Shown: positions 1-64,000 of the stretch, one piece after another
How positions within the stretch are numbered: position 1 is the stretch's first letter
Layout of the letters: every line of letters begins with the position of its first letter
Virus record (IMG/VR): IMGVR_UViG_3300021426_000004
Location: 1-64,000 of that record
Length of the DNA: 64,000 nucleotides
Source: a virus
Taxonomy: Duplodnaviria; Caudoviricetes
Direction: 5' to 3' (one strand)
Program-made: the position numbers and the translations under genes
The notes under the pieces: generated by a model
What the model was told of the DNA's origin: nothing
Seen by the model: the letters and a program-made list of their open reading frames with translations, nothing else
Databases searched by the model: none

Positions 1-3
1 GGA

Positions 4-240
4 TTGTATCACTATGAATATAATCCAAAGCTGCTCCTTAAAGGACATGGAGCTAAGTCGGTTATGATTCTTTCACAGTTTATTAATCTTACAGAAGAAG
101 AATTGCTGTGTATAAGATATCACATGGGTCCATACGAAACAGAAGAATGGAACGAGTTTGACAGCGCAATAAGAAAATTTCCAAATGTTTTCTATACTCA
201 TGCGGCTGATATGATAGCTTCCAAAATAGATAAAATTTGA
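4..240 (+). CDS. HD-domain hydrolase, C-terminal part (5' truncated)
   Basis: GHGAKS...IRYHMG...HAADM motifs typical of phage HD proteins. Confidence 0.7.
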   Translation: MYHYEYNPKLLLKGHGAKSVMILSQFINLTEEELLCIRYHMGPYETEEWNEFDSAIRKFPNVFYTHAADMIASKIDKI

Positions 241-241
241 G

Positions 242-550
242 GTGATTTATATGCCGCCACTAGACTTTCATGATCTTGATACATTAACAGGTTTAGATAC
301 AAATTTTCGGCCATATACGATACATACAGATCTTGAACCGTATACGACGTATACGACTACTGCGCCATATACAACTGATACAACAACAACGTTTGACTAT
401 TCTCCGCGAAATTATCCATCATTTATAACTGAAGACAAACTTGAATCAATAATAAGAAAAATCTGCAAAACAGTTTGTGAGCATGTTCAGTTAGATATTA
501 CAGCTGACGAACTTATAGATATTGTAATGAGAGGTACAGATGATGAGTAA
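242..550 (+). CDS. hypothetical protein
   Basis: ORF in tightly packed operon. Confidence 0.6.
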   Translation: MIYMPPLDFHDLDTLTGLDTNFRPYTIHTDLEPYTTYTTTAPYTTDTTTTFDYSPRNYPSFITEDKLESIIRKICKTVCEHVQLDITADELIDIVMRGTDDE

Positions 551-749
551 AGTATGGAAATACGTACCACTTATTGCAGCGTTCGCATGGCTTGGTTGTT
601 TGATTTTCTTCTGTATAAGAACAGATCTGACTTATCAGCTTGAGTTTATTATCATGGCTGGAGTTCTTGTAATTATGAACTTTTATTATTATTGGGCAGG
701 AGTGCGAAAAGATGATCGGACGTTTAAGAGATTTGACGATGAACCGTAA
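540..749 (+). CDS. small membrane protein
   Basis: two hydrophobic segments; overlaps neighbouring ORFs. Confidence 0.6.
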   Translation: MMSKVWKYVPLIAAFAWLGCLIFFCIRTDLTYQLEFIIMAGVLVIMNFYYYWAGVRKDDRTFKRFDDEP

Positions 750-1260
750 TGACAGTCAGAACATTACAGTTACCGTTGAAACTGACTTCAGGGAAATGTA
801 TGAAAAATTAAAAGACTGCGATGTTGTTGTTGAAATAAAGAAAGCTTCTCCTAAACGTTCTCAGAATGCGAATCAGTATTTATGGTATCTATGCAGTGAA
901 ATTGCTAAAGCATCGTCCAGATTTTCAACTGATGGCAAGAATGACGTTTACAGAGAAGCTATAAAAGCTAAAGGAGAATTTGAACCTTTACTGGTAAGAG
1001 ATGACGCCGTTGAGAAATTCCTGTCAAGATGGAGCGAACATGGAATAGGATGGTTTGCAGAAATTGTCGACAGTTATAAAGAACACTATAAAATTGTTCA
1101 TGCATTCTATGGAAGTTCTACCTATGATTCAGCGTCGATGAGCCGTGTCATAGATTATCTTGTGTTGATTGCTAACGATCTTGGTGTTCCTACAATTACT
1201 GAGACTGCAATGACAAAAATGCTCGAAGCTTGGGCCCGTTTAAAAGACGAAGGTGAGTAA
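712..1260 (+). CDS. NinB/YbcN-like recombination-associated protein
   Basis: KRSQNANQYLW and GSSTYDSASMSRVID motifs. Confidence 0.65.
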   Translation: MIGRLRDLTMNRNDSQNITVTVETDFREMYEKLKDCDVVVEIKKASPKRSQNANQYLWYLCSEIAKASSRFSTDGKNDVYREAIKAKGEFEPLLVRDDAVEKFLSRWSEHGIGWFAEIVDSYKEHYKIVHAFYGSSTYDSASMSRVIDYLVLIANDLGVPTITETAMTKMLEAWARLKDEGE

Positions 1261-1536
1261 ATGAGCAAATCAATTCTGCAGCCAAATGAAAAAAAATGTT
1301 TTATTACTGGCAGCCGAAACAATCTCGACCGCCATCATATTTATCATGGCATGGCTAATAGAAGAATATCAGAAAAAGAAGGATGTTGGGTATGGCTAAG
1401 ACATGATATTCATATGAAACTTCACGACCAAGACAAAGAGCTTGATAGATATTTACAACAGGAATGCCAAAAAGCTTTCGAAGAAACCCGTACAAGGGAT
1501 GAATTCAGAAAACTTTTTGGCAAATCTTATTTATAA
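1261..1536 (+). CDS. HNH/Ref-like zinc nuclease-fold protein
   Basis: CFITG..LDRHHIYHG...WLRHDIH...FGKSYL. Confidence 0.6.
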   Translation: MSKSILQPNEKKCFITGSRNNLDRHHIYHGMANRRISEKEGCWVWLRHDIHMKLHDQDKELDRYLQQECQKAFEETRTRDEFRKLFGKSYL

Positions 1537-1548
1537 GGAGATTGAATT

Positions 1549-1755
1549 ATGACACAGTGCGAAAGAGTTCTTGATTACATGAAGGAGTTCGGTTCTATTT
1601 CAGCGTTGGAAGCTTATAAAGATCTTGGAATTATGAGGCTGGCAGCCCGTATTTCAGATCTGGAACACAGAGGTGTTTCTATTGAAAGGCTCCAAGAACA
1701 TGCAATGAATCGATATAACGAGAAGACTACATATACAAGGTATAAGCTGGCATGA
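1549..1755 (+). CDS. winged helix-turn-helix protein
   Basis: TQCERVLDYM..GSISALEA...RLAARISDL. Confidence 0.75.
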   Translation: MTQCERVLDYMKEFGSISALEAYKDLGIMRLAARISDLEHRGVSIERLQEHAMNRYNEKTTYTRYKLA

Positions 1756-1970
1756 GTGAAGAAAACAAATTTACAACCAGCGGACAGCTTTGCTGGGATT
1801 GTAGAAACTCAACAGGCGGATGTCCATGGTCAGCAGAATTAAAACCTGTTAAAGGATGGGTCGCTGAACCTTCATTGAAACAAACAATTGAAACTTATTT
1901 TATCAAGGAGTGTCCTTTGTTCATTAGAGATTCATACAACTGTGGTCTCGAAAGGATGAAAAAGAAATGA
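1752..1970 (+). CDS. Cys-rich hypothetical protein
   Basis: LCWDC..GGCPWS...PVKGW...CP. Confidence 0.65.
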   Translation: MSEENKFTTSGQLCWDCRNSTGGCPWSAELKPVKGWVAEPSLKQTIETYFIKECPLFIRDSYNCGLERMKKK

Positions 1971-2491
1971 AAAGATTTATTTCTTTATTGTTTGTTCTTG
2001 TTTGTATATGTTCGTTTTCGCTGGCAGATAATGAATATATAGAATGCTGGGTGCTTTGTCAGCCTGATTCAACTGTAAATATCAGAGAATATCCAAGAAA
2101 GAGCAGTTTTGCGTTTGGTGAACTTGAGTGTTGTGACAGCGTTTACACAGATGGAAAAACTGTAAATGGATATCTTCACTTAATTGATCTTGCGGCTGAA
2201 TCCACAGAAGGATGGGTTTCAAACAATTATATTGTTTATGATAAACCATATAAACCAATGTTCACTAAAAGAATGATCATTACAGAAACGCGTGTTGCAG
2301 CCAGAAAGACAATGAATGGCAAAATTAAAAGCTGGCTTTATGGCGGAGACACATTAAACGTATATGTCATTTCTGATGAGTGGTGCGTAACAAGCAGAGG
2401 ATACATCAAAACAGATTTTATTGACACAGGAAGTTATGTAAAGGAAGAAGCTCATGCTGAATATTCTGAAATGACATACGAAGATGACTAA
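1967..2491 (+). CDS. secreted SH3b-domain protein
   Basis: N-terminal signal peptide; VNIREYP...EGWVS and second SH3-like repeat (EWC...GYI). Confidence 0.7.
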   Translation: MKRFISLLFVLVCICSFSLADNEYIECWVLCQPDSTVNIREYPRKSSFAFGELECCDSVYTDGKTVNGYLHLIDLAAESTEGWVSNNYIVYDKPYKPMFTKRMIITETRVAARKTMNGKIKSWLYGGDTLNVYVISDEWCVTSRGYIKTDFIDTGSYVKEEAHAEYSEMTYEDD

Positions 2492-2508
2492 GGGGATGAT
2501 TAAGATCA

Positions 2509-3033
2509 ATGGCGAAAAGAGATCCTCGATTAACGCCAAAGCAGATCGAACGTTTGCTGTCCAACAATCCGAATAAAATAACAATTGAGTCAAAAGCACA
2601 GGAGCCAATTCAGGCTGGAATTTCTTTTCATGGCACAGACAAAGATTATGACACTTTAAATTCAGAAGAACAAATGAAAGAATTCTGCAATTTCATCAGA
2701 AGTGTAATTTCCAGATATGAAGATAATATCAGGTGCCAGGAAGAAGCCGAAACAATGGAGATGGATTTAAAACATTGCATGGAGTTGGCACAGAAGCTCA
2801 CTGAAAAGGAAAAGAAGAGCTTGTATAACAAATTAACAGAAGTATTGCAAAGAAGAAGGGCGTGTAAAAGTGAAAATGAAATACTTCAACCGTTATATAG
2901 TTTCTTCAGTGACAAAGTCCTGTACAACAAAATGACACAATTGCAAGGATTAATAACACAGACAAAAGATATTATTACAAACAGAACATATTCTTGCAGA
3001 ACAGGAATATTGGATGATTTCAGATCAGAATAA
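2509..3033 (+). CDS. coiled-coil hypothetical protein
   Basis: 174-aa ORF, helical charged composition. Confidence 0.65.
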   Translation: MAKRDPRLTPKQIERLLSNNPNKITIESKAQEPIQAGISFHGTDKDYDTLNSEEQMKEFCNFIRSVISRYEDNIRCQEEAETMEMDLKHCMELAQKLTEKEKKSLYNKLTEVLQRRRACKSENEILQPLYSFFSDKVLYNKMTQLQGLITQTKDIITNRTYSCRTGILDDFRSE

Positions 3034-3038
3034 ATAAA

Positions 3039-3067
3039 GGGGCGGGCCTCAAAAGCCCGCCCCGTTT
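3039..3067. terminator. GC-rich hairpin upstream of integrase
   Basis: GGGGCGGGC/GCCCGCCCC 9-bp stem; A-rich 5' flank, short T run on 3' side. Confidence 0.6.
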
Positions 3068-3078
3068 AGGAGATACGT

Positions 3079-4233
3079 ATGTTTGACAACGATAATAATC
3101 TTTCTTATACTCAAGCAGATGAGATCGCTCGATATGTTTTCGATCAGCTCTCGTCAATGAACCTTGAAAACTCTATAGAGTCAGTGCCGACAACAGAAAG
3201 GAACACAGAAATGGGACGGCGAAAGGTTCACATCACCTTACCGGATGGTACTACAACATGGATTACTGGTAATACGTTTACTGATTTGATCATGTCGGCA
3301 ATAAATAAATACACAGTACCGCAGCCAACAGACAGCGAGACATTCAAAGATTATACGGATAAAATCTTTGATATTTTTCTTTTACCAAGATGGAAGCCTT
3401 CCACTGCTGATACCAATAGGTTTCTACTGGATAGACATCTTCATCCATACTTTGATGACATGACTTTGTCTCAAATCAGCACGGCTGAAATTCAAAAGTT
3501 CTTTCAAACAAAAAAGCATTTATCTAAATCATATACAAAACAAATGCTGATCATGCTTCATGAAATATTCCAGAACGCTGTAGAAGACGGAAAAGTAAAA
3601 ACAGATCCAACATTATCAAAAAGAATTACACTGCCTGATCGTGCCACGAAAAGAGAAGCATTAAACATTGAAGAGTTCTATGACATCACCACTAATATCA
3701 AGGCTCTCGATGAATCGGATGCCAAGATTTTAGCACTCTTCTGCTATACAGGTATGCGAAGAGGTGAAGTCCTAGGTCTGACGTGGGACCATGTCTTGGA
3801 AGACAAGATATTAGTATGTTCCGAAGTAACATTTAAAGGAAATACTTCAGTTGTTCAGAACTATACAAAGAGTAAATCTGGAATAAGAAGCATACCAATA
3901 CAAAAGGAATTAAAAGAATACCTACAAAACAGAGGAAAAGGTTTTGTAGTCAGCGGCGATAAGCCTATGACACAGTCAAAGTTTGTAAGAACATGGGAAA
4001 GAATAGGGAAGAAGATCAATCTTCACAATGCGACGCCGCACATATTCAGACACACTTACTTAACACTGCTTGCAGCAAGCAATGTCGATCCTAAGACGAT
4101 TCAGACAATTGCTGGCCATTCTGACTTCAGCTTTACGTTTAATAAATATATCGACAAAAGCAAAAATAATATTCAGAATGCAAGTAATATGCTGAGTGAT
4201 ACACTGGACAAGATGACAAAAAAGTTGACGTAA
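3079..4233 (+). CDS. int: tyrosine recombinase / phage integrase
   Basis: TGMRRGE (R), KSKSG (K), HIFRH (HxxR), AGH, terminal Y; N-terminal SAM-like domain. Confidence 0.95.
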   Translation: MFDNDNNLSYTQADEIARYVFDQLSSMNLENSIESVPTTERNTEMGRRKVHITLPDGTTTWITGNTFTDLIMSAINKYTVPQPTDSETFKDYTDKIFDIFLLPRWKPSTADTNRFLLDRHLHPYFDDMTLSQISTAEIQKFFQTKKHLSKSYTKQMLIMLHEIFQNAVEDGKVKTDPTLSKRITLPDRATKREALNIEEFYDITTNIKALDESDAKILALFCYTGMRRGEVLGLTWDHVLEDKILVCSEVTFKGNTSVVQNYTKSKSGIRSIPIQKELKEYLQNRGKGFVVSGDKPMTQSKFVRTWERIGKKINLHNATPHIFRHTYLTLLAASNVDPKTIQTIAGHSDFSFTFNKYIDKSKNNIQNASNMLSDTLDKMTKKLT

Positions 4234-4345
4234 TCATGTGACCTGGAACACAATAGAATCAATACTTAGAGGCCATTTAGAGCAAATAACAAATAACAAT
4301 AAAATGGACAAAACACCAATTCCGAGAAAAACACTCTGAAAAAGT

Positions 4346-4374
4346 TTGACATTCAACGTCTGGAATGCTAATAT
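4346..4374 (+). promoter_or_regulatory. sigma-A promoter with extended -10
   Basis: TTGACA (4346) - 17 bp - TAATAT (4369), preceded by TGn; 12 bp before the tRNA fragment. Confidence 0.8.
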
Positions 4375-4386
4375 ATTCAGCGTTGA

Positions 4387-4428
4387 GTGCCCGTAGCTCA
4401 GCTGGATAGAGTGTCAGACTCCGACTCT
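4387..4428 (+). tRNA. 5' half of tRNA-Arg(CCG), truncated after the anticodon loop; candidate attP core
   Basis: GTGCCCG TA GCTC AGCTGGATA GAGT G TCAGA CTCCGAC TCT, then no T arm or 3' acceptor strand; adjacent to integrase. Confidence 0.8.
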
Positions 4429-4463
4429 TATAACTGCACTGACATAGAGTTTTCATAATTCAG

Positions 4464-4490
4464 AAGACGACTCGAAAGAGCCGTCTTTTG
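4464..4490 (+). terminator. rho-independent terminator after the tRNA fragment
   Basis: AAGACGACTC-GAAA-GAGCCGTCTT followed by TTG. Confidence 0.7.
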
Positions 4491-4526
4491 TGTGTTGAAA
4501 ACTTTAATCTTACGGAGGTTTTGAAT

Positions 4527-4793
4527 ATGAGACAACTAGGCAAATTAGATAAAACAATAAACACATTCGAAGAATTATTAAAAGATAAAAATAAACTTAT
4601 GTTTTATATTCACGCCGGTACTGCAATGAACGCACTCGAACACTTGAAGACCTTAAAACATTTAAATGAACACACATTCGCGCAAGGAATTATAGACATA
4701 GACGGTGTTCCACATTGCGGTTCATGCGGATGGATTCAAAGCTGGGGTTGCAATTATTGTGATAACTGCGGTAAGCCTCTAAAGTGGGAATAA
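4527..4793 (+). CDS. zinc-ribbon protein (array family)
   Basis: HCGSCG...YCDNCGKPLKWE; RBS GGAGG before ATG 4527. Confidence 0.75.
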   Translation: MRQLGKLDKTINTFEELLKDKNKLMFYIHAGTAMNALEHLKTLKHLNEHTFAQGIIDIDGVPHCGSCGWIQSWGCNYCDNCGKPLKWE

Positions 4794-4865
4794 CATTGTT
4801 ACACTCACAGTATATCTGTGTTTGTATATATTATCCAGCCAAATAATAAGAAGGAGATTAATAAA

Positions 4866-5141
4866 ATGAATAAGCAAGAATTAGTAACCATGCTGTCTGA
4901 CAAGACCAATGTAACCAAGGCTGCGGCCGAAAGATTTCTTAATTCGTTTATTGAGACTGTTTCTGATGCGCTTGTTGAAGGGGATAAGGTTCAGATAATT
5001 GGATTTGGTACCTTTGAAACTCGTGAGCGTGCTGCACGTACTGCTCGTAATCCTCAGACTGGCGAAGCTATGAAGGTTGCCGCAAAGCGTGCTCCTGCTT
5101 TCAAAGCTGGTAAGGCTTTCAAAGACGCTGTTAACAAGTAA
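4866..5141 (+). CDS. hup: HU family DNA-binding protein
   Basis: MNKQEL...GFGTFETRERAARTARNPQTGE...PAFKAGK. Confidence 0.95.
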   Translation: MNKQELVTMLSDKTNVTKAAAERFLNSFIETVSDALVEGDKVQIIGFGTFETRERAARTARNPQTGEAMKVAAKRAPAFKAGKAFKDAVNK

Positions 5142-5166
5142 GATTAATTAGGTTATGGCTGGATAA

Positions 5167-5197
5167 AGGCCCCGTCGTTATGGCGGGGCCTACTTAT
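5167..5197 (+). terminator. terminator after hup
   Basis: AGGCCCCGTC/GGCGGGGCCT stem followed by AT-rich tail. Confidence 0.65.
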
Positions 5198-5244
5198 ATT
5201 TGATAAAATATAATTTACATAAATAAAAATATGGAGGTGCAATT

Positions 5245-5544
5245 TTGAATAATTATTTGAGCTTTAAAGGACTTAGAAAAACAAAATACGCATATATCGA
5301 TACAAGCGAATATCTCGCCGATTCATTGTTTTATAAACGTAAAATTCCCGTCAAATTCATACAGGAACTTGTTAAAGAGGGAGAGGAATACAGAATTATT
5401 ATCTGTGAGATTAAGAACAAAGATACACAGAAATTCGAAGAAGCGCTGGAAGAACTTAAGAATAAGATGCTTCTTTATAGACATAATAGCTATGAAGAAT
5501 ACTGTGAAAGCTTAATTAATCTTTTAACATCTGATAACGACTGA
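5245..5544 (+). CDS. hypothetical protein
   Basis: GGAGG RBS, TTG start. Confidence 0.65.
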   Translation: MNNYLSFKGLRKTKYAYIDTSEYLADSLFYKRKIPVKFIQELVKEGEEYRIIICEIKNKDTQKFEEALEELKNKMLLYRHNSYEEYCESLINLLTSDND

Positions 5545-5616
5545 AGTGGAAATACAATCTAATGAAGTTATTCAGGGAAGGGTTCAAAAGTTTTAAATAA
5601 AGAAGGAGCTGTTATT

Positions 5617-6078
5617 ATGGGTATTATTTCCATTTTTAAAAGGTTTGCAGAATGGATAAAAAAACTGTTTAGCAACAAAGGCTTGGAATCAACAGAACAA
5701 ACATATTGGGTTAATCATATTTGTGATGAATATGTTAACGCATCACAGAAATCTGTTGGAATGTACGCTAACGTTCACGGATTCGAGGGGCTGAACGATG
5801 ATGGCAGCTGGACATATTGGGTTGGTATCGATATCCGGTTTATTGGCATACGTGTTGCGGACATTGTAATTCGCTGCAAGAACAAAAGCACGTATGATCA
5901 CTGGATTTACCAGGCAACGCACGACCTGAACTCTATGCCGCAAGCTGTTCGTGATGATCCGAACTTATGGTGTCGTGATGGAGATAGCGTTGAGATTGAC
6001 TTTATGTTCCGCTGGGGTAATAAAGACAAACATTTTAATGTGCGCTTCGCAACAGATCGATATGCAGAAGAGAAATAA
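5617..6078 (+). CDS. hypothetical protein
   Basis: AAGGAG RBS, 153 aa. Confidence 0.7.
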   Translation: MGIISIFKRFAEWIKKLFSNKGLESTEQTYWVNHICDEYVNASQKSVGMYANVHGFEGLNDDGSWTYWVGIDIRFIGIRVADIVIRCKNKSTYDHWIYQATHDLNSMPQAVRDDPNLWCRDGDSVEIDFMFRWGNKDKHFNVRFATDRYAEEK

Positions 6079-6288
6079 AAACATTAAGGAAATAGTATCC
6101 GAGAATTTCTTGAAAGAGAAGGTTCAAAAGAATGACAATTAGATTTGATGAACACGGAAATATTCAGTGGAGCATCTATCGAAAAGCATATAAAAAATCA
6201 AGATGGAGAAGATGCGGCCAAAGATTACTGGAACATTGTATGAAGCAAGGATACAAAAGCGGTTTAATAATCGTGATTTAATAATTGG

Positions 6289-6633
6289 ATGTGTAATAGT
6301 ATGAAAGTAGATAAAGAAATTATGTTAACACAAAATGCAATATGCAATGGATTACATTTATTAAAGGAACAATACGAAGATACAGATTTTGATATTGTTT
6401 TCAAAGAAGGTGTATATGGCGAAGGACAAGTTTCTTTACGAGTAAAAGTATCTGACGTATTACGTGATGCTATTTCATTAATAAAAGAACGACCTGAAAT
6501 AGTTCGATGCAAAGACTGCATGTTCTGGAAAGATCAGGGTCAGACATCACGATGGATTCCATGCGTCAGTGCAAAAACAGATAAAGATTGGTTTTGCGCC
6601 TCTGGAAAAAGGAAGGACGAAAATGAACGATAA
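6289..6633 (+). CDS. array-family protein with VRCKDC...DWFC zinc module
   Basis: LLKEQ; EIVRCKDC...WFCASGKRK. Confidence 0.7.
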   Translation: MCNSMKVDKEIMLTQNAICNGLHLLKEQYEDTDFDIVFKEGVYGEGQVSLRVKVSDVLRDAISLIKERPEIVRCKDCMFWKDQGQTSRWIPCVSAKTDKDWFCASGKRKDENER

Positions 6634-6934
6634 AGAGAAGATTATTCAAGGACTGGAAATTCAACTTGATGATTTGCAGAAATACGCTGATGCTGACGAA
6701 ACACTTTCGCTGACACAGGAACAAGCAAAAAAGATTATTTCCGTGCTGAAAGAGCAGGAAATTGGGCATTGGATTGTACTTAAAAACTGTTCTAATGCTG
6801 GCGTTTATTGTTCAGAGTGTCATACAAAAGTGTTTGATAACTATCCGTTTAAAAAGAAGTTTTCATATTTCTGCCCACACTGTGGAACGAGGATGGAAAG
6901 GCATAATATACAGGGAGATGGTGAAGTGAAATGA
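6623..6934 (+). CDS. array-family protein (DKEKII..LKEQE + GHWI..CSEC..CPHCG)
   Basis: shared N module plus zinc ribbon. Confidence 0.75.
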   Translation: MNDKEKIIQGLEIQLDDLQKYADADETLSLTQEQAKKIISVLKEQEIGHWIVLKNCSNAGVYCSECHTKVFDNYPFKKKFSYFCPHCGTRMERHNIQGDGEVK

Positions 6935-7104
6935 TAGCAGTAGTCATTTTGATTGTATTGGTCACAGTTATGTCTACGTATGCTGCGCTTGGAACATATC
7001 ATAACCAACAAGATATTAAAGCTTTAACAGAGATAACAAAAGGAATAGGATATAACGCAAAACACATTTACCAAATATATGAAATGTTAAAAGAAAAGGA
7101 ATGA
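6931..7104 (+). CDS. small membrane protein (57 aa, not in ORF track)
   Basis: MIAVVILIVLVTV...LKEKE*; ATG follows GGTGAAGTG. Confidence 0.6.
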   Translation: MIAVVILIVLVTVMSTYAALGTYHNQQDIKALTEITKGIGYNAKHIYQIYEMLKEKE

Positions 7105-7487
7105 AACAAATGGAAAATTATGTAATTAATCCACAGGTGTTTTACTGGATTAATGTCCTTGGTATTCTACAAACCGTAATTGCTATAATCGGAGGAGTGC
7201 TCGTAACAGCGTTTATATGTCTGGTTGTTGGATGGATATACAACGCAAGTGAAGTGAAAAATGGTTTCGAAGATAACGAAGTTTATATGAAAGTGTGTAG
7301 AACCTGGGCCATCGTAACTGGGATTATTGGTTTTGTTCTGATTGTGGCATCAATTTTTATTCCAGGAAGGACGACCAGTATAGAAATGCTAATCGCGAAA
7401 ACCGCTACTTTTGATAACGTTCATTGGACCGTTCAGCAAGTGAAAGACGTGGTTGATTATATCGTTCACGCCATTAACGGCATCTAA
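7101..7487 (+). CDS. membrane protein
   Basis: two TM helices; YVINPQVFYW, IFIPGRTT. Confidence 0.7.
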   Translation: MKQMENYVINPQVFYWINVLGILQTVIAIIGGVLVTAFICLVVGWIYNASEVKNGFEDNEVYMKVCRTWAIVTGIIGFVLIVASIFIPGRTTSIEMLIAKTATFDNVHWTVQQVKDVVDYIVHAINGI

Positions 7488-7526
7488 TGAAAGTCTGCAG
7501 AATGCGCTGAAAGAAGGTGAAATTGG

Positions 7527-7997
7527 ATGGGTTTGACTGAAAGACATTTATTTGAAAATGAAGATGTGCCAGAAAATTATGAATGGGATTTAGAAGACAC
7601 TGTGCATAACTCACGTACAAACAAAAAGACTGAAGATTCTATAGAACCAAAGTATACGTGTGAACCATATATGATTTATGGTTGCGGACTTGACTTTAAC
7701 CGGCCGAAATACAAAGAAGATTGTTATTTTTATGAAGAAACAAAAGACATGGGCGCAACCATAAGATATTGTACACAATCAAAAATTAAGTGGGGTTATT
7801 GTCCATGCGAAGGATGCGACAAGTATATTAGCAACGCAGAAGCAAGCAAAATTATAAGAAATTGTGTAGAAAAAAGAACAGAGGAAAAGAAAAACGCCAA
7901 ACAGTCTGCAAAAACTAATACAAAGAAAAGCGTTTGCTATGGATTAGGAAGCGATTATTGTATGTCAGAATGCGAAAATGTATGTCCTTATAGATAA
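7527..7997 (+). CDS. Cys-rich hypothetical protein
   Basis: multiple Cys clusters. Confidence 0.65.
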   Translation: MGLTERHLFENEDVPENYEWDLEDTVHNSRTNKKTEDSIEPKYTCEPYMIYGCGLDFNRPKYKEDCYFYEETKDMGATIRYCTQSKIKWGYCPCEGCDKYISNAEASKIIRNCVEKRTEEKKNAKQSAKTNTKKSVCYGLGSDYCMSECENVCPYR

Positions 7998-8025
7998 TGC
8001 ATATAGAAAAAAGGATGGAAGCAGA

Positions 8026-8415
8026 ATGATATTAAAGAAGATAGCGAGTAAAATTTTAAAAAACGAGATCGATGGGTTGAAACAAAAGCTTAAAAAACGA
8101 GAGAATGAATATTATGAATCGCTAAAAGAACGAGCTGATGACCAGGCAAAGACGGCAAAAGATCTTGCGGATTTGAAGTCGTGCCATGAAACCATTAAAC
8201 AACTCACAGATGAGAATGAAATATTAAGGAAATACTATCGTTTGGATTCAGAGCCTACAGACGAAGAAAAGATAAAAATAAGAATTGATCTGAAAATTCA
8301 TGATCTTGAGATGCAGCTCATTCAAGAACGGTTAATGGCGATAGAGATTAATCAGCAATCTGCAAGACAGTTCTATTATTCCAACATGTATGGGACATTT
8401 CCAATAAGGCAATAA
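8026..8415 (+). CDS. coiled-coil hypothetical protein
   Basis: ORF; start inferred from RBS. Confidence 0.6.
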   Translation: MILKKIASKILKNEIDGLKQKLKKRENEYYESLKERADDQAKTAKDLADLKSCHETIKQLTDENEILRKYYRLDSEPTDEEKIKIRIDLKIHDLEMQLIQERLMAIEINQQSARQFYYSNMYGTFPIRQ

Positions 8416-8430
8416 AATGAGGTGAAATAA

Positions 8431-8655
8431 ATGAAAAACTGTAAAATCTGTGCTCATCACCATGAAGTCGAAAAAGTTAAGCTCTTCCCTGGCGGAGCTG
8501 AATGCACCTTCCTTGATGGATACGTCTGCACTGCGAGAATCGACGTTGATGATAAAGTTGAATGGCATGAGAACACTAATGACAGCGAATACTGCTGCGA
8601 CAATTATATTCCTAAGAAAAAGAAGGAAAGAACTGGCCCTATTATTGGAGGGTAA
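8431..8655 (+). CDS. Cys-rich small protein
   Basis: GAGGTGA RBS; CKIC...CC. Confidence 0.65.
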   Translation: MKNCKICAHHHEVEKVKLFPGGAECTFLDGYVCTARIDVDDKVEWHENTNDSEYCCDNYIPKKKKERTGPIIGG

Positions 8656-8660
8656 CCATA

Positions 8661-9086
8661 ATGGATGCTAATAAAACTGGTCAATCTTATATTCCTGCCG
8701 AAATAATATTTAAACCAACATGCAGTTCCTGTGAAAAACAACTTAATCTCGTGATTAATTATGAGGAAGAAATCGAAGAATTTACAGAATCTAAACCAAA
8801 TTTGTCGCATAGAAATTACACAATCACACCATCACATTGCCCGTTTTGCGGAAAACGTTTTGAAAATATTATAATTCCGACCTCATTACCTTATGACAAT
8901 CGAATAGTAAAAACATACAATAATAAGCCATATTACAAACCGCAATGCAATCATTGCAAGTATTATAAAGGTAAGTTTGATGCCAAAGGTTATGCTGGAT
9001 GTTCAGCGCGTAAAACCATCGCTGTTGTTTGGGATGACTGGTGCCCAGAATACGAAATGCAGAATGTTCTTGCTACGGAGGATTAA
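8661..9086 (+). CDS. double zinc-binding protein
   Basis: CSSC...CPFCG; CNHC...C...C. Confidence 0.7.
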   Translation: MDANKTGQSYIPAEIIFKPTCSSCEKQLNLVINYEEEIEEFTESKPNLSHRNYTITPSHCPFCGKRFENIIIPTSLPYDNRIVKTYNNKPYYKPQCNHCKYYKGKFDAKGYAGCSARKTIAVVWDDWCPEYEMQNVLATED

Positions 9087-9093
9087 AATACCG

Positions 9094-9273
9094 ATGAAAA
9101 CGGAAAATATCAATCGAGCCATATACATTAACAGAAGAACATCGACAAAAGATTATGTTCCGATCTGTGCATATTGTAAAAAATCAGACTCTTGCGATGA
9201 ACCCGATAAAAAATGGCGTATTACTTGTCCGAATAACGTATATTTACGATCAGAAAAAGAAAGGATTTGTTGA
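9094..9273 (+). CDS. small Cys-rich protein
   Basis: GGAGG RBS; CAYC..C..C. Confidence 0.55.
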   Translation: MKTENINRAIYINRRTSTKDYVPICAYCKKSDSCDEPDKKWRITCPNNVYLRSEKERIC

Positions 9274-9536
9274 ATATGGCAACGAAAATAGATGATTTTA
9301 TCAAAAGGGTCAAATCAACTGCCGAGGAAGATCTTTTTACTCCAAGAATATTTTACTATATTTCTGAACCAATGTTTGATGAAATGTGTGAACTATTAAA
9401 AGAGAAGAAAGCGGTTAAGCCAAGATTAAGCATAGAAGATAGATGTTATTACTGTGGAAAATGCAAAGAAACAGAAATAATGACTTATTACAATTACTGC
9501 CCAAACTGTGGAAGAGCGGTGAAGTGGGATGATTAA
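9267..9536 (+). CDS. array-family zinc-ribbon protein
   Basis: LLKEKKAVKP...CGKC...CPNCGRAVKWDD. Confidence 0.75.
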   Translation: MLNMATKIDDFIKRVKSTAEEDLFTPRIFYYISEPMFDEMCELLKEKKAVKPRLSIEDRCYYCGKCKETEIMTYYNYCPNCGRAVKWDD

Positions 9537-9870
9537 TAAGGATAAAGTAATGAAAGACATCGAGTACTGTTTGCGTCCTGATAATACAAACCTGTGCGGA
9601 GAGTGCTCTTATAAAGATATTTCCTATAATTGCAAACATGCTTTGATTAAAGATGTTTACGAGCTGCTGAAAGAGCAGGAAGCGAAAATAGAAAAACTTA
9701 TAGGATTTATAAATGGTTTTAGCAAGGATGCAGTTCCTGTTATCCGATGCAAGGATTGCAAACACTCATGTGACTATACAGATATTTTCCCTGACCGTGC
9801 ATATAAATGCATAAAAAATGGCAGATTTCACAATGAAAGATGGTACTGTGCTGACGGGGAAAGGAAGTAA
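9529..9870 (+). CDS. array-family protein
   Basis: KDKVMKDIE...LLKEQEA...IRCKDC...WYCADGERK. Confidence 0.75.
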   Translation: MINKDKVMKDIEYCLRPDNTNLCGECSYKDISYNCKHALIKDVYELLKEQEAKIEKLIGFINGFSKDAVPVIRCKDCKHSCDYTDIFPDRAYKCIKNGRFHNERWYCADGERK

Positions 9871-9877
9871 AACAGGA

Positions 9878-10150
9878 ATGACAGGTAAAGACTTGCGATA
9901 TTCCTTGGTGTTAAAAGGGATAAAACCTTCTGAATTAGCCAGTCGTATTGGTGTTTCGAGAAGTATGATTTCAAAGTGGCTTTCTGGCACATCAAAAATT
10001 CCATCAAAGCGTGAAGATGCCATCGTACATTTCCTTGGAGAAGTTACAGATGCTGAAGCAAAAGATAGGCGAAGAATAGAAGAAATAGTATCAACTATGT
10101 CAAAAGAAGAAAAAATCAATGCTATTCAATTTATATTAGGAACACTTTAA
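9878..10150 (+). CDS. XRE-family HTH regulator
   Basis: PSELASRIGVSRSMISKWLSG. Confidence 0.8.
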   Translation: MTGKDLRYSLVLKGIKPSELASRIGVSRSMISKWLSGTSKIPSKREDAIVHFLGEVTDAEAKDRRRIEEIVSTMSKEEKINAIQFILGTL

Positions 10151-10191
10151 GACAGATGGCAATGGAAAAAAGACAAAAGAAGGTGAACTGA

Positions 10192-10386
10192 ATGAACAAG
10201 GAAAAGGTTATGTTTTGGCTTAAGATATGTGGAAAAGAAGACGATTGCTCTGCTATTTGTCCTTACAGACTTGGAAGACCGACTTGCATGCGTAAACTTA
10301 TGGCTGACGCATATGAGTGCATGAAAGAACAGGAAGCGAAATCCACGCTAACAGCAGGAATAAACAAAATCCCATTAAAATGGTAA
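10192..10386 (+). CDS. array-family protein
   Basis: MNKEKV...CPY...MKEQEA...LKW. Confidence 0.7.
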   Translation: MNKEKVMFWLKICGKEDDCSAICPYRLGRPTCMRKLMADAYECMKEQEAKSTLTAGINKIPLKW

Positions 10387-10402
10387 AAAGGCGGTGGAGT
10401 GA

Positions 10403-10618
10403 ATGACGGATTGCAACAAAGTTATTAAAGATATTGAATACGCAAAAGACCTTTTACAGAATAGACCGGAACAGGATACTGTTGATTACAAAGTCTGGGA
10501 AGTATTGGATGATGCTCTCGACTTAATTCATGATTTACGAAGTCAAATCGCAATTCTTGTCGGAACACAGCACACTCTTTGCGAATTAATAGAGAAAGGA
10601 AATAATACGGAAAAATGA
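10403..10618 (+). CDS. array-family protein (N module only)
   Basis: MTDCNKVIKDIE...DDALDLI. Confidence 0.65.
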   Translation: MTDCNKVIKDIEYAKDLLQNRPEQDTVDYKVWEVLDDALDLIHDLRSQIAILVGTQHTLCELIEKGNNTEK

Positions 10619-10827
10619 AATTGTTTAAAAAGTCAAAACGAAAACGCTACAATTTACGGTCTGAACTTGCCAAATGGGTTGAAAAGAATATCGGTTCTGA
10701 ATATATAGCCGAAGCGCTTGAAAAATATGACAATATTAACAGTGGCATTCCGATTGGCGGTATGGCTGAAACGGTGGCATTTGTTGGCATGGTTGAAACC
10801 GTAAAAGCTGAAGTGGAAGGTCGGTGA
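10615..10827 (+). CDS. hypothetical protein
   Basis: ends VEGR* in junction motif. Confidence 0.6.
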   Translation: MKLFKKSKRKRYNLRSELAKWVEKNIGSEYIAEALEKYDNINSGIPIGGMAETVAFVGMVETVKAEVEGR

Positions 10828-10834
10828 AGTGTAA

Positions 10835-11026
10835 ATGACAAATGACGAGTGGACATTGAAGTCGGATGATTGGCGCAAAGGATGGCGTTACGGTCAAGGC
10901 GATGTATTTGTTCACAAAAAGAATACGCCTGATTTTATTGATGGATATAAATATGCCATTGAGCATCCGGAAGGAAGCTGTTATTCAGTAGACGCAACAA
11001 CAGGGAAAGACAATGAGGTAAAGTAG
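10835..11026 (+). CDS. hypothetical protein
   Basis: bounded by junction motifs. Confidence 0.6.
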   Translation: MTNDEWTLKSDDWRKGWRYGQGDVFVHKKNTPDFIDGYKYAIEHPEGSCYSVDATTGKDNEVK

Positions 11027-11027
11027 A

Positions 11028-11306
11028 ATGTCTGACAGGGAATTACTATTAGAACGGCTTAAACGGCTTGCAATTGTTCTTGACGAGTTAATGCCACAAT
11101 GCGCCGAATTAGTACGTGATACCATTGACTTGCTGAAGGAGCAAGATGCTGTAAAGCCTGTTCGTGATAAGAAAACAGGTCGTATATGGTTGTGCGGAAA
11201 ATGCGGTTCATATGTTGGATTTGAAGATCATGACGAGGATGACCCAAACGAGTTTGACAAATTCTGTCGTGAATGTGGACATCCAGTTTTGTGGGAAGGC
11301 CGGTGA
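11028..11306 (+). CDS. array-family zinc-ribbon protein
   Basis: MSDRE...LLKEQDAVKP...CGKCG...CRECG. Confidence 0.75.
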   Translation: MSDRELLLERLKRLAIVLDELMPQCAELVRDTIDLLKEQDAVKPVRDKKTGRIWLCGKCGSYVGFEDHDEDDPNEFDKFCRECGHPVLWEGR

Positions 11307-11311
11307 AGTTC

Positions 11312-11626
11312 ATGGACAGGGAGAAGATTATCAAAGGACTGCATGATACAAGACGGTATCTTGAGGACAAAGAATGGGTTGATAGAGGTGCATCACCGCA
11401 TATCGATTCAATTAATGACGCCCTTGCTCTGCTGAAAGAGCAGGAAACAAAAACAGGACATTGGGTTAGTGTTAAAGATGGAAACATTGTTGCAATAGAT
11501 AATGATGGATATCCAGAACAAGAATGTTTTTGTTCGGAATGTAAAAAATATCTTACTGCATCTGACGAGTATGCGGTTTATGGGAAATATTGTCCGTATT
11601 GTGGTGCAAAAATGGAAAGTCGGTGA
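11312..11626 (+). CDS. array-family zinc-ribbon protein
   Basis: MDREKIIKGL...LLKEQE..GHWV..CSEC..CPYCGAKM. Confidence 0.75.
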   Translation: MDREKIIKGLHDTRRYLEDKEWVDRGASPHIDSINDALALLKEQETKTGHWVSVKDGNIVAIDNDGYPEQECFCSECKKYLTASDEYAVYGKYCPYCGAKMESR

Positions 11627-11631
11627 AGTGA

Positions 11632-12051
11632 ATGGACAGGGAAAATGTTTTAAAAGGATTAAAATGTTGCATAAAAAGCACATGGAACGATCCTTTTGCA
11701 GAATGTGCACATTGCCCATATAACGATATCAGCATTGCTGTTCAGGATTGCAGAGCTGTTTTGTCTGCGGATGCGCTGGAACTACTGAAAGAGCAGGAAG
11801 CACGAGTGATGACGCTGGATGAGGTCAAAGCGTTTGATTGGGATTGTTGCTATTTGGAAGAAGAACGTTTGCCTGGAAAACAATACAAAATGATTTGCGG
11901 TGATTATGCATTAACCTGTATTACATGGCCATGCATTGCCTCAATACGGATACAGCGCGGTGACGACAGCTATGGCAAGAAATGGCGGTGTTGGTCTGCA
12001 AAGCCATCGGATGAGCAAAGAAAGACGGTGAAGTGGGATGGTTCAGATTGA
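11632..12051 (+). CDS. array-family protein
   Basis: MDRENVLKGL...LLKEQEARVMTLDE...YGKKWRCW..KP...VKW. Confidence 0.75.
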   Translation: MDRENVLKGLKCCIKSTWNDPFAECAHCPYNDISIAVQDCRAVLSADALELLKEQEARVMTLDEVKAFDWDCCYLEEERLPGKQYKMICGDYALTCITWPCIASIRIQRGDDSYGKKWRCWSAKPSDEQRKTVKWDGSD

Positions 12052-12310
12052 TATTCAGATGCCATCTGATTGTTATTCTTGTTGGGTGAGGAAAAACATG
12101 GGATGTAAGATTGCAAACGACAGTGGATGGCTGAATAATAAACGTGATGATAACTGTCCGTTGAAAAAACATGAAGCGAAAAATCCAGTTATACGTAAAA
12201 AGAATGGCTATTGGGATTATGTTTGTCCTACATGTGGAAGTCGTGATGAAGAACTTTTTCGTGAATGGAACTATTGTCCATATTGCGGACAAGAGGTGAA
12301 GTGGGAATGA
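12038..12310 (+). CDS. array-family zinc-ribbon protein
   Basis: IDIQMPSDC...CPLKKHEA...CPTCG...CPYCGQEVKWE. Confidence 0.75.
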   Translation: MVQIDIQMPSDCYSCWVRKNMGCKIANDSGWLNNKRDDNCPLKKHEAKNPVIRKKNGYWDYVCPTCGSRDEELFREWNYCPYCGQEVKWE

Positions 12311-12486
12311 ATGAGGATGTGTTTATTCTTTGCGTATTGGGGATTGCGGAAGCTGGCTGTATTATTGGGCTTATCGTTAATCATTTTCGTGAAAAGAAAA
12401 TTGAAAAAGAAACAGGAAAGAAGCCTACATATTATAGCGCCGTTGGTAATTGGTTGTGTGGAAGAACAAGGAGCTGGATGAAATGA
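12307..12486 (+). CDS. small membrane protein
   Basis: hydrophobic N-terminus; ATG follows junction motif. Confidence 0.55.
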   Translation: MNEDVFILCVLGIAEAGCIIGLIVNHFREKKIEKETGKKPTYYSAVGNWLCGRTRSWMK

Positions 12487-12773
12487 CTGACAGGGAAAAT
12501 GTTATCAGTACATTAGAGGATATAAAAACGCAAACTGCGGAAATCGGACTTGATAGTGCAGTAATAGCGCATAAATTTATTGACGAAATTCTTACTCTGC
12601 TGAAAGAGCAGGAAGCAGTTGAACCGACATTCAAACAAGGTGAAGACGGCATTTTTGTATGGGCCTGTGGTTCGTGTGGTGCGTACATGTATCACATTTA
12701 CGATGGAATCGACAAAGCGAAGGAATATGCAAAATACTGCCGTCAGTGCGGTAAAAAGGTGAAGTGGGAATGA
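12483..12773 (+). CDS. array-family zinc-ribbon protein
   Basis: MTDRENVI...LLKEQEAVEP...CGSCG...CRQCGKKVKWE. Confidence 0.75.
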   Translation: MTDRENVISTLEDIKTQTAEIGLDSAVIAHKFIDEILTLLKEQEAVEPTFKQGEDGIFVWACGSCGAYMYHIYDGIDKAKEYAKYCRQCGKKVKWE

Positions 12774-13126
12774 CAATTGAAGAATGGGCAAAAGATTTCA
12801 AATCATATGTAAACGCATTAACTATGTTTAGAGATGATTATAACGGCATCATGGAATACATTGACGATGCCATTGCTATACTGAAAGAACAGGACGCCGT
12901 TGAGATAAATAAAGAATACAACGCAGATGAAAATGCAGCCAAATGCTTGAATGCAATACAAACGATAAACAAATACATAGATGACGAAGAAGATGAATGT
13001 AGTTGTACATATTGGAAAGACAAAAAAGGTTATGCATTTCAAGCTGACACTGGCTACTTTTTCGAAGGTTTAGACAATTTTGAGGCATATCTCATAAAAC
13101 GGCTTAAGCAAGAGGCGAAGCAATAA
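12770..13126 (+). CDS. array-family protein
   Basis: DDAIAILKEQDAVE. Confidence 0.7.
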   Translation: MTIEEWAKDFKSYVNALTMFRDDYNGIMEYIDDAIAILKEQDAVEINKEYNADENAAKCLNAIQTINKYIDDEEDECSCTYWKDKKGYAFQADTGYFFEGLDNFEAYLIKRLKQEAKQ

Positions 13127-13317
13127 TGAAAATCACACAATCAAGCCATTGGAACATGCCAACAACCGATGGTTATAGCTTAACTGTGACATATGTTTAC
13201 TCAAGCAAATATTTGCATGAAATTGAAGATGTAGAAAAGAAACTTCCCAAGGGAATAATTATTATGGATACAGATAAACCTCAAAGGATGTATCCATTAG
13301 AGCAGGAAAGTAGGTGA
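13126..13317 (+). CDS. hypothetical protein
   Basis: ends LEQESR* at junction motif. Confidence 0.6.
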   Translation: MKITQSSHWNMPTTDGYSLTVTYVYSSKYLHEIEDVEKKLPKGIIIMDTDKPQRMYPLEQESR

Positions 13318-13323
13318 AGCGGA

Positions 13324-13476
13324 ATGAGTCTTGACAATGTTATCAGGTGCCTTGGAATAAATTTTCTGCTGATGGGTTATCTTGTATGTGCAACGCTTGT
13401 TCATATTGCTATTAACAGTTCAAGGATTCTGAAGAAGTTAGAGGAAATGAACAAAGACAAGCAGGAAGGTAGGTGA
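13324..13476 (+). CDS. small membrane protein (50 aa, not in ORF track)
   Basis: lies between two junction motifs; ends KQEGR*. Confidence 0.55.
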   Translation: MSLDNVIRCLGINFLLMGYLVCATLVHIAINSSRILKKLEEMNKDKQEGR

Positions 13477-13482
13477 AGTGGA

Positions 13483-13674
13483 ATGAGCGAGTGGCATAGC
13501 GTTGATTTTGCACAGCAAGGTTGGCAATGCCCTATTTGTAAACGGGTTTATTCGCCAACAATTCCAATGTGTTATTACTGTGGAAATGGTGTTCCTTATA
13601 CGGTTTCAAGCACAACAGTTGAGTTGCATCATGAATCTGTAAAGAAAACGGAAAAGCCGGAGGAAGAGTGGTAA
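13483..13674 (+). CDS. zinc-ribbon protein
   Basis: QQGWQCPICKRVYSPTIPMCYYC. Confidence 0.7.
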   Translation: MSEWHSVDFAQQGWQCPICKRVYSPTIPMCYYCGNGVPYTVSSTTVELHHESVKKTEKPEEEW

Positions 13675-13680
13675 AGTGGG

Positions 13681-13851
13681 ATGAATGAACCGGAAACCTC
13701 AAAACAGACGGTTTATGGAACGTGGGAAGAAGCAGATGAAATTCCTTATTATCCGAACGTTTTTGAACGGATATGGAATTTATTAAAAAATATGTTTACG
13801 AGGAAAAATAAAAAGGTCGGTGAAGTGAATGACGATCCAACGAATGATTGA
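13681..13851 (+). CDS. hypothetical protein (56 aa, not in ORF track)
   Basis: ATG directly after junction motif. Confidence 0.5.
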   Translation: MNEPETSKQTVYGTWEEADEIPYYPNVFERIWNLLKNMFTRKNKKVGEVNDDPTND

Positions 13852-14146
13852 ACTATTAGAAATTGAACATGAATGCATGCTCAGAGGATCGCACGATGAC
13901 TGCGACCGGAACTGTGCCGATTGTGAATTAGTGCAGGATGATGGTGATCTACATGAAATGTACACAAACGTTATTGGTCTGATGAAGGTCATGCAAAGAG
14001 AGCGTGAACCTATACCCGTTGAAATTTGTGGGAAAATTTTCGACACCAAATTTGGGGATTGCCCACACTGCGGAGAAAGGTTGAACAGCGAAGTGTACCC
14101 GCATTGGTGCGGATTCTGTGGACAGGCGGTGAAGTGGAATGCCTGA
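13829..14146 (+). CDS. array-family zinc-ribbon protein
   Basis: CDRNCADC...CPHCG...CGFCGQAVKW. Confidence 0.75.
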   Translation: MTIQRMIELLEIEHECMLRGSHDDCDRNCADCELVQDDGDLHEMYTNVIGLMKVMQREREPIPVEICGKIFDTKFGDCPHCGERLNSEVYPHWCGFCGQAVKWNA

Positions 14147-14399
14147 TATTGACAGACTCATCAAAGCATGGAAGATCTTCCGTGACAGCAACCCGTATGA
14201 AATCTGTAACGGCAGAGAATTCAGGGCGATAAGGGAGCCCGAATACTGCATGGGACAGATGATCGAGGATACCATTGCCATATTAAAAGAGCAGGAAGCA
14301 GAATTGCTCCAACAAGAAGCAGAGCTTGATATCCTTCGAAATATTTACAAGCAAGAAAACCCATACAACCAGGTGGTGAAGTGGGATGATAATAATTGA
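14139..14399 (+). CDS. array-family protein
   Basis: DTIAILKEQEA...VVKWD. Confidence 0.7.
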   Translation: MPDIDRLIKAWKIFRDSNPYEICNGREFRAIREPEYCMGQMIEDTIAILKEQEAELLQQEAELDILRNIYKQENPYNQVVKWDDNN

Positions 14400-14604
14400 T
14401 ATTCCTATGCCTGAGAATTGTTCAGATTGTCCATGCAATAATGATTATGTAAACTGTGGAATCAACCACAAAAGTTTTTACGATGATAAATTCGATGATC
14501 CTTTCACAAAGAGACCAGAATGGTGCCCATTAATTGAAATGGGAATTAAAAAAAAATGGAAAATGCAGATACTAGCAAATGAAGAAGGTGACAACATAGT
14601 ATGA
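14386..14604 (+). CDS. array-family Cys-rich protein
   Basis: IDIPMPENCSDCP...RPEWCPL; shares N module with 12038. Confidence 0.7.
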   Translation: MIIIDIPMPENCSDCPCNNDYVNCGINHKSFYDDKFDDPFTKRPEWCPLIEMGIKKKWKMQILANEEGDNIV

Positions 14605-14903
14605 AACGCATCATAATTGTGGCACTTCTGTTTGTTATGATGATTTGTCTGACTGGCTGTACATCTATAAATAATGGAATAGTTAAAGATAAATCATTTG
14701 TTCCAGCGCATCGAACATATCAACCGATTATAATGATGCAGAATAAACATACACAGATTATTCCACGATGGATATCACACGCTGATTCATGGAGTATTCT
14801 TGTTGAGAACGAGGATGGAAAAGAATGGTGGAATGTTACGCAAGATTATTATAATTCCGTGAATATCGGTGACTACGTAGACAGGCGAAAAACAGATAAT
14901 TAA
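14601..14903 (+). CDS. lipoprotein
   Basis: signal peptide with lipobox LTGC. Confidence 0.75.
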   Translation: MKRIIIVALLFVMMICLTGCTSINNGIVKDKSFVPAHRTYQPIIMMQNKHTQIIPRWISHADSWSILVENEDGKEWWNVTQDYYNSVNIGDYVDRRKTDN

Positions 14904-14961
14904 GTATATTCCATCAGAAACACGCAACAAACAAAAATTGAAAGAATCTTAAAATATTTTA

Positions 14962-15118
14962 TGAACGGTGGCGAAATAGGTAAACGCTCATACATCTGAG
15001 AGACGGGACATGGGGGAAGAACCTGCACCGACAATAACGAGACGAAGAAGTCGGCGGTCGGGACGGATGTGTAAAATACTAATCCCGTTATGTGAGGTGC
15101 AAATCCTCACCCGTTCAA
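14962..15118 (+). ncRNA. tRNA-like structured RNA, copy 1 (anticodon arm replaced by pseudoknot domain)
   Basis: acceptor TGAACGG/CCGTTCA, D arm GCG-AAATAGGTAAA-CGC, T arm GTGAGG-TGCAAAT-CCTCAC, ~100-nt insert. Confidence 0.7.
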
Positions 15119-15151
15119 TTACTATTTTATCAGTGAAGTGTTACATTAAAA

Positions 15152-15475
15152 GTGGAGGAATATATGGAAAAGCCAATTTATGAAGAAATTGATGAAGGTG
15201 GTAGATATCTGTGCAACGTTACGCTCTGTCGAGTATGTGGAAAACGTTTGTACGGACACAACATTTGCACAGAATGTAAAACACGAATCGATCACTGTAA
15301 TGACAAAAATGTTGCAACACAAAAACTGTCACCATCTGAGGTTGAATTGCTGAAAGAAATTCGCAAACAAACACAAGCTCCATATAGAGATATTGTAGAA
15401 GGAATAAGAATTTATAAGCTTGATAAGAAGAAGATTGTAAACTATCTTCGAGAGATAGCTATAGTTTATGCCTAA
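15152..15475 (+). CDS. zinc ribbon fused to EF-Ts N-terminal (UBA-like) domain
   Basis: CRVCG..CTEC; LLKEIRKQTQAPYRDIVEGI...KIVNYLRE. Confidence 0.6.
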   Translation: MEEYMEKPIYEEIDEGGRYLCNVTLCRVCGKRLYGHNICTECKTRIDHCNDKNVATQKLSPSEVELLKEIRKQTQAPYRDIVEGIRIYKLDKKKIVNYLREIAIVYA

Positions 15476-15517
15476 ATTACCGAGCGGCGGCTGAATAGGC
15501 AGAAGGGATTCAAGACA

Positions 15518-15700
15518 ATGTATGACTTCGAAATTGAATGGTTTTTAAAAAAGGAAGCAAAGAAGCCCGTTGTAAATTATAAAAAGTATGAAGACGCACT
15601 TCATCATTGTCCTTCGTGTGGGATAGTCCTTCCAGAAAGAGCAGTATATGGAGAATCAAATTTCTGTTACAAATGCGGTCAAAAGTTGAAATGGGAATAA
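15518..15700 (+). CDS. array-family zinc-ribbon protein
   Basis: KKPV...CPSCG...FCYKCGQKLKWE. Confidence 0.7.
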   Translation: MYDFEIEWFLKKEAKKPVVNYKKYEDALHHCPSCGIVLPERAVYGESNFCYKCGQKLKWE

Positions 15701-15732
15701 GAGAAACTTGCTGTTTCGGAGGTGAATACAAA

Positions 15733-15855
15733 GTGAGTTGTGACGATTGCAAACATTACCATTGGTATTACGATTACTGCGACAAATGGGATTGTGAAAT
15801 AGATGCAAGAGCTTGCAACTCGTGTTTTGAGGCACGAGAAACGCAGAAAAAGTGA
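15733..15855 (+). CDS. small Cys-rich protein
   Basis: GGAGGTGA RBS then GTG; SCDDCKHY...C. Confidence 0.55.
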   Translation: MSCDDCKHYHWYYDYCDKWDCEIDARACNSCFEARETQKK

Positions 15856-15876
15856 TGCTGTTAAATTACTGTATAA

Positions 15877-16026
15877 CGAGCGGTGACGGAAAAGGTAGAC
15901 GTGCTACCGGGAGACAGCTACCATCGGAGAGGTAACGTTACTCCGAGAGAAGAAGGAGTTATGGCTCATGCGACCCGCGATCTTGGTAAAGGCTGTCATG
16001 TGAGGTGCAAATCCTCACCTGCTCAA
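15877..16026 (+). ncRNA. tRNA-like structured RNA, copy 2
   Basis: acceptor CGAGCGG/CTGCTCA, D arm ACG-GAAAAGGTAGA-CGT, T arm identical to copy 1, same pseudoknot topology. Confidence 0.7.
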
Positions 16027-16061
16027 TTACTGTATTACGAAATGCCAAAAAGGGGTAACTA

Positions 16062-16274
16062 ATGAAACCGATAAAGACTAAAGAAGAATATCTACAAGCA
16101 TGGGATGACTACGACATAAAACTCCGTAATAAGATGATACAAGATTATAATACAATGAGCTATGATGAATTTATATCTAAGTATCATGGATATGATACAC
16201 AATTGATGTACAAATCGGATGATGAAATTCACAATTATAACATATTGTTATTCGACGATTTACAAATAGTATAG
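16062..16274 (+). CDS. hypothetical protein
   Basis: AGGGG RBS, 70 aa. Confidence 0.6.
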   Translation: MKPIKTKEEYLQAWDDYDIKLRNKMIQDYNTMSYDEFISKYHGYDTQLMYKSDDEIHNYNILLFDDLQIV

Positions 16275-16333
16275 TATACATTTGCTGTATTACGAAGTAT
16301 CAGTATGTAGCGGTAGTAAGAGAAAGGAGAAAT

Positions 16334-16837
16334 ATGTATACAAAATCTCAAACTAAGGTAAAAGTAGTCAAAAATTCAAACGGTGATACGAGACACGCAG
16401 ATCACATCCCAACGATTTCTGAGTTCAACAAAGCAAACGAATCACATCGTGGTGATGTTGGTAGACTTATAGAAAGGTTCTGTGCATTGCTTAAGCGATC
16501 AGCAGAAAAACATGACTGGTCAAAGGTGACAGAGCCTTATCGAAGTATGTTTTACCGGGATATGGTTGCAACGATGGAAGGACGGATGCAGTTCGAGGAC
16601 AGCGAATGGTGCAGACTGCACTATGAAGAACTTGAACGGCATCATCTTCGTAGACATGTGCCGGACGATGTTGATTTGTTCGATGTGATTGAGATGGTTT
16701 GCGATTGTGTTTCTGCGGGAATGGCACGAAGCGGAGAAGTCAGGCCGCTTGAAATTTCCGATGACGTGTTTCAAAGAGCTCTGGAAAACACTGTTAAAAT
16801 CCTTCAGAACGAAATCGAACTAGCAGATGACAAATAA
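16334..16837 (+). CDS. HD-like metal-binding protein (DUF5662-like)
   Basis: H..DV...KHDWSK...HY..ERHH...EMVCD. Confidence 0.65.
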   Translation: MYTKSQTKVKVVKNSNGDTRHADHIPTISEFNKANESHRGDVGRLIERFCALLKRSAEKHDWSKVTEPYRSMFYRDMVATMEGRMQFEDSEWCRLHYEELERHHLRRHVPDDVDLFDVIEMVCDCVSAGMARSGEVRPLEISDDVFQRALENTVKILQNEIELADDK

Positions 16838-16859
16838 ATTGCTGTTTAACAAAACTATA

Positions 16860-17130
16860 TAAGCGGTGGTGGAAAAGGTAGACACGCTCAAAAATGAGAA
16901 AAGGAAATAACTTAAATAGGAGTTTAGGCGAGCCGTTATGCTTCAAAACAGGCTGTCCGGACAGCGGTTGAGCAGTAAAACAGATATGCAAGATGACGGT
17001 ATAGGCACTCGCCACCAAATAGCTTAAGCAACATATACGGGTCGTTTAACTGCTCACAACCAAAGACCGGGAGACAAGGACGCTGACAAAAAACCATGTC
17101 AGTATGTAGGGAAATCCTGCCCCGTAGCCA
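16860..17130 (+). ncRNA. larger tRNA-like structured RNA, copy 3
   Basis: same 5' D-arm signature (GTG-GAAAAGGTAGA-CAC), long-range helices, T-like hairpin, ends GCCA; no ORF. Confidence 0.5.
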
Positions 17131-17172
17131 TATTAGTTAAAGAACGCTTTTAAAGTAGGAGGATATGTAAGA

Positions 17173-17319
17173 ATGACACAACAAGAATACGAGCAATACT
17201 TAAAAGAACACGATTGCTCAAAATGTCCTGCATGGAGCGGAACTGATTGTACACGGAATCCTTATGAAGACGGGTGTCTTGATCCAGTAGTAAAAGCGTA
17301 TTGGGAAGAACATCAGTAA
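17173..17319 (+). CDS. small Cys-rich protein (48 aa)
   Basis: AGGAGG RBS; LLKEHDCSKC. Confidence 0.55.
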   Translation: MTQQEYEQYLKEHDCSKCPAWSGTDCTRNPYEDGCLDPVVKAYWEEHQ

Positions 17320-17373
17320 TGCATTAAATTACTGTATGGAGAAGTAAACCAATATATATAGGAGCTTAACGAT

Positions 17374-17547
17374 ATGGAAAATAATCATGTGCATCTTTGT
17401 AACTCATGTTGCAATTCTTACCCTGAATGTGATGACGATAAACTTGCTGTCGAATTTGGTGACGGTGTCGGTGGCGATAACATTTGTTGCTGTAATAAGT
17501 ACGAGCCGCTAATGGAGCATGATTATGACCGAGGTGGATACAAGTAA
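17374..17547 (+). CDS. small Cys-rich protein (57 aa)
   Basis: AGGAG RBS; LCNSC...NICCC. Confidence 0.55.
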   Translation: MENNHVHLCNSCCNSYPECDDDKLAVEFGDGVGGDNICCCNKYEPLMEHDYDRGGYK

Positions 17548-17583
17548 CTAAAATAGGAGGTTTAACAAAGGTGGTGATGTGAA

Positions 17584-17703
17584 ATGATTGGAGAAGGAGT
17601 ATCTCCGCTTACGATAGATAGTCCCGATGCGGACTGCCCAGCACAAGCGTTTGCGTGTAATTGGTGTCCGTTTAGGGACTACTGCGAAAAGAAACTTAAA
17701 TGA
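17584..17703 (+). CDS. small Cys-rich protein (39 aa)
   Basis: GGTGA RBS; CNWCPFRDYC. Confidence 0.45.
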   Translation: MIGEGVSPLTIDSPDADCPAQAFACNWCPFRDYCEKKLK

Positions 17704-17976
17704 AACTTTCAGAAAGCAACATGGCCATATTTAAGAATGCTTTAAAGTCAAAAATGCCAAGTTGTCGTATTTTGCTAGGGACATTAATGTCCTTAACAAA
17801 ATCGATAACGCAGGAAGGTCAGTAAAATTGAAATGTTAGTAATTAGATTTAGCAAATGGAATCATAAGGCAACGCCAATGTTTGTTTATACACGAGTATT
17901 CAGAAATGGATACGAATGGACACCACTTTGCATCAAAAAATTCCGATATATAGGAATTTAAATAGGAGTTTAGTAC

Positions 17977-18117
17977 ATGACAAAAGACGAAGCTATTAAA
18001 GAAATTGAAGAGTGTATTACTGATGCCGATAAAGCATTCAGCGAAGACGAAGAATATATTCGTGGTTGGAAATCTGCATTGCTTGTGGCATTGGAAATTG
18101 TTTGTGAGATAACATGA
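17977..18117 (+). CDS. small hypothetical protein (46 aa)
   Basis: AGGAG RBS; MTKDEAIKEIE. Confidence 0.55.
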   Translation: MTKDEAIKEIEECITDADKAFSEDEEYIRGWKSALLVALEIVCEIT

Positions 18118-18163
18118 TTAACTTGCTGTATGCTTCCATCATGGACTATTTTAAGGAGAAAAT

Positions 18164-18604
18164 ATGAGACAACTAATAATCGCACGAAAAGACTTAGAAA
18201 TGAGTCCAGGAAAACTTGCATCTCAAGTTGCACATGCAAGTTGGGCATTTTTATCTCACAAAATTCGTAGCAAAGGTGAGCAACTTAGTTTAACAACAGA
18301 TTATCTTGTTCCATTAGTTATTCCTAAAACTATATACGAAGATTGGTTTTGCGGTATTTTTACAAAAACAATCTGCGAAGCTAAAAACAGGACTCAGCTT
18401 TTAAAAGCGAAAACATTAGCAGAAGAACTTGGATTAGAAGAAGGAAAAGATTTCTTTTTAATTAAGGATGCTTGTAACACAGAACTAACACCCGAAGAGT
18501 TTGATGAAAATGGAATAGGTCGCACATTAACATGTATTGGTTTTCGCCCACTTGAAGATGAAACAGCTTGGAAAATTTCAAAAAAATTCCAGTTATATAA
18601 ATGA
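18164..18604 (+). CDS. peptidyl-tRNA hydrolase, PTH2 family
   Basis: RKDLEMSPGKLASQVAHAS, IKDAC.TE, TCIGFRP. Confidence 0.85.
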   Translation: MRQLIIARKDLEMSPGKLASQVAHASWAFLSHKIRSKGEQLSLTTDYLVPLVIPKTIYEDWFCGIFTKTICEAKNRTQLLKAKTLAEELGLEEGKDFFLIKDACNTELTPEEFDENGIGRTLTCIGFRPLEDETAWKISKKFQLYK

Positions 18605-18614
18605 AAGGTATAAT

Positions 18615-18920
18615 ATGGTTAAGAAAATTATTGATGACGACGAACATGCAGTAATAGAGATTATCCATTACATCCCTGAGTATATCTTTGACTTGATCAA
18701 TCTTCCGAGAGAAAAAATCATCAACGCTGAAATCGAACTTATGGAGAAAGAATTAAAGGAAGATTATCCACTGTACCATCTTTGCTACTCGTATCCGCAG
18801 AGAAAAATAATGGCAGAACCAAAGGACGAAAACTATGAGAAAGCAATACATGAACTTGTGGATATGGGTATATGCGGGAAAGTATTACGGGTTGTGACAA
18901 GAGCCGTAAGATACTATTGA
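18615..18920 (+). CDS. hypothetical protein
   Basis: ORF between PTH2 and thyX. Confidence 0.6.
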   Translation: MVKKIIDDDEHAVIEIIHYIPEYIFDLINLPREKIINAEIELMEKELKEDYPLYHLCYSYPQRKIMAEPKDENYEKAIHELVDMGICGKVLRVVTRAVRYY

Positions 18921-18935
18921 ACGGAGGAAGAAACA

Positions 18936-19589
18936 ATGAAAGTAAAACTTATTAGTTATCCAATAATGGATGCAGCTAAACTTTGTGGAATGGCTGCAGC
19001 CATATGTTATAATTCAAACAATTATGAAAGCTCACTAAAACATTCAGCCGGAGCAGGACATACAAGCGTTCTTGAACACGCATCGTTTACATTTGAAATC
19101 GAAGGAATCAGCAGAGCTTGCCTTGCACAGCTGACACGGCATCGTTTGGCTTCATTCAGTGTTCAGAGTCAGCGATATGTAAAACTTGATAATCCTGAAC
19201 TTATTATTCCGGAAACTATTAAGCAGTCTGATCTTGCAGAGGAAGCAATATCTTGTATGAAACATTCTATGGATACATACAAGAAGCTTCTTGATGCAGG
19301 AATTCCAGCGGAAGATGCAAGATACGTAACACCGCAGGCTGTTCCAACTCAATTGTTTATGACAATGAACTGTCGGGAACTCCTGCATTTCTTTGGCCTC
19401 CGAACATGTAATAGGGCTCAGTGGGAGATTCGTCAGATGGCAGACGAGATGCTTAAACAGTGCAAGGAAATAGCGCCGCAAATCTTTGAAAATGCAGGTC
19501 CTGGATGCGTAACCGGAAAATGCACCGAGGAGAGACCTTGCGGACATCCAAGAAACAAAGAAGAATGGAGCGATAAAGATGGAGTATGA
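18936..19589 (+). CDS. thyX: FAD-dependent thymidylate synthase
   Basis: GHTSVLEH, RHRLASFSVQSQR signature, AQWEIR. Confidence 0.95.
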   Translation: MKVKLISYPIMDAAKLCGMAAAICYNSNNYESSLKHSAGAGHTSVLEHASFTFEIEGISRACLAQLTRHRLASFSVQSQRYVKLDNPELIIPETIKQSDLAEEAISCMKHSMDTYKKLLDAGIPAEDARYVTPQAVPTQLFMTMNCRELLHFFGLRTCNRAQWEIRQMADEMLKQCKEIAPQIFENAGPGCVTGKCTEERPCGHPRNKEEWSDKDGV

Positions 19590-19764
19590 CTGGATTTATG
19601 ACGATATAACATGGTGCGTAAGTGAATGCAGTTATGAGAAATGTGAACGCAATACAATACATCGGTTGAGTAAGACAGGTTTGTTTTCAGCGGCAAACTT
19701 AAAAGGAACAGAATCCTGTCCGCTGTATAGAGAAGAACATGAAAAAGAAGGAAAGCAAAATTGA
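19579..19764 (+). CDS. Cys-rich small protein
   Basis: DITWC..C..C...CPLY. Confidence 0.6.
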   Translation: MEYDWIYDDITWCVSECSYEKCERNTIHRLSKTGLFSAANLKGTESCPLYREEHEKEGKQN

Positions 19765-20273
19765 AAGACTATTTGAATGTATGGACATGGAACCTTCCAG
19801 CAAAATATTATTTAAAGAAACCTTGGAAATGGTTCCGTGAACTAAAATGGAATATTCAAAACGCATGGCAAAGAACAACAAAGGGATACTGTTATTTGGA
19901 TTGGGCTAATTTCGATATGTGGTTTAAAGAAATTGCTCCTCAAATGCTGAAAGAAATGGCTGTACATGGGCATGGATACCCTGGAGTATCTCCTTTTGAA
20001 ACTCCTGAAGACTGGAGCAGTTGGCTTCGTCATATGGCAAATCAAATTGAAAAATGCCAAGACGAAAACGATGGAAATGAATATTACGAGCCATATATTA
20101 ATAGCTTAATGAAAAATCCTAAAGAAGCTCTCACAGAAGAAGAAACAGAAGAGAAAAGGGAATTAAGAGAAAAATATTATGAACGATGGCTCGAATTAAC
20201 AAACGAACATAAAGAATTGTTTAAGAAAACTATGTATGAAATACTGGAACACTGGGATTATTTGTGGGACTGA
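19761..20273 (+). CDS. hypothetical protein
   Basis: WQR..KGY...LWD; last + strand gene. Confidence 0.7.
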   Translation: MKDYLNVWTWNLPAKYYLKKPWKWFRELKWNIQNAWQRTTKGYCYLDWANFDMWFKEIAPQMLKEMAVHGHGYPGVSPFETPEDWSSWLRHMANQIEKCQDENDGNEYYEPYINSLMKNPKEALTEEETEEKRELREKYYERWLELTNEHKELFKKTMYEILEHWDYLWD

Positions 20274-20274
20274 T

Positions 20275-20309
20275 AAAAAAAGGGGACACTGTATATAACA
20301 GTATCCCCT
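20275..20309 (-). terminator. terminator of the late (- strand) operon
   Basis: AGGGGA.ACTGT/ACAGT.TCCCCT stem with A7 on its 5' side. Confidence 0.7.
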
Positions 20310-20314
20310 GAATT

Positions 20315-20340
20315 AAGGCAGCGAAAGCTGCCTTTTTTAT
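20315..20340 (+). terminator. terminator of the early (+ strand) region
   Basis: AAGGCAGC-GAAA-GCTGCCTT followed by TTTTAT. Confidence 0.85.
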
Positions 20341-21047
20341 TGGACTTTGGAAAATTGTCCGCTTACCCATACAATTCTCCCCGGAATTTTGATTGCATGC
20401 CATCCATTTTCGGCTGTTGCAATCCACTCGTACATAGCATTCTTGTTAACCTGTGCAATACTAGAGTAATTCAGGCCATTTCCGACCCGAAGATTTACCC
20501 TGTTCGCAGTTATAACAACCTTCTTTGGCATTGTTTTTTCCTCTTTTTTCTCCTGTTTGTCTGGAGTTTCGGAAGAAGCAAATGCATCGAAAAACTTTTG
20601 TGCGTAGTTAGCACGCCGTTGCTTCATTGTTTCTGATGTATTAGCTGGCTTTTCATATTTCAGCATAAAAACATCAGAAGCAGCACGAATTTCATCGGCG
20701 TTGGTTACAGCAGACCAGACAGTTTTATAACTGTTTTTCAATTCATTTATAAGATGGTCCAACTGTACGTTGATGTCTCCTACAGAGACCCCCTTGATTT
20801 TAGCACGATTCAAGAGCGCCTCTTTGCGAGTATAGAAACACCATTGAGCTAAACCGAAAGCACATTTGTCATGAACGAAATCCAGGGTTCCGGCATCGGC
20901 TTTGGCAACGTAATCCGGGTCTTTAGATCCTGTAACATTTTTAGGATTCAATGAGCTTTCCGCCATAAGGTTACCCATAATTGCTGCCGTGCCGTAAGGA
21001 TTATTTGTTTCTTTGATTAAATAATCCCAGATAACTTGTTCGTTCAT
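20337..21047 (-). CDS. endolysin: phage lysozyme-2-like domain + SH3b
   Basis: AAIMGNLMAESSL, GLAQW, YEKPA; C-terminal VNLR..GW SH3. Confidence 0.85.
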   Translation of the reverse strand: MNEQVIWDYLIKETNNPYGTAAIMGNLMAESSLNPKNVTGSKDPDYVAKADAGTLDFVHDKCAFGLAQWCFYTRKEALLNRAKIKGVSVGDINVQLDHLINELKNSYKTVWSAVTNADEIRAASDVFMLKYEKPANTSETMKQRRANYAQKFFDAFASSETPDKQEKKEEKTMPKKVVITANRVNLRVGNGLNYSSIAQVNKNAMYEWIATAENGWHAIKIPGRIVWVSGQFSKVQ

Positions 21048-21050
21048 TGT

Positions 21051-21431
21051 TTACACCTCTGGATTGTGTGTAGAAATACTGGTGTTAACATAAGTTTTGA
21101 CGTTTTCATTTGTTTCAAACATCTTTTTGAACTTAACAAGAACTTCGTCTACAAGGTTGCTGAAGTATTCAAAAGAAATGAATTTAACAAGGAATGGAAA
21201 TTTGGTAACAAACATATCGTAGACCTTGCGAAGTTTCAGCTGACCGGTACCGCTTCCGAGTTCTCTTTCAGCTTCGGCTACGGCATACAGGAGCCATTCT
21301 TTAATCTTCGCTATCTGCTCTGCTCGCGGAAATTTAAAGAACTTAATAATACAGTAAATAATAACAGCAATAGCCGCAACAGCAGCAAGAATAATATACC
21401 AATTTTCTGCAATAAACTTCATAGTACACAT
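21051..21431 (-). CDS. holin (LL-H-like)
   Basis: N-terminal TM; EWLLYAVAEAERELGSGTGQLKL. Confidence 0.75.
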   Translation of the reverse strand: MCTMKFIAENWYIILAAVAAIAVIIYCIIKFFKFPRAEQIAKIKEWLLYAVAEAERELGSGTGQLKLRKVYDMFVTKFPFLVKFISFEYFSNLVDEVLVKFKKMFETNENVKTYVNTSISTHNPEV

Positions 21432-21440
21432 CTCCTTTAA

Positions 21441-22169
21441 TCAATAACTACCTTTTCCATCACCGATAATGTCAAGGAACTTAGCCATCATGTAGCCAGT
21501 TTTATTCCTGAACGTTACCTTGCACCATTCTTCTCCGGGAGTAATGATGTTTACAATCGTTCCAAGCGGAACCTGCATCATTAAAGCTCCCTTTAAGCTA
21601 GGAGTCCGACGCAGATTAACAGTTCCTCCTGAAGGAGCAACCAACACTGCCTGTTCGCCAGAGGTGGGAGTTGGCACAGGAATATCGGATGCCTCTTTCA
21701 GTTGCCTACTTTTTCCATAGTGAGTCCAAGGATAATACACGTTTACCTTAGTATCTGTGGTCATTCTTGTACTCATATGTTTGATTTGAAAAGGATTTAC
21801 ACTGTACACTACACCAGCATGATAATAATCATTCGTATCACCGTTGTAGTACCTTCCGCCCTTCCTGTATCTGGAGGGCAGATCCCAGTTTTTGTGTCCC
21901 TTTGGAACTGCTTTCAGCACAATATCTCCGGGTTGTAAATCAGCCTGAGATGCAATAGGCTTGAGGTCTACCATTTCTTTTCTGGCTGCCCAGTTCGAAC
22001 CGTGAATACCAGTCCATTTGAGACCCATTCTACGAATAGCACCAATAATCAAACCAATGCAATCGCAATAACCATCAGAGCCATCGGCCGGTTCTCTCCG
22101 TTTAGGATGGGATTGATAAATCTGAATAACTTTAGCAAGAAATTTATCTACTGCTTCTTTGTAAGTCAT
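21441..22169 (-). CDS. endolysin: NlpC/P60-like peptidase + SH3b
   Basis: CDCIGL, GSN, YYHAGVV; C-terminal SH3 (VNLR..EWC..GYMM). Confidence 0.8.
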   Translation of the reverse strand: MTYKEAVDKFLAKVIQIYQSHPKRREPADGSDGYCDCIGLIIGAIRRMGLKWTGIHGSNWAARKEMVDLKPIASQADLQPGDIVLKAVPKGHKNWDLPSRYRKGGRYYNGDTNDYYHAGVVYSVNPFQIKHMSTRMTTDTKVNVYYPWTHYGKSRQLKEASDIPVPTPTSGEQAVLVAPSGGTVNLRRTPSLKGALMMQVPLGTIVNIITPGEEWCKVTFRNKTGYMMAKFLDIIGDGKGSY

Positions 22170-22501
22170 CCAACTGCATCTCCTTCTTCTTCTTTCTTTT
22201 CAGACTCATCTTCTTCAGATTCGTCTTCTTCTTCAGACTTTTCTTTAGGTCTTATCGCATTTTTACCAAATGCTATAGCTACTTTCTCAGTTCCGCTGTT
22301 AAATGTATAAGCGCCCATATTCACAATCATAATTGTGTCAACACCGGTACTAAGATCCACAAGAGCTGACGCTATTTCCGGCCGCAAAAGAACAACAAGA
22401 AAATTTGCGATCCGATAGAGCATCCAGAAAAGCGTCACTCTCGTACACATCTTTTTTGAATATTGAATAAATGCTTCCTTTAGCTTTAAAGATGTCGCCA
22501 T
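22166..22501 (-). CDS. putative holin-like membrane protein
   Basis: QYSKK, two TM segments, acidic tail. Confidence 0.55.
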   Translation of the reverse strand: MATSLKLKEAFIQYSKKMCTRVTLFWMLYRIANFLVVLLRPEIASALVDLSTGVDTIMIVNMGAYTFNSGTEKVAIAFGKNAIRPKEKSEEEDESEEDESEKKEEEGDAVG

Positions 22502-22542
22502 CGGATCTCCTCCTTTTAAAAAGACTTACAAAAAAAGAAGTC

Positions 22543-23202
22543 TTATTGTCTGTCGCTGCCGAGAAATGTTCCTTTTCGTTGACACTCGTGATAGACTTCC
22601 ATAATGAATTCGTAGTCTTCTTTATAAACATTGTTTTTAATACCATGTTTTGCCACGAGCTCTTCGTATTCTTCATTTTCCTTTATGATGTTTTCGAATT
22701 CCAGTTTTGTATGCTGCCGATGATTAAAGCATGAATTAGCAAAATCCAGTACATGTGATTTTATTTGACGAATCGTTTGCATGTCATTGGATTTTTCCAT
22801 CCGGTCCATGCGTTCTTTCATCATCTCACAATTATTTGTTGTGCCGTTTTTCATCTCGTCAATGCTTGCATTTGTTCTTTCTTCGAAGACATCAAGATCA
22901 CTGCGAAGATTTGTTATTTTTGCTTCATAGTCTGATTTAAGTTCTTCGATTTTTGCAGCTCGATCTGTTTTAACCTCAGCAAACTTTCTGGCTGAATCAG
23001 CTTTTAACTCTGCAACATCTTTGCGGACATCCGTTGTAAAAGCTTTTCCAATCCAGCTTATAACCCAGCCAAGCGGATCAATATTCCTCTTGGTAATCTT
23101 AAAGAAACATGACAAAATAAATAAAAGAATAATAATAGACCAGCCGACATTGCCAAGTATCCATTGGCCGACTGCTTTTGATATTTCTCCCATAGGAAAC
23201 AC
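22543..23202 (-). CDS. putative holin/lysis membrane protein
   Basis: TM + NIDPLGWVISWIGK, coiled coil, LDFAN. Confidence 0.6.
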   Translation of the reverse strand: MFPMGEISKAVGQWILGNVGWSIIILLFILSCFFKITKRNIDPLGWVISWIGKAFTTDVRKDVAELKADSARKFAEVKTDRAAKIEELKSDYEAKITNLRSDLDVFEERTNASIDEMKNGTTNNCEMMKERMDRMEKSNDMQTIRQIKSHVLDFANSCFNHRQHTKLEFENIIKENEEYEELVAKHGIKNNVYKEDYEFIMEVYHECQRKGTFLGSDRQ

Positions 23203-23209
23203 TCCTCGC

Positions 23210-23497
23210 TTATTGATTGAGCGAGAGCTTTAGCGCTAAGTATAAGTTTTGTGCATTCTCACGCGAGAGGCTTAATACTATTTTATCTTCGCCTTCGCTC
23301 TCGAACTTAAGAAAAACATTCAGTAGATAACCTGTATATTCATTAAAAACAGTTTTACTCCATACCTCACCTTTTTCAAGGATAGCTACTGTAGTATTGG
23401 CTGGTATTACAGTTGTTATTTCAGAATCAATATTTGCATCATTATGCAATGGAACCATGTCTTCAATGGTTGTAGCATATATGGGCACAAATATCAC
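23210..23497 (-). CDS. SH3b-domain protein
   Basis: IPANTTV..WSKT..YTGY. Confidence 0.6.
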   Translation of the reverse strand: MIFVPIYATTIEDMVPLHNDANIDSEITTVIPANTTVAILEKGEVWSKTVFNEYTGYLLNVFLKFESEGEDKIVLSLSRENAQNLYLALKLSLNQ

Positions 23498-23511
23498 CCC
23501 TTAGTAGATTA

Positions 23512-23910
23512 TTAAACGAATAAAGCATCTATTTGAGCATTTGTAATAGCAGAAATGACAGTGCCGACTGTCGAATAAGATTCGCCGTTCCAGCGATATG
23601 GTGTATTTGATGTTTCATCAATATAAAGTTTGTCTTCTGCTCCGGTTAAAGGAAAATCTGAATAATCAGAATATACCAATATATCACTTGGCAATTGAGA
23701 TTCAGTAACTTTACCATTTGAATCAAGAGATGCTATTCCGTTTCTTGCTCCGATGCTGGATGAATCAACCTTGGTATCCAGTTCATCCTGCATTCCATCA
23801 ATAACAGATGCTATAACGGTGTTATCTGGATAATCATTCAGCTTCTGAGCGAAATAACTCAACCCAGTAAAGTCCAGAAACTTTTTCTGGGTAGGATTTT
23901 CGTATGCCAT
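23512..23910 (-). CDS. short tail-fibre module protein
   Basis: KFLDFTGL N motif, GIASLDSNGKV..QLPS, ITNAQIDALF C motif. Confidence 0.7.
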   Translation of the reverse strand: MAYENPTQKKFLDFTGLSYFAQKLNDYPDNTVIASVIDGMQDELDTKVDSSSIGARNGIASLDSNGKVTESQLPSDILVYSDYSDFPLTGAEDKLYIDETSNTPYRWNGESYSTVGTVISAITNAQIDALFV

Positions 23911-24009
23911 TATAGATATCTCCTTTTGAAATTGATAAAGAAATATTGAATTAACAAAAAAGAAATAATATAAAGGTTACGTCGAACATAGAAACATTTT
24001 GTGTAGTAC

Positions 24010-24984
24010 TTAATTCATTTCCTTAATATGTTTAAGCCATGCATCAATAGTTACAGCTTCCATTCGCATTCCTTCCATTACGGATCTGCTTCGAACTTGA
24101 TTACTGATCATCATTTTATCATTAATCGGAATGCTTTCCCAAATATCTTCATGCTTTTTATACCATACGGCGAAATGCTTTTCGGTACTGTCTCGATACT
24201 CCTGATTTTCCTGATCGATCCATTCTGGCTTGTTCATGGTGTAATATGCATCAAAAATCATGAAAGCCGTAAAAAACATAACCTTATCCTGAATTCCTCT
24301 GCTTAAAAATTCATCGATTAATGCATCGTTTGAATCAAGCATATTACGGTAAGTCTTCAGAATATATTTTGGATCATGACGGCATACAGAATCGTCGCGC
24401 CATTTCCAAAGATAATATGGAGTTTGACAGTATTTTACATTTGTAGAAAGATTCTGACAGAGGATGTTGAAATAACTGTCCTCATGGATAGTAAGTTTAT
24501 CATTCCAACGTATCCCTTTATCAATTAGATACTGACGCCGGTGAATTTTTCCATGAACAAAAGTGCTATCCATTTCATGGTTAATATAAATAATTTCTTT
24601 TGTTTCGGGATGCCGTGTTTCTTCAGTAAATACAGACACAAGACTATCGAATCCTGTTTCCATTTCGCGAAATACAATCCATAATCCACATGCGTTATAA
24701 AACATATCATCCGCATCACAAAACATAACGTATTCAGCCGTAGCATAATCAAGACAAGCGTTTCTTGTTGCGGATACTCCACGGTGTGGTTCTTTATGAT
24801 ATTCAATCATAAATGGATAATTATGTAACAATTCATCCGACAGAAATATATCGCTTCCATCGTTACAAATAATTACTCCGATCTGATCAAATGGAACATT
24901 TTGCTGAATGGCAATACTATCCAATAATTGTTTAATTATCTTATCAGTTTCTTTATATTGTGGTATAAGAATCTGTAACTTCAT
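24010..24984 (-). CDS. glycosyltransferase family 2
   Basis: ILIPQY, NDGS, GVSATRN, FCDADD, HED. Confidence 0.9.
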   Translation of the reverse strand: MKLQILIPQYKETDKIIKQLLDSIAIQQNVPFDQIGVIICNDGSDIFLSDELLHNYPFMIEYHKEPHRGVSATRNACLDYATAEYVMFCDADDMFYNACGLWIVFREMETGFDSLVSVFTEETRHPETKEIIYINHEMDSTFVHGKIHRRQYLIDKGIRWNDKLTIHEDSYFNILCQNLSTNVKYCQTPYYLWKWRDDSVCRHDPKYILKTYRNMLDSNDALIDEFLSRGIQDKVMFFTAFMIFDAYYTMNKPEWIDQENQEYRDSTEKHFAVWYKKHEDIWESIPINDKMMISNQVRSRSVMEGMRMEAVTIDAWLKHIKEMN

Positions 24985-25000
24985 TTATCTGCTTTCCTCC

Positions 25001-25912
25001 TTAAATTCCTACAAAACGACTACTATAATAACTCCATTGAGATGCGGTTTTATAACTTGCAAGCAAAGATGCTGGAACATAAATACTTCCATATTTGCCA
25101 TCTGTGTAAGTTGTATAAGTTGATATTGGAGTGCTATAAAAAGCCCTACTATTTATCAAACTTATAACAGAAGATCCCATAAAATATAAGGAAACAAGTC
25201 TCCAGCAATTATTAAACGCACTAGTCCCAATGCTTGTGCAAGCAGGAAAACTTACAGTTGTAAGATTGGAGCAATATTGAAACGCCCAACTTCCAATTTT
25301 TTTGCAAATAGGAAAACTTATAGTTGTAAGATCGTAGTCATATTCAAACGCATTGCTGTCAATACTTGTACAAACAGGAAAACTAGCAGCTGTAAGTTTA
25401 CTGCAATAACCAAACACACTAGCCCCAAGACTCGTACAAATAGGAAAACTTATAGTTGTAAGTTTGGAGCAACCTCGAAATGCGCCATCATAAATAACAC
25501 TGCAAAGAGGAAAACTTACAGTTGTAAGTATTTTACAACCATAAAATGCACTATACAAAATTTTTGAACAAGCCGGAAAACTCACAGTTGTTAATGCAGA
25601 GCAATCATAAAATGCAGATCCACCAATATACGAGCAAGAATGAGCACTTACAGATGAAAGATAACGACATTCGGCAAACGTATAACTCCCAATTTTTGTC
25701 ATGGTAGAATTTTCATAAATGCTAATGGTTCTTGTTATTAGTTCATCTTCTAGGCCGCCTACAGGGATATTACCAATGGCGCTTGCGAATCCAGTGTCAA
25801 GATCCCATGGAATGGATGCAGATGCATTTGGATCTTTATCTCGTATTGCATTTGCCGTTGCTGTAAGAGCTGCATCTAGCCGATTGCTGTCAATAAGTTT
25901 ATCTAATGCCAT
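25001..25912 (-). CDS. BspA/TpLRR leucine-rich-repeat protein
   Basis: 22-aa repeats LTTVSFP.C..IG..AF..C; IYVPASL. Confidence 0.85.
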   Translation of the reverse strand: MALDKLIDSNRLDAALTATANAIRDKDPNASASIPWDLDTGFASAIGNIPVGGLEDELITRTISIYENSTMTKIGSYTFAECRYLSSVSAHSCSYIGGSAFYDCSALTTVSFPACSKILYSAFYGCKILTTVSFPLCSVIYDGAFRGCSKLTTISFPICTSLGASVFGYCSKLTAASFPVCTSIDSNAFEYDYDLTTISFPICKKIGSWAFQYCSNLTTVSFPACTSIGTSAFNNCWRLVSLYFMGSSVISLINSRAFYSTPISTYTTYTDGKYGSIYVPASLLASYKTASQWSYYSSRFVGI

Positions 25913-28900
25913 TAATAATTACCCCCTTCCCATACTGAAATTTCTTCCATAAGCATCTGTACAAAATCATGCATTGAAATAAGTACAATGTTTCCATCGG
26001 AACCAACCTTCATAAGTTTATCAGCATTGGCAGAACCTTGATTCTTATCAAGTTTTCCACTAATATCTTGATGAGCGGTTAATACTTTTGTTCCGTTGGA
26101 ATACAAACATCCATCCGTTCCAACATATGCCGTATCATGAGAATATGTTTGAGGGTTAGCTGCTTGAGTCGTAGCACCAATAAGGAATAACTTGGACGAA
26201 CTGTTTGTAGACCCAGCTGTATTCTTTGTGTCATTATTGGTATCAGTCCATGGAACATTAACAGACAGATAACCACTCTTATCAACACCAACTGCATACT
26301 GTCTGTTTGCCGTGCTTCCCATTGCCGCCGAATCAAGCGTGGAAGCAGTCTCACTTTTGAGCTTTGTTTTGATAGTACCGCTTCCTGTAATCGTACCGCC
26401 TGTAAGGCCTACACCAGTTGCAACAGAAGTAACTGTACCATTTGTTTTAGTATATCCAGCATAATAAAGTGTTCTTGCTGTTATTAAATTTGTATCAGAT
26501 GCAGAAACTGCTGTTGAAGCTGTATTATCTGTAACACCCTTTGATGAAGCTGCGGCAAGTTTATATCCATTTACAGTATCAGCAACGGTTAACTTCTTAA
26601 CTTTAACTTCGCCTGTAGACGGATTAACTGTTGGATTGTTTTCATCAGTGTCAGAAACTACGCCATACACAGCAGTGTTTGAACTATTTGATCCCGCTTT
26701 TCCAATTGTTTGACTTCTACTTACAATAAATGGATAATCGTCATCGTATCCAGTAGTTTGCCTGTAAATTCGAATTTGTGTATTTGTATTAGAATCATAA
26801 TCAGCTCTGTGCCAGCCGTTATTGTAATATGTAAATAAAATTACAGATCCAACAGCATAATGAGTTGTCAGCTTAGAGTTTCCACTAAAGTAACAAGTTA
26901 CAGCACCAAGATTATTAATATTCAAAGTAGTCGTGCTAGCGCCAGCAACATTCGGTCGATAAAGAATCGTTAATCCATTTGAATAAGAAGTGAATCCTGT
27001 ACACGTTCCTGTCCATGTTCCGGCAGTAGTATCCGTCGTCGGACCTTCAACATAGAAAACATTTGCAATTGTATCTAGTTTCTTTTTGTCGGTGCTGGAC
27101 ATCAGACCGTTCGCGCTTTGCGTGGCTGCTGAATAAGTTGTATCACTTGATGGAATACCTAAAGCGGTAATATCAGCTTTTGCAACTGCCGTAGCGGCGG
27201 TAACGTGACCTTCGGAGTTTGTTGTAATCTTATAAAGCCCAGAACTGAAAGCACTTCCCTTGTTTGTCACAGCATGAGTATAAGCAGTATTACCATAGTC
27301 TCCACGATAGGCAGTTGAAGAAGTTGTGCCTAAAGCAAGAGAAGCACTGATCTCAACGTATGCGCTACCACTCCAGCGGTAGGTCTTGTTCGTATCCTTA
27401 GCAATGTAGATCTTTCCAGCCTCGCCAGTAGAAGGGAAAGAGGACTGCTTGTCGTATTCAAGTACATCATCAACATAAGATGGAAGCTGCGAAGAAGGAA
27501 TACGGCCGTTTGAATCAAGCTCTGCAACACCATTGGCCGCGCCTTTTTCAGAGACATTAATTTTGTTTCGATCTAACGTTCTTCCCTGAGATGCATCCAA
27601 TGCTTTACCGGTAGTTGTAGTTGTAAGATTATTCACAACTTCTACCTTTGGCGGAACATATTCTTCCACAAAAGCCAAAACAGAAGAGCCGGAATAATTT
27701 CCATTTTTTCCAATAAGAATTCTCGGACTATCTGTCAATACATATTGCTGATTCGAGCCATTGCTATAATAAAATCTTTTCCCATCAGTCCAAATATATT
27801 GTCCATTAAAGTTAGTCAAACCAGACCATGTTTTTTTACTCCAAATGGAAGTAGCTTTGTCTAATACATATTGATTTGCACTTTCACTAAGATAAATATC
27901 TTTACCATTAGTCCAAATGTTTAATCCACCAAACATTACGTTTGTTCCGTTCCACGTTTTTTGTGACCAAGTGGAAGTAGATTTATTTAATACATACGTG
28001 TATCCGGCACTATAATAAGTATTTTCTCCATCTGTCCAAATATTATTGCCGTAAAAATTAGTCAATCCAGACCATGTCTTAACATTCCAGGCAGAATTAG
28101 ATTTATCCAAAACATAATGCTGTGTACCATTGCTACAATAAATATTATTTCCATCTGTCCAGATATATGCTCCATATATATTTGATCCATTATTGTTCCA
28201 CGTCTTAGTACTCCAAGTAGAAGTGGATTTATTTAAAACAAACTGTCCATTACCAGCACTAAAATAAATATTCTCTCCATCAGTCCATATGCTATCTCCA
28301 TTAAAACTGGTTATTCCAGACCATGACTTAGTAGTCCAAGTAGAAGTAGATTTATCTAAGACACGTTGTGTTGTGCTATAACTGAAATATACATTCTCTC
28401 CATCAGTCCAAATATATTGTCCACCAGGAGCTAAAGTACTACCCCAGGTTTCAACAGACCAATTATCTAATTCTATTTCGTATTTAAGTGGATCACTTGG
28501 AACTGGAACATTCTCTTTTATAAACTTTTTTACAGGAACAGAAACATATTTACCATTATTACTTACGTAAAGCTTTTTAATATTATTTGATATCATATAC
28601 TGATTTTCATACCAGCTATAATAAATATTCTCTCCATCAGTCCATATGGCACGGCCACTAAATCCACTAAAGCCACTCCACGTCTTAGTGTCCCATGTAG
28701 AAGTAGATTTATCTAAGACAAATTGAGTTGATGAACCAAAACTATAATAAATATTCTCACCGTCGGTCCAGATATCATTACCATTAATTCCGCTAAAACC
28801 ATTCCACGTATTAGTATTCCAAGTAGATGTGGATTTATCTAAGACAAAATGTTTTGATTCGTAGCTGTAATCATAATAAATATTCTCTCCATCAGTCCAG

Positions 28901-31158
28901 ATATATTGACCATCATAACTAGTCAATCCGCTCCACGTTTTAGTATTCCAAGTAGAAGTAGATTTGTCTAAAACATATTGTTTTGCACTTTCACTAAGAT
29001 AAATATCTTTACCATCAGTCCATATATTAGTTCCACTGAAATTACTCAGCCCACTCCACGTCTTAGTATTCCAAGTAGAAGTAGATTTATCTAAAACTCT
29101 TTGGCCAGAGCTATTACTATAATAAATATTCTCACCGTCAGTCCAGATATTATCGCCACTAAAGCTACTTATCCCATTCCACGTTTTAGTATTCCAAGTT
29201 GAAGTGGATTTATCTAAAATATACTGATCTGAATCACTACTATAATAAACATTCTCTCCATCTGTCCAAATACGATCACCAATAAAACTGGTCAATCCAT
29301 TCCATTGCTTTTCGAAAATGCCTATCTCATATTCTTTATCCAAAAAGTCTTTGGCACTCTTGTTACTATCCGTAAGATTGCCTTCAGCGTCCAGAGCAGC
29401 AAAGTTTCCAGCTGTTGCGTTTGCAACCTTGTCCGCCTTTTCGTAAAGCGCCATGGCGGTATCTGTATTCACAGGATAAATCAGTTCCGTGATATCCCCG
29501 GTGTCTGCCCAAATATGATTGAGTCCAAGCAAGGTACGGACTTGAGGGGCGGAAAGCTGATAGAGCATAGGACTTGCAATCTTATAACAGACTTGAACAG
29601 GATGCTCCGCAAGCCATTCCTTTGCTTCTGCTATTGTAAGTTCTGTGAACAACCCATAACGGATTCTAATATCTCTTCCGTTAGCAAATCCAAAGCCTAT
29701 ATCAGCATTAGTATTGCCAATGGCTTGCTCTGTAAACATATTTGATATGCCATCTGTTGGTGTCCCGTAATAATAGATCGAAGATTCCGGTGTATATCTT
29801 ACATATTTGTACGTGCCCCCACCAACACCATACCCAGTGCCGCTACCATCTATCTCAAAAAATGCCCTATCCACCACCAACTCTCCTGTGCCATCTGCGT
29901 GGATGGTAAGGTTTCCGCCGTAAACTGTTCCGGCTTCTGCGGGGAGAGTGACTTCGTAGGTCTGACCAAAACCCTCATATTCTGTAGGAATCATACTGTC
30001 TTCCACAAACATTGATTTCAAATACACTTGCTGATTTAAGTAAACAGGCAACCTGACATATGCACCATTATCTGGAACGACAATAATGTTTCCATCGTTA
30101 CCTAATGCCTCGCTTGACTTTAACCATCTTTTATCCTTATCAAAGCACGCAATTCTTGGTGCGTTATGTGTTCCTGCCGATTTATTTGCAGGAACACCGT
30201 TTATTGCCCAGTAATATGTCGTACCCGGTTTCACTTTTATATAGTCAGTACAATAATAGTTTTGTGCACTTACAGTTTGACCTGCAGAATTGTAATAAAA
30301 TTTATTTGCCGATATGTTCGCATCTTTATCAAACAGATTCTTTCCAGTCCTGCTAACCTTCACGCCATTCCACCCGGTGATCGGGCAGATGTTGGTGAAA
30401 GGGGCATAGTCCGTGGCTTCGCTTCCTAATTCAAACTGCGCTTCTTTATCATTTTTGCAATAGGATATCCTTATGGAATCAACACCACTCGGAATAGTTA
30501 CTGTAATACTGTATTTTGTACCAATAGGCTTTGTACCATCTGCTACCCCTAACTGTTTCATCCATGTATCGCCAGAATATCCATGTACCCTCCGTGACCA
30601 AGAAGTGCTATAATCGCTTATGGCACTGAATGTATACGTTTCTCCAGCAGTTACGTAAATCAGTTCTGAATAATTTCCGGTAGTGTTGCTGACAATTTCA
30701 CCGGCTTCATTCACAGCTTTATTAATAACATTGGTGGATTCATCAAGTAGATTCTTCCCATCACCACCCGGCCACGGATTCTCATACCCATGCAGATCCT
30801 GCACAGGCTCAATGGCAATCCGCATCTCTCGTACAGGCAGATCGTCTGCACCATCATCAATCGTGATGATAGAGCCCGTGGTAGCGGTCTTGTAGATGGC
30901 ACCGGCAAAATCTTCCGCACTCTTTCCGCTATCCGTCAGATTTCCGGTTGCGTCGAGTCCGGCGAAATTACCGGCAGTCGCATTGGTTACTTTATCGGCC
31001 TTGTTTGTAGGATCGGGAACGGTATCCGGAACAAGATTGCCGTCATTTCCAACTTTCATGAACTTTCCGGCGTTGACAGTACCCTGGTTTTTTTTAAGCA
31101 AATTACTGATTAATCGTGTGATTTTTTCTATTGACCAACTCTTAAGAGTATCACTCAT
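25912..31158 (-). CDS. large tail fibre/adhesin with two repeat (beta-propeller-like) blocks
   Basis: GKNL(L/F)D domains, 12 WTDG repeats, fibre modules. Confidence 0.8.
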   Translation of the reverse strand: MSDTLKSWSIEKITRLISNLLKKNQGTVNAGKFMKVGNDGNLVPDTVPDPTNKADKVTNATAGNFAGLDATGNLTDSGKSAEDFAGAIYKTATTGSIITIDDGADDLPVREMRIAIEPVQDLHGYENPWPGGDGKNLLDESTNVINKAVNEAGEIVSNTTGNYSELIYVTAGETYTFSAISDYSTSWSRRVHGYSGDTWMKQLGVADGTKPIGTKYSITVTIPSGVDSIRISYCKNDKEAQFELGSEATDYAPFTNICPITGWNGVKVSRTGKNLFDKDANISANKFYYNSAGQTVSAQNYYCTDYIKVKPGTTYYWAINGVPANKSAGTHNAPRIACFDKDKRWLKSSEALGNDGNIIVVPDNGAYVRLPVYLNQQVYLKSMFVEDSMIPTEYEGFGQTYEVTLPAEAGTVYGGNLTIHADGTGELVVDRAFFEIDGSGTGYGVGGGTYKYVRYTPESSIYYYGTPTDGISNMFTEQAIGNTNADIGFGFANGRDIRIRYGLFTELTIAEAKEWLAEHPVQVCYKIASPMLYQLSAPQVRTLLGLNHIWADTGDITELIYPVNTDTAMALYEKADKVANATAGNFAALDAEGNLTDSNKSAKDFLDKEYEIGIFEKQWNGLTSFIGDRIWTDGENVYYSSDSDQYILDKSTSTWNTKTWNGISSFSGDNIWTDGENIYYSNSSGQRVLDKSTSTWNTKTWSGLSNFSGTNIWTDGKDIYLSESAKQYVLDKSTSTWNTKTWSGLTSYDGQYIWTDGENIYYDYSYESKHFVLDKSTSTWNTNTWNGFSGINGNDIWTDGENIYYSFGSSTQFVLDKSTSTWDTKTWSGFSGFSGRAIWTDGENIYYSWYENQYMISNNIKKLYVSNNGKYVSVPVKKFIKENVPVPSDPLKYEIELDNWSVETWGSTLAPGGQYIWTDGENVYFSYSTTQRVLDKSTSTWTTKSWSGITSFNGDSIWTDGENIYFSAGNGQFVLNKSTSTWSTKTWNNNGSNIYGAYIWTDGNNIYCSNGTQHYVLDKSNSAWNVKTWSGLTNFYGNNIWTDGENTYYSAGYTYVLNKSTSTWSQKTWNGTNVMFGGLNIWTNGKDIYLSESANQYVLDKATSIWSKKTWSGLTNFNGQYIWTDGKRFYYSNGSNQQYVLTDSPRILIGKNGNYSGSSVLAFVEEYVPPKVEVVNNLTTTTTGKALDASQGRTLDRNKINVSEKGAANGVAELDSNGRIPSSQLPSYVDDVLEYDKQSSFPSTGEAGKIYIAKDTNKTYRWSGSAYVEISASLALGTTSSTAYRGDYGNTAYTHAVTNKGSAFSSGLYKITTNSEGHVTAATAVAKADITALGIPSSDTTYSAATQSANGLMSSTDKKKLDTIANVFYVEGPTTDTTAGTWTGTCTGFTSYSNGLTILYRPNVAGASTTTLNINNLGAVTCYFSGNSKLTTHYAVGSVILFTYYNNGWHRADYDSNTNTQIRIYRQTTGYDDDYPFIVSRSQTIGKAGSNSSNTAVYGVVSDTDENNPTVNPSTGEVKVKKLTVADTVNGYKLAAASSKGVTDNTASTAVSASDTNLITARTLYYAGYTKTNGTVTSVATGVGLTGGTITGSGTIKTKLKSETASTLDSAAMGSTANRQYAVGVDKSGYLSVNVPWTDTNNDTKNTAGSTNSSSKLFLIGATTQAANPQTYSHDTAYVGTDGCLYSNGTKVLTAHQDISGKLDKNQGSANADKLMKVGSDGNIVLISMHDFVQMLMEEISVWEGGNY

Positions 31159-31173
31159 TATTCATCATCACCC

Positions 31174-32325
31174 TTATAAAGAGGCAACAATCTCATCGAT
31201 TTCTGCCTCCGTAATGAGCGGATAATCCGCACTCTTCATGTAACCTGAAAGATCGACTGACGGTCTGCCAATCTCTTCAAACTTGTTTGCATTTGAATTC
31301 CAAACATATTCGATAAAGTTGTTCGTTCCACTACCGCTTGCATCAGGCACAAAGTAGAATGTACCAGCTTTTCCCGTTGCAGGAAGTGACTGAACAAATT
31401 CAAACGAAATTCCTGTAATTCCACTGAGAGCATTTGTAATCGCCGTTCCGACGAATTCAGTTGTTGCAATTTGCGTTGTGTTTGTACCAGCATTTGCTGT
31501 AGGAGCTTTAGGAGTTCCTGTAAATGTAGGACTTGCAATGTTTGCTTTTCCTGAAATATCTTGGTGAGCTGTGATTACAGTGCCAAGGTCAACAACACCG
31601 CTTGTACCCTTACTTGCACCATTCATTTTGATACCTGTAATTGTACCTACGTTGGCTGTTGCACCTTCTGCGATACCGTCAAGTTTTGTCTTGTCTGATG
31701 CGCTCATCAAGCCGTCTACTGTGGTTGTAGCCGGGTCGTATGTTGTATTCGTCCACGGGACTTCTACGTAGGCTTTTCCATCAGACAATGCAACGGGATA
31801 TTTCTTTCCTGTTTGGCTAAACCCGATTTTGATTCCGCCAAGTGTTGAAGAGGATGCGGTTTGAAGAGATGGAAGCGTTATTTCAACGTTTGTTCCATCG
31901 CTACCGCTTAATGTGATTTTATTTGGGTTTGTTCCATCCTGTGTGATGGTATAAGTTGTGTTATTGTCGGGAGGCGCACTCCAACTTCCGTCTGCTTTCA
32001 AGTATTTGTCCTGATTTCCTTTAGTAGGGGCAGGAACAGCACCAACAGTACCATTACTGCTTGAATTAGCTCCTCCGAAGACGGGGATGTTAACTGCTTT
32101 GCTTGACACAGTAAGTGCCGTGCCATTCAGCTTTACACCCTCAAGAACATTAACTTGAGCGCCAGCAGCAATACCTTCAAGCTTCGTCTTCAGAGCATTT
32201 GTAAAGTCTTCTGTACTAAGACCTTTTCCGGTCTGTGCTTTTTGAAACGTATCCCATATAATGCCAAGCAGGTAGGACAGTTCGTCCTTAGACATTGTAA
32301 AACCCTGTACAGCCATTATTTTCAC
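31174..32325 (-). CDS. tail fibre protein
   Basis: GLSTEDFT, GLMSASDK, SPTFTGTPKAPT..TTQIATT. Confidence 0.8.
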   Translation of the reverse strand: MKIMAVQGFTMSKDELSYLLGIIWDTFQKAQTGKGLSTEDFTNALKTKLEGIAAGAQVNVLEGVKLNGTALTVSSKAVNIPVFGGANSSSNGTVGAVPAPTKGNQDKYLKADGSWSAPPDNNTTYTITQDGTNPNKITLSGSDGTNVEITLPSLQTASSSTLGGIKIGFSQTGKKYPVALSDGKAYVEVPWTNTTYDPATTTVDGLMSASDKTKLDGIAEGATANVGTITGIKMNGASKGTSGVVDLGTVITAHQDISGKANIASPTFTGTPKAPTANAGTNTTQIATTEFVGTAITNALSGITGISFEFVQSLPATGKAGTFYFVPDASGSGTNNFIEYVWNSNANKFEEIGRPSVDLSGYMKSADYPLITEAEIDEIVASL

Positions 32326-32333
32326 CTCATTGA

Positions 32334-32600
32334 TTAAAGATTGTTGATGATCTCTCTGATTTCCGACCTTGTGATAAGCGGAAGCTCATCCTGTAAGCCT
32401 AATTCAGATGATGTCTTGTTGCCGATCAGCGTTGTGCTGTTGATTTGTGGATGATGAATAAGCTTTTCATAATCATTTTCGTAGGTTATAGCTTTCTTTT
32501 CCAACCCGATTTGTATATCGTTTTTACCTGTTCCAAGACCGATTTGAATATTGGGGGTTTTTCTTTCAACAGCAATTGTAATGTCCAATGCTTTAGACAT
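32334..32600 (-). CDS. fibre-associated small protein
   Basis: DYEKL..PQIN..LIG..ELGL. Confidence 0.6.
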   Translation of the reverse strand: MSKALDITIAVERKTPNIQIGLGTGKNDIQIGLEKKAITYENDYEKLIHHPQINSTTLIGNKTSSELGLQDELPLITRSEIREIINNL

Positions 32601-32937
32601 TTCCGATCACCTCAGCGATTGTAAAAACAGCAGGAGACATTGGCGTATATGGTTCATTTTCTCCATAATAATTTGGAAAACGAATATCCCAAAGATAATT
32701 ACCAAATTCAAGATTTTTTGTATCAGAATTGTTTATCTGTACAACAATTTGAGAATTGATTACTTCCAATATTTTTTTTATTTCAGGACGATCTTGAAAT
32801 TGAGTTTTCTTCACAGAAAATAAAACTTTTTCACCATTTTCAGGGACATCTTCTCCAGTTAGTGTAATGGTAAAAGGTTCACAGTCTCCTCTTGTAATTG
32901 TTATATTTGTTCCTTCAATCTTAATCATATGAACCAC
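32593..32937 (-). CDS. BppU-like Ig-fold adaptor
   Basis: ITITRGD...FSVKK...DT..L..G.Y.WDI. Confidence 0.6.
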   Translation of the reverse strand: MVHMIKIEGTNITITRGDCEPFTITLTGEDVPENGEKVLFSVKKTQFQDRPEIKKILEVINSQIVVQINNSDTKNLEFGNYLWDIRFPNYYGENEPYTPMSPAVFTIAEVIGNV

Positions 32938-32953
32938 CTCAATGTTTCATATA

Positions 32954-33877
32954 TTAAGAATTAACGCCATTGGAAATAGCAGCATCAATTTCAGCGTTGG
33001 AAAGAGCTTGCACTGCAGTATAAACATCAGAAGCATACTGCTTAACACCATGAACTGTCATTGTTGCAGCAGTATCTGTAGACGAACCGAGAATTGCGTT
33101 AGCAGCGCCAGCAGCGTCAAAAGCAGAGCTAGCCATAAAGGCGGCAGTTCCGAGGCCATGAACAGGCACTTCATTTCCATCAACATCAATTGTCCCGTTG
33201 GTTGAACCCTCGCTAATATTCTGAACAGCAGATTGACTAAGAGCTATCTGAGAGCGAAGATTCGGATCAAGTTTTGAAGATGTAATAGAATTGTCTGAAA
33301 TAGTCGCAGTAACACGATGCTGACTATCAATGTCAATCATAATTGCGTCACCGGCCTGAGAGCCCGATGTTACATACTCAATAAGATTTGACACATTAAT
33401 ATACAGATCGCTCTGATCTGCATTTGCAAGTACAAGATGGATATAAGTTCCTGCAGGACCCCATGCTCCAGATCCTGATTTCGTTTCAACTGAACCAGAC
33501 TGAACAACCATATCCTTTGGAATATTAATATCTACGCCTACTTTTGTTCCTTGTCCAGATCCATGAGTATATTTCATGAGCTGATAAACAGCTGCATAAT
33601 CACCGCTGTTTGTTGCTTTAACAACAGCGTAAGTATCTTGCACATCAGGCGCTTGAACATACAGACCTTTATTTCCGGTTGTTTTCAGTTGAAGTAAGTT
33701 TCCTTCTTCCGCTGAAATCTGAACGGATATACCGGCGTCGCTATCGACAGAAATAGAGTCGTCAGCGGCCTGAACATTGGCAATACGATTATCATAACGT
33801 TCTTTAATTTTATCCCAAAGATGACCTACACCTGTGGAATTAAGAAACTTTTTTGTTTCTATAGGTTCATATGCCAT
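32954..33877 (-). CDS. fibre/structural protein
   Basis: KFLNSTGV N motif, DINIPKDMVV, LSNAEIDA C motif. Confidence 0.7.
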   Translation of the reverse strand: MAYEPIETKKFLNSTGVGHLWDKIKERYDNRIANVQAADDSISVDSDAGISVQISAEEGNLLQLKTTGNKGLYVQAPDVQDTYAVVKATNSGDYAAVYQLMKYTHGSGQGTKVGVDINIPKDMVVQSGSVETKSGSGAWGPAGTYIHLVLANADQSDLYINVSNLIEYVTSGSQAGDAIMIDIDSQHRVTATISDNSITSSKLDPNLRSQIALSQSAVQNISEGSTNGTIDVDGNEVPVHGLGTAAFMASSAFDAAGAANAILGSSTDTAATMTVHGVKQYASDVYTAVQALSNAEIDAAISNGVNS

Positions 33878-33904
33878 AGTTGAGCACTCCTTTCGGATTT
33901 ATAA

Positions 33905-33940
33905 GAACACGCAGGGCGGCCAAAACCGCCCTGCGTGTTC
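33905..33940. other. perfect 15-bp intergenic hairpin
   Basis: GAACACGCAGGGCGG-CCAAAA-CCGCCCTGCGTGTTC. Confidence 0.75.
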
Positions 33941-33942
33941 AT

Positions 33943-34365
33943 TTAAGAATTAAGCTTTTCGTTTAAGAGTTCGATTTGTTTTTGCTGTTCTACAACTAAT
34001 TCCCTTAATTCAGCTAAGGAAAGTTTCTTTTCAGGTTGTTCCTGAACAGGAACTTCATGCACTTCTTCAGCAGGAATTACGATTTCATCAATTTCAACAG
34101 TTTCGCCTTCACCAAGAAGATCTCTTAAATCATTGTATTCTGATTCAGCAATGATAACGACTTTTGCGTTGTCATAACCTTTTGCTTCATCCGGATGTTG
34201 TTTCATCCATGAATCTCTGTATATGTGATCCTCTTTATAGGACTGTACGAACTGACCTTCATCTGTAGAACAAATATTGAATTTGTGCTTGTTGATGTTC
34301 CATTTAAGAAATACAGTGCCAACATCAACAACAATATCGTTTCTGATAACTTTAAAGTATGTCAT
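33943..34365 (-). CDS. hypothetical protein (possible fibre chaperone)
   Basis: follows giant structural gene; C-terminal coiled coil. Confidence 0.6.
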   Translation of the reverse strand: MTYFKVIRNDIVVDVGTVFLKWNINKHKFNICSTDEGQFVQSYKEDHIYRDSWMKQHPDEAKGYDNAKVVIIAESEYNDLRDLLGEGETVEIDEIVIPAEEVHEVPVQEQPEKKLSLAELRELVVEQQKQIELLNEKLNS

Positions 34366-34381
34366 GTTTTACACTCCTTCC

Positions 34382-37300
34382 TTAAATAGAGAACATCAGT
34401 ATGATGCCGCGACGACCGTATTCAGGATAAAGCACAAAAGTACTTGTGGGCTGACCAGTAGGCCAGATTGTCCACTGACTTGAAGTAGAGTTAGCCTGTG
34501 CGGTTGTGTTATTGGATCTCGTCCAGTAAGTAATCGAGCGTACCCATAATCCACCCTGTGTTCCGGTTGCGACAATATTGTTGGAAGTTTCCGTAATGTT
34601 ACGGCCGCCAAGATAACCATGCCTATCAGCAGTAGTCTGTGTTACATACACATAAGCTCTGTCGCCTCTGATCCATACGTCGCCTTCCTTAACGTTATAA
34701 GTGCCGGTATAAAGCGTAGGATCGCTGTCAACTGTGTAGTATTGAGCGTCTTCCGGAATAGTAATACCCATAAACCTTACACGGCTCTTGTTGTCAATAC
34801 ACCAGCTGATTTGAGTACTTTCTGCTCTGTTAAGGTTCTGAGCGCCAGAGTACAGGTCAGCAATAGAAGGAATATAAAGTTTATCCGTGGTGTATTCAAG
34901 AACATTATAGTTGTCGGCACCACCCTTGGTAGGAATACTGACAGGACTGATAATGGACTGCCAAGAATATGGAAGGGCATTAAAGCATCTGTCGTTAATG
35001 AAAGATCTCACAAGTGAGTTCTTCCAGCCACCGGTTGTATAGATCTGGTTAAGACTGTCCGGTTCATACATTTCGTAAAACTGAGGCAACGGAGCGTTCA
35101 TAATAAACGAAGCGCCATCCATTAAACCAGTACCATCATCCTTATTGTAGAGATGGTTTCCACGATAATGCATTCTCCAGACTTCATGAGGCCAGCTTGC
35201 CAGTTCGTTAGAGACACTTGTTCCAAGATCGTCATACCAGATCTTTGCCCAGTGAATCCATCCTTTAGCAGGGAAACGAGAACCCTGGCTACCGTAAGCC
35301 ATAGCTCCAAACGAAAGAACAGAATCAGTCTGAGTATCCTGTGCACGCACAAGTTCAGTGGTAAATCCACTTGCATTATATGCGTCGTACCTATTCTCAT
35401 TGTTAGAAGGATAATCGTCGCCGCCGTATGTTGACGTATGAAGTACATAACGGCCGCCATTATCGGAAGAAACAAGCAGGTTTCTTGATCCTTTACGGTG
35501 TCTTAAGACAAGGATGCCACGGTTTAATCCGTGTCCAACGATAGCTGTCTTATCACCCCAAAGAACCTGAACGCTCTGGTTTTCATTGGTGTTTCCTGCT
35601 AAGTAATAATATACCCTGAAACCTTCAGTGCTTCCGGTAGAGTCACAGCAGCTGATCATTGTTGCGTTGGTTGTTGCTTCAGTGAATTCATAATCGATAG
35701 CAATTGTAAAGCTTGGAGCATCAGCGTCAAACAGCCTGATATTTTCTTTCTTTACAATTTCGGTGCCGTCGAAATATTTATTTTCAAGAAGCACTTCCGA
35801 TTGTACATTCGAGAAGTCAAAGTCTTTACCAACCTTAATATCAACATAGTCCTCGTCATGGAAGTAGTTAGAAGAGTTATAGGTTTTTGCAATACCGTAA
35901 ATCTGGGCAATAGACAAATCTTTAAGATTGACAGAGCCAGACGGAATAGTAGCACGATCCCAAATTGCGTACACATCTACATCTTCAGTAATGAATCCAG
36001 TAGACTTATCCCAGTTGAGGAACACCCAGAAGTAAAGGTTCTCTTCTTCGTCCGTTTTGGTCGGAGGGAATACATGATCCTCATCCTGATAGATTACTTC
36101 AGAACCATACTCAGCATAGGTTGTTTTTAAGAGAACACCTGTCTGAGCAAACCAGCGCACACGATACGTTCTGACGGCACTTGAATAAGTTGCGATAACA
36201 TTTCTGTTATCCATTACAGCACCGGAGATGTTTTGCCATCCTGTATATGTGTAAGTATACTGTGCTGTTGGTTCCATTGTAGGAGTATCAATATCTCCGT
36301 TTTCCACAGGATCAACAATTGTTTGACCACGATCCACATACTGGATGTAGTCTTTGCCAAGCCTGTCTTTAACCGTTGTTCCATCCGGATTGGAGAACGT
36401 GATCTGGAATTCTTCAAGAATATTATGATACGTAACAACAAGGTCTGGCCATGCAACACTATATTCATTCAGATTTCTCTGCCTCATAGACGGAGCATAA
36501 GCTTCACCGGCAAGAACAGATTGATCAATAGTGTGGTTGCTTTCATTTAAGCCTTGCAGACGAAGCATTCTGTTCAGCATATTTGCATTCGGCATAATCC
36601 ATTCAATGCCAATCAAACGAACAATCTGAAGATTCTCTGCTGCGCTTGCAATCATATAAGAATCGATTCCGGGAGTGTTTTCATATCTAAATGAAATCAA
36701 TCCGGAATAGTCTGTAATAGCAAAGTTCTCGTCTTTAAGATATGCAAGATTCAGAAGGCTTAAAGAAGTAGGCCTGTTAAGAATAGCACTGGATAACAGA
36801 CCGCCATCTGCAAATGAATATGCTGTAAACCCAGATCCTGTTGCATCAAGAGTTGTTAAAGATAAACATCCTGTCAAATCTAATGGTGAATTAGCGTTTG
36901 GTAAATTCTGGACATACAATCTTTCAAGCATAGTATTATTATCAAGTGAAAGACTCTTTAAGAAAGTATTTTCATATCCAATGTCGTTTGAACCAAGAGA
37001 CAATTCTCTTAATCTTGTCGCATCTGAGAAAACACAAGTATCTGCATATAAGTGTTCCATGCCGCTTATAGCCTGGATCATTGATGCAGTATTAACAACA
37101 ATCATCGTGTTATTTATCAATGATCCTTTTGAGAAAGGAATTGTAATAGGAACGTTTTTAGCAGCCTTAATTGGAGCCCATGCCGTAGTACCAACATTAA
37201 TAGAAATATACATTTTATTGTACATTGTAACTGTCAGTGTTCCACTAGGTTCAACGCCTCCAAGTTCAGCCCTAAGAACATAACCTGTTCTGTTATTATA

Positions 37301-40300
37301 AGTAACAACACGCCAATCATCTGCAATTCTGGACACGGTTACTAATGTGTTCACAGGAATTGTCTGGATTAATGTTCCGGATGCATTCGGCGAAGATCGC
37401 ATAGATGCGCCCGTTGCCTTTGTCACATAGTTGTTCCATGTGTTGGGCGTATAAGCACGGAAGTTAATATTCTGAGACGTTGAGGCTGAACCACGATACT
37501 TAGAAGAATCATACAATTCTTCAAAGTCTTCAAAGTGTTTTCTCTGATGGGACTTCTGTCCACCATCAAGGAAAGGCATCCAATCATCTTTACCAACAAT
37601 TCCGTCTTCATAAGTACGAAGATAATCGTACCAATAGCACTGCACCCAGCACCTTTCAGGAACTTTCTGTTGTTCCTTCAGTAAGAAATTATGATATGCA
37701 GTGGCAGACCATGCACCAGCAGATTCACGATTTGTAAACATTGCTCGGCATGCTTCATAAAGGTTTGCAACAAATACAAACCATACAGCGTCAGCGCCAT
37801 TGAAAACCTTCATACCGCCAATGTCATCGTTGTACTCATTGCCATAATCGAAGACCATCTGGCCCTGGTTGTTGTTTCCATCAGAGGTGTCCATATCATA
37901 TGCCTTAGACAGATCCCAGTGAATTAAGTCAGTAGATGACCAGAAGTTATTCTTGGAAACGTTATCCACCATTGTATGACGTTCAAGATATAAATAGTGA
38001 TATACGAACGAATCCATAACCATATAGTCTTCACACTCAGAGAGCATTTTAGCAATTCTACGCTCGAATGTGTCATGAGTATATGTTCCTGCATACTGTG
38101 TGACAGTAACACCGCGCAGAACTTGATTTCCTGGACGGTCATGTCCACGGAAAGTATAGTTATCATATGTTTCTGGTTCTGGCAGTAATTCATCAGTATG
38201 AGCATTGGGATTATTGGTAGCCATCCATGTTACAAGACGTTGCCATGCATCACGAATCTCTTGAGAAGGATTCTTTGTATCAGGATAACGCATACCAAAG
38301 AACTTTTCACCAGACCAATCTTCTTCGCTTAAGTCATCGTTGACCATTCTCATCTGATCTTTATCGTTGTCGTTGACTTCGATACAGACTTCTTTAGGGT
38401 TAGATAAGTCATGGAAAACGTGAACGTTCTTCTTGGAGTTTCCCATATTTGCAATAGAATACATATGGTACTTATTGTCTCCCCAAAGAACAAAATGTTT
38501 ATCATCTGGAATTTCGCCACTGTCTTTAATGAATTGAACACCCATATTAAATTCCATACAATCCCGTACAGTTAAACTGGGATACGGATTATACATCTGA
38601 TACCATTTAGCATTGCACATGTTGTTAACCTGTTCACAAGAAGCAAAGTTAACTTTTGTGTTGGCATAACTAATCGGGCATGAGTCATCATTCAGCTTCA
38701 TACCAACGGCTTTAACATACTTGGTTACATTCCTGTTGGAGTCTCTTTCAATAGGAACACAATCCACTGTGAGTTCAGTGTTTTCGTCCACAACAAAAAC
38801 CTTAGCATGGCCTGGGTTTTCGCTGTCTTCAATGAACCAGTTTCCGCCATAAGTATCATCTTTTACAGCACCTGCCAAAAGATCGACATCATTACCATCA
38901 GAAAGAGATGTAAAGTTAATATCTGTATTAGCTGCACCTTTGATATAATATACAGACGAGGTACCTTGAATAGACATTTTACCTACACCGGACATCTGGT
39001 AATATTGACTGCCGTTCTTCCAGAACTGGTTGAACTTACAGCCGCCAACCTTATCGCTTTTTTTGTTGGTTAAATAAGGAATATCATATAACCATACACG
39101 GCAGTCAGGATTCTTATCGACGAGCTTCTTGTAATCAATATCTCCGCCTTCGTTCAGAATGTCGTTACGGGAATAACGCTTTGCCATTTCTGAAGCATTC
39201 GGAGCATCCATAATGAAGTTGTCAATATGACCATCGCGATCAATAAGCATCGGATAGGTTTTAACCATATAAATGTAAACATCACAGTCATCAGAGCCTA
39301 AGACGATGTTTTCCCTTGTTTCATTGTTCTGCACAAAGTTGTCATTCGCATCGTAAACACGGCAGGAGGTAATAACACCATCAATCCATGCCATCATGTA
39401 ATGATAATTATTTGAAGGATAAACATCGAATTCCAGCTCGATGTATTCATCTTCGCCGTACGGAACGTTGATTGTCGTACCGGAAGAATTAAATGTTGCA
39501 TTGTGTGCGTTCATCCTGATGCCGACATCTGAATAACAATGACCAATTAAAGCATCATAGTTCCTGCAGTTCCTTACTTTGTAAATAATCTTAAAGGTCA
39601 TTCCTGACTCTTTAGGATCAACCGCAAACAGCTTATGTTTAATCGTCATTCTTGTCCCGGCTTTAATACAGAAATACTGCTGAAGGTTTCCTTTATCGTC
39701 TCTTTCTGTTTTTAGTCCGCCGTTAACCCAGTCAAAGTTATCGGAGAAGGATGCAGTAATTCCATTGGATTTCCATTCTCTTACTGCTTTATTAGAGGCA
39801 AATTCAGAACTCTTAAACCGGAATGTATATCCACTTACTTCTTCAATATCAAGTGCTACTTCGTTAACGTTTACCACGAGTGTCTTGACAGTTTCACCAC
39901 AGGTAATAGCAAGAGTGTGAGGCCCACTTGTGGTAGGAGTATATGCCCATAAATGGGTAGACCTGTCAATGTTTTCCCATTCACCTGCATATTCACCATC
40001 AACAGTTAATGTTGCATCTGCAAGGATATGCATTGGATCATAGATAACAACAGGAATCTCAATTGTATCGTATTGATCCATTTCAATATCGCTGTTCTTG
40101 AGAGTAGTATCCTTCATAGACACAGCGATAATAGGAGCAGGATTTCCACTTTCCACAAAGATTACTTCGTGATATTCGTGAGGAGTAGACTGAGGCTGGC
40201 CTCCGATAGAAGCAGTCACCCATCTTTCAAGACCGTAAGCGCCATGCGGCTGCATTGGAATACTGATAGACTGAGTTGCGTTCGTCTTGGTTGTCACCGT

Positions 40301-41449
40301 AACAGTCAGTTCTGTATCACCAAGTTTGGAATGCGAAGTCTTTTCGATTTCGCCGTATACCGTCCACGAATCAGTAAAGCTGGACTCATGGATAGACGTG
40401 TCGTTATAATTCCATACGAACCGCATGTTGACTGCGTTGACCCTCCACGTTTTAGAGGCAGTGACGTAAGCGGTTCCTCCTGTATCTGCAGTAACCGTAA
40501 TCTTGATTGTGTTATCACCGGCGTTTAGATACGGGCCGATATCAAAGGTATTGTTTCCGTTGACAACTGGGATGTTCCTGGCGACGGTAACACCACCAAC
40601 AGTCCATGTAGAATCTTTAAGTGTTGCAGCGTCGCCACTGGAATCCAGTGCAGTAACCTTAAACTGAATAGGGAAGGATGAACCATAAACACAGCTTGAA
40701 GATTCAGCCGTGATACGGGCAACGGTAACAGAGCCTACGCTTCCACCGCCGCCTCCGCCTCCTTCGATGTAAACATTGTCAAACAAATCGTTGTTGTTTG
40801 CGTCGTAGAAGTGGAGATAATGGTTGTCATCATACACAACAGACTTAATAGGGAAGTCTGTTTCAAGTTCCATTTCTTTACTTGTTCCGTCGGCGTAAAG
40901 AACCCTGATTCCATTTTCGATCTTTGTGATATCCGCTACGTTTTCACTGTATGTCTGGATTAAAGCTTCAATATTGGAGACCGTTGTACTTAAAGAACTC
41001 ACACTTGAGGTGGAAGCAGCATCAATATTAGCTCTTGACTGAATCTTCTGTTCATCTGTAAGATTCATTGAAGAGTATCTGAGGATATCTTCCGGAAGAT
41101 CGTTGGCGTCCAAAGCACCGATATTGGTTCTTGCCTGTGCTTTCTGTTCATTCGTTAAACTCTGTGATGTGAATTTCACACTGTCTTGATCGGAGATGCT
41201 CACATAACCATTTCCGTCCCAGTGATATAATGCTTTTGCAGTTGTATCAAGATACAACTTTTCAGCCTCACCTGTTACAGGAAAATCCTGAAAAGAAGCG
41301 TATTCAAGTACATTAAAGGCTGAAGAGGGAATCTCTGATTCAAGAACTTTACCATTTGAATCCAGCAAAGCTGGCTTTCCAGGTTGACCATAAGTGTTCT
41401 CAAGATCAGTTTTAAACCGACCCAACCGTTCAGGAGTAATCAATTTCAA
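34382..41449 (-). CDS. giant multidomain virion protein (LamG-like, CotH-kinase-like, SH3, LRR, C-terminal lectin-like)
   Basis: 2355 aa; MVDNVSKN/YDMDT, SH3 (ASMRSSP..W..V.Y..TGY), LRR-like segment, YWTRS...GIILMFSI end. Confidence 0.7.
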   Translation of the reverse strand: MKLITPERLGRFKTDLENTYGQPGKPALLDSNGKVLESEIPSSAFNVLEYASFQDFPVTGEAEKLYLDTTAKALYHWDGNGYVSISDQDSVKFTSQSLTNEQKAQARTNIGALDANDLPEDILRYSSMNLTDEQKIQSRANIDAASTSSVSSLSTTVSNIEALIQTYSENVADITKIENGIRVLYADGTSKEMELETDFPIKSVVYDDNHYLHFYDANNNDLFDNVYIEGGGGGGGSVGSVTVARITAESSSCVYGSSFPIQFKVTALDSSGDAATLKDSTWTVGGVTVARNIPVVNGNNTFDIGPYLNAGDNTIKITVTADTGGTAYVTASKTWRVNAVNMRFVWNYNDTSIHESSFTDSWTVYGEIEKTSHSKLGDTELTVTVTTKTNATQSISIPMQPHGAYGLERWVTASIGGQPQSTPHEYHEVIFVESGNPAPIIAVSMKDTTLKNSDIEMDQYDTIEIPVVIYDPMHILADATLTVDGEYAGEWENIDRSTHLWAYTPTTSGPHTLAITCGETVKTLVVNVNEVALDIEEVSGYTFRFKSSEFASNKAVREWKSNGITASFSDNFDWVNGGLKTERDDKGNLQQYFCIKAGTRMTIKHKLFAVDPKESGMTFKIIYKVRNCRNYDALIGHCYSDVGIRMNAHNATFNSSGTTINVPYGEDEYIELEFDVYPSNNYHYMMAWIDGVITSCRVYDANDNFVQNNETRENIVLGSDDCDVYIYMVKTYPMLIDRDGHIDNFIMDAPNASEMAKRYSRNDILNEGGDIDYKKLVDKNPDCRVWLYDIPYLTNKKSDKVGGCKFNQFWKNGSQYYQMSGVGKMSIQGTSSVYYIKGAANTDINFTSLSDGNDVDLLAGAVKDDTYGGNWFIEDSENPGHAKVFVVDENTELTVDCVPIERDSNRNVTKYVKAVGMKLNDDSCPISYANTKVNFASCEQVNNMCNAKWYQMYNPYPSLTVRDCMEFNMGVQFIKDSGEIPDDKHFVLWGDNKYHMYSIANMGNSKKNVHVFHDLSNPKEVCIEVNDNDKDQMRMVNDDLSEEDWSGEKFFGMRYPDTKNPSQEIRDAWQRLVTWMATNNPNAHTDELLPEPETYDNYTFRGHDRPGNQVLRGVTVTQYAGTYTHDTFERRIAKMLSECEDYMVMDSFVYHYLYLERHTMVDNVSKNNFWSSTDLIHWDLSKAYDMDTSDGNNNQGQMVFDYGNEYNDDIGGMKVFNGADAVWFVFVANLYEACRAMFTNRESAGAWSATAYHNFLLKEQQKVPERCWVQCYWYDYLRTYEDGIVGKDDWMPFLDGGQKSHQRKHFEDFEELYDSSKYRGSASTSQNINFRAYTPNTWNNYVTKATGASMRSSPNASGTLIQTIPVNTLVTVSRIADDWRVVTYNNRTGYVLRAELGGVEPSGTLTVTMYNKMYISINVGTTAWAPIKAAKNVPITIPFSKGSLINNTMIVVNTASMIQAISGMEHLYADTCVFSDATRLRELSLGSNDIGYENTFLKSLSLDNNTMLERLYVQNLPNANSPLDLTGCLSLTTLDATGSGFTAYSFADGGLLSSAILNRPTSLSLLNLAYLKDENFAITDYSGLISFRYENTPGIDSYMIASAAENLQIVRLIGIEWIMPNANMLNRMLRLQGLNESNHTIDQSVLAGEAYAPSMRQRNLNEYSVAWPDLVVTYHNILEEFQITFSNPDGTTVKDRLGKDYIQYVDRGQTIVDPVENGDIDTPTMEPTAQYTYTYTGWQNISGAVMDNRNVIATYSSAVRTYRVRWFAQTGVLLKTTYAEYGSEVIYQDEDHVFPPTKTDEEENLYFWVFLNWDKSTGFITEDVDVYAIWDRATIPSGSVNLKDLSIAQIYGIAKTYNSSNYFHDEDYVDIKVGKDFDFSNVQSEVLLENKYFDGTEIVKKENIRLFDADAPSFTIAIDYEFTEATTNATMISCCDSTGSTEGFRVYYYLAGNTNENQSVQVLWGDKTAIVGHGLNRGILVLRHRKGSRNLLVSSDNGGRYVLHTSTYGGDDYPSNNENRYDAYNASGFTTELVRAQDTQTDSVLSFGAMAYGSQGSRFPAKGWIHWAKIWYDDLGTSVSNELASWPHEVWRMHYRGNHLYNKDDGTGLMDGASFIMNAPLPQFYEMYEPDSLNQIYTTGGWKNSLVRSFINDRCFNALPYSWQSIISPVSIPTKGGADNYNVLEYTTDKLYIPSIADLYSGAQNLNRAESTQISWCIDNKSRVRFMGITIPEDAQYYTVDSDPTLYTGTYNVKEGDVWIRGDRAYVYVTQTTADRHGYLGGRNITETSNNIVATGTQGGLWVRSITYWTRSNNTTAQANSTSSQWTIWPTGQPTSTFVLYPEYGRRGIILMFSI

Positions 41450-41467
41450 TGTTACTCATCTCCTTTC

Positions 41468-42073
41468 TTAAGAAATCCCGAATAAAGCATCGATATCTTC
41501 ATCTGTTGCAATTTCGGGTTCAAATGTTATGCTGTCTATATAGGATTTAATTGTTTCGTTTGACTCGCTGGATATTTTAATGTTCTCGCCGTGAAGAACT
41601 ACTTCACCAGTAAGTCCGTTAACGCTTACAAGAGAACTATCCTGTCCTATGTAGGACACGTTATATATGTTACTTTGGGTCTGATCTGCCCATGTGAGAG
41701 TGCTTCTCGCCCAAAGGTATTTTCCTTGTTGAGGGGAAGGAGTCGGTGTCCAGTTATCACTGTCAAGTGGCGGAGTAGAAGGATTGTCTGAATTCTGATA
41801 AGTCGTAACAACTGTTGCACCTTTATTAGAAGCAGCCAAATGAATAATAGCATCCATCCATTCAGTTTCGGTGCCGGTATATCCACCTTCAACAGCTAAA
41901 GGATATAAAGTAATAAAGCCAAGTTCTGCAACCTGTCCGTTCGCATACTCGGCGTAGAGCATTCCTTTCTCACCAGTGTTTTCGCCGTCACCGATCCAGA
42001 CTCTTGTAACGTCTCTGTATAAAGGCAAGAACTCTTTAAATTGCGGATAAAACGTAAAAATACCTTCACTCAT
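41468..42073 (-). CDS. fibre-associated structural protein
   Basis: AVEGGYTGTETEW, GKYLWAR, SVNGLTGEV, ATDEDIDALF. Confidence 0.7.
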   Translation of the reverse strand: MSEGIFTFYPQFKEFLPLYRDVTRVWIGDGENTGEKGMLYAEYANGQVAELGFITLYPLAVEGGYTGTETEWMDAIIHLAASNKGATVVTTYQNSDNPSTPPLDSDNWTPTPSPQQGKYLWARSTLTWADQTQSNIYNVSYIGQDSSLVSVNGLTGEVVLHGENIKISSESNETIKSYIDSITFEPEIATDEDIDALFGIS

Positions 42074-42074
42074 T

Positions 42075-42401
42075 TTAATTCACCACCTCTCTGATATGCT
42101 GCGGGCCTGTTTCATCTACAAGCTCCATACTTGTACATCTGGCTCCTCCGATAAAATAAACATTTAATTGCATTTTGAATTTATTATTGTTTTCGAATAA
42201 CAAAGATTCTTCCTGAGAAAGAGTGATAACAACTTTGCTGTTCGAACCTTCTCCTTCAATCTGCCCCGGATAAACGATTTTCTGTAGAATAACACGATCT
42301 CTTTGCTTAAAAGAAACAACAAGTTTCTCAACGTCATTGCGGACAAAAGGAATATAATATTGGAAAGATATAGTTTCGCCGGGAATAAACATAGTTTTCA
42401 C
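42075..42401 (-). CDS. BppU-like adaptor
   Basis: PGET.SF..IPF...ITLSQEESL. Confidence 0.55.
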   Translation of the reverse strand: MKTMFIPGETISFQYYIPFVRNDVEKLVVSFKQRDRVILQKIVYPGQIEGEGSNSKVVITLSQEESLLFENNNKFKMQLNVYFIGGARCTSMELVDETGPQHIREVVN

Positions 42402-42450
42402 TTCCTTTCTCAGAATTTGAAAAATGGAATTTTATAAATGTCCGTATCTA

Positions 42451-43179
42451 TTAAAGTTCCGGATTGAAATTTCCTCCGTTAATGATAGACTGCCCGTTGT
42501 CAACAATATCGATGCACTTATCTTGAGCAGTAATCGATCCATTGTTTACAATGATTTTTGAATCAGCAAGAATGGTAAAAGCGATATTTCCAGATTCATA
42601 TGTTCCACTTTGAATAACGATTTCTCCGCCATTAATAGCTTGAGCAATTCCACTGTTTGAGTAAATACTTCCTGTTTTAATAGTAAGTTTTGCTCCGTTA
42701 ACAATTAAGAAATTTCCGTTGCCTGTATAAGTAATTGTTTTTCGATTTAAATGTAAAACCGTGTCATTGCGTATTGCAATTGGCGAAGAAATTGTGATAT
42801 CTTCCTGAAGTTCAACTGTTCCGCCTTTTCTTAAGAGTCCAACTAGAATTGTTTCATTTGAAGCAAATCCCATAATTGCATCAATATCATCATTTGAAAG
42901 AGGAGTCATTGGGATATCGCCTAAACCAAGATCATCAAAAGATAACCGACCAATAAGTTCAACTCCATTAATTGAAGGCTTATTAAGAAGATCCGCATAA
43001 TTGCCAGTTCCATCGCCAATTGCAACAGGAGTAGAAAGGGTAAGCGTATGTTGATTATCCCTCAAAACAATATGAAAATCTGGTTCGTATTGTATATTGC
43101 TATATGATTGACTACCAGTTGCTCCTGATCGAGTAATTGCATGATCGTTTCCAGAAGATTGGATATTTAAATCAGACAT
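42451..43179 (-). CDS. structural protein with beta-helix-like C-terminus
   Basis: NYADLLNKPSINGVELIG; GG/NGG beta-helix pattern. Confidence 0.65.
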   Translation of the reverse strand: MSDLNIQSSGNDHAITRSGATGSQSYSNIQYEPDFHIVLRDNQHTLTLSTPVAIGDGTGNYADLLNKPSINGVELIGRLSFDDLGLGDIPMTPLSNDDIDAIMGFASNETILVGLLRKGGTVELQEDITISSPIAIRNDTVLHLNRKTITYTGNGNFLIVNGAKLTIKTGSIYSNSGIAQAINGGEIVIQSGTYESGNIAFTILADSKIIVNNGSITAQDKCIDIVDNGQSIINGGNFNPEL

Positions 43180-43194
43180 ACACTTACCCTCCCT

Positions 43195-43536
43195 TTATTC
43201 GTTTTCTCTGAATGTAATTTCGTCTGTAATTACAAGATCTCCGACAAATGTTTCTTTAAGCTGATTGCCGTATACTAACTGTATATCGAACTTGTAATTT
43301 CCATAACTTAAACCAGATGTATCATCTGATTCGATTTTAATTTCATAATCACCGGTTCCAAGTTTTACAATTTCACCAGTGCTTAACCTTTTTTGAAACA
43401 AGAAGTTTATATCCCTTGAAGTCTTTTTTACGGTGAAATAAATCTCAGTAAAGTCTATATCGGTTACTGTACCATCACGATTATTCACCACGAAACGTTC
43501 CAAACGAATATCACCTCTTGGCATACGAATTGTCAT
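43195..43536 (-). CDS. BppU-like Ig-fold adaptor
   Basis: MPRGD...YFTVKK...DT.GL.YG.Y.FDIQ. Confidence 0.6.
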   Translation of the reverse strand: MTIRMPRGDIRLERFVVNNRDGTVTDIDFTEIYFTVKKTSRDINFLFQKRLSTGEIVKLGTGDYEIKIESDDTSGLSYGNYKFDIQLVYGNQLKETFVGDLVITDEITFRENE

Positions 43537-43556
43537 TTTGGTACAGCCCCTTTCGT

Positions 43557-43886
43557 TTACCAGCGGCGTTCTTCAGGATACACAGGATAATTCATCGGAT
43601 AATGTCCAGACATATCCGGAGCCATATCGCGACTGCGCATGCCGCGCATAGCCGTTGAATTATTCATGTATGAATTGCCGTTATTATATGAATTAAAAGA
43701 TTCACCTTGCCATTCATCAGAGCCCTTCTTCTCCATATAACAAACAAGAGATTTAAGAGAATGGGCAAGAAGATCAATTCGTCTGAGATCTCCTTCGCTC
43801 ATCTCTGCTCCAGTACGATATTTCTCTTGAAGCAAGTCGAGTTCTTTACAGAGTTTGCTTTCGATAACCATATATCTGTGTTCCAT
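43557..43886 (-). CDS. hypothetical protein (conserved Firmicute phage cassette)
   Basis: LCKEL...ID.LAHSLK; low-complexity tail. Confidence 0.65.
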   Translation of the reverse strand: MEHRYMVIESKLCKELDLLQEKYRTGAEMSEGDLRRIDLLAHSLKSLVCYMEKKGSDEWQGESFNSYNNGNSYMNNSTAMRGMRSRDMAPDMSGHYPMNYPVYPEERRW

Positions 43887-43900
43887 AATTCAACACTCCT

Positions 43901-44374
43901 TTACGCAAGTCTTGTTACTTCTACGTTCAAGTTACGAAGATTGAGCGCAGGAGGAAGTGCTGCAGTATTAGATACAGAGGCGTTTTCAATAGCTATCGTG
44001 TAGCAGCATCCGGCCGGAACGTCAATGACCTCAAAACCACTAACGTTCCAATAAGCGTCAACCACGGTAGGCGTTGCGGTGCCAATACTTGTTGGAACCA
44101 CTTCTCCTCCAATAGCAATAGCCAACTGAATTTCACCAACCGTTCCATCTGTAGGAACAGATATATTTCCATCATAGGCAACACGATAACGTGCAAATCC
44201 ACACTTAGGATTCTTAACAATTCCACGTAATGTTAAAATCCCAGAACCTGGCCTATGAAGCACAGAACTACGACTGCAACCAATTTTGTCGTTCAGCAGA
44301 GCTGGAGCTCCAGGTTGAACAAGCTGAACTTCGTTATAATTAAACTGAGCCATAATACATTTCTCCTTTGTCAA
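43901..44374 (-). CDS. BclA-C/C1q-like beta-sandwich protein
   Basis: HRPGSGILTLRG...VPAGCC..N..V.R. Confidence 0.6.
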   Translation of the reverse strand: MTKEKCIMAQFNYNEVQLVQPGAPALLNDKIGCSRSSVLHRPGSGILTLRGIVKNPKCGFARYRVAYDGNISVPTDGTVGEIQLAIAIGGEVVPTSIGTATPTVVDAYWNVSGFEVIDVPAGCCYTIAIENASVSNTAALPPALNLRNLNVEVTRLA

Positions 44375-44392
44375 AATTAGATAAACTAAAGA

Positions 44393-44418
44393 CAGGAGTC
44401 CGGTTTCCCGGACTCCTG
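44393..44418. other. 11-bp intergenic hairpin
   Basis: CAGGAGTCCGG-TTTC-CCGGACTCCTG. Confidence 0.7.
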
Positions 44419-44434
44419 AGATGACAGCCTTGTA

Positions 44435-45049
44435 TTACACGCCACAAGTGCAAGTATTATTATTGTTTAATTCGTTTAGGATTTGTGCTGTCTGCGCTCC
44501 CTGCGATGCAAGGAACCGTAAATTCTGATTGTCTGTACGAGCCTGATCTAAGGCACTCTGCATTCCTGCGATTCTATTCTCGTAGTTCTGCTTAATGCCA
44601 TCCATTTCCAGCTGGCAAAGTTTGTCCATAATCATCTGACGATCATTTGCGCTTGCAGCCCGCGTAGCTGCACCTTCCTGTGCAATGGCTGTTCCAAGCT
44701 GAGTGGTAGCAAGACGATTTTCACAACAGCAATTTTGGAAAGCGCTTTGCATCTGGAAGAATTGGTTCATGTTTGACATCTGACGATTGGCAGCGGATAT
44801 TTCAGCTTGGTTCTGCGTGTTCTGAATAGCGGCAATTCCATTCATTACAGAGTTTTGATCAAAGCCGCGCTGAACCTCTGAATAGCCATTGTTTCCGCCG
44901 AAGCCATTGTTGCCCCAGCCGAACATAGCCATCCAGATCAGCAAGAACCATAAGCCGTTCCCACCGAACATGTCGTTGTTGCCAGCGTAAGCAGGCATCA
45001 TTGGCATATAGCCTTGTACAGCATTAGAATCAACCATAATAAACCCCAT
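44435..45049 (-). CDS. Gly/Asn-rich membrane-anchored coiled-coil protein (CCCENR family)
   Basis: GGNGLWFLLIW..GWGNNGFGG, VQRGFD, QNCCCENR, ASQGAQT. Confidence 0.75.
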   Translation of the reverse strand: MGFIMVDSNAVQGYMPMMPAYAGNNDMFGGNGLWFLLIWMAMFGWGNNGFGGNNGYSEVQRGFDQNSVMNGIAAIQNTQNQAEISAANRQMSNMNQFFQMQSAFQNCCCENRLATTQLGTAIAQEGAATRAASANDRQMIMDKLCQLEMDGIKQNYENRIAGMQSALDQARTDNQNLRFLASQGAQTAQILNELNNNNTCTCGV

Positions 45050-45270
45050 CCTTTAAAAAATATTTATCTAAATTAAAACTTCCCCTGATATATCAGTTGC
45101 GCGCACAAGAAGTCTTAATTAGATATTGAAGGAAATAAATTAATCTTCAAAATTAATCATTCTTTGTTAGGAATAGACTAATCAATATTTTTTAAATCAA
45201 AAAAACACTGCTAATCCTTCCTGAACGCAGTGCTGTTGTTCGCTCCTGTTTCTGCGAACTTCCCTTGATG

Positions 45271-45480
45271 TTAGATAGCCTGAAGTATCTTTTTAGCAGT
45301 CTCCTGCACATCAATCCAATATGATTCATTTTCGCCGGGAAGAGGCTGTTTAAGATAAATACGGGTGAATTCAACTTCTTTATCATTCGTATCTTTTCCA
45401 GTAGTCTCTTCTGCGAACAAGATATTATTTTCGTCTAATAAAGCTGGTTTACTATTTACAGATAAATGAACTAAAATCAT
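45271..45480 (-). CDS. hypothetical protein
   Basis: ATGA overlap with upstream small gene. Confidence 0.5.
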   Translation of the reverse strand: MILVHLSVNSKPALLDENNILFAEETTGKDTNDKEVEFTRIYLKQPLPGENESYWIDVQETAKKILQAI

Positions 45481-45593
45481 GATTCAAGCCTCCGTTTAAC
45501 TTCGACTCGATATTCTTCTGGAACTTCCGAAAGAGTAATCTTTCCTCTGCGGATCATCTTTACATACATGTCGTAAATCTTGTCAGGATTCAT
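45477..45593 (-). CDS. CD1375/XkdX-like small tail protein (38 aa, not in ORF track)
   Basis: MNPDKIYDMYVKMIRRGKITLSEVPEEYRVEV; GGAGG RBS. Confidence 0.7.
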   Translation of the reverse strand: MNPDKIYDMYVKMIRRGKITLSEVPEEYRVEVKRRLES

Positions 45594-45607
45594 AAGTGTA
45601 TCCTCCT

Positions 45608-46129
45608 TTATCTGTTTTCAAGCGTTGCAACTCGATCAGCGAGTATGTTATACATGGATTCCCAGCGGCTGGTAGTTTCATTCAGATTATTTAAGACCTG
45701 CTGAATGGTAGAAAGCCGCTCGTTATGTTCTTGCTGTTCCTGTTCAATTCGAGTTGCAGTGTCGTTCATTTCTTTTTTAGCGTTTGCTACAATACCAGCA
45801 AGCTCCAGCACGGACATAGAAGCAACATCTAAGTCATCTGTTAAAGCTTCCTGTGCTTCCTTGCCGATTTGAGTGATATGATATTTTATTGTGACAACAT
45901 CGCTGCCATCTTCACCTGGAAGCTGGATTGATGCCATTCCTTCTACATACCATTCACCGATTTGTTCTTCGTTATCGTTAAACTGGCGAATTGTATCACC
46001 AGCATCAAGCGCAAAATCGCTGAAAACTTCAGCAAAGCTTGCTTCAGAATGCATACGAAGTTCTGCAATTCCGTTGTTAATCCTAAAGTCAGGATTGTCA
46101 TATCTTTTTCCTTTTATTTCAATGATCAT
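45608..46129 (-). CDS. tail fibre-associated protein / chaperone
   Basis: precedes CD1375-like gene; C-terminal coiled coil. Confidence 0.6.
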   Translation of the reverse strand: MIIEIKGKRYDNPDFRINNGIAELRMHSEASFAEVFSDFALDAGDTIRQFNDNEEQIGEWYVEGMASIQLPGEDGSDVVTIKYHITQIGKEAQEALTDDLDVASMSVLELAGIVANAKKEMNDTATRIEQEQQEHNERLSTIQQVLNNLNETTSRWESMYNILADRVATLENR

Positions 46130-46224
46130 ATTTTTATGATCCCCTTTCTGTTTATGCTGTACGTTTCCAGACGTTAACAGTCAAAGTTTCTTCGATATTC
46201 AGCATCTTCAGTTTTGCAACTACC

Positions 46225-46998
46225 TTACGCTGTCCTAATCCATCCATATACAGCTACATATGGAGGCATTGTACTGATAGTTGCAGCGGTGCCAGTAAAC
46301 CCATGATTATGTGCACCGCCGCCTCCCTGATTTCCAATGGTTCCTGTAAGTGTAGCCTTATGGGTGTGGTTAGCTGATATTGGACCTGAGGTCCTTGACG
46401 AAGATGAGTTTGGACCTCCGTGACTATGACTGTTTGAAGAGCAACTGTTCTGTGAATAATTACGTCCACCTAAGGTGTTTGAAACACGCCTGTCCGGTCC
46501 GGAAACATAAACTGTAATACGATTTAAACTTGCGGCATTCGCCCAAACGTTTCTCTGCGATGCATGGTAAGAGTGTCCATGCGAAGTTATCTGTGCAGTA
46601 CTAACAGTCGTACCGCCTGTTGTTGTTGCGTAATAGTCCGTAAAGTTATGCGTATGACCAGCCGATTGATTCACGGAACTTTTTGCCGTTCCTGTAAAAG
46701 TATGGTTATGAGATGGCAATTCAGCCGTTGTTAAGGTGTGATTATCTACGCTACCGTCAGGTGTATAGCTTTGAGATGAAGAGCCCCCTGTCGATCCGGC
46801 TGAATAAGTATTACCAGCAGCTAATAGGAAAGTAGATTGCATTCTGTTCCATGTTCCACCGAATAACTGAGCAGGCTCAACAAGACGAGTATTTAGATAA
46901 ATAGAACCAACAGGATAGATATTATCAAACGTAATATTGGCCCCTTCTTTTGGTTTGAACGGGGTACCGTTTATATCAAGAAGATTTATATACGGCAT
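46225..46998 (-). CDS. His-rich tail-collar/short fibre paralog 3
   Basis: IYPVGSIY, FGGTW, HxH repeats, MPPY..Y.W.RTA; start reassigned to ATG 46998 (AGGAGG RBS). Confidence 0.8.
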   Translation of the reverse strand: MPYINLLDINGTPFKPKEGANITFDNIYPVGSIYLNTRLVEPAQLFGGTWNRMQSTFLLAAGNTYSAGSTGGSSSQSYTPDGSVDNHTLTTAELPSHNHTFTGTAKSSVNQSAGHTHNFTDYYATTTGGTTVSTAQITSHGHSYHASQRNVWANAASLNRITVYVSGPDRRVSNTLGGRNYSQNSCSSNSHSHGGPNSSSSRTSGPISANHTHKATLTGTIGNQGGGGAHNHGFTGTAATISTMPPYVAVYGWIRTA

Positions 46999-47011
46999 GA
47001 TCACACCTCCT

Positions 47012-47770
47012 TTATGCTGTTCTTTGCCATACATATACAACCAGATATGGAGGCATAGTATTAAGTGTTTTAGCTGTTCCGGTGAAACTGTGATCGTGCC
47101 CTCCGCCGCCACCTTTATTTCCAATAGAACCAGCAGCGGTAATCGAGTGTGTATGATTAGCACTATTGTTCGTTGAGTTTCTGCTTGTGCTTGTATTTGA
47201 GCCGGTGTGTGTATGTCCATTGCCGGAACCGTTGCTATTTGTATTACCTCCGGCTCCACCAGCCCAGTCACCGTTCAAAGCCAGACAAGAACCACTGTTT
47301 CTTGCATGTGTATGGTCGACTTTCCATCCAGACGATCCATAACCATGATTATGAGAAGGTGATGTAGATGATGATAAAGCTGTGCTTGATGTAGTGGTAG
47401 CGTAATATTCTGTGTACGTATGTGTATGACCAGCAGATTGATTGCCAGATGTCACTTCAGATCCTGTAAAACTATGATTGTGGCTCGGTATTTCATCCGT
47501 TGTAAGTGTATGGCTTCCTACAGTTCCAGCAGGTGTATAGCTCACTGAAGCAGCGCCTCCTGTAGAACCTGATACAGTGTTGTTATCTGCCATGTACAGC
47601 ATTCTGTCTTTTAGACGTGTCCATGTTCCTCCAAATAATGGAGCCGGATCAACATTTGCAGTGTTAATATAAATAGAACCGACAGGATAAATCGTATCAA
47701 ATACAACGCCGTCTGTTCCGTTGAACGTATATAATGTACCGTTCACATCAACATGTTTAATTCTTGACAT
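47012..47770 (-). CDS. His-rich tail-collar/short fibre paralog 2
   Basis: same motifs as paralog 3. Confidence 0.8.
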   Translation of the reverse strand: MSRIKHVDVNGTLYTFNGTDGVVFDTIYPVGSIYINTANVDPAPLFGGTWTRLKDRMLYMADNNTVSGSTGGAASVSYTPAGTVGSHTLTTDEIPSHNHSFTGSEVTSGNQSAGHTHTYTEYYATTTSSTALSSSTSPSHNHGYGSSGWKVDHTHARNSGSCLALNGDWAGGAGGNTNSNGSGNGHTHTGSNTSTSRNSTNNSANHTHSITAAGSIGNKGGGGGHDHSFTGTAKTLNTMPPYLVVYVWQRTA

Positions 47771-47782
47771 ATCGATCCTCCT

Positions 47783-48532
47783 TTATGCGACCCGTTTCCA
47801 CATATAAACAGTCGTATATGGAGGCAATACATTAATTGTTGCAGCTGTGCCTGTAAAACCGTGGTTATGTGCATTTCCACTACCATTGTTTCCAACCGTA
47901 CCTGAAGCTGTGAAACTATGAGTATGGTTAGCGCTTATTCCGTTAGTAGTTCTTGTCGTGCTTGTATTAGCTCCGCTATGCGTATGCGAGTTTCCGGAAC
48001 CAGCACCGCTTGTCGAACCACCGACATCACCGGAAGTACTATGTGCGTGAACACCATAGTATCCGGAGGTATCATCATAAACTCCCCAATAGTCATAGAA
48101 ACTATGAGCGTGACTACCGATTTGAGCAACGGTTATTGTATGAGCTCCGGTTGTCGTAGCATAATAATCTGTTATTGTATGATAGTGGTTAGCGCTTTGT
48201 GTTCCGGATGTTACTGCTGTTCCTGTGAAGCTATGATTATGAGAAGGAATTTCATCGATAGTTAATGTATGGTCACCAACAGTTCCGGAAGGAGTATATG
48301 AAATAGATGCAGCTCCGCCTGTTGTTCCTGCAACATATGTGTCACCTGCTCCTAAAAGAAAAACATCCATTATTCTTTCCCAGGTTCCGCCGAACATAAT
48401 GTCAGGATCAACAAGTCTATTGTTCATATATACAGAACCAACAGGATATATTTCTAATAGTGTTGGGGTTTCTTCTCCTCCGAAATCCAACAGGTGACCA
48501 TTTTCATCCAGAAGAGGAATCTTCGTAAGCAT
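47783..48532 (-). CDS. His-rich tail-collar/short fibre paralog 1
   Basis: same motifs as paralog 3. Confidence 0.8.
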   Translation of the reverse strand: MLTKIPLLDENGHLLDFGGEETPTLLEIYPVGSVYMNNRLVDPDIMFGGTWERIMDVFLLGAGDTYVAGTTGGAASISYTPSGTVGDHTLTIDEIPSHNHSFTGTAVTSGTQSANHYHTITDYYATTTGAHTITVAQIGSHAHSFYDYWGVYDDTSGYYGVHAHSTSGDVGGSTSGAGSGNSHTHSGANTSTTRTTNGISANHTHSFTASGTVGNNGSGNAHNHGFTGTAATINVLPPYTTVYMWKRVA

Positions 48533-48538
48533 GATATA

Positions 48539-51148
48539 TCACTCCTCTGATTCTGCATCAGGATCGTATGGCGTAGCGTTTGGATCTGTCATGATATGAA
48601 GGATTCCATTGGTTTCATCTACCCATACCTCCGCCCTGTCTGCTTTGTGTCCCCACATATATTTTTCTCCTGTTGTAACAAGAGATACATTTGTGCCACC
48701 CTGCGCAGCGTTCAGACTGGAATAAGTCGTGTCAGACGCAGGAATACCGAGAGCTGTAATATCTGCTTTGACAACTGCTTTTGCAGCTGTTACATGTCCC
48801 TGAGCATTTGTTGTGATTTTATATAAACCACTACCAAAAGCAGAGCCTTTTGCTGTTGCATGATTATAAGCTATTTTTCCACGATCTCCCCGATATGCGG
48901 TTGTTTCTGTTTCTCCGAGTCCAATTGATTTGCTAATTTCAACATAAGCACTACCGCTCCATCTGTATGTAAGACGAGTATCCAATGCAACGTAGATTTT
49001 ATCGTTCTCACCAGTAATGGGGAATAAATCTAAGGTTTCATATTCAAGAACATCATCCACATAACTTGGAAGCTGTGAAGCAGGAACTCTGCCGCTAGCA
49101 TCCAGCTCAGCAACTCCACCAGCAATACCCATAGAAGATTCGTCTACCTTGTGGTTCCAAGTGTATTTCTCCCCGGAAGTAACAAGGGAGACTTCCGTGC
49201 CTTCGCTTGCTTCCATCCGGCTTTCATATGTTGTGTCAGTCCAAGGAATATTAACCGCAAGCTTACCGTTTCTGTCTAACCTTATAGGATAGATTCTGGT
49301 GGAAACTTCGGCTCCCTCACTAATAACACTATTAGTAAATTGTGTTTCATTTGCAAGGTTTGCTTTAATAGTTCCGGCTTCTGTAATTGTGCCGCCGATT
49401 AATCCTGCACCTGCAGTCACAGAAGTTACAGTTCCTAAATTGGATGTTTTGGAGTTCCAATAATACTTTTCTCCTGTGGTTACAAGAGAAACTTTATTTC
49501 CTCCTGCAGCAGCTTCTCTGCTGATATAGGTTGTGTTTGTATCTTCCCAAGGAACACAAACAGATAAGTACCCAGACTTATCGACCATAACAGCATATTG
49601 TCTTCCGACAACATTTGCGGAGATCATAGAGTCAATTGAACCGACTTGTTCGGATTTAAGTTTAACCTTAAGGCTTCCGCTTTCTGTTATGGGGTCTCCG
49701 GCTAAACCAATTCCAGCCGATACGGAAGTAACTGTACCTAAGTTAGATGTCTTCGAATTCCAGTTTGCTTTATCTCCGGTTGTAACCAGAGAAACATCTG
49801 TACCGTTAACAACGGGCGCAAGGTTTGCATACAATGTGTCTGTCCAAGGAACATTGACGCTGAGATACCCATCTTTGTCTAACCCTACAGCATACTGCTT
49901 GCCGCCTATAGGTGTAATATTCACAGAAGAAAAGGCACTTAACACTGAGTCTTTCAGATTAAGACCAATGGTTCCTTTTGTAATAATTTCGCCACCGGTA
50001 AGGCCGCTTCCAGCTGTGATGCTTGTTACAGTACCTAAATTAGATGTCTTTGAATTCCAAATAGCCTTTTCTCCTGTTGTTACAAGAGATACGTCTGTTC
50101 CACCTGAAGATGCATCTTTTACCTCATAAGTGGTGTCTGTGGCATTTACAGTAATAGCACTACCTGTTGTTTCAAGCGTAACATTACGACCGCCTTTTAA
50201 ATTCATAGCAGACGTTGTGCCTGAACCTAACACTTCAACATCGTCCACTTGAACAGCACGATAATTATTTGGATTGACAGGAACTTTAGCTGAGTCTACG
50301 CTCACAGCTGTGACGTGACCTTTCCCGTCAGTTTGTAAGGTTAAACCAGTTACAACGTCGAAATTCCAGCCTGCTGCACCGCCTTCAGCGACAGCAGTTT
50401 TGTCACTGGAAGGATCTCTGCTTGGCGTATAATGGTTTGCTGCACTTGTGACTTTAGTGTCCGTATTAGGATTGGAAGGGATCTTTCTGGAAGAAACAGA
50501 CAATCCGGTAATGTGTCCTTTTCCATCTGTGTTTACAGATATTCCACTTACAACATCAACGTTCCAGCTTTTAGTACCGCCGGAAGCATTTGCAATAATA
50601 GTTCCTGTTGCATCTGTTTCTGGTGTATAGTGATTTTCTGAACTAGTTACCTTTGTGTCCATATCCTGTCCTGGAATTCCAAGAGAAGTAATATCTGTTT
50701 TTACAACAGGATCAGCCAAGATTACATGACCTTGATCGTTTGTTGCAATCTTATATAGCCCGTTCTCAAATGCTGACCCTTTTGCATAGGCGTGGTTGTA
50801 AGCGACCTTACCGCGATCTCCACGATAAGCGGTGCTTTCAGTTTCTCCTAAAGTTAAGCTTGAACCAATTTTTACGTAATCGCTTCCGCTCCATCTGTAG
50901 GTTTCGTTTGAATTCAGATCGACGTAGATTTTGCCTGCTTCACCAGTAATAGGAAATGCATCAGCAGACGAAAACTCAAGAACGTCATCTACATAAGATG
51001 GCAATTGAGAAGATAAAACTCTGCCGTTAGAATCCAGCTCGGCAACTCCACCAGCTGAACCCTTTTCGGATGCATCTATCTTTGATGCAATTTTCTCATC
51101 CATTTTATTTTTGAATCTTTGCAACCCTGGATAATCAAGATAAGGCAT
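48539..51148 (-). CDS. long repetitive tail fibre
   Basis: YLDYPGL N motif; two QLPSYVDD modules; repeated VSLVTTGEK..WNSK.SNLGTVTS. Confidence 0.8.
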   Translation of the reverse strand: MPYLDYPGLQRFKNKMDEKIASKIDASEKGSAGGVAELDSNGRVLSSQLPSYVDDVLEFSSADAFPITGEAGKIYVDLNSNETYRWSGSDYVKIGSSLTLGETESTAYRGDRGKVAYNHAYAKGSAFENGLYKIATNDQGHVILADPVVKTDITSLGIPGQDMDTKVTSSENHYTPETDATGTIIANASGGTKSWNVDVVSGISVNTDGKGHITGLSVSSRKIPSNPNTDTKVTSAANHYTPSRDPSSDKTAVAEGGAAGWNFDVVTGLTLQTDGKGHVTAVSVDSAKVPVNPNNYRAVQVDDVEVLGSGTTSAMNLKGGRNVTLETTGSAITVNATDTTYEVKDASSGGTDVSLVTTGEKAIWNSKTSNLGTVTSITAGSGLTGGEIITKGTIGLNLKDSVLSAFSSVNITPIGGKQYAVGLDKDGYLSVNVPWTDTLYANLAPVVNGTDVSLVTTGDKANWNSKTSNLGTVTSVSAGIGLAGDPITESGSLKVKLKSEQVGSIDSMISANVVGRQYAVMVDKSGYLSVCVPWEDTNTTYISREAAAGGNKVSLVTTGEKYYWNSKTSNLGTVTSVTAGAGLIGGTITEAGTIKANLANETQFTNSVISEGAEVSTRIYPIRLDRNGKLAVNIPWTDTTYESRMEASEGTEVSLVTSGEKYTWNHKVDESSMGIAGGVAELDASGRVPASQLPSYVDDVLEYETLDLFPITGENDKIYVALDTRLTYRWSGSAYVEISKSIGLGETETTAYRGDRGKIAYNHATAKGSAFGSGLYKITTNAQGHVTAAKAVVKADITALGIPASDTTYSSLNAAQGGTNVSLVTTGEKYMWGHKADRAEVWVDETNGILHIMTDPNATPYDPDAESEE

Positions 51149-51166
51149 TGCTAACCGCTCCTTTCT

Positions 51167-51418
51167 TTAGAATTTTGGAATTTGATTATATATATTTTGT
51201 ATATCGTAATCTGATATGTTTCGAGTTTGTTTTAAATATTGGAGTATTTGATTTGCGTCATGTTGCATATATAAAGGAATATCAGGAAAAGCCTGATAAA
51301 TAACAGACGGCGGATTTCTCATCGCCTGCATAACCTGATTCAGCTTTTGCATTGGACTTAAATTTTCGACAGGTCTGTTAATTGGATTTTTCATATATGC
51401 ATTGTACAATTCATTCAT
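51167..51418 (-). CDS. hypothetical protein (cassette)
   Basis: PMQKL..MRNP...ILQYL. Confidence 0.6.
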   Translation of the reverse strand: MNELYNAYMKNPINRPVENLSPMQKLNQVMQAMRNPPSVIYQAFPDIPLYMQHDANQILQYLKQTRNISDYDIQNIYNQIPKF

Positions 51419-51801
51419 TTCTCTCCACCGCGATTCTCGCTAATTGTGCGGGAAAGTTTCTGTATCTCTTTCTTTATATGTTCGAGATCTTCTTTTGTTG
51501 CAAATTGATTCATATCGCCGGAGATATTTCCCGGAAGTAATGCGGGATTTGTGCGTTCCTTGATTTCGTAATTCAGTTCCTGCATTTGGTTTGGCATACC
51601 CATAGCATTCCAACTCTTCAGCCAAATGCGTTTTTCACTGTTGTCCCAAAGAGCAATCGGCGTTTCGGGCGGTAAACCCTGAGGCATCTGGAAAGCTTTT
51701 GCTCCAACTTCACCGTCAACCCATTCGATGCTTTTGTAGTTCGAACTATAAGATTGATTCTGGTTATAGTAGTAAGGGTACTGATAATAAGGATACGGCA
51801 T
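51415..51801 (-). CDS. hypothetical protein (cassette)
   Basis: Y/Q-rich N-terminus, WVDGEVGAKAF, LWD, K..NAMG. Confidence 0.7.
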   Translation of the reverse strand: MPYPYYQYPYYYNQNQSYSSNYKSIEWVDGEVGAKAFQMPQGLPPETPIALWDNSEKRIWLKSWNAMGMPNQMQELNYEIKERTNPALLPGNISGDMNQFATKEDLEHIKKEIQKLSRTISENRGGEK

Positions 51802-51807
51802 AAAGAA

Positions 51808-52185
51808 TCATCTCCTAATTCTCCAATAAAATGTTGGTATTTCATTACCTGAATCCCATGAATCAAAGTAATTGCCGTCAATTATAGCTACGGCATGACT
51901 CCCCGTTCCAATGATGTAAGTTCCTCTTGGAAACTGTTTTGTGAATTCTGCGACAGTAACACATTTGGGACATGCATCCGGTAATAAGAATGGCTCAAAA
52001 CCTTTGAGATAAAGATAGTGCCCCCAGACCGAATCGGCTGAGGGCATATTGAAATCCATTCTTGCAACAGAATACAGTTCGTCAAATGTTTGAATCCACG
52101 GCTGATTTAAAGCTATAGATACCGCTCGAATCACACAGTCAGGAACTTCTTTTCGCATTGGATTGGGATTTGCTTTAATCCACAT
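51808..52185 (-). CDS. papain/C39-like Cys-His-Asp protein
   Basis: NPNP...DCVIRA...HAVAI.DG..FDSWDSG. Confidence 0.65.
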   Translation of the reverse strand: MWIKANPNPMRKEVPDCVIRAVSIALNQPWIQTFDELYSVARMDFNMPSADSVWGHYLYLKGFEPFLLPDACPKCVTVAEFTKQFPRGTYIIGTGSHAVAIIDGNYFDSWDSGNEIPTFYWRIRR

Positions 52186-52547
52186 TATTCAGGAATGAAC
52201 TCGATAAAATCTTCCAGCAGTTCCATCTGCTGAATTGAGATTCCGGGGATATCAGATAATTTTAAGGATTCTTTTGTGTTCTGAACTTCAACTTCAAAGT
52301 TTTCTATTTCCTGTTCTTTGTTCAAAAACTCTTGTGCTATTTCAGGAGTTTTGAACTTCAGGTTTCCGTTTTCATGTTCAGGTTTGTATTCATCCAATAA
52401 CTTCCGAACTTCACCTTGGTAGAACTCAATATGAGGGAGCAGTGTTTTTCTGATTTTATAAATAATCCATTTCCCCTGAATTGTAAGTTCCTGCTTTGTG
52501 AGTTCTTCGGTTTCATTATAAATCTTATTAATAATAAACTGTTTCAT
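52185..52547 (-). CDS. hypothetical tail-associated protein
   Basis: directly follows Tal. Confidence 0.6.
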   Translation of the reverse strand: MKQFIINKIYNETEELTKQELTIQGKWIIYKIRKTLLPHIEFYQGEVRKLLDEYKPEHENGNLKFKTPEIAQEFLNKEQEIENFEVEVQNTKESLKLSDIPGISIQQMELLEDFIEFIPE

Positions 52548-52571
52548 AAAATAATCTCCTTTAATAATCTA

Positions 52572-55500
52572 TTATGATTTTGCAGGCGGTAACGTATAAG
52601 CTGTTACAGATGTTACCTCACCAATACAATTGTTTACAGCTTTTGCAGTTATCGCTCTGGCAACATAAAGTACGTCATACCATGTTCCTGTATAATAAGT
52701 GTGTGAAGTACATGCAGCTAAACAATCATTCCATCCTTTATTATAAGTGCCAGCATCTTCTTTTGCTTTTTCAACTTCAGCTTCCCACTTTGTAATTGCT
52801 GCGGATACATCTACATCTACAGTTCCGCTTTTACCACTGGAAAGCTGGACACGAACTTTCCAAGGAGAACTATTGTAAATAGCTTGACTTATAGTTCCGC
52901 TTACTGTAGTTACATTTTGTTCACCATCGGTCCATGTTGCTGTTATATCATATGATTCTACGTCTTTCCCTTTAAAACCGCCTTTTCTTGGAACATAAAT
53001 TGTTTTTGCGCCTGGTGTATAAGAAACAGATCCGCGAGCTTGATCCCATGCTTCATCATATAAATTTGTTGCATCAAACATAACGCGTTCTACAGCGTCT
53101 GAACGTTTTTCTCCGCTAACATACAAATCAAGGCCAACAGTTCCAAGTGCATATCCATCATTTCCGCCTTCAGCCCACGGCATAAGACTGGAAATATATG
53201 TTACATCAACTGACGATGACATCCCTACTGTTCTTGATATCTTTCCTTTGAAGAAATTAAATGTGGCATTAAAAGTTGTGCCGTCCCATGCGCCACTTCC
53301 ATATGCGACGGCTTTATCAAAATCCGACACATTTACCGGTATACCATCAACAATTAATTGCTTCATTGTTACTTCGCCCAACGAGTTAACAGTAAAGTTT
53401 CCATCACCGATGTTAATGCTCGAACCGGTAATAGAACCGCCAGATATAGTTGAACTGCTGATTTCACAAGCTGAAATAGTAGGACCGCTAATTGTTCCAG
53501 CCAATGCTGTGATACCGCTTCTGTCCCAATACCCTATATCTTCGTTGTGAGAATCTTTGATAACAATACGACCGAACTTACCGTTTTCTCCGCCTAATGT
53601 TAATGTTCCGCCATAGATACGATCAGCGCTCATTGCTCCTGATGTAATTCTATCAGCGCTGATGTTACAGGAAACTACTGCTCCTGCGTCTATTGTTCCG
53701 GAGAAGTGTGCGTCTCCTGAAATAACAGCGCCCACAGCGTAAAGTATTCCGCCCTTGGTTACTCTGAAATAAGGAGTACTGCTAAAAGCTCCACCAGCCC
53801 AGAATACAACACTGCTGTCGTCTGCTGTAATTGGATAGAATGCCATACCTACAGTACTGACTTCTTTGCTTGAGTTATTGCCTATATAGGAATCTCCTAT
53901 ATACCAGCCGCCGATATTTCCAAGAGTTGAAATCAATGTTCCGTTAGCTTGTACTATGAACTTTGGTGCATCAGGATTGTTGTTATAGTTTCCTCCGGCC
54001 CAGAATACGATATTCGAACCAGTAGCATTGGCAATACCAATGGTGCTGTCATTCTTTGTTTCTGCATTTCCAAGATAATCAGACCTGATATACCAGCCTG
54101 CAATATTACCTTTAACAGCTCTCAGAGATCCATCGTTTGTCACTTGGAAAGGACAATACCCTGTTTGATCGTGCGGACCAATATATATAGCTCCAAGGCT
54201 GTCAATATAAAATCCGTTCGATTCTGCAGCGGCAGAACTCTTATTTCCACTGTATATACCAGATAGTCCTATGTGAATTTCACCGATAAGGCCTGAATTA
54301 GCATTAACTTCACCTGTGAATTTCGCATTTCCATCTGCTCCAAGTTTCACCATATTCGCAATATTTATACCGTCTGTTCCAACATAAATACCGGGTACGA
54401 GTGAACCAAATGGAATAGGCTCATCACTGGCGTTAGTTGGATTAAGAGAAGAAATTCTGTTATAGATATATGCATTTACAGTGTCTGAGTCAATTGTAAA
54501 TGTTTGACCTATGTTACCTATAACAACTCCGCCGCCATTGGAAACAAGCGTTAATGTGTTTCCGGCAGCAATATTAATAAGATTGTTAGCAAGGATATTA
54601 ATAATGCCATTGTCTGAATCAAGACTGAATTCTGCAACTTTTCTTGCAGAGTCTCCAACCGCAAAATAAGCAGCCGTGATATTAACTGTCGAAGTGTCAC
54701 CACTAAAAGCAACTTTAAACTTTCCACCGCCGAGATTCATTCCATCCGTGCCGATATAAATACCGTCTTTTGGAGAATTAATATCATCAGCGCCTTTTGC
54801 ACGTAAATAAAAAGCCCCTGTGGATTGTAAATTTAAAATTCCACCAGCTGAAATATTAACATTTCCACCTTCGAGATTGAGTTCTCCTCCGGAGGCAACG
54901 TTAATTTTAGCCTTGACTGTAGTGCCGCCTTCTTCATATCCAGCATTGATTTCTATTTTAGCGTCGGTTGTAAGTAATGATCCTGCCGGTCTGGAACCGT
55001 TTGTGGTTGCAAACAATTGCAATGCTTTGTTGCTTCCGATTTCAAGTTCCTGTCCGACATTGCTCATTAACTTATCGGCTGTAATAGAACCGACTTCAAT
55101 AAGATCAGCAGACAATTTTCCGGTATTGATTTCATCTGCTGTCAGACCATAACCGGTTGCAGCGGTTCTCCATTCCCACGATCCGTCTGCGTTACGTGAG
55201 TTGGCTACGCCCATTCCACGGCCGCCTAAGACCATAGCGGAGAGTCCATCGGCAGCCTCAAAGATTATATTGCCTTTCTCGTCGGTGTGCCAGTTGGATG
55301 AACCACCGTTCAACATATTCTGATTGATGTCGATAATGCCCTGTAATCTTGAGCTGTCGACAGGTCGCGTGAACGATTGTTCGTAAATAGATTGTTTGGC
55401 TCTGATATCTTTTGCTACTTCAGCAATCCGCCCAAGAACATCTGAGAAGTTATGCTTGGATGCTATAGTAAGTTTAGTATCGATATCAAGAGTTGTTTTC

Positions 55501-58500
55501 CATTCCTGGTCGTAACACTTATGAAGTTTTTCAATGTATGCCCAACAGTTAGTCTTGGATTCCTGATCAACAAGATGACATATATCTACAATATCTACGT
55601 CAGGCCATTCAGCGTCATGGGTTTCGTAGTACTCTTCCTGATGAGTTCCAAACAGATCAAGGAATGTAAAAGAGTAGCTGACCTCCGGCTCTGAAATTTG
55701 CTTGAACATAGTCATAGCATCTTTATAGAGACGCTGTTCGTCACCGTAAATATAGTTAGCATCCTGCCATCTACCATCTTTAAGCATGTCGCCTAAAGAA
55801 TCGGATAACAGGTTTTCCTGTTCTTTGATATGAGTCTGCGCATTTCTCAGTGCCGTTAAGTCTTCTTCATAAGTCTTATCTGCAAGATCTGCAAACTTCT
55901 TCATCAAAGGATCAATACCGATTAACTCCTGATCTTCAGGTACATTGGCAAGATCTGTATAAACAGGAGCTAAAATAGAATATTGTTCTTCGTTCATGTA
56001 GAAAACATTATTGTAGTTTTCAACATGGACATATCCGCCAGGTTGCTGAACATTTGTAGTGAATCTGATATACCTTGTTTGCGGTAATGTTACGAAAGAT
56101 CCTTCGCCACTTAATCCGTTAACTCCAAGGTATCTCAGGTTCACATCGTAGTAATGAACAAAGGTTCCGTCCGGAAGATCGTAGTTATACCTTGTGTCTT
56201 CCCATACCCGAATTGTTCCTGTCCTGAATCTGTTTGGAACATCCTGCTCGACACCGTTGGAAGGATCAATAGACCCATTATAGAAAGTCTTGCCTTCCAG
56301 TTCGTTTTCAAGAGGATAGAATACTGTATCTGATTCAACAGTCGAAAAAGATACAACTTCATCTGAATCGTCTTGGAAGACATATCCAAGAACAGTGTTA
56401 AGTAATAATTTAATATTCGTATCTTTCTTGGTCTTGAATGTCCAGAAAGATCCGTATCCGTCTGAGAAAGCATAATTCCCCACAGGTACATAACCGTTAT
56501 ACTGATAGTATTTATAAAGACCTTTGTATAACATATCTCTTCTTTTGCAGAGATAGATTACCTTGGAGAACATATCAGCAACGCTTTGATCCGGCACGGA
56601 TTCATATTTAGTCCAATCTCCGTTTGTAAACCTCCAAAGCCATTTGCGCTTCTGGTCATAGTAATAATCACCTTCCACGCCAAGAGGGAAGGTGTCTTCA
56701 TAGTATACTCTATACCAGATGCTTTCGCCTTTTGCGGCCCAACAGAACCAGAGTTCTCCATCCCTCATGTCATGGTGGTATTTATACAACCACTCATATT
56801 CGTTGTTGGAAGGAGAGGGGAGAACAAGCGTTGGATCATCCAGATCAAAGAATGTTGTCGGATGTTTCCTTGTTGTTGCATAGAGGTTTTCAATTAGTGC
56901 TTCGATTCCATTTAAACGACCGCCGAGTAAACCTGTCATACTGTTAGTGCATAACAAGTAAACCCTGTCGCTTGTCTGGAACTTAACATTGTTACCCCAT
57001 ACAGTCACAGCGGTAGGGAAGTCTCCGGTTGTATAAGTAAAGTCACCTGGATTACCTTCGCTGTTAACTACCAATTCTCCATTACTGTCATAGATACGTT
57101 TTAAATAAACCATATCCCAAGTAATAGGATCTGTGTTATGGATAAATAACAATACGCTTGGTGTTCCTGTTACCGGATCTCCATTAGCTTTCAGTTGGCT
57201 TGTTACATGCCACTGGAAAAACCTTCGTTCTGCTTTATCGTAGTCTGTGCGGTAAAGTACACCGTGGTCGCCTTCATCAATGTCAATTGTAAACTTCTGC
57301 GGCCATGCTTCTGAAGGAATTCCGCTTTCCGTTTCAACGTCGACTGAACTGATTTTCAATTTCAGCAGGCCCGTATTGTGTTCAGCAATGGCACTTAAAT
57401 CGGATTCGCCTTTAATATAAGATTCAGATTTCTCTTTAACGATCTTATAATATTCCGGCATTTCCTTTTGGAATCTTGCAACTTGCTGGAATGTTTCATC
57501 GGACATAAGACCGACATCACGGTAATATTTCAGCCCAAGCAAATAGGCAAAATTATTTTCTGTCTGATAAACATCCTGTTGAACAAGTTGAACATATCGT
57601 CCTTTAGGCTTGTCATATAATTCATATGCTTCACCTTTGGTTTGATTCCAGATATATGTCATGGATGTAATATCCATGTTGCTCCAGATAAGAACGTCTC
57701 CAACATCCACGTTTCCTTGAAAGAAATTATCTGTTCCTTCAAGGTTCATGCTGTATTCGTCTCCGGTTTCCGGTGCTGTGAACTGCCATTCAAAATGTTT
57801 GGCATTTTGTAATGTACATGCACCGTTCATGTCTCCGGATGAACCATACGCATACAATCTTGTTGCCATGCTGTTTGCATTGATTGTTTTGCTTAAACTG
57901 TGAATGTTTCTGTCATAGTGAAGTTCAAGAACATTAAATTCATCCCGAACCTTGGCAGGAATCTGTCTTGGATCAATATCTCTTAAAGGATTCATGCTGA
58001 TAAGATCTACGGTTTTCGTATCGCCGTGATAAATCGGCTTTGCTTCAAATACATCGCAGATCTTTTCAATAAATCCAAGAGCTCCTGTTCCGGACGGGCC
58101 TGTAATAGAGCGGACTTTAACTTCTCCGTTATCATCGAGGAAGTTCTCAACATATCCGACATTCCAGCTGGAACCTTCAAGAACTGTCGTTAACAAGGCT
58201 TCAGCCGTGCCGACATTATTTCCTTCGTCATCTGAAAATTCGAGATCAAGATTCTTGTGTTTCAGAAGTTGTGAAACATGACCGGCTTTAACGGAAACAT
58301 TCTTGGAAAAATTATTCCTTGTTATGTTTGGTTCTGAAATAACATACCAGTCGGTCTCTTTGTCATCCACAGCTTTTATCTGATACTCAGCAATTAAATA
58401 ATTAAGTCTATAGTTTTCTTCTAAACCATCTTCGCCTATGCACGTAGAAGGAATGGTAAAAGATAATTCTTTCCAGCCGTTGCGTTCTTTGTCAATGTAA

Positions 58501-58616
58501 ACATCCGTAGCCTGACCGGAAACGTCTGATTTGTTATCATATAAATCACATACTACATTGTTGTTATAATCATATATAGTTAAACATAACTTCCTTTTGC
58601 GTTGCATCCCTTTCAC
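52572..58616 (-). CDS. tail spike / Tal (baseplate hub with long fibre extension)
   Basis: ELSFTIP, TRLYAYG, WRTAATGYGLTAD, G.IGGW repeats; follows Dit. Confidence 0.85.
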   Translation of the reverse strand: MKGMQRKRKLCLTIYDYNNNVVCDLYDNKSDVSGQATDVYIDKERNGWKELSFTIPSTCIGEDGLEENYRLNYLIAEYQIKAVDDKETDWYVISEPNITRNNFSKNVSVKAGHVSQLLKHKNLDLEFSDDEGNNVGTAEALLTTVLEGSSWNVGYVENFLDDNGEVKVRSITGPSGTGALGFIEKICDVFEAKPIYHGDTKTVDLISMNPLRDIDPRQIPAKVRDEFNVLELHYDRNIHSLSKTINANSMATRLYAYGSSGDMNGACTLQNAKHFEWQFTAPETGDEYSMNLEGTDNFFQGNVDVGDVLIWSNMDITSMTYIWNQTKGEAYELYDKPKGRYVQLVQQDVYQTENNFAYLLGLKYYRDVGLMSDETFQQVARFQKEMPEYYKIVKEKSESYIKGESDLSAIAEHNTGLLKLKISSVDVETESGIPSEAWPQKFTIDIDEGDHGVLYRTDYDKAERRFFQWHVTSQLKANGDPVTGTPSVLLFIHNTDPITWDMVYLKRIYDSNGELVVNSEGNPGDFTYTTGDFPTAVTVWGNNVKFQTSDRVYLLCTNSMTGLLGGRLNGIEALIENLYATTRKHPTTFFDLDDPTLVLPSPSNNEYEWLYKYHHDMRDGELWFCWAAKGESIWYRVYYEDTFPLGVEGDYYYDQKRKWLWRFTNGDWTKYESVPDQSVADMFSKVIYLCKRRDMLYKGLYKYYQYNGYVPVGNYAFSDGYGSFWTFKTKKDTNIKLLLNTVLGYVFQDDSDEVVSFSTVESDTVFYPLENELEGKTFYNGSIDPSNGVEQDVPNRFRTGTIRVWEDTRYNYDLPDGTFVHYYDVNLRYLGVNGLSGEGSFVTLPQTRYIRFTTNVQQPGGYVHVENYNNVFYMNEEQYSILAPVYTDLANVPEDQELIGIDPLMKKFADLADKTYEEDLTALRNAQTHIKEQENLLSDSLGDMLKDGRWQDANYIYGDEQRLYKDAMTMFKQISEPEVSYSFTFLDLFGTHQEEYYETHDAEWPDVDIVDICHLVDQESKTNCWAYIEKLHKCYDQEWKTTLDIDTKLTIASKHNFSDVLGRIAEVAKDIRAKQSIYEQSFTRPVDSSRLQGIIDINQNMLNGGSSNWHTDEKGNIIFEAADGLSAMVLGGRGMGVANSRNADGSWEWRTAATGYGLTADEINTGKLSADLIEVGSITADKLMSNVGQELEIGSNKALQLFATTNGSRPAGSLLTTDAKIEINAGYEEGGTTVKAKINVASGGELNLEGGNVNISAGGILNLQSTGAFYLRAKGADDINSPKDGIYIGTDGMNLGGGKFKVAFSGDTSTVNITAAYFAVGDSARKVAEFSLDSDNGIINILANNLINIAAGNTLTLVSNGGGVVIGNIGQTFTIDSDTVNAYIYNRISSLNPTNASDEPIPFGSLVPGIYVGTDGINIANMVKLGADGNAKFTGEVNANSGLIGEIHIGLSGIYSGNKSSAAAESNGFYIDSLGAIYIGPHDQTGYCPFQVTNDGSLRAVKGNIAGWYIRSDYLGNAETKNDSTIGIANATGSNIVFWAGGNYNNNPDAPKFIVQANGTLISTLGNIGGWYIGDSYIGNNSSKEVSTVGMAFYPITADDSSVVFWAGGAFSSTPYFRVTKGGILYAVGAVISGDAHFSGTIDAGAVVSCNISADRITSGAMSADRIYGGTLTLGGENGKFGRIVIKDSHNEDIGYWDRSGITALAGTISGPTISACEISSSTISGGSITGSSINIGDGNFTVNSLGEVTMKQLIVDGIPVNVSDFDKAVAYGSGAWDGTTFNATFNFFKGKISRTVGMSSSVDVTYISSLMPWAEGGNDGYALGTVGLDLYVSGEKRSDAVERVMFDATNLYDEAWDQARGSVSYTPGAKTIYVPRKGGFKGKDVESYDITATWTDGEQNVTTVSGTISQAIYNSSPWKVRVQLSSGKSGTVDVDVSAAITKWEAEVEKAKEDAGTYNKGWNDCLAACTSHTYYTGTWYDVLYVARAITAKAVNNCIGEVTSVTAYTLPPAKS

Positions 58617-58621
58617 TTCCT

Positions 58622-59728
58622 TTACGCAAACGTAGGTTTATAGGAAAAACTCAGATGAGTTAAATCCATTGAATTATCAGGAATGATTTCAATCTCATTC
58701 ATCTTTGTAATTACTGTGCTGTAATTACTTGTTTTGGAAGCATGCTGATCCAATACGATAGTATTTTCAGTCGGCTGATCAACTATTTTTCTCCAAGAGC
58801 CGCCAATGTAAATATAACTTCCAATCACATCTGTATAGATGCGGTTATAAAGTTGAACAGTCGTATTGGAAATTGCTTCAATATAAAGCTCGCGAAGCAT
58901 AGGATACGCAGGGGCAAGTTGGATAAACCCTGACTCATGATAGAAATATGCAGGGGAAACATTCCCTTCTTCATCGATCAACGAAGTCTTGCCACTCACA
59001 CCATCGATGCGTACAGTTTTGTTGTAGTTGGATGTATGAGCTTTATCCATAGCTACAATTCTGCATTCCTGTTTCGTTGTCTTGTTTCGAATTGTAATTC
59101 CGGCTCCTACATCTCCAGCGGCAACAATAGACACGTCTGCTCTTTCAGTGCCGGGATTGTGTAGTAATAAAGAAGTGCTTGCTGTCAAATTCGAATAGGA
59201 CAGGGGAGTCATAAATTCCTGTCTGTCGAACAGCGCTGTACTTCTCATTAACAGATCGTGCATTGTATTGTCGCCGCCGTCATTAGGATCAGCCGGACTA
59301 TATAAAAGATCACTTCTTGCAAACGGATAGTAAGATTTCATAGTGATGGTAATCGTGCCGTTTAAATAGTTTGCAAGTTCAGGGGCGGGGGAGCTTGTTA
59401 CTGTGGCATAATAGTAACACCACGGCCTGCGTGAGAATATAAGCTTCCCAGACTTACCCATTCTGAATAAGTTATAAATACGTTCCATAAGTCCACGGTC
59501 GATAGCTTCTTCTTCGAAATAGCAACGTAGAATAAATTCTTTAATTTGTTTAGAAGCTCCATAAAAATATCCGCCATCATGACCGTCAAATGTTTCTTCA
59601 TGAATAGTCGTTTCAGCCGGACGGTAAACATAGGTATTCTCTTTTTCCGGTGCGTAGTTTAACCCAAGATCTGCAATATCCACGCCGCAAAAAGAAAATC
59701 CGCCGCGTATAAGTTTTTCACACTGCAT
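58622..59728 (-). CDS. distal tail protein (Dit)
   Basis: GFSFCG, GKLIF..PW.YY, YPFARS; position after TMP. Confidence 0.8.
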   Translation of the reverse strand: MQCEKLIRGGFSFCGVDIADLGLNYAPEKENTYVYRPAETTIHEETFDGHDGGYFYGASKQIKEFILRCYFEEEAIDRGLMERIYNLFRMGKSGKLIFSRRPWCYYYATVTSSPAPELANYLNGTITITMKSYYPFARSDLLYSPADPNDGGDNTMHDLLMRSTALFDRQEFMTPLSYSNLTASTSLLLHNPGTERADVSIVAAGDVGAGITIRNKTTKQECRIVAMDKAHTSNYNKTVRIDGVSGKTSLIDEEGNVSPAYFYHESGFIQLAPAYPMLRELYIEAISNTTVQLYNRIYTDVIGSYIYIGGSWRKIVDQPTENTIVLDQHASKTSNYSTVITKMNEIEIIPDNSMDLTHLSFSYKPTFA

Positions 59729-59753
59729 TCAAACTCCTCCTTTCTTTGTATAG

Positions 59754-59794
59754 GTAAAAGGAGAGAGGAGCAGTAAAGCTCCTCTCTCCTTTAC
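59754..59794. terminator. long hairpin between TMP and Dit
   Basis: AAAGGAGAGAGGAGC-AGTAAA-GCTCCTCTCTCCTTT, T runs on both strands. Confidence 0.65.
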
Positions 59795-59854
59795 GGTCAT
59801 TTTCGAAAGTACCCATTCTTAAAGAAAAGCAAAGAAATCATAACGATTCGTAAA

Positions 59855-62800
59855 TCACCACGCGTAAGACGCAGTGTTGAAGCCACTCTTTGACAATTCC
59901 TTAGTAAATTCTTTGCCGATTTTCTGTGCGAGAGCAGAAATATCCTGATCGTTATCAATCTTAGCTTCGTTAATCGTAATGTTAACATCGCCGTAATTGT
60001 TTGTTGTGGTTCCATACATGGAAGGATCAATATGAGTCATAGTAGGTGCTTTCACGTAAGTGAATGCATCGAGCATTGCTCTCATATTAGCCCTGTCTTC
60101 AGCGTTCAGGAATGCTTCCGGTTTTTGCGGAGATCCGTGTACCATAGCAAGTCCTGTATAATCTACTTCTCCACCTTCAGAGAATCCAAAGGTTTTTCTA
60201 AGATTATCAACAAAAGAAGCAGCAGCTTTTACCGTTGCGTTTGCAACAGAAGCCACGCTGGATGAAGAAGAAGTTGAAGCTTTTTTTGATGCACTTGGAA
60301 AGTCCATATGTGTAGCAGCACTATAATACTTTCCGTACTTTTTCAGTGCAATTTTATTCGCCTCTTCTACTGTATAAGCTTCGACAGTCCAATTAGTTTT
60401 ATTTCCTTTTTCATCATATATATCCCAAATCTTTTTTGATCCTCCGCCAGAAGGCTTTCCACTTCCACTGCTTGATCCTCCACCGCCAGAAGATGGAGCA
60501 GGAGTAGGCGCAGGAGGCGGAGCAACATACCCAACACCCTTATAATCTGAGTCATACTCATAAGGTATAACACTTCTGTCTCTATTGTAGACATAATCGC
60601 TTATAGTACCACCAAAGTCATAGTTTCCAAGACCGGCAATATTTACATTAAATGTCCAGTCCTTCAGATCGTTTATTGTATCAATAATCTCATGATTATC
60701 ACTAAATGTAGCATCATCTATCATCGAAGCTGTAAAGGAATCATATAATTCTCCGGCTCGATACAAATAGCTTTCCCGTCCTGTATCTGAAAGCTTAAGA
60801 TATTCATCCTGAGTTTTCAGCAGTTCAAGGAACCCATCTCTGGATTGCATGGATTCATCTACTTGATCCCAATAGGTTCTCAGTTGACCAAGCATGGTAT
60901 ACCATGTGTCTTCCCAGCCGTTGATTAATTGCTGACGCTGTTCATCCGAAGACTTCTTAAAGTCTTCGTTATATTCAGCGTTCCAGTTTACAAAGTCTTC
61001 AAACGATCCGCTTAATAACCCATCGATAATATCTTTGAAGTTATTGATATTGGAAAGCAGTTCAGTCAGATTTTCCTGATATGTTGCCGCATAATCGTCA
61101 ATAGCCTTGGACTGATCGTTCAAGGATTGGATTTCTGCATTGGCAACATCCTGGGCATTCTGCATTGCCTGTTCCTTTTCCATCTCCTGGATCTTACGAC
61201 GGAGTTCGTTTGCTTCTTTTGTTCTGGTTGTATCTTGGCTGATTAAAGCTAATTGCCTTCTGTATTCAGCCAGCTCTTCATCCTTAGCTTCCTGATCCAT
61301 CATCTTCTTACGGAAGTTGACTCTTTCGTTAATCAGGTTTTTCTCTTCATTCAGTGTTTGCTTTTTCTTATCAAGAGTCTTCTGTTCCAGCGCCCATTGC
61401 TGTTGATAGTTCTTGGAAATAACAGCAAAGATATTATTCTGCATTGTTACTGTTGCAGAAAGCATATTCCTTTGCTTTTGAATCCAGGCACGAATAGCTT
61501 TATCGGCTTCGTTTTCAACGGCAATACGAGCTTTACGGATAGCATCTTGATTCTTCTCGATAAGCTCAGTATTCTTTTCAATTCTGTTATTAGTATCTGC
61601 AAGCTTTTCTTCCCAGGTTGTAATCTCTTTCGTAATCTCTTTGTACAGTTCTGGGAATTCTTTGGATTCGTTCAGCTGCTCTTCTAAATCTTTGATATGA
61701 TTCTGAATACTGTCTCTTTGATCTTCAAGGATTTTTCCTTCCCATTCAAGAGCAGTACCGTAATTAGTAAGCTGACCATTGTTTTGATATCTTGTCTGAT
61801 CATACTGCACAAGCTTTTGCTGGTGCTGAGAGAGATCGTAAGTTTCAGCAAAGGTTTCTTTCAGATTAGTAAATTTAGCCTTCTCAATAGCTTGTAATGC
61901 TTCCTGCCATTCATTCTTAAGAGAAGCAACATTCTCTTTTGTGGAACGAATAGTATCTTCGAGTTCTCGCCATTGTTGGCCTCCCTCTGTAATCTTACCG
62001 CTATTCTGCAAAGCAAGGTAATCTTCAAGAGCATTCTGCTGGTCTTTCAGCCGATCTGAAGCATTGCGGGCTTTCTCTTCAAGAATATTCTCGTAATTGA
62101 CGAAGTCATCATTACGAATAAATTCCTTTTCAGCTTCGCTTAACAGTTTCAGTTCATGCTCAAGAATAGAACCGCTGTCCTGATGGGCCTGAGTAAGTTC
62201 AGAAATCAAAGACTCTTCGATAGCCTGCTGATTGGAAAGAATAGAAGCTTCGTATTGAGCACTTGCTTCTTCCAACTCGTACAGAGTCTGAATAGCGCTC
62301 TGCCGTGCCGGGTCGCTTTCCTTCATTCCATCGATCTGCTTTTTAACTTGAGCAATAGCTGCATCGGTCATCTCTTTCATTTGACGATTGGTATCAATCG
62401 TACCTTCAAGAGTTCCACGATACTTTGTAAAATCGTTTACAGATTCATACATCTGCCCATAAGTATCAAGCATATTTGCTCTATGCTCAAGAGGCGCTTT
62501 CTGATTCTGAAGATCTTCAGCGATCTGTGAGATCCGAGCTTCCTGTAAATCAATAAGATCAGAAGCCATCTGGTTCTGAAGTTCAGCGTTCTCTTCTCTC
62601 ATTGCCCAGATCTTATCCCGTGTTTGAATCCAGCTGTCAGAGTTCTCTGTAAATGTTTTGAGCAGGTTTTCCCATTCCGTAATTTGTTTATCGTTTAAGT
62701 GAATTTGTTTACGGGTTTCTTCGATGGTCTGCTCCATAATACCTTCGTAGCTTTCAAATTGACCGCTCTTCTGATATCTTGCAGCCATCTTGGAAAGCAT

Positions 62801-64000
62801 ATTAAGATTATGACTACCACGCTTATCCTCGTTCTCTTGTTTCTGCTCAACAATAGTAATACGTTTAGCACCAAGATCGTTAATCGTATTTTTAATGTTT
62901 TCAAGATTTTCTTCGTATTGCATCAACTGTTCATTGGCTTTGTTCCAGTCATCAGAACCTCTCTCCAGTGTGGCGAGCTGGTTCTTAAGCTCCTGGATGC
63001 TTTGAGCGTATGCGCTTCTTAATCTTTCTTGGTTGGCAATCTGTTGATCGATATTGCTGCCATAATTATCATAATCGTTAGTAAAATCAAGATACTTTTC
63101 CTGGATCTCAAGCATTTTGGATTGATGCTCAATTTCGGAGATGCGTTGCTTCTGTTTTTCAAGAAGCTTATCGGTTGCGGATTTACCGCCACCTCCGCCG
63201 CCTCCGCCACCTTTATTATTATACGATCCGCCACGTCCGCCGCCTTTAACTCTTGCAGTTTTAAAGGTGCTAGAATCTGCAACGACTTTAACATCACCGT
63301 TTCCTTCTTTATCACTTTGTGCTATAACGCGAACATGTGCTTCTGCCAATATTCCGTTGAAAATTTCTAAAGCGGCTGCTAACGATTCATTATATTGTGC
63401 CACAACAGCCGCCAACTGACTGAAATCCAAATCTCCTGTTTGTGGATCGGTAATCATATTAATCTTGGGACGAACTTCAAATGGTTGAGCATTAATTTCG
63501 TCCAGTGCTTGTTGCACTAAAGGTTGGAGCATTTCTGTTCCAAAGTTTTCTTGAATAGAATCTTCAAGCAACTTTGAATATTCAGTTGCTTCTTCTTTTG
63601 TCCATTGTTCTATGTCTGACTTATCAAAACCGATTTTACCAAATTGTTTTACGGCAACTTGATCTTTTGCTATCTGTTTACCGGTTTTGCCAGTGCTTTT
63701 CTGAGCTGCTGTAATAGCATCTTGATAATCTTTTGCTTGTTTTGTTAACTGTGCAATTTCTTTCTTTTGGGCGAGGCCGCCTTTTGCCAGCTCACCCATT
63801 GATTTCGCAGCTTTTGAATTTGCTTCGCCATATCCTTTTGCTTCAACAGCAGCTGTCTTTAAAGCAGCTTTTGTATCTGTTAATCTATCTTTGATTATTG
63901 CTTCTTTTTCAGCATAATCAACAGCATTTTTATCAAGAGAAAGATAAGCATCAATTAATTCATCAAGCCCTGTCGCAGCACTTGTGAAGTCTTTTTTCAT
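59855..64000 (-). CDS. tail tape measure protein, C-terminal part (5' end outside window)
   Basis: long coiled coil; GGEVDYTGLAMVHGS..PEAFLN; upstream of Dit/Tal. Confidence 0.9.
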   Translation of the reverse strand: MKKDFTSAATGLDELIDAYLSLDKNAVDYAEKEAIIKDRLTDTKAALKTAAVEAKGYGEANSKAAKSMGELAKGGLAQKKEIAQLTKQAKDYQDAITAAQKSTGKTGKQIAKDQVAVKQFGKIGFDKSDIEQWTKEEATEYSKLLEDSIQENFGTEMLQPLVQQALDEINAQPFEVRPKINMITDPQTGDLDFSQLAAVVAQYNESLAAALEIFNGILAEAHVRVIAQSDKEGNGDVKVVADSSTFKTARVKGGGRGGSYNNKGGGGGGGGGKSATDKLLEKQKQRISEIEHQSKMLEIQEKYLDFTNDYDNYGSNIDQQIANQERLRSAYAQSIQELKNQLATLERGSDDWNKANEQLMQYEENLENIKNTINDLGAKRITIVEQKQENEDKRGSHNLNMLSKMAARYQKSGQFESYEGIMEQTIEETRKQIHLNDKQITEWENLLKTFTENSDSWIQTRDKIWAMREENAELQNQMASDLIDLQEARISQIAEDLQNQKAPLEHRANMLDTYGQMYESVNDFTKYRGTLEGTIDTNRQMKEMTDAAIAQVKKQIDGMKESDPARQSAIQTLYELEEASAQYEASILSNQQAIEESLISELTQAHQDSGSILEHELKLLSEAEKEFIRNDDFVNYENILEEKARNASDRLKDQQNALEDYLALQNSGKITEGGQQWRELEDTIRSTKENVASLKNEWQEALQAIEKAKFTNLKETFAETYDLSQHQQKLVQYDQTRYQNNGQLTNYGTALEWEGKILEDQRDSIQNHIKDLEEQLNESKEFPELYKEITKEITTWEEKLADTNNRIEKNTELIEKNQDAIRKARIAVENEADKAIRAWIQKQRNMLSATVTMQNNIFAVISKNYQQQWALEQKTLDKKKQTLNEEKNLINERVNFRKKMMDQEAKDEELAEYRRQLALISQDTTRTKEANELRRKIQEMEKEQAMQNAQDVANAEIQSLNDQSKAIDDYAATYQENLTELLSNINNFKDIIDGLLSGSFEDFVNWNAEYNEDFKKSSDEQRQQLINGWEDTWYTMLGQLRTYWDQVDESMQSRDGFLELLKTQDEYLKLSDTGRESYLYRAGELYDSFTASMIDDATFSDNHEIIDTINDLKDWTFNVNIAGLGNYDFGGTISDYVYNRDRSVIPYEYDSDYKGVGYVAPPPAPTPAPSSGGGGSSSGSGKPSGGGSKKIWDIYDEKGNKTNWTVEAYTVEEANKIALKKYGKYYSAATHMDFPSASKKASTSSSSSVASVANATVKAAASFVDNLRKTFGFSEGGEVDYTGLAMVHGSPQKPEAFLNAEDRANMRAMLDAFTYVKAPTMTHIDPSMYGTTTNNYGDVNITINEAKIDNDQDISALAQKIGKEFTKELSKSGFNTASYAW

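What the first reader, a model, noticed from the sequence alone, without database searches (positions are those of the whole stretch)
6289..15700. Combinatorial two-module proteins hinged on a conserved LKEQE DNA motif
At least nine genes carry near-identical CTGAAAGAGCAGGAAGC mid-gene (6746, 9667, 10321, 11133, 11432, 11785, 12600, 12881, 14283; degenerate at 9396, 12161, 15545). Upstream of it is an N module, M(T/S)DRE(K/N)VIKGL..DAL.LL, with a variable core. Downstream are distinct C modules in different combinations: GHW..CSEC..CPxCG (6623, 11312); AV(K/E)P..CGxC..CxxCG..VKW (9267, 11028, 12483, 12038); (I/V)RCKDC..W(F/Y)CA.G.RK (6289, 9529); RVMTLDE..YGKKWRCW (11632); or none. An alternative N module, IDIxMPxxC..CPL, occurs alone (14386) and fused (12038). 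Conservation at synonymous positions suggests a DNA-level crossover point. Together with the junction motif, this gives two hinge sites per gene and could generate a shuffled library of small Zn-binding effectors (host-takeover or anti-defence candidates).
Basis: partly seen in the sequence, partly recalled or inferred. Interest (0 to 1): 0.8.

Follow-up and report, generated by a model that had tools for sequence, protein, structure and literature searches.

The report
Phage genes shuffled at DNA hinges
A 148-kb rumen-type phage carries a row of about 16 small genes made of interchangeable front and back halves. Related phages swap these halves at short DNA stretches that are kept almost letter for letter in the middle and at the ends of each gene, a clear natural case of recombination linkers working inside genes.

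Summary

**In the window:**
- All nine copies of CTGAAAGAGCAGGAAGC lie at 6746-14283, in frame as L-K-E-Q-E-A. There are none elsewhere in the 148-kb genome (0.13 expected).
- The motif uses codons that are rare in this genome (CTG, GAG).

**Codon fixity in IMG/VR.** In two codon-blind samples (59 and 81 non-redundant genes) the hinge codons are nearly fixed. The first Glu is GAG and the second GAA, 57/59 each. Flanking third positions are saturated, and the conserved D-A-L just upstream varies normally.

**Module swapping:**
- 82 of the 14,535 gene pairs among 171 family genes share one half at 80% DNA identity or more. In 75 of these the other half is unrelated.
- Alignment ends fall on the hinge or on the gene junction GGTGAAGTGG-ATG.
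- Two independently assembled near-isogenic phages replace window 11310-11784 with a different front module, breaking exactly at a junction and a hinge.

**Best reading.** Short conserved linkers guide homologous exchange of half-gene cassettes. This is a sub-gene version of linker-mediated modular shuffling.

**Open points.** The proteins pair a helical-hairpin front with a zinc-ribbon or other back half, and have no known function. Anti-defence is a guess. The scan has not noted this family on other DNA.

The parts
6289..6633 (+). Family gene: weak N module (LLKEQY at 6361) plus RCKDC..WFCASGKRK C module
6623..6934 (+). Family gene: N module, hinge, GHW..CSEC..CPHCG zinc-ribbon C module
   Evidence: phrog_22543 E 1.3e-7
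9267..9536 (+). Family gene: degenerate hinge LKEKKAVKP plus zinc ribbon ending VKWDD
9529..9870 (+). Family gene: Cys-loop N module, hinge, short helical spacer, RCKDC..WYCADGERK
   Evidence: The core of the C module is replaced in relative L155
10192..10386 (+). Family gene: Cys-loop N module, hinge (MKEQEA), short tail and no C domain
10403..10618 (+). N-module-like gene (MTDCNKVIKDIE..DDALDLI) without a hinge
11028..11306 (+). Family gene: N module, hinge LKEQDA, zinc ribbon ending LWEGR
   Evidence: The N module recurs with another C module in L002; the C module recurs with four or more N modules
11312..11626 (+). Family gene: N module, hinge, GHW zinc-ribbon C module. Lies wholly inside the segment replaced in L155 and L158
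11632..12051 (+). Family gene: Cys-loop N module, hinge, RVMTLDE..WRCW beta-rich C module
   Evidence: The N module is swapped in L155 and L158
12038..12310 (+). Alternative N module (IDIQMP..C..CP), decayed hinge LKKHEA, zinc ribbon ending VKWE
   Evidence: L152 has the same N module with an intact hinge and a GHW C module
12483..12773 (+). Family gene: helical-hairpin N module, hinge, zinc ribbon ending VKWE
   Evidence: AF2 mean pLDDT 86, with the hinge at the end of helix 2
12764..13126 (+). Family gene: N-like module, hinge LKEQDA, acidic helical tail. Most of it (12776-13109) is replaced in L158
13829..14146 (+). Family gene with a decayed hinge (LMKVMQREREP) and a zinc ribbon ending VKWNA
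   Evidence: The same N module carries an intact hinge in P0085 and P0146
14139..14399 (+). Family gene: N module, hinge, coiled tail ending VKWDDNN
   Evidence: L133 has the same N module (about 90% nucleotide identity) with a GHW C module
14386..14604 (+). Alternative N module alone (IIDIPMP..C..C...RPEWCPL)
   Evidence: In L044, L097 and L118 this module is followed directly by LKEQEAVKP
15518..15700 (+). C-module-only gene (zinc ribbon ending LKWE) with a remnant hinge
   Evidence: phrog_10714 E 1.4e-5
6746..6762 (+). Hinge copy (2 mismatches)
9667..9683 (+). Hinge copy (exact)
10321..10337 (+). Hinge copy (2 mismatches)
11133..11149 (+). Hinge copy (3 mismatches)
11432..11448 (+). Hinge copy (1 mismatch)
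11785..11801 (+). Hinge copy (exact). Right-hand breakpoint of the replacement seen in L155 and L158
12600..12616 (+). Hinge copy (exact)
12881..12897 (+). Hinge copy (2 mismatches)
14283..14299 (+). Hinge copy (2 mismatches)
6920..14384 (+). Span holding 14 copies of the junction motif GGTGAAGTGG (Shine-Dalgarno-like GGTGA, 5-6 nt, then ATG). Copies start at 6920, 9518, 10807, 10823, 11622, 12027, 12295, 12758, 13313, 13472, 13670, 13819, 14128 and 14375
   Evidence: The upstream gene reads the motif in different frames (VKW-stop, GEVK-stop, R-stop), so the signal is in the nucleic acid
11310..11784 (+). Segment (g11312 plus the N module of g11632) replaced by a 139-bp unrelated N module in near-isogenic L155 and L158
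12776..13109 (+). Segment (most of g12764) replaced by a 197-bp stretch holding a 70-aa gene in L158. The left break is on the junction motif at 12758; the right break lies about 20 nt before the g12764 stop, where the window has no junction-motif copy

Best explanation
The array at about 6.3-15.7 kb belongs to a large, unannotated family of small phage early-operon proteins. An N-module profile finds at least 3,100 representative clusters. The genes follow a fixed grammar of two kinds of variable cassette and two kinds of short conserved DNA linker.

**The grammar**
- Linker A is the gene junction. It consists of GGTCGGTGAAGTGG(G/A)ATG, a Shine-Dalgarno-like site that often overlaps the upstream stop, plus the first codons ..GAC-AGG-GAG-AAG-GTT-ATC (DREKVI).
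- Linker B is the mid-gene hinge CTG-CTG-AAA-GAG-CAG-GAA(-GCG-GTT), which encodes LLKEQE(AV).
- N cores lie between A and B. They form a two-helix hairpin, often with a Cys loop.
- C cores lie between B and the next A. They are zinc ribbons, the RCKDC module, a WRCW beta domain, or nothing.

**Shown here**
- The linkers are conserved at synonymous sites, whereas the cassettes are saturated at those sites.
- Cassettes are exchanged between phages, with borders that fall on the linkers.

**Inferred**
- The exchange is homology-guided: homologous or single-strand-annealing recombination, or template switching, on 15-30 nt of identity.
- Because every crossover resolves inside a linker, the linkers evolve in concert. 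Cassettes that keep consensus linkers spread.
- Any crossover at A or B preserves the frame and the domain boundary, since the hinge sits at the end of helix 2, before the linker to the C domain. Recombinants are therefore usually intact two-domain proteins.
- The junction probably also provides translational coupling along one long operon.

**Guess, about 0.3**
The proteins are host-interaction or anti-defence factors under diversifying pressure, which would explain why such a grammar is maintained.
For: **Motif statistics in the window and genome**
- Nine hinge copies against 0.13 expected, confined to 6.7-14.3 kb of a 148-kb genome.
- The motif uses codons that are rare in this genome: CTG 0.16-0.18 and GAG 0.19-0.23.

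**Codon-blind samples**
- In 59 genes: CTG 49, AAA 56, GAG 57, CAG 54, GAA 57, GCG 43, GTT 44. The same amino acid takes different fixed codons by position: Glu is GAG then GAA, and Lys is AAA in the hinge but AAG in DREKVI and VKWE.
- The second sample of 81 genes gives the same five fixed codons, with ordinary variation in the conserved D-A-L upstream.
- Non-family LKEQEAV(E/K)P sites in bacterial genomes use other codons.

**Incongruent pairing and border positions**
- Pairs sharing one half: N only 39, C only 36, both 6.
- Local-alignment ends cluster within about 20 nt of the start codon, 15-22 nt into the hinge or 1-12 nt before it, and about 30 nt around the stop.
- Worked examples: window g14139 vs L133, g12038 vs L152, L133 vs L152.

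**Natural experiment**
- L155 and L158 are 95-99.8% identical to the window in the flanks.
- Both replace 11310-11784, with breaks at the junction (11309) and at the hinge (11785). The recombinant junction is identical in two independent assemblies.

**Other support**
- Protein-database replicate: 82 and 71 N clusters on two C families, 11 N clusters shared.
- Modules are under purifying selection (dN/dS mostly 0.03-0.5) with dS of 0.3 to above 1, so they are old relative to the unchanged hinge.
- AF2 places the hinge at a domain boundary (pLDDT 86).
- There are no strong internal promoters or terminators on the + strand.
- The array is identical in three assemblies of the same phage, which argues against assembly chimeras and against a fast programmed switch.
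Against: - No recombination event was observed directly. Everything is inferred from comparison of assembled metagenomic contigs.
- No phage recombinase was identified. RecT, ERF, AAA_24 and RecA are absent, and the only Rad52 signal is 13.5 bits in a PHROG 'exonuclease'.
- Fifteen to thirty nucleotides is at or below the usual minimum for RecA-type exchange (own knowledge).
- The hinge core is also a perfect 5-bp hairpin, so an RNA or single-stranded-DNA role could contribute to its fixity.
- The gene pairs counted are not independent events.
- Protein function is unknown: no Pfam, NCBIfam or PHROG function and no fold match above noise.
Confidence: 0.75

Rival explanations
1. The synonymous fixity of the hinge reflects an RNA-level (or single-stranded-DNA) element. 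This would be a small hairpin, CUGCU-GAAAG-AGCAG, acting as a ribosome pause at the domain boundary, a processing site or a protein-binding site. The recombination borders would then fall there only because it is the one shared stretch.
For: - The five most fixed codons are exactly the 15-nt perfect hairpin (-5.5 kcal/mol). The extended consensus folds at -11.6 kcal/mol.
- 60-nt windows on the hinge fold slightly better than other windows of the same genes (-13.2 vs -10.1 kcal/mol).
- The hinge sits at a domain boundary and uses locally rare codons.
Against: - Covariation at the two synonymous stem pairs gives an odds ratio of about 3, but non-pair controls give 3.9 and 2.6.
- All five inner pairs form in only 37 of 59 genes, and only about half of the window's copies have the stem.
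- The hairpin does not explain the equal DNA-level fixity of the start patch and the junction.
- There is no Rfam match.
Confidence: 0.12
2. A dedicated enzyme recognises the hinge or junction as a specific site and moves cassettes, as integrons or shufflons do. Candidates are a site-specific recombinase, an HUH or other nuclease, or a homing system.
For: - The sites are short, highly conserved and partly palindromic.
- A tyrosine recombinase lies 2 kb upstream, and a second one lies in the variant L154.
Against: - Exchange borders also fall on other conserved motifs, such as RCKDCKH and WYCADGER inside a C module. That fits general homology rather than one recognition site.
- The array is stable across three assemblies.
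- Family members occur on many unrelated contigs, and no shared enzyme was noticed.
Confidence: 0.07
3. This is ordinary tandem paralog divergence. LKEQE is simply a conserved protein motif, its codons reflect descent or codon bias, and the halves co-evolve.
For: - The genes are tandem paralogs.
- The motif is always read in one frame, at a structural boundary.
Against: - Codon choice is position-specific and runs against the background.
- Adjacent conserved residues vary synonymously.
- 75 of 82 pairs that share one half have an unrelated other half.
- Near-isogenic genomes differ by linker-bounded replacements.
Confidence: 0.03
4. The apparent chimeras are metagenome assembly artefacts that join contigs across the shared 17-27-nt repeat.
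For: - All relatives are metagenomic contigs.
- A mis-join at the hinge would stay in frame.
Against: - The window's nine-copy array is 99.95-100% identical in three assemblies from different pipelines.
- The recombinant junction is identical in ENA and JGI assemblies.
- The repeat is shorter than the larger k-mers of usual assemblers (own knowledge).
- Shared modules differ by dS of 0.3-1, so they are diverged alleles and not the same reads.
Confidence: 0.03

Closest known systems
PeSL mobile regulatory cassettes of T4-type phages (Arbiol et al. 2010, PMC2839356; Comeau et al. 2014, PMC4122927)
   Same: - Short conserved DNA motifs are repeated through a region of small non-essential genes.
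- Insertions, deletions and replacements between closely related phages have their borders in the motifs.
- The motif also has an expression role.
   Different: - PeSLs are intergenic promoter-plus-terminator units that move whole genes.
- Here one linker is a ribosome-binding/start junction and the other lies inside the coding sequence, so the exchanged unit is half a gene.
- No promoter or terminator is seen at the linkers.
Conserved-motif exchange in T-even tail-fibre adhesins (gp38 glycine-rich motifs, gp37 His boxes; Trojet et al. 2011, PMC3157838, citing Tetart et al. 1996, 1998)
   Same: - Conserved motifs inside a coding sequence separate variable segments.
[quoted passage not shown]
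   Different: - Those are single-copy virion adhesins with known receptor-binding function.
- Here the genes form a tandem multigene family of 60-140-aa early proteins of unknown function, with one hinge per gene and a many-to-many N/C repertoire.
Botstein-type modular evolution, and homology-driven mosaicism by relaxed recombination (De Paepe et al. 2014, PMC3945230)
   Same: Mosaic borders carry traces of short homology. Homology-driven exchange among temperate phages is the proposed driver.
   Different: - Classical modules are gene blocks.
- This case shows dedicated linkers fixed at synonymous sites at sub-gene scale.
- No Rad52-like recombinase could be confirmed in this genome.
Polymorphic toxin loci (CdiA VENN, Rhs PxxxxDPxGL motifs) and antigenic-variation cassette systems (own knowledge)
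   Same: A short conserved motif marks the point where a variable domain is swapped by recombination.
   Different: - There is no delivery domain, no immunity gene and no silent-cassette/expression-site arrangement.
- Here both halves vary, and every copy is an expressed-looking gene.

Membership tests
Linker-mediated modular shuffling (PeSL-type) | Short conserved DNA motif repeated at the borders of variable units in a region of small genes | tested here: met
   9 hinge and 14 junction copies, confined to 6.7-14.4 kb. Family-wide fixity
Linker-mediated modular shuffling (PeSL-type) | Replacement or indel borders between closely related phages fall in the motifs | tested here: met
   L155 and L158 vs the window: breaks at 11309 (junction) and 11785 (hinge). 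A second replacement (12776-13109 in L158) starts at the junction motif at 12758 and ends about 20 nt before the g12764 stop, where the window has no motif copy
Linker-mediated modular shuffling (PeSL-type) | The motif is an intergenic sigma-70 promoter plus stem-loop terminator | tested here: not met
   No promoter- or terminator-like site coincides with the linkers. The hinge is coding, and the junction is an RBS/start site
Linker-mediated modular shuffling (PeSL-type) | Recombination between nearby motifs yields mini-circles | not testable with these tools
   Needs reads or PCR.
Intragenic conserved-motif exchange (gp38/gp37 type) | Conserved in-frame motifs delimit variable segments, and exchanges map to them | tested here: met
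Intragenic conserved-motif exchange (gp38/gp37 type) | The protein is a tail-fibre adhesin | tested here: not met
   60-140-aa proteins in the early + strand operon, with no tail-fibre family hit. Tail genes lie on the - strand after 20 kb
Zinc ribbon | Two CxxC knuckles on a small beta ribbon | tested here: inconclusive
   CxxC...CxxC is present and the AF2 model shows short strands. All Pfam zinc-ribbon hits are below the gathering score. Metal binding was not tested
Lar-like restriction alleviation protein (phrog_6422) | Significant match to the family profile | tested here: inconclusive
   Only g6623 matches: E 5.8e-4, 21 bits, 38 residues of a 120-position profile. No Pfam or NCBIfam support
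DUF551 (PF04448) | Match to the Pfam profile or a clear fold match | tested here: inconclusive
   No Pfam hit for g11632 or 44 homologs. The Atlas structural row has TM 0.46 only. The model is of low confidence (pLDDT 66)
Integron cassettes | attC recombination sites (long imperfect inverted repeats) bounding whole promoterless genes | tested here: not met
   The hinge hairpin is 15-30 nt and lies inside genes. The exchanged units are half genes
Polymorphic toxin type (VENN/Rhs-like) | Large delivery protein with a variable C-terminal toxin followed by an immunity gene | tested here: not met
   The proteins are 60-140 aa, and the next gene is another family member

The most novel reading that the evidence does not exclude
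The linkers are more than passive homology. They would form a self-maintaining combinatorial grammar (A-N-B-C-A...) that works as a population-level library generator for a class of phage host-interaction or anti-defence proteins. The hairpin-forming hinge would actively promote template switching or strand exchange. Cassettes would behave as semi-autonomous units that spread because they carry consensus linkers, making this a phage counterpart of antigenic-variation cassette systems.
Probability: 0.25. Interest if true: 0.85.

Novelty: new variant of a known kind. Interest (0 to 1): 0.72.

Why it matters
- **A test case for an old idea.** Modular evolution by recombination at conserved linkers has been proposed for phages for decades, but clean cases are few and mostly concern whole genes or tail fibres.
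- **What this case adds.** The linkers lie inside and between very small genes and are fixed at synonymous sites. They bound half-gene cassettes in hundreds of natural recombinants, including near-isogenic pairs.
- **It is directly testable.** Recoding the hinge without changing the protein and then counting chimeras would separate DNA homology from protein constraint.
- **A large unannotated family.** The finding flags at least 3,100 clusters of rumen-virome proteins without annotation. Their architecture, with hypervariable N cores on a few conserved C domains, looks like a conflict system and deserves functional screening.
- **A practical warning.** The conserved peptides VKWE and WEGR at protein ends are translated ribosome-binding sites, which matters for annotators and for family building.

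Tried and rejected
**Function searches**
- Pfam, NCBIfam and PHROGs gave no named function. Hits were sub-threshold zinc-ribbon matches and PHROGs of unknown function.
- Fold searches of both AF2 models found nothing above noise. The best was Z 4.7; AcrIIA7 at Z 4.2 and Tad2 at Z 3.9 lie within the noise band; Foldseek gave no E below 0.4.
- The ESM Atlas returned only hypothetical viral clusters and a DUF551 row at TM 0.46.

**Searches of other collections**
- GenBank phages: no DNA match. No protein match for three family members, except one weak hit to a human-gut contig.
- Bacterial species genomes: four hits to the degenerate hinge pattern. Only one is a family member, on a 14-kb contig binned to a Selenomonas ruminantium MAG. 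That contig has GC 0.39, so the host assignment is doubtful.
- Literature searches found no description of the family or motif.

**Tests that led nowhere**
- Phage recombinase search: RecT, ERF, AAA_24 and RecA are absent. Rad52 scores 13.5 bits, below the cut-off, in a PHROG 'exonuclease'.
- Hairpin covariation was not specific to the paired positions.
- No Rfam family or tRNA lies in 4.0-18.5 kb.
- A hinge-independent sample via the VRCKDCKH motif gave only 4 LKEQE sites, too few to use. It did show that this module is far more widespread than the family.

**Considered and dropped**
- Frameshift site: no slippery heptamer.
- Internal start: only the RVM class has an ATG after the hinge.
- Known Chi sites: no match (own knowledge).

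Full report
**Setting**

The window is the first 64 kb of a complete 148,117-bp IMG/VR virus record with direct terminal repeats. It is a large temperate siphophage-like genome:
- An integrase lies at 3079-4233.
- Giant tail, fibre and YomG-like genes lie on the - strand after 20 kb.
- The + strand between 4.8 and 19 kb is a tightly packed set of small genes with strong purine and GC skew. It has no convincing internal promoter or terminator after the hairpin at 5167-5191.
- Close relatives come from ENA, JGI and Logan assemblies of what appear to be sheep-rumen samples. That is my inference from the sample names.

**Observation**

The hinge 17-mer CTGAAAGAGCAGGAAGC occurs nine times with 3 or fewer mismatches, at exactly the stated coordinates. 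All copies are on the + strand, against 0.13 expected, and there are none elsewhere in the genome. Each is read as (L/M)KEQ(E/D) in the middle of a small ORF.

The junction motif GGTGAAGTGG(G/A)ATG occurs 14 times between 6920 and 14375. The upstream gene reads it in different frames..VKW(E/D)-stop..GEVK-stop, and ..R-stop with the TGA inside GGTGA. The conserved unit is therefore the nucleic acid, a Shine-Dalgarno-like GGTGA followed by the start codon, and not a peptide.

**Is the hinge conserved as DNA?**

In this genome CTG makes up 16-18% of Leu codons and GAG 19-23% of Glu codons. Even so, the motif uses CTG in 8 of 13 and GAG in 9 of 13 hinge-like sites in the window, counting degenerate copies.

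To remove selection bias I scanned IMG/VR with a fully degenerate pattern for LKEQEAV(E/K)P. The scan was complete and gave 63 hits, 59 of them non-redundant genes.

| Position | Fixed codon | Count (of 59) |
|---|---|---|
| L | CTG | 49 |
| K | AAA | 56 |
| E1 | GAG | 57 |
| Q | CAG | 54 |
| E2 | GAA | 57 |
| A | GCG | 43 |
| V | GTT | 44 |

- Background usage in the same genes is 0.18, 0.58, 0.34, 0.49, 0.66, 0.24 and 0.35. Binomial P ranges from 1e-8 to 1e-27.
- The two Glu codons are fixed to opposite synonyms. Lys is AAA in the hinge but AAG in the DREKVI and VKWE motifs. This is position-specific identity, not codon bias.
- Third-position information is about 0.1 bit a few codons on either side.
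- A second codon-blind scan (DALxLLKEQE; 81 unique genes, 72 with other residues after the hinge) gives CTG 62, CTG 68, AAA 70, GAG 71 and CAG 70 of 81. The conserved D, A and L just upstream show ordinary synonym mixtures.
- The three non-family hits to the first pattern in bacterial genomes use other codons.
- The gene start (ATG-nCn-GAC-AGG-GAG-AAG-GTT-ATC) and the gene end (GTG-AAG-TGG-GAA) are similarly fixed.

**Are the halves shuffled?**

- *DNA pairs.* 82 of the 14,535 gene pairs among 171 family genes share 80% or more DNA identity in one half. Of these, 39 share only the N half, 36 share only the C half (the other half below 45%, i.e. random), 6 share both, and 1 is intermediate.
- *Borders.* Local alignments of these pairs start within about 20 nt of the start codon or junction and stop 15-22 nt into the hinge (N-only pairs). 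C-only pairs start 1-12 nt before the hinge and stop within about 30 nt of the stop codon.
- *Examples involving the window.*
  - The g14139 N module is about 90% identical to L133 up to ..GCAGGAAGC, and random after it.
  - The g12038 N module is about 95% identical to L152 up to the hinge.
  - L133 and L152 have unrelated N modules but are about 98% identical from the hinge to the junction.
- *Independent protein database.* Two C families (WRCW with 102 proteins, and a zinc ribbon with 92) are joined to 82 and 71 N clusters. Eleven N clusters occur with two C families.
- *Selection on modules.* Shared modules have dN/dS mostly 0.03-0.5 and dS of 0.3 to above 1. They are functional proteins, and are old relative to the unchanged hinge.

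**Natural experiment**

- L154 and L156 are the same phage as the window, at 99.95-100% identity over 10-13.5 kb. The nine-copy array therefore assembles reproducibly and is stable.
- L155 (a 142-kb contig) and L158 (another assembly) are 95-99.8% identical in the flanks. Both replace window 11310-11784, which holds g11312 plus the N module of g11632, with a 139-bp unrelated N module.
- The left break is in GGTCGGT(G/A)AAGT at 11309. The right break is at the first base of the hinge at 11785. The two assemblies agree base for base.
- L158 also replaces most of g12764 (12776-13109). The left break is on the junction motif at 12758. The right break lies about 20 nt before the g12764 stop, where the window has no junction-motif copy.
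- In L155 the core of the RCKDC module of g9529 is replaced between the conserved RCKDCKH and WYCADGER motifs. Any conserved patch can apparently serve as a border. That favours general homology over a dedicated site-specific enzyme.

**Proteins**

- AF2 of g12483 (pLDDT 86) gives a two-helix hairpin (residues 4-21 and 26-41). The hinge L39-A45 lies at the end of helix 2, followed by a linker and a small zinc ribbon.
- g11632 is modelled less well (pLDDT 66): helix, Cys loop, helix, then a beta-rich C domain.
- No library gives a function, and no fold match exceeds noise.
- The N-module profile finds 3,104 representative proteins at E of 1e-3 or better, almost always at residue 1. C parts are diverse, and 28 of the best 150 have 2-3 hinges.
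- The family is absent from GenBank phages and nearly absent from bacterial species genomes.

**Mechanism**

*Shown:* linkers are fixed as DNA, cassettes are exchanged with borders on the linkers, and the protein modules are under purifying selection.

*Inferred:*
- Exchange is homology-guided on 15-30 nt of identity. Repeated resolution inside the linkers homogenises them.
- Crossovers at A or B keep the frame and the domain boundary intact.
- The junction doubles as a coupling RBS.

*Undetermined:* which recombination system acts. No RecT, ERF, Sak4-like or RecA gene was found, and the Rad52 signal is below threshold.

*The hairpin question.* The hinge core is also a perfect small hairpin. 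A covariation test at its two synonymous pairs was no stronger than non-pair controls, so an RNA or single-stranded-DNA role stays open but unsupported.

**Comparison with known systems**

- The closest systems are the PeSL cassettes of T4-type phages (PMC2839356, PMC4122927), conserved-motif exchange in T-even adhesins (PMC3157838), and homology-driven mosaicism among temperate phages (PMC3945230).
- This case works like them but is not a member of either specific system. The linkers are neither promoters nor terminators, and the proteins are not adhesins.
- The exchanged unit is half a gene in a tandem multigene family.
- Literature searches found no description of this family or motif. The scan's own notes hold it only for this genome.

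**Verdict**

- The DNA-level crossover interpretation is supported.
- The functional suggestion is untested.
- This is a new variant of a known kind, and of good interest.

Noticed in passing
window 9745-9850 vs L155: Inside the RCKDC C module of g9529, the core between RCKDCKH and WYCADGER is replaced in a relative that is 95-100% identical on both sides. Conserved motifs within C modules therefore also serve as exchange borders.
   Followed up: partly
IMG/VR loci L167-L277: The VRCKDCKH...(D)FCSYGERK module is much more widespread than the LKEQE family. Most follow another recurrent linker, ..P(T/A)(V/A)DAVPV, after unrelated N-terminal domains.
   Followed up: partly
window 9518-14384 (junctions); IMG/VR family genes: The common C-terminal peptides VKWE-stop and WEGR-stop are two reading frames of the same junction DNA, which carries the next gene's ribosome-binding site. 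The motif is found at the end of 40 of 56 unbiased family genes.
   Followed up: yes
L049, L081, L125, L128, L129; P0048, P0052: Some proteins carry two or three hinges with a short middle cassette between them (for example EIENLKQTAQSMMEGI). This gives N-hinge-M-hinge-C chains. 28 of the best 150 N-module proteins are of this kind.
   Followed up: partly
L154:13547-15983 (beyond window 16028): A phage otherwise 99.95% identical to the window departs after window 16028 into 2.4 kb that hold an RHH gene and a second tyrosine recombinase. This stretch is absent from the whole 148-kb genome and is possibly a small inserted element.
   Followed up: partly
window 11785-11815: In the RVMTLDE class a conserved in-frame ATG lies 8 nt after the hinge's AGGAAG. 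A gene caller on L155 called the 80-aa C module alone from that ATG. Separate translation of the C module is conceivable.
   Followed up: no
window 9658-9687, 11423-11452, 12591-12620 and the family consensus: The hinge core CTGCTGAAAGAGCAG is a perfect hairpin with a 5-bp stem and a 5-nt loop. The extended consensus folds at -11.6 kcal/mol. The covariation test was not specific.
   Followed up: yes
G000:C1:129591-130340 (L166:1318-2067): A 249-aa ORF matches the PHROG 'exonuclease' phrog_7838 (E 5e-33) and has a sub-threshold Rad52 hit (13.5 bits). It is the only candidate recombination function found.
   Followed up: partly
L165 (contig binned to Selenomonas ruminantium MAG RUG13114): A 14-kb contig with family genes and junction motifs is binned to a rumen Selenomonas MAG. 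Its GC is 0.39, so the binning and the host inference are doubtful.
   Followed up: no
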